Shown: positions 1-20,000 of the stretch, piece after piece
How positions within the stretch are numbered: the first letter of the stretch is position 1
How the letters are laid out: each line of letters starts with the position of its first letter
Assembly: GCA_026025795.1 (NCBI GenBank)
Contig: JAPEUG010000032.1
Coordinates: 57,681-77,680 of the forward strand
Direction of reading: 5' to 3'
DNA: 20,000 bases
From: Thelocarpon superellum
Taxonomy: Eukaryota
The notes under the pieces: generated by a model
The model's database searches: none
Told to the model about the DNA's origin: nothing
The model's input: the letters and a program-made list of their open reading frames with translations, nothing else
Made by a program: the position numbers and the translations under genes

Positions 1-41
1 AACGACGCCTCTCGCGCCGTCGCTGCGCACTGCCCAGAACC

Positions 42-743
42 ATGGCAGCCTTTGTCTCTTCAATCAACGCCAAGATCCGCTCACAACCCGTATTGAACTA
101 TGTGTTCTCGACGCGTGAGCTGGCCCTCCTGCGTGGTCGTGCATTCATCTATGCGGAGATATCAGCTAACGGATTGGTGGTCCCCGAGGATAGATTTCTG
201 GGGGCCCGTGTCAAACTTTGGCATTCCCATCGCAGCGATAATGGACACGCAGAAGGAACCGGAGATGTATGATCACCTCCCCAACCTCGCCTCCCTCCTC
301 TCTCTCTCCGCACGTCCCGATACACTGTGCATGGGCTGAGAAAGATCTCCACAGCATCTCGGGCAAAATGACAGCGGCCTTGTGCGTCTACAGCGCAACG
401 TTCATGCGATACGCGCTGGCGGTCCAGCCTAAGAACTATCTGCTCTTCACCTGCCATCTGGCCAACGAAGGCGCCCAGCTGACGCAGGGATACCGGTACT
501 TGAATTACTGGAAGTGAGTGCTTCCTCCTCGTCTCCACCTGACTCGTGTATCTCCCTCTACCCTGCGCGCTCTGAAGCACCGAAAGGTGAAAGAGACGTA
601 CTGATCGGGGAACTGAATCTAGCTGGGGAGGCCGAGAACAGTCGTTGAAACTGAACGAAGAAGCCGAGAGCCTAGCCAATTCGGCGACGACGGCGGCATC
701 GTCGGCCGTGTCTGCTGTGACCGGGGAAAATTCTAAATCGTGA
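42..743 (+). CDS. MPC1: Mitochondrial pyruvate carrier subunit 1; join(42..114,194..266,355..513,623..743), 141 aa
   Basis: Spliced product reads ...[89 protein letters not shown]..., the MPC1 signature. Introns GTGAGC..GCTAAC..TAG, GTATGA..CAG and GTGAGT..CTGAT..TAG keep the frame to TGA at 741-743. Confidence 0.93.
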
Positions 744-1005
744 TGAATGTGTCAGGAAGGGGATGAAAGGGACAGAAACGGCGCTGGAATGAGCCAGGAC
801 AGAGGGAGAAGCGAGTTGTTAGGCGGTGAGGGAAAGACAAGAGGCAGAGGCAGAGAAGAGAGAAAGCGAATGTATTTTGGTAGACGATCGATCTCAGCCA
901 GGCAGGCGAATGCAGGGTCGAAAGCAGATCTAATTTGAGCAATTGAGGTCGATTTCATCATTCGAAGACCACGTCGAGTAGGTAACTGATTGAAAATCAG
1001 GACCG

Positions 1006-3630
1006 TCAATCGACGTCCATCTCGTCTGCCTCTCCCTCTGCCTCTTCTTCGTCCTCAACGTCGACGTCCACATCTGCATCGACGCCGTTCTCGCCCTCAC
1101 CCTCGCCCTCACCCTCTCCCTCTGGCTCAGTATCGCCGTCCTCGCCTCCTCCGGCTCCGCCATCCATCTCACCCAGTAGCTCGCGGTCCATGTCGTCCAG
1201 TTCGCCTTCCCCTTCTCCATCCTCTTCGTCTCCATCTGCATCTGCGTTTTCGTTGCCGCCGTTGACTTCACCCTCACCTTCACCCTCACCCTCTCCCTCT
1301 CCATCAACCTCATCCCTCCGCTTTTCATCGCCATCGCCGTCGATGTCCTCGCCGCCACTCGTCTGGTCTTTCCTCGCCAGTTTCTTGCCCGTGGCCATCA
1401 CCCCGCCGACGCCCCTGCCCAGCGCGTCCCATCTCTCCAAGCGGCGCCCAGTCCGGCGCAAGGCTGCGGCATACGCGGCTGCTTCCTCGCCGTAGTCATC
1501 GTCATCCGTTGCAAGGGCCATGAGGCCTGCCGGCCCGTGCTCGCGGAATGGCCCATTTGGCGTCTTGGCGCCGTCGTCGTCCACTTCGTCGTCTTCGTCA
1601 CTGTTTGCGAACGGGTCCGATAGCGCCTCGTGCCGTACCCATGCCCGCCAGATGGCGCCTTCGCTCTTGCGTGTGCGCTTGTTCCTGTGGAAGATCTTGC
1701 GTAGGCGGCGGTCGAGCAGGTAGTCGACGCGTTGTTGGCGGTTTCGCTCCACTGCGATTTGGTGCGCAGTCAGTGGTCGCGGTCGCCGTGCTGTGTTGCC
1801 CCCGTCTGCTTGGAGGATGGGGTGGCCTGCGCCAGGTGGCACGGGCGAGGAGCCGTCGCGCTGCTGCTCCATGCGCGTCTTGAGGATGATTCGTTGTGGG
1901 CCTGTGCGGTCCCGTTTGTCCCGTGGCCATCGGCCTCGACCCGTCTTCGCCGTCGTTTGCGACGATCCGGCGCCTGCTCCTTTTCGTGTCCCAGTGCTGT
2001 GCCGGCCCTCGTGGATGTTAAAGGTCGGGCGCGACCCTGGGGGCGACGCGGATCGCGTCCGGTCTGTGTCTGAGTGCGCTTCTAGGGCGGCGAGTCGTCG
2101 GCCCTTGGATCGATCCGATGTCCGCACCCCCCGTCCATGTGTGTCTCCGTGGTCTGCGGAGGCTAGATTGCTCATGCCTGTCTTAATCAGAGATCGCTCT
2201 GCATTCTCAACAGTATCACTCACTCTTCTTGCCCCGTTTCGACGGTGGCGCCGTGATGGTCGCATCGCTCTCCATGATTCCTGGTCTCGTCAGATCGTGC
2301 GTCACAGCATCCCCAGTCCACTTACGTCGTCGCTCGTCCTGCTTCCTCTCGCCATACTGGACCTCTTCCGGGGTGTCCACGTTCTCCAAGTCCCGTTGTT
2401 CCTCTGTCAAGTGCTCAAATGGAGGCAACTTCTGCGGGATTCCCTCCACATCGGGTGGCTGCCCGGGACCGAAAGGATTTTTGGCCGCGGCTTCGGCGGA
2501 GAAGTCACTCTCGAGATACCACCACATCAGCCACAGGAACCCTCGTGCTCGGCTTCGACTGCTCAACGTCGTCCGAGTGACGAGATCAAAGAAGTCGAGC
2601 TGATTGGAGAAGTGGACCTCTGTGAGTTTCGGCGCGTATTGAGATAGCACGAAGATGAGATTGACCGGATTGGTGCGCGGGACGGAGAGCGTTTTCAGCT
2701 GCTCAATGTTGCTCGGTTCACCCTTGTCTTCGCATGCTCCCTTCAGAATCGACTTCAGTCGAGGTGCGTCCTGAAGCTGTTTGTAGGCATTCGGATCTTG
2801 CTTGGCCTGAAGACAAGGAATCGCGTGGTAAGTCCGTAATTGAGCGCGCATCTCAGGGAAGACTGTGGTGCGTCGTTAGATGAAGAACATGCCATCTGAT
2901 CCACCAGCTTACAGTTCAGTGTCGTGTTCATCCGTCCCACATTGACCAACAGGCAGACCATGGCCATGTTCAAGGCCGATGACCGGTCGCTCAACAGCTT
3001 TTCGCGTAGGATCTTGCTCGATTTGGGACTCCAAGCCATGGCTTCAATGTAGATGTCGGCAAATGTCGCGTCGCCCAGCTGGGTCCTCACGCTCGTGAAG
3101 GCCTGGGTTTGGTCGTCAAAGACAGCACGGAGGAACTCGTATTGGATGTCGGCCCGCCATAGCGGGATGCCGTCCTCCTTTTTGATGTTCTTCATCTTGT
3201 TGCCGCCATAGATGGACGAAGGTGTGGGGGCGTGTGCATTGCGTCGAGCCCCGCTCCCCGGCGGCTGTGGCACCAGTTCGACAGGGGCAGCCTTTCGCGG
3301 CCCTTCCACTCGCTGTGGCTCGTCCATCTCATCTTCCGTGCTATCGTGCGTGGCATCCTGGGCCCACGACGTCCGTCCGGCGAGAGGGGTGGCGGTAGCG
3401 GATGACAAGGGCTCGCGCTGCGCGGGCGGGCTGTCGACCAAAAGATGCTGTAGCCGATTGCGCGGGTCGGGCTCGTCGGGCCGGAGGGGTGATGAAGGCA
3501 CCTCCATGGCATCTTGATCCAGCCTCGGGTCTGCGATGGTGGATCCCGAGGACTGCGACCGGGCCAGGCCGGGAGGTGAACTAGCATCTTCTGCGGCCGC
3601 GAGGGAAGACCGATCGAGCGTAGCCATCAT
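1006..3630 (-). CDS. IES1: INO80 chromatin-remodelling complex subunit Ies1; complement(join(1006..2177,2224..2280,2326..2862,2913..3630)), ~827 aa
   Basis: Motifs KKEDGIPLWRADIQYEFL, MVCLLVNVGRMNTTLNFFPEMRAQLRTYHAIPCLQ, LQDAPRLKSILK, RTNPVNLIF and FLWLMWWYLE are recognised as fungal Ies1. Three GT..CAG introns (50, 45, 46 nt) with CTRAY branch sites join three ORF-track ORFs in frame. Acidic C-terminus. Start could be 3630 or 3627. Confidence 0.85.
1020..1345 (-). repeat. Low-complexity acidic coding tract (GE)n/(DG)n at the Ies1 C-terminus
   Basis: Imperfect hexamer repeats (CCCTCA/CCCTCG on +, around 1094-1122 and 1268-1300) translate on the minus strand as EGEGEGEGE within a D/E-rich tail. 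Confidence 0.8.
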
Positions 3631-4676
3631 ACGCCAGCAGGATGATCAGTGGAGCTCAATTGATCGGTACCGCAGCCGTCAAGGGTAGAGCCAACTCTTC
3701 AAGGGATCTGAATTATCGGGAGAGCGACCGGACGTCGTGGGTGGTACCAGCAGCAGGGGATCCGTCTAAGTAGACGACGTAGGATCGTGTCGTGACGTGG
3801 GGGCGTAGGAAGGATCCGTGACTCGAATGGACGCGCTGCCGACAAGGTAGACGGCGTTCGGGTGAAGAGAGAGAAAGGGAAGGTCAGGCAGGCGTTGCAT
3901 CCTCAAAAGGAGCGAATCTTCAGCTATCTGACGCCGAACTGGAACTGAGCAGCGCGAGCTTGGGCGCTTGGACGCTTGTCGCTTCGTCCACTTGTTCGAA
4001 GATCTCACGTCGCGAGATTTCGCGTGAGCGTCTGGCCCTATCTTGCCCACTGCGCAAGACCGAGTCGGTGGAGCAGGTTCTTGACCACGACGGGACCGAT
4101 CGCGCCAGTGTTACTCCTCGTGATGAACCTCTCATCCAGGAGGCCATGCGTTCCCCGGTTGGCGACTTCTTCGACCAGTCTCTCGCAATATCACGACTAC
4201 GTCAAGTCTCAAGTCTACGGATGCGCCACGCATATTCAGGGGCAACAGATGACTTTTTTTGATGGCTCTTCTATACTGGCAATCGTCAAATGTCCGGGTC
4301 GTCGAGACCGAATGAAGCGGCAGTCCCGAATATGGCCCTCCGTCTCTTCGTCCATCCGCACGACTTCCGTGAGGGGGGAAGTAAGCGTGCCATCGAAGAA
4401 AAAGGACGAAGCCAATGTGCCGTCGAGGCCGTCTGGCGTCGAGGGCTGTCAACGCCAATCCGATCAAGGCGCCCCTCCCCAGTCCGATCCAGGGCTCGAG
4501 CGTCTATCGTACGGACCACACACGCTGACCATCTATGACCATCACGCCCAAGGCGTTCAACGAGAAGAGACCCGAATTTCGTAGGGGCAGTGAAATCGCA
4601 AGAGAGGTGAAGCAAAACGTAAGGGAGCTGAAGCGACCAGCAACAAAAGCAGAACCTTCTATGTCGTAACCCATCC

Positions 4677-4717
4677 GTGTGTGTGCGTGAGAGGGAGAGA
4701 GAGAGAGCGCGCGCGCG
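4677..4717. repeat. Compound dinucleotide microsatellite (GT)n-(GA)n-(GC)n
   Basis: gtgtgtgtgcgtgagagggagagagagagagcgcgcgcgcg read directly. Confidence 0.8.
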
Positions 4718-5295
4718 ATGCTTCTGGTGCCGACCGGGGAAACCAGTGATCTTCACTGGAATGCTGCGCTTCCTTCTCGTCCCTCGCTCCGATGCCGCCG
4801 TTGCATATGACCACTCGTCCAGGTGACGAAAACGATATGCCCGTCATGTGACCCCATATCCTCACGCAATATGTCGCGAGGAGTGTGTAAGGCCCCAGGG
4901 AAACAGACGGAAGTCAACGCTATCTATCAGATGTCGATAACACAGCAGCGGCGCGATCGTCGGCGCTAGGTCAAGGGAGAGGTCGTAATTGGAGGTCTTG
5001 CCCACGTACTTCCCCCTGCCACCCGAGAGTTCTGTAGGTGGTGGTGTTGAGCTGGTAGGTAGCAAGAGAGCAAATGGTCGCATAGGAAGAAGAAGTCGAC
5101 GGAACAAACATGGGCAGAACAGGTAAAAGAAGTCGTGCAAGTCGAGGCGTGGAGAACAGGCAGATGCCCAAGGAGTCGTGTGGCACCAGGCCAGTCTCCG
5201 AGATCACTCAGTCGTCGCATAGTTGGCCCTATGGTGATAGGCGATGATGACGCAGTGAGGCGGAGACAGCCGCCCGTCGATCTCTCCACGAGAGA

Positions 5296-7531
<2,236 letters not shown>

Positions 7532-7654
7532 GCTGGGCAACACGAGGTGTTATCGAGAAAGTTGAGGCGAGCAATGCAATCAGGAGTTGCAATCAGCGTA
7601 TCGATGGGTGCAGAGAGGGAGACGATCTCGACAGAGGATGACGGCCGTTGTTCT

Positions 7655-7728
7655 CTGCGGGTCATCGTCTGTTAGAAGCGGAGTGTGACTGAGCGGACTG
7701 GGCAGGGTGTGAGACTGGAGTAACGTAC
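7655..7728 (-). other. Predicted 74-nt intron in the DED1 5' UTR
   Basis: Minus strand: donor GTACGT (7728-7723), branch TCTAAC (7676-7671), acceptor CGCAG ending at 7655. Size and spacing match the coding introns of this window. Confidence 0.7.
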
Positions 7729-8816
7729 AAGAAAACAAGAGACCGGACCGACGTAGAGATGAGACCGAGATGCAAGCAGGGATGGATTTCAGCCGTCACG
7801 CGGGCTGGGACTAGCTTCCAGCAACTGCAGCCTCGTCGACAAGTGCCGCCGAGAGATGCAGACGCACGAGAAGAGGAAAGTGAGCGGAGGAGGAGATGGA
7901 GGTCAAGGGGGGTGGTTGGAGGGAGAGGGAAGAGTGTGTTGAAAAAAGTTTGGCGCCGATGTGGGTGCGGCGACCAGGCGGAAGGGGGAGGGAAGAGGGA
8001 AGGCAACGGAGCGCTGGTTCCGACTACTAAACTAACGAATCACCCACGTCGAGGTAATTTTGGATTTGGGGCTGGTTGGTAAAGGCAGCACACAGAACTT
8101 ATCCTTGCAGCAGCGCTCGAGCTACGGAGGACTCACGGAAAGGTACGGGGGTACTACTCCGTACGCTCCCTAGATGCTACGACTCACTACTACTTGATCT
8201 TGCCACGATCCAGGCCTGATCCTGGGTGTCACCGCTCGTTGCCAGCTCACGAGCGGTGATGGAGCGAAGGGGCTTCGACGGTGTCCCACGTGCGCAGAGG
8301 ATGGTTTGGCTGTGCACGTTCCCGTGACTTTTCCTCCTTTCCCTCGCCATCTTCCAGCCCTTCCAACACATCATTTCTGGAATCTTCACGGCGAGCACAA
8401 GAAAAAAACCCTATCGCTTGTAGAGACGCTAGGCGATATTGGCACGACCGACAGGAGGTGAAGTGGGACAGAGCCGGTCGGGAGGACGATTGGCTTGGGT
8501 AGCGAGGCGAAGAAGCATCGGATTGTTCCGTCGTTGCTCTTGTTGCTGGCCGCCATGTCACCGATGGCTGTAGAGCACCTCCCGCATCATGTTGCCCGGG
8601 ATGAGGTAGGGAAAGCAAGATATGCGTTGGCTAGATACAATCACACAACCCTCACCTTCTAGTGGGGCGTTGCCTTTAGACGTCTACTCGACCCTGGTGC
8701 AGCTAGCCGTCTGCAGAAGTATACAAAGTGAAATGGAGGTGTCCCGGCCTGGATTATACGCCATCCGCCCACCGGCCAACCAAGCCAGAATTCTTGACTC
8801 CGAAACACAAGCTCCG

Positions 8817-9360
8817 TCAACCCTTGCGTTCGATCTTGTTCAAACGCCGTGCAGTGCTGATCTGTGCATGGATCAGCGGGTGTGCGTTCGACGGGAGCAG
8901 CTAAGGTAGAAGCTCTCGTACCTGTGTCCTCGTTCGCTGTCCCCGCACCGGAAGATTCATCGCGTGTCTCTTTCCCCGATACGATCCCATGTCCCGCAAT
9001 CGTCGAATGTTCTCTCGCACTTTCCTTCGCAGATCGTTTTCGATCGTCATGTTCGAGAGCTCCGCCGTCAGATCCTGGATCTGTTTGTTGGCCAGAGCCC
9101 CAACGTGCGCGGTACGATGGATATGAAATCGCGCCATCAGGCGCTGTGATAGGCTCGGGCCGACGCCGTAGAAAGACTCCAAGGAGGCCTACGCAGAGCG
9201 AGCTTGTCAGTCCCCGGGCCTTGAGCTATATCATAGACAAGCCATCTGACAGGCCTACCTTCACCAGTCGCTGCTCGGGAAAGTTAACTCCCAGAATGAA
9301 GACCTGAATTCGTTCAGCGTGATGGACCTTCGCAACACCAGTGGCACGTCCACTTACCAT
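8817..9360 (-). CDS. SWS2: Mitochondrial small ribosomal subunit protein uS13m; complement(join(8817..8861,8922..9188,9259..9303,9358..9360)), 119 aa
   Basis: MVFILGVNFPEQRLVKASLESFYGVGP...[43 protein letters not shown], the S13 family signature. Three canonical introns; the first coding exon is the ATG alone. Confidence 0.92.
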
Positions 9361-9594
9361 GATTACGAGATATCGTCGGTTCGTCTCAATGTTGCATGGT
9401 GGGGAGATATAAGAACAAGGTGGACGGCGAAGCTCGAAATTCGGGTGATCCGGAGTTCGGATCACGTGCTTTGACTATTCCACCCGGAACATCTGTCCTT
9501 CTCCCTGACAACCCGTTATCGAAGTAGCGCTTCTTCTTAAGTCCCCTCATATACACCACTGTTGTTTGACGGTCGCAGGTGCGACATCGGAACT
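9361..9594. promoter_or_regulatory. Compact divergent (probably bidirectional) promoter between SWS2 and cyclophilin B
   Basis: The two start codons are 234 bp apart head-to-head. Contains an 8-bp inverted repeat GTGATCCG-N5-CGGATCAC (9445-9465) overlapping CACGTG (9463-9468). Confidence 0.6.
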
Positions 9595-10658
9595 ATGGCT
9601 ACTCTTCAAAGACTGTTGATCTCTGTGCTCGTTATCCTGACGGCAACCTTTGTGTTCCTGGCACAAACGTCCGAAGCTGCCAGAGGACCGAAGATCACCC
9701 ACAAGGTAACGCCCCTGGCGGCGTTCAGCGTCTTCTGCAAGGGCGGTCTACTGACGGGACAGGTTTTCTTTGACATTGAGCACGGCGACAAACCTCTCGG
9801 TCAGATTGTTATTGGGCTGTATGGAAAGACCGTCCCCAAGGTAAGATTGACCTATGCAGACGATCATAGTCATGCCGAGCTAACGTCTTGCCAGACGGCC
9901 GAGAACTTCCGGTAAACTCATCCTCCGCAAGGTAACTACAAATTGACATGCTTACCGCTTTAGTGCGCTCGCGACGGGAGAGAAGGGATTTGGCTATGAA
10001 GGCGTTACCTTCCACCGTGTCATCAAGAACTTCATGATCCAAGGCGGTGACTTCACCAACGGCGATGGTGAGCCGTCTTCCCTATGGAGCAGTCCTTATA
10101 GCGCTGACATCTTATCAGGAACGGGCGGAAAGTCAAGTATGAGTCTCTATGGTGGCTAGCCATCATCAGTGCTGACGTGTTCTAGTCTATGGAAACAAGT
10201 TCCCGGATGAGAACTTCAAGCTCAAGGTTCGTCCGGATGTCAATCGACCCTGCCATGGCCAATGTTAATCATCAACAGCATACCAAGAAAGGAGTGTTGA
10301 GTAGGTGATATCGTCGGGTGCTGTCCAGACTTCCCGTCAGACTGACACTTTCGGCACAGGCATGGCCAATTCGGGTAAAGACACGAACGGGTCACAGTTC
10401 TTCATCACGACCGCTATCACGAGGTATGTGGAGACGACCAGCAGGCGTAGCATTCTCCCCGGGTCCTGTCGGCTGACTTGGTGCAGTTGGCTCGATGGAC
10501 GTCATGTGGTATTTGGAGAAGTGCTCGAGGGCTACGACGTCGTCGAGGCGATCGAGGACGTGCCCAAGACGCCGGGTGACAAGCCCGTGGAGACGGTCAA
10601 GGTTGTCAAAAGCGGCGAGCTCCCGGTGCCGGAAGAAGGTATCCACGCGGAACTCTAG
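9595..10658 (+). CDS. cypB: ER peptidyl-prolyl cis-trans isomerase B (cyclophilin B), soluble HAEL-terminated isoform; join(9595..9705,9763..9840,9895..9911,9964..10067,10119..10136,10186..10226,10279..10300,10360..10423,10487..10658), 208 aa
   Basis: Signal peptide [28 protein letters not shown]; cyclophilin motifs [70 protein letters not shown]-terminal GIHAEL*. Eight GT-AG introns of 49-63 nt join in frame. Confidence 0.95.
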
Positions 10659-10718
10659 AGTGACGCTGTGCCGTCCACCACTGCTGCGCCGGATTGGCTG
10701 ATTCCTCGCCCTGTTAAG

Positions 10719-10915
10719 AAATCTTCGGTGCGGCTGCCTGGGCCGTGGCGGAATCGGAGCTGAAGAGCATCGCGATCAATGACCGGAGCGGCCTCGGCAT
10801 CGTGACCAAGGTGGGTTTGATGGTGCTGGTGGTGGGTGGGGTGGCCTACTATATCAGGTCGCGAAAGGCTCCCCGTACCTCGGGGACTGGGGGCTTGCTA
10901 GGTAACGGAATGTAA
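10719..10915 (+). CDS. cypB: Predicted alternative terminal exon of cyclophilin B encoding a transmembrane anchor (long isoform, ~267 aa)
   Basis: Intron 10639..10718 (GTATCC, branch GCTGAT 10697-10702, TAAG) joins in frame to EIFGAAAWAVAESELKSIAINDRSGLGIVTKVGLMVLVVGGVAYYIRSRKAPRTSGTGGLLGNGM*. Confidence 0.72.
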
Positions 10916-10990
10916 TAACATATATCGATCACTCCTTAGCCATTGCATCTATCCAACTATCCGCAACGCTCTCCACTCTTCTCGAATTGA

Positions 10991-11042
10991 TTACGTAAGC
11001 ACACCATTCGCCCCGCTTCGTGAGGTCAGCCTTGCTTAGTAA
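10991..11042. promoter_or_regulatory. Pair of putative Yap1/AP-1-type bZIP elements (TTACGTAA 10991-10998, TTAGTAA 11036-11042)
   Basis: Exact matches to known Yap response element sequences, ~600-650 bp upstream of the AAD-like ATG. Confidence 0.4.
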
Positions 11043-11643
11043 ATTGGTCCGAGGTCTAGAGACGGCAGGTCCGGGCTTCGATATATCTGGGACAGCCCCA
11101 CTAAAACCGGACCACGGATCACGTTCGGTTTCGGTCGACGAATACGAAATATCTTATGGTCAAATACTCTCGTAGGGATGGCGCTCATTTGCCATGAGAC
11201 CGAAGCATGAGCTCACAATGACATCGTGGCAAGCAACGTAGGAGCTGTACTCTGTAGACGAAGCCGCTCACGATCGAGGGACGCAAGGCAATGCGACTGC
11301 CTAAACGAGCCATGGGTTAGCCCCGTGCGTGATCCATTGGCGACCTCCCAAGTGGGAGATCCTGACTCAAGGGCCGAGTGGGGGTATGTTACTCCGGCTA
11401 TTGCTCAGCAGCCGGGACCGTAAACGCCGTCTCTACTCATCGGAATGGAGGCCCGGAGCTAAGGAGCTAAAGAGCTATGGCCGACCATATCGACGACCAG
11501 AGCGAGATATTTATACCTCGCCCTCCACGCCTTGTGGCGCCCTCGGACGCTCTCCATCTTCCAATCGACTCTGACTTTCTGTTCCCGCTGGGCATCTACA
11601 CGCAGCCTCGCGCACCGCCGCTTCTAGCCAACGTCCTCGCATC

Positions 11644-12898
11644 ATGTCTCTCGGCCCCGCCCCACCTCCCAAAAGCCTCCTTGGTCGCCATCGTGTCCTA
11701 AGTCCCACCGCGGGCGTCAAAGTCAGCCCGATATGTCTCGGTGGCATGAGCTTCGGAACGGCCTGGAAGGAGATGTTGGGCGAAGTGGACAAGAAGACCA
11801 CGTTCGAGATCCTGGACTTCTTCTACGACCAAGGGGGAAACTTCGTCGACACTTCGAGCAACTACCAGGATGAGCAGTCGGAACTGTGGATCGGTGAATG
11901 GATGGCAGGGCGGGGCGTCCGAGATGAGATGGTCATCGCGACCAAGTTCACCACGGGTTACAATTACAACTCTTCCCTGGCCCCGACAGGCATCCGATCC
12001 AACTTTGGCGGCAACCACAGCAAGAGCTTGAAGCTCGCGGTGGACGCCAGCTTGAAGAAGCTCCAAACCAATTACATCGACTTGGTACGTAACTGAGGCA
12101 GCACCGGTTCAGAGACCAAAGCCTGACTGCTACCTAGCTTTGGGTGCATTGGTGGGATTTCACCACCTCGATCCCCGAGCTTATGCAATCCTTGAATCGC
12201 CTAGTGCTCGCGGGAACGGTGCTGTACATTGGCATCAGCGACACGCCGGCGTGGATCGTGAGCAAAGCTAATGAATGTAGGCATCATGACGTAACCTGGC
12301 AGCTTGGCGGCGAGTAGGCTAACTTGGCGACGCAGATGCCCGAAATCACGGCATGGCTCAATTCTGCGCTTACCAAGGGATGTGGTCGGCTTCGTCGCGT
12401 GATTTCGAGCGGGATATTATCCCCATGACCCAGGCCGAGGGGATGGCCCTAACGCCCTGGGGCGCGCTCGGCCGAGGATTCTTCAAGACCGATGCCCAGC
12501 GCGCTGAGGGCGGCGGCCGCAACATGGGCGGTGCCACGGAGAAGGACATTGCCGTGTCCAAGGTGCTGGAGAGCATCGCCAAGCGCAAGGACACGGCCAT
12601 CACGAGCATCGCCCTGGCCTACGTCATGCAGAAGGCGCCATACGTGTTTCCCATCTGCGGCGGCCGCAAGATCGAGCATCTGAAGGGCAACATCGAGGCC
12701 CTAGCTGTGGATCTGGACGATAAGGACATCGAGGAGATTGAAAATGCCACGCCATTCGATATCGGCTTCCCACTCAAGTTCCTTGGCGGCAGCAACAACA
12801 AGTCTGGCGCTAAACGGCCCGGCGATGTCTGGCTCTCGAACCCCATTGGACATTTTGACCATGTCGAGGCCCTCAAGCCCATTCACCCCCAAAAATAG
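11644..12898 (+). CDS. Aldo-keto reductase, aryl-alcohol dehydrogenase (AAD / NorA-StcV-like) group; join(11644..12084,12138..12276,12336..12898), 380 aa
   Basis: [37 protein letters not shown] (catalytic D/Y), VIATKF (K), LWVHWWDF (H), [22 protein letters not shown] and [12 protein letters not shown]. Two canonical introns. Confidence 0.93.
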
Positions 12899-13051
12899 GC
12901 TCTAGCTCGCACCAATTTAGCCTCAGTCATCCTGCGTCACGAAACGACAAGTGAAGCGCTAGTCTGTGCCATGCCATGTCGTAGTTCATTCCTTTCGTCC
13001 ATGCTGCACCATGTTAGATGTGTGTTTAGATAGTCTGTACTGAATGTTTGA

Positions 13052-14310
13052 CTAATGCCCAAAAACCAGCTTGGGCTGATACGGCTCCTCGAGGTATTTG
13101 ACATCCTCCTCGGACAGCTTAAACTGGAGCGCTTCGCACGCCTGGTTGATGCGTTCCTTGCTGCTGAGGCCGATAATGGGATTGACCCCCTCCTTGGAGA
13201 GACACCAGGCCGTGGCCACCGTGGCCATGGAAATATCGTGCTTTTTGGCCACTTCCTCCACGCGGTCGACAATGACTTTGTCGACGTCAGTCTCGCGCTT
13301 GCGGATCGTATCGATGATCCTGTCGTTCTCGGCGCGTGCGGAGCTGCGGTCGTTCCAAGGCCGGGCTAGAATCCCTCGGTGCAGCGGAGACCACGGGATG
13401 AGGCCGATGCCCGTGGCACGGCAGTAGGGGATCATCTCCCGTTCTTCTTCGCGGTACACGAGGTTGTAGAAATTCTGCATGCTAATAAACTTGGTCCAGC
13501 CGTGCTTGTCCGCGATGTTTTGGAGTGCTTGGAACTCCCACGCTGCCATCTGTATGGTGCATGGTCTTAGCATTCCCTCCACGGATGACAAGCACGAGAG
13601 GGTCTGACCGAGCTTGCGCCAATGTATCGGACCTTGCCCGATTCGACCACGTCATGCAATGCCTTCATGATCTCCTCTTTGGGAGTTTCCTGGTCCAGAC
13701 GGTGGATCTGGAGAACATCGATGTAGGTGCCCAATCGCTTCACACTAGCATCCACCGCGTCGAAAATGTGCTTCCGGCTCAAGCCTTGTCGGTTGATCAT
13801 GAGCTCGTCGGTATTCGACTTGGCAAGGTCGGGATGTTTGGCCTGCTCCGGGTTGGTCGGAAAGTAGCATTTGGAGAGAATGACGACTCGCTCGCGCGGA
13901 ATGTTGTATTTCGTCAAGGCCTTGCCGATAATCTCTTCCGACCGACCGTGCGAATAGATATCAGCCTGCGGCGCCGGTCAGTCCCGAACTTGCTGAGTCC
14001 CCCCACAGGAGCTTCCGAAGGGAGGAAGGAGAGTGAGGTAGACCGTATCCCACGTGTTCAAGCCAACTTTGTAGGCGTGTTCCAAGAGCGGAAGGGCCTC
14101 TTCTTCCTCCAAGATCCAATCCTGCCAGCTCCTGCTGCCATAAGACATGGCTCCGAGAATGACCTTGGAGACCTTCAGGCCTGAGTTGCCGAGACGGGTA
14201 TATTCCATTTTAGCATCGGTCATTTTCACTGAAGTGGAGGACCAATGACGGGCTGGTGGAAAGGAGATTGTTCGAACGACAGTACTTCTTACGACACTCG
14301 CTCTGAACAT
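13052..14310 (-). CDS. Aldo-keto reductase of a different subfamily (YajO/VrdA-like); complement(join(13052..13549,13609..13965,14044..14310)), 373 aa from ATG 14310 or 344 aa from ATG 14223
   Basis: MEYTRLGNSGLKVSKVILGAMSYG, WDTADIYSHGRSEEIIG (D/Y), VILSKC (K), GLSRKHIFDAV, LQIHR (H), YIGASSMAAWEF, MQNFYNLVYREEEREMIPYC and PWSPL. Intron positions are fixed by protein continuity. Confidence 0.92.
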
Positions 14311-16189
14311 GAAGGCGAGCCTTACCGGCGGGTGGGGACGAGCGGGAAGGACGCCTTATACCTGTTTTTCTACCCGGAACATCTCGGTGAACACGCTCGG
14401 ACCAATGACGGAGATTCGGAATGTGTCCGAGGTTTCCGCTCGGATGGACCGTGCCGATAGGGCGTTGTGGCGTTTTGAGCTACGTTCCTCGTGATATTTC
14501 ACAAGCATCTCCGAATATCTTGAGTCTAGATACGACATTTGATCTAGCTCAAAGACACGTCGCGAGCTGTACTAGACTGGAGACCCGCCTCAGGTCGTCT
14601 GGCTCCTGACACCTCCGAGCAGACAGGCCCCCGACAGGATCGCCGACGGGGTCGTTGCACCCCTGCTCTGCGCAGTAGGGGAGCTCTGAGCCACCCCAGA
14701 CGTTTATTAATCCATTTTTGCACCTAAGACTTGTCGCTCGTGCTGAACTTGTGTCCGCCGAGCGACTGCGTCTCAGTTTCAGCGTTGCAGAAGTGGGGTC
14801 TATCAATGCAGACCCACCCGCCGATCCCCTAAGTTATCTTCATCGGCACGGACGTGCACGTATGCGGGGTCTTCGGCGTCGCTTGGTCGAATGGCAGCTT
14901 GCCGGATGACGGCATTTATTCATCAACCCTACAGCTACGCTCTCAGCCAATGCCTGATTGTGCACTTGCATCCCTCTCTCGCAAAGCGCACAACGCCCGT
15001 TGTTGAGATACGTCCCCTGTAGGAGCCGGTCGGGATGACGCACGTTTCGTTGAAGCAATGTGGTCCTTGGTGACCGACACCTGCCCCTTTGCGCCTAGTC
15101 CTGGGCGACACAAGAGATCTGTGCTATCTGCCGAGGGCTGGAAGCAAGCGTCGCAATGTATCAGATCTATTCTTTCCTCGAACTCATACGGAAGAGAACA
15201 GATGATACGGCGGTGCCATGAGTACCGCCACACCCTTCTCGTTTGTCCTTTCAGCCTCGAATCCCAGTCCTCCCGATTGAACAAATGTTCGTGTGTGCGG
15301 ATGGGTGGGCGGTGTCTTTCTCTGTCTTCGCGGCCCGTGCGGTTACGTAACTACGTCGTCGGAGCTTTCCGCGAATGGAGTGGTTCGGCCCCTGGTGACC
15401 CGTCGCAACACCCGTTCTTAAAATATCGTAAGCTCGCGCCACTGCTACTACGGGCCGACGGCATCACTCGGGGTTCTAAGTCGCCAAAGTCTCGCCCAAG
15501 CAGTGCCCCCTGATCCCATCGCCTTCATTCAGTACTTGGACTTCTGGACCTGGTCGCATCGAACGGTGGAAATTCCGAGCATTCGCAAATTGTTGCGTCC
15601 CTGACGTCAGGCTCAGGCCTTCTTGACGCAACCGTCTGGCTTACGAGTATGTATAATGTAACGTGCTCGTACTCGTACAAACCACAGGTACCTGGACGAG
15701 GGCGGCACGGTGCTAGTCGCGACAGAGACGCTCCCGGCACATGCATTCCATATCCCCTAGCAACAGGGTTGAAATAGCTACGGAGGCCAGAGGACCGAGT
15801 AGTTAACTGTGATCACGAGTAGTGACGGCGAATAATGGCGGGCAGTGAATCGGCGTGCTGCCTGCAGCCGGCAGAGCAAATGACCATCAGCCCGTACCGC
15901 ACCTCATTCCTGCACGGACCAGTCTCTTGAAACTCCTCCGAGTCCGTGGCGGAGATCCGACACACCTTTCACCGTCGGTCCTTTGCCAATACGACCTTGT
16001 GTCTCTGACATTTTGGGTGTGCTCCTGACTCGTCACGGCGGACCATCACTGCATTATCTCCTACCAAGGCCCCGTGCGACGACCCTGCGTCGAAACAACC
16101 TCGCCTCTCGCGGCGTTCCTTTTCACTCGTTTCACGCCGGCCCTTCCGCCGGCAAGGCCCTTCCTTCGACCGACGCCATCACACCGAAG

Positions 16190-16266
16190 GTACTTCACCA
16201 TTGTGCTCAAACCCGACCCTGCTCCGTCGCTCATGCCTTCCTAAGTCCTCACGTTGACTTCTTCAG
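16190..16266 (+). other. Possible 77-nt 5'-UTR intron of the downstream unknown gene
   Basis: AAG|GTACTT donor, GTTGAC branch-like site (16253-16258) and TTCAG acceptor 26 nt before the ATG at 16293. Confidence 0.4.
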
Positions 16267-16292
16267 CGTCAGCGTGGCCCTCGTCCCTTTCC

Positions 16293-19200
16293 ATGCCCAT
16301 CAAGATCCCCAGGGGTTTCGCCCGCCGCAAGTCGTCGGGCAATGCCCTCGAAGAGTTCAAGAGCACCAGTGAATCCTCCTTCCGCGTCCTCGAGCGGCCT
16401 CGTACCGGCAGCAAGTCGTTTGACGGCGGCAGTAAGTTGGCCAGCTACGCCGGCGCACCCGTCTCGGCCGCCTTTCGGAAGCCCGAGGGCACCTTCTCGG
16501 AGGAGCAGCGAGCCCAGTCAAATCGGTATGTGCACAGCAAGGCAGTAACGGGGACGGCACCTGCTGACGGCCTCGGAAGTGGTAGCGGAGGCTCCAACAC
16601 TAACTCCTCCAGCAATGGCGCCTCTCACGACAATGGCTCCTCCACGCGGTTGAGCTCATCGTCGACGGCCCCGTCGTCAACCGACGCCCCCACCCCCGAC
16701 GTCCCCCATCCTTTCCGTGCCTCGAAGACACCCTACAATGTTCCCATCCCACCCGAACCCGAAGCCCAGCCTGCCTTCACACTCCGCGCTGGGGGTCGCA
16801 CGTTCTCCTTTGGGTCCAAAACCCCACGGCCCTCTACGTCGGCCTCCTGGAAAGACCCTCCGATGGTCCAGGAGCCGGATGATCTGACCAACCGAGGCCG
16901 GACCTTGACGGAGAGTAGCTACGCCAGCACCGCCGTCCCACCCAAGCTCGACACCGACCTGGGCGCGTCTGACTTCGGCTTTTCCAACATGTTCGATGAC
17001 ATTGGCAAACGACGGAGTGCTCCGCTGGCCCAACAATTCTCCGACGCACCTGTCTTGAGCCCGGTATGCATTACGGTAGTCTCATCTCTGACCGGGTTTG
17101 CGACTGACCCGTGCGCCCAGGAATCGGTCTCCTCGCCAGAACTCCACACGCCGCCTGCCCCGCTGACGACCGCACCGACGTCCTACAAAACCTCCTCTAC
17201 TCCGCCCGCCGATCTCTTTCCTGATCACACCTCGTCGCCCTATTCGCCACGCAGTGAGGGTTCTCGTGATGCCTTGATCTCGGCCGGTTCCCCTGGGGCA
17301 CACCGATGGGTCTCCAATGACCTAGAGGGACCCGCTGTGGCGAACGGGTCAAGTCATGGGATCCCATCGAACAATGCCTCGACCACGCGTAGTCCGAGGT
17401 CGGGGCGGGGGTCTCGCGGGGGACTGCAAAGACGAAGCGCAGTATTGGGATCACGATCGTCGACGCTGGTCGAGGATGAAGATGCCAAGCTGGTTATGCA
17501 GTCCATGAATGCCGTCAGGGCGCTCGAGCGGCAATCTGACAGCATGCCGAACTTGACCGGCGATCATGAGGCCTGGGCAGGTCGAGCAGCGGACTCGCGA
17601 AGGCTCTTCGACAGTGAAGACGCCGCGGACGCGGAACTCTTCCCCGCCAAGGGAGTCCCGTTGCCGCCGGGAAATACTTCACGGCCAAACCCGCCGAAGG
17701 ATTCACTTTACGCCGTGCCGCAAGCTGGCCACTCTAGCGACCCGACGCTAAACCGGCCGCCGTTCAAGCGGGTCATGACGCCGGCGCAGTTCGAACGGTA
17801 TCGGCAGCAAAGTGACCTGTTGCGGAACCGAAGTGACGCGTCGAAGAGTGACGGGTCGGAGGATGGAGATCTCTATGATGATCAAGATGAAACGGAACGG
17901 AACCGGCAGCTCGCGAAACAACGGCGAAAGCAAGAAGCGCACCTCTCCGTCTATCGCCAGCAGATGATGAAAATGACCGGCGAGCAAACCGCAGATGTGC
18001 CGCTCCTGGGTCAAGCCCGACCCGGTCTTGATCCCAGGGGAAGCTTGAGCACGCCGAATCTCACGACGCGCATGTCCATGATTGAGCTTGGCGGTGAAGG
18101 AGGGCAGGACGCCGGAAAGATGAGCGATGACGAGGATGAAGATATCCCCCTCGGGATCCTGGCGGCGCACGGCTTTCCCCACAAGCAACGTCCTCCCAAC
18201 CGACTCTCTATGGCCAATCATCCGCCACCGACCGTACGGGCGTCGACGCAACCGGGCGCCTACCCACCCCCGCCATCGTCTGTGGCCGGAAAACGTACGA
18301 GTACGCTACCGGTGTTTGCGAGGAATCTTCCACAGGACCCCTATTACGGAGCAGGACTCGTCAACGCCCCGAATCGAGAATCGCTTGCAATGAACGGAGG
18401 AGGATCGACAGGGATTCCGCCGGGTGGCCTTGTCGGCGTCATCGCCGGAGAAGAACGAGCGCGGGCTATGCGGCGGGGCAGTCCGAATGCCCCCTTTTCG
18501 TCAGGGGATCCAGCATTCACGGGGCCTGGCATGTCAGGCCAACTGCATCCTTCGATGGCGTCTACGGGTCGCAGCATGACCATGCCGGGAGGGATGCCGA
18601 TGGGACCGATGGGACCTATGGGACCGATGGGACCATTGGGTGGCATGCCGATGATGAACCAGGGCGATCCAGCCTTGGCACAGGTGTCGCAACAGATGCA
18701 GCAGATGATGCAAATGCAGATGGAATGGATGCAGCAGATGATGCAGCTGCAGGGCATGCAGGCGGGAGTGGCGCCGCCTCCGGCGCCTCCATTCGTCGCT
18801 CCTCCCGTGTCGTTCCCGGCTGGCTCAGGCGGATTCCCTCCCAACCTCAATGCCGCCCCTGGCTCTCCAAACATTGGACTCGCGCCACAGCGGCCGATGA
18901 GCTCACTTGACCCTGGCATGCTCTCGGCCAACGGATCCAGTTCGCGTCTCTCTCAGTACGGTGCGCCAACGCAGCCAACGTTCCTCAGTCCGCACGGCTA
19001 CACTCCGTCGATTGCTCCCTCAGAGCGAAGCAACGTGGGCATGCCGACGCGATACCGACCGGTGTCGACTTCTGGACCCAGCACGACGCCCGAGAAAGGG
19101 TCGCGCTCGTCGTCGTTAACGCTTCAAAATTGGACCAGCGGTGGCCCCAGCGCTGACCGGACGTCGACCATCCATCTCGTTCCACAAGATGCGGGTAGAC

Positions 19201-19394
19201 CGGTTGGCATGCGCCAGGGACGGCTCTCATCTTCACGTGATCGCGGGGACGAAGAAGACGACGACGACGAGGGCTGGGAGGAAATGAAGCGGAAACGCGA
19301 GAAGAAGAAATCGTCGTGGAAGCTGAAGCGGGATGGGAAGGGAAACGCGTTACGAGATGCGGCTAGTGCTGCGTCGACCCTATTCTCGACCTGA
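16293..19394 (+). CDS. Large low-complexity protein of unknown function; join(16293..16525,16580..17063,17121..19394), ~996 aa
   Basis: 3.1-kb open frame with two in-frame introns (GTATGT..GCTGAC..AAG; GTATGC..ACTGAC..CAG). Ordered islands [70 protein letters not shown] and [19 protein letters not shown] resemble uncharacterised proteins of filamentous ascomycetes (recognition from memory, not searched). Confidence 0.85.
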
Positions 19395-19435
19395 GAAGAA
19401 ATGGGAGAAGAAGCGATGAGTTGAGACTACAAGAA

Positions 19436-19621
19436 GCGATGGCGATGGCGATGGCGATGGCGATGGCGATGGCGATGGCGATGGCGATGGCGATGGCGAT
19501 AGCGATGGCGATGGCGATGGCGATGGCGATGGCGATGGCGATGGCGATGGCGATGGCGATGGCGATGGCGATGGCGATGGCGATGGCGATGGCGATGGCG
19601 ATGGCGATGGCGATGGCGATG
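19436..19621. repeat. Hexanucleotide microsatellite (GCGATG)31 with one G>A variant at 19501
   Basis: 186-nt tandem array read directly, starting 42 nt after the stop codon at 19394. Confidence 0.98.
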
Positions 19622-19730
19622 GAGTTGGGATGTGGGATGGAGCGAGCGACCGAGCAAGGGAAGCGTTTGATATGTCAAGAGAAAGGGCGAAAGAGAAAGA
19701 GAGAAAGGGGAAGCCTGGACGAGCTCGGGA

Positions 19731-19768
19731 GAGACTCGAGACTTGAGACTTGAGATTCGAGACCCGAG
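19731..19768. repeat. Degenerate 7-mer tandem repeat (GAGACTY)x5
   Basis: gagactc gagactt gagactt gagattc gagaccc gag. Confidence 0.8.
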
Positions 19769-20000
19769 GCCTGAAAGAGTGTGGTGTGCATTCCATCTAG
19801 ATTTTCTTGATCCTAATCTTCTCTTTGTTTCTCACACTCTTTCACCGGCACTCACCGGCACTCATCCACTCATCGACATTCTCTACTGCTTGCATCTGAC
19901 AACTCTTGGGTTTCTTCTCCATCATCAATTGCATTGTATTTGTATCATTTGCACGTTTCTTCCACCCTGGACTGTTCCTGTCTGTCTGCCTGTCTCTAGC

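Follow-up and report, generated by a model that had tools for sequence, protein, structure and literature searches.

The window, meaning the whole 20,000-nt stretch of Thelocarpon superellum DNA that was analysed, carries on its forward strand a gene predicted to encode an ER-type cyclophilin B with a peptidyl-prolyl isomerase (PPIase) domain. The short form of this gene is built from the following features.

9595-10658, + strand: cyclophilin B gene, short form; nine exons, 208 aa, C-terminus GIHAEL
9595-9597, + strand: start ATG of the cyclophilin B gene
9595-9705, 9763-9840, 9895-9911, 9964-10067, 10119-10136, + strand: exons 1-5 of the short form, as joined
10186-10226, 10279-10300, 10360-10423, 10487-10658, + strand: exons 6-9 of the short form, as joined
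10656-10658, + strand: TAG stop of the short form, directly after HAEL

The joined short-form exons make up 627 nt and 208 aa with internal stops absent, and 186 of the 208 residues of the product are identical to those of the relative P0001. The Pro_isomerase family (PF00160, curated cut-off 21.7) was matched by exon 9 (40.9 bits, E 3.1e-10) and also by exon 4 (35 bits, E 2e-8); the scores of the relatives P0001, P0002 and P0102 are 168-169 bits. The N-terminus is hydrophobic over residues 1-29 (19-residue Kyte-Doolittle means of at least 1.6 for segments starting at residues 1-9 and 11), and by hydropathy alone this stretch is predicted to be a signal peptide. HAEL, an HDEL-like tetrapeptide, ends the soluble form and may be regarded as a putative retrieval signal of the ER-retention type. 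The eight constitutive introns are each 49-63 nt long and have GT..AG ends. With its signal peptide, PF00160 domain and HDEL-like end, the short form is an ordinary member of the fungal ER cyclophilin B proteins, such as A. nidulans CypB (AnCyp6), N. crassa NcCyp3 (NCU01200) and G. zeae GzCyp4. In the supplementary alignment of PMC1618848 (file 8), NcCyp3 and GzCyp4, at 207 aa, end in EGIHVEL, which is the type of end present in the window, and NCU01200 is listed as PPIase B in the available part of PMC5050212. The available parts of PMC1618848 and its supplement list short forms alone and describe no membrane-anchored form, and the words isoform, splic and transmembrane are absent from the eight supplementary files.

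The intron candidate and the tail exon

The last codons of the short form coincide with a candidate intron, behind which a further exon may be read on the same strand.

10487-10638, + strand: part of exon 9 common to both forms; its last base is the first base of the Gly codon
10639-10718, + strand: alternative intron candidate, 80 nt, starting with GTATCC and with a CTGAT branch motif 17 nt before AAG
10639-10644, + strand: donor GTATCC, doubling as coding sequence for Gly-Ile-His; off consensus at +5 and +6
10697-10702, + strand: branch-site-like GCTGAT, resembling the CTGAC/CTAAC motifs of the gene's eight constitutive introns
10716-10718, + strand: acceptor AAG, with no earlier AG behind the branch site
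10719-10915, + strand: coding part of the tail exon, 65 residues including the split Glu codon
10793-10855, + strand: hydrophobic segment of 21 residues, a membrane span as predicted by Kyte-Doolittle hydropathy
10856-10867, + strand: basic cluster RSRK, adjoining the span as a positive-inside flank

The 80-nt candidate holds the last five and two-thirds codons together with the TAG. The Gly codon is GGT at 10638-10640 and the exon would end at G10638, so that a retained intron supplies the last two bases of this codon, the codons for IHAEL and the stop. When positions 10639-10718 are taken out, the ER-retention-like end is lost. The candidate has the layout of a spliceosomal intron, namely a GT donor, a branch site, an in-phase AG and an open frame past the joint, and no AG occurs between GCTGAT and the acceptor. 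Most of the gene's own introns have stronger splice sites than this donor, which is without the +5 G, and this AAG acceptor; therefore, splicing could be rare in Thelocarpon superellum. The first-pass annotation had described this intron and the exon behind it, and its intron coordinates, branch site, first downstream AG, frame, 65-residue tail and RSRK cluster proved exact to the base.

Across the joint, G10638 and AA10719-10720 make a Glu codon, and from 10721 the frame stays open for 64 more codons to the TAA at 10913-10915, which is followed by a second TAA. The joined coding sequence of 804 nt (267 aa) has no internal stops. The hydrophobic segment that had been noted in the tail was confirmed by hydropathy of the long form, in which the 19-residue mean is 1.69-2.01 at residues 226-230; the signal peptide is the only other stretch of such hydropathy. 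The long form is thus predicted from its composition to be a type I single-pass membrane protein. The tail frame differs from that of the cyclophilin B coding sequence, its only in-frame ATGs are at 10820 (within the span) and 10910 (the last codon), and none precedes the hydrophobic segment. No Pfam family was matched by the window tail.

Conservation in orthologous loci and forms seen in relatives

A strict end motif, G-[IT]-[HRQK]-[AV]-[ED]-L followed by a stop, was present in 45 of 80 loci, the final tetrapeptide being xAEL, xVEL or xVDL. In these 45 loci and the window, the Gly codon at the donor is GGT without exception (46/46). The other Gly codons of exon 9 served as a control, drawn from the 39 ends (38 loci and the window) that match a fuller regular expression, and were GGT in 36 of 209 cases. 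GGT was also found in eight further loci with variant ends (L018, L049, L050, L051, L052, L055, L058 and L066). The loci lack phylogenetic independence, as L022/L023/L024, L013/L017 and L050/L052 are near-identical or identical. The donors among the ends vary as GTATCC, GTATTC, GTATTA, GTATCA and GTACCC. The alternative introns of the relatives share their layout with that of the window at lengths of 43-393 nt, and their acceptors, AAG, CAG or TAG, lie immediately 5' of a conserved junction motif. In 24 of 37 loci with a transmembrane (TM) tail, CTGAT is the branch-type match nearest to the chosen acceptor (4-30 nt upstream); six of the remaining loci have another CTRAY-type match and seven have none.

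The exon behind the intron was also found to be conserved. A TM-plus-basic ORF, defined as at least 45 aa with a hydrophobic segment and at least two K/R within 700 nt past the stop, was found in the forward reading of 43 of the 44 loci long enough for the test, which L012 and L039 were not, whereas the reverse complement gave 9/44 and shuffled sequence a mean of 4.8/44 (about 11%). The single miss, L001, carries a weaker homologous tail. Both the donor and a downstream TM frame, for which the earlier reading had suggested that orthologous loci be searched, are present there. When 40 distinct tails were aligned (A1), a common order emerged: the junction motif x-[LI]-[YF]-G-x-A right after the in-phase acceptor, an acidic spacer, G-[LFW]-S-x-x-Q-K by the membrane, the span and the basic cluster, with E-K-S-[LM]-A at the end of many tails. 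Of 14 pairs, 11 were evaluable and gave dN/dS values of 0.10-0.65 for the tail exon, synonymous sites being saturated in the other three, and on this comparison the tail frame is under purifying selection. Some loci depart from the common pattern: L040 has its tail in the frame of the cyclophilin B stop, L053 and L055 have a short tail without a membrane span, and the tail of L056 resembles those of L042 and L046 with a longer intron in front.

Homology of the window tail to the others was assessed by profile and by pairwise comparison. The window tail is part of A1 and was excluded for a leave-one-out profile of the 39 other tails, which, among 423 six-frame ORFs of the window, matched only the ORF at 10718-10912 (E 1.5e-7; next best 1.9). 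The nearest tail is that of P0002, and BLASTP of the window tail against residues 206-274 of this protein gave E 5e-9 and 39% identity in an alignment of 69 columns that extends into the cytosolic end; neither tail closes with E-K-S-[LM]-A, and both share the ending ...GGLL. At E <= 1e-3 the 40-tail profile reached 394 cluster representatives, and at E <= 1e-10 it reached 102. Searches by shared words gave no match at E <= 0.01 for the window tail among proteins of at least 113 aa, and no match beyond P0102 itself for the P0102 tail region. Such word-seeded searches remained empty because the tails diverge too fast, and the profile search succeeded instead. In the ESM Atlas, the best scores with the P0002 tail were 0.80 and 0.78, under the lead threshold.

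Joined forms also exist in the relatives. One that carries the joined tail is P0002, a protein of 278 aa with the NCBI name 'MAG: Peptidyl-prolyl cis-trans isomerase B [Thelocarpon impressellum]'; its database entry is that of a long fungal PPIase B with a tail homologous to the window's, annotated without experiment. P0102 is a joined form of 287 aa on a 985-nt contig, and L057 is another, with an intronless coding sequence on a 1028-nt contig. In the contiguous joined forms the tail begins exactly at the Gly codon. In L025 and L037, intronless contigs of about 1 kb have the intron retained and reach beyond the tail stop. The intronless contigs of about 1 kb are probably transcripts; no poly(A) was seen at their ends. 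Gene callers give mostly the short form, and the tail exon is sometimes called as an orphan small protein.

Two probable forms from one gene and the competing explanations

The presented results indicate, with a probability of roughly 0.8, that a single gene encodes both a soluble, HAEL-ended and a membrane-anchored cyclophilin B by means of the alternative intron. This had been the proposal of the first-pass annotation, and it gains support from the invariant GGT, the conserved tail exon, purifying selection, the joined forms in relatives and the homology to P0002. With the intron at 10639-10718 kept, translation would run through GIHAEL to the TAG and the tail exon would be 3' UTR; the resulting prolyl isomerase would be soluble in the lumen and bear an HDEL-like retrieval signal. 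With the intron removed, the retrieval signal and the stop would be lost and a 65-residue tail gained, in which the short junction motif, conserved among the tails, is followed by a spacer, a single predicted membrane span and a basic flank on the cytosolic side. Signal peptide and tail span together would then give the protein a type I topology, with the isomerase domain on the luminal side of the membrane. Since the donor must also encode Gly-Ile-His, the consensus is out of its reach, and such a sub-consensus donor may keep splicing partial, so that both forms would be made. What we infer in this scheme is splice use in Thelocarpon superellum, the topology, the ratio of the forms and the site of the anchored form.

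Among the competing explanations, the one that survives best, unlikely as it is, holds that the exon in Thelocarpon superellum is a relic, still recognisable but with splicing lost or at noise level, and that the soluble HAEL form alone is of importance. No other aligned tail is as short as that of the window, which is also without the E-K-S-[LM]-A end, a motif common but not universal in the relatives, so it could be decaying in this lineage; the weakness of donor and acceptor would fit as well. However, the 65-codon frame is unbroken and still encodes both span and basic flank, none of GGT, branch motif and first-AG acceptor is missing, and the identity to the P0002 tail, which extends to the cytosolic end, argues for continued constraint in the lineage.

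It is distinctly improbable that function lies mainly or solely with the anchored form and that the HAEL form is merely what the unspliced pre-mRNA happens to encode. Although the intron bears all signals of an ordinary one and a public annotation (P0002) gives the long form alone, the intron-internal end is conserved as protein in 45 of the 80 loci, which is unexpected of intron sequence. Moreover, the short form occurs as an intronless ORF in 44 proteins (205-214 aa) on contigs of at most about 1.35 kb, as against one long form (P0102); the query included the short end, which skews this list in its favour.

A very small probability was given to the downstream ORF being a separate gene for a small membrane protein, or being reached by readthrough, frameshifting or reinitiation. 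The tail ORF has been called alone many times (the best 150 of the 394 profile matches are all 45-191 aa), but the inspected stand-alone calls begin in out-of-frame translation of the cyclophilin end. Readthrough would suit L040, where the tail is in frame with the stop, but in the window the tail lies out of the coding frame and has in-frame ATGs only inside the span and at its last codon. The joined forms in relatives start the tail exactly at the Gly codon, and a splice donor accounts for the invariant GGT where readthrough does not. On these grounds of frame, ATG positions, joined forms and GGT, the stand-alone gene and readthrough were rejected for the window. A chance ORF in the 3' UTR, the least probable explanation, was likewise rejected: shuffles do yield such ORFs at about 11%, but GGT in 46/46 ends, 43/44 forward-strand ORFs, the aligned motifs, the dN/dS values and the homology to P0002 and to the profile refute it.

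The proposed switch, known systems and meaning

The soluble-and-anchored reading, preferred over these explanations, has counterparts in other systems. In the immunoglobulin mu heavy chain, the soluble form has within its last exon a donor that precedes the soluble-specific tail and stop; splicing from it swaps these for transmembrane exons. The cyclophilin B gene of the window would work in the same manner, with a last-exon donor replacing the soluble tail by a TM part. The mu switch, however, operates in B cells with competing poly(A) sites, and the proteins are unrelated; here intron retention seems to be enough, because the retained transcript-like contigs of L025 and L037 run past the tail exon. 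Fungal glycolytic enzymes acquire peroxisomal PTS1 forms by alternative splicing or readthrough, which gives them dual localisation. As in those cases, a fungal gene would change a C-terminal sorting signal by an alternative 3' event; unlike them, where a peroxisome signal is added, the window gene would swap an ER retrieval signal for an anchor within the secretory pathway. The secretory pathway of S. cerevisiae has, besides the soluble HDEL-type cyclophilin Cpr5, a cyclophilin with a putative transmembrane domain in Cpr4 (and Cpr8), and the yeast membrane-type cyclophilins constitute Group H, found in Saccharomycotina only, according to the available parts of PMC1618848. Membrane and soluble forms are thus the products of separate genes in yeast (Cpr4/Cpr5), whereas one gene would give both in the window.

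The alternative C-terminus is real and Pezizomycotina-wide, and it is of a kind already annotated but hardly studied. Some fungal PPIB entries in UniProt presumably distinguish a Long from a Short isoform. Full-text searches of the accessible literature returned no account of a fungal cyclophilin B in which splicing exchanges an HDEL-like end for a TM segment, and the available parts of PMC1618848, PMC3688495, PMC13162259, PMC3577648, PMC11694984 and PMC2447506 contain nothing on it. The earlier suggestion that the feature may be conserved but little studied fits these results, the layout being kept in the relatives. The novelty lies in the switch and not in the overlap of a donor with coding sequence.

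A further reading, put forward tentatively and possible rather than probable, is that the switch is regulated: an ancient, Pezizomycotina-wide device in which use of the suboptimal donor is tunable and the foldase is divided between a mobile luminal pool and a membrane-tethered one. The cues that tune donor use could include secretory load, temperature and ER stress. The tethered pool, lacking HDEL-type retrieval and having its own conserved cytosolic end motif, might serve a different station of the secretory pathway. The in-frame, readthrough-open arrangement of L040, the short span-less tails of L053 and L055 and the two genes of budding yeasts could then be lineage variants of the device.

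Conserved protein-changing alternative splicing is generally considered uncommon among fungi, and to our knowledge few cases are both old and clearly under selection on the two products. In the present gene, each C-terminus shows conservation at the protein level, and the donor GT, which falls at a synonymous site, occurs without exception in the orthologous ends examined. If the preferred reading holds, a soluble and an anchored ER foldase from one gene would make an unusually clean case. It would bear on genome annotation, in which the short form is mostly called and the tail exon is sometimes an orphan, and on the evolution of sorting signals, for which Pezizomycotina would have used splicing and budding yeasts the duplication of a gene. 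A synonymous change at the invariant GGT should abolish one isoform and leave the sequence of the other untouched. The finding may also concern folding in the secretory pathway of filamentous fungi, including industrial secretors and pathogens, whose usually cited cyclophilin B is the short form.

Gene structure and the candidate alternative intron in the window

The cyclophilin B gene lies on the plus strand and consists of nine exons, as obtained by reading window 9400-11600 and joining the exons by their coordinates. Upstream, the minus-strand ORF 8901-9188 looks like a ribosomal protein S13-type gene, and downstream the plus-strand ORF 11575-12096 looks like an aldo-keto reductase-type gene, both judged from translation alone.

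Features of the cyclophilin B gene (exons by coordinate joining, all others from the sequence)
9595-9705, plus strand, exon 1
9763-9840, plus strand, exon 2
9895-9911, plus strand, exon 3
9964-10067, plus strand, exon 4
10119-10136, plus strand, exon 5
10186-10226, plus strand, exon 6
10279-10300, plus strand, exon 7
10360-10423, plus strand, exon 8
10487-10658, plus strand, exon 9
10638-10640, plus strand, Gly codon GGT, which places the start of the GTATCC donor at 10639
10656-10658, plus strand, TAG stop after the GIHAEL end
10697-10702, plus strand, branch-like GCTGAT
10717-10718, plus strand, acceptor AG, the first after GCTGAT
from 10721, plus strand, tail frame of 64 open codons, closed by TAA at 10913-10915 with a second TAA next

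The short form has the usual features of a fungal ER cyclophilin B. Its CDS of 627 nt encodes 208 aa without an internal stop, 186 of the 208 residues are identical to those of the relative P0001, exons 4 and 9 match PF00160 (cyclophilin-type PPIase, Pfam), and the N-terminus is hydrophobic in the hydropathy profile. Each of the eight constitutive introns measures 49-63 nt and has GT..AG ends; the branch motifs are mostly CTGAC or CTAAC. The removal of the 80-nt candidate intron (10639-10718), which holds the last codons and the stop, would join G10638 to AA10719-10720 in a split Glu codon and give a CDS of 804 nt encoding 267 aa. Rereading the sequence confirmed every position proposed for donor, branch, acceptor and tail in the first-pass annotation. 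In the long form, the 19-residue Kyte-Doolittle mean (KD19) reaches 1.6 or more only in the signal peptide and at residues 226-248 (10793-10855), and the basic cluster RSRK directly follows the latter stretch. The tail ORF differs in frame from the CDS, and its only in-frame ATGs are found at 10820, within the span, and at 10910, the last codon; an independent start or simple readthrough is therefore ruled out as a route to the tail.

Conservation of the donor codon and the tail exon

An exon-9 scan of metagenome contigs yielded 80 loci, 45 of which matched the strict end motif SGE[LI]...G[ITV]x[AVL][ED]L-stop. The donor Gly codon was GGT in all 46 ends (these 45 and the window), although the loci are not independent, since L022/L023/L024, L013/L017 and L050/L052 form sets of near-identical or identical sequences; for many locus pairs, however, synonymous divergence is at or near saturation. 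As a control, the 209 other exon-9 Gly codons, drawn from 39 ends (38 loci and the window) matching a fuller regular expression, comprised GGC 121, GGA 42, GGT 36 and GGG 10. Such invariance at a synonymous site would be expected of a splice donor. The same Gly is also encoded by GGT in eight further loci with variant ends (L018, L049, L055, L050, L051, L052, L058 and L066). The last five of these have ends of the KGSHEEL or KGSRDEL type, which resemble those of AnCyp6 and AfCyp6 in the supplement of PMC1618848.

For the downstream exon, the 700 nt past the stop were scanned for an ORF that has 45 aa or more and contains a hydrophobic window (KD19 of 1.6 or higher) with two or more K/R behind it. 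Such an ORF was found on the forward strand of 43 of the 44 testable loci (the one counted for L056 is dubious, but an L042/L046-like tail lies behind a longer intron there), whereas the reverse complements of the same stretches gave 9/44 and shuffles a mean of 4.8/44; L012 and L039 were left out because their downstream sequence was too short. The sole miss, L001, does carry a homologous tail, in which the hydrophobic stretch is weaker. Acceptors in phase give introns of 43-393 nt, the junction motif x-[LI]-[YF]-G-x-A directly follows the acceptor in most loci, and CTGAT is the nearest branch-type match, 4-30 nt upstream of the chosen acceptor, in 24 of the 37 loci with a transmembrane (TM) tail. 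In the alignment of 40 distinct tails, the junction motif is followed by an acidic spacer (often GDELDVT), a variable linker, G-[LFW]-S-x-x-Q-K, the span and the basic cluster. Many tails end in E-K-[ST]-[LM]-[AV], often preceded by Y or F. By our reading this end is not a canonical di-lysine signal (KKXX or KXKXX); it could be a cytosolic sorting motif that has so far escaped recognition. The window tail, the shortest of the alignment, and that of the long-form relative P0002 are without the E-K-S-[LM]-A end, and both have ...GGLL.

The tail exon showed dN/dS values (Nei-Gojobori) of 0.10-0.65 in 11 of 14 locus pairs, the other three being saturated at synonymous sites and not evaluable; the adjoining 50 codons of the cyclophilin domain gave 0.02-0.32, a range in which the tail exon was judged to lie. 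A leave-one-out profile of 39 tails, searched with filters off against the 423 six-frame window ORFs of at least 30 aa, matched only ORF 10718-10912 (E 1.5e-7; next best E 1.9). Among 1.84 billion cluster representatives, the profile of the full alignment matched 394 proteins at E <= 1e-3, of which 102 reach E <= 1e-10. The best 150 of the 394 are all 45-191 aa long, and the 12 inspected are ORFs called on their own across the tail exon, several of them starting in the out-of-frame cyclophilin end. These small 'proteins' look like a systematic annotation artefact. By these matches the tail exon is widespread, and in most cases it is overlooked or annotated wrongly.

Several layouts depart from this pattern. 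In L040 (1648-1995), the alternative intron is a multiple of three in length and open in frame after TAA, placing the tail in the frame of the stop, so that in principle either splicing or stop readthrough could reach it. In the related L055 (720-1000), L053 (600-850) and L054, the donor holds its usual position within the ...EGTRDDL end; the intron is retained in the first and the sequence contiguous in the other two, and the tail of about 25 residues has no hydrophobic segment. The splice device thus seems to occur in another lineage with a non-membrane tail. The intronless CDS of L048 (730-1010) ends in ...PEEDAA-stop without an HDEL-like signal or GT donor, but a gctgat...cag that resembles an acceptor site and an ORF of the usual TM tail kind lie downstream regardless. 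No such tail was found at the loci within L060-L080 that have ends characteristic of other groups of eukaryotes (SKDEL, VHAEL, VQDEI, FDVSKD).

Joined and retained forms in relatives

A protein search for longer forms with exon 9 (56 aa) gave 1237 matches. Most of the best 120 of these are 208-aa short forms, and in two, P0002 and P0102, a long tail replaces the last six residues. P0002 (278 aa), named PPIase B of Thelocarpon impressellum at NCBI, is 92% identical over 91% of the query; P0102 has 287 aa on a contig of 985 nt, and its ORF must therefore be intronless. Both diverge from the short form exactly at Gly; a spacer comes next, then a hydrophobic segment and, after it, a basic cluster. 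The window tail shares 27 of 69 identities with P0002 residues 206-274 (E 5e-9).

A tblastn search with P0001 returned some contigs of roughly 1 kb with an intronless CDS. These are probably transcripts, because introns absent there are present in related genomic contigs (such as L010 and L028 against L025), although no poly(A) is visible at their ends. The intron is retained in L025 and L037, which extend 30-50 nt beyond the tail stop, and L057 carries the joined form, with the tail contiguous after ...PPE-G; P0102 belongs with L057 as another joined form of this type. Should these contigs indeed be transcripts, relatives have RNA of both kinds, and the tail exon lies within the 3' UTR of the mRNA for the short form. 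Polyadenylation before the tail, which the first-pass annotation held to speak against a switch, would then be answered for relatives at least, as L025 and L037 both run past the tail stop.

Comparison with known systems and predicted function

Long and Short isoforms are annotated in UniProt for some fungal PPIB entries, and at least one public database record (P0002) gives the long form. The alternative C-terminus is thus partly annotated in databases and without description in the searched literature, as the full-text search found no paper on a soluble/anchored switch of cyclophilin B. The immunoglobulin mu chain has a secreted/membrane switch, and alternative C-terminal targeting signals are known in fungi; the proposed cyclophilin B switch would functionally resemble both. 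NcCyp3 and GzCyp4 are 207-aa proteins ending in EGIHVEL in the PMC1618848 supplement, and the available text of that paper makes no mention of a second form of fungal cyclophilin B. The same text describes Cpr4 of budding yeast, the product of a separate gene, as a cyclophilin that putatively has a membrane domain, whereas in the window one gene would account for both predicted forms.

The donor, which across loci reads GTATCC, GTATTC, GTATTA, GTATCA or GTACCC, is off consensus at +5 and +6 because it also codes for Gly-Ile-His (or Gly-Thr, Gly-Ser), and the intron would for this reason be spliced only partly. Its retention would give a soluble luminal isomerase with HDEL-like retrieval, and its removal a type I membrane protein whose isomerase domain lies on the luminal side and whose cytosolic part is a short, basic tail. 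The long form has no luminal retrieval signal; the earlier suggestion that it reaches later secretory compartments has at best an even chance of being right.

Summarizing, the comparative analysis shows two mutually exclusive, conserved predicted C-termini encoded around one intron. The invariant GGT donor, the conserved tail, and the joined and retained forms in relatives support the proposed switch between a soluble and a membrane-anchored cyclophilin B through an intron holding the HAEL codons. Judged by this comparative sequence evidence, the alternative C-terminus is real, old and conserved, and the probability that the gene codes for both products in the lineage of the window is estimated at about 0.8.
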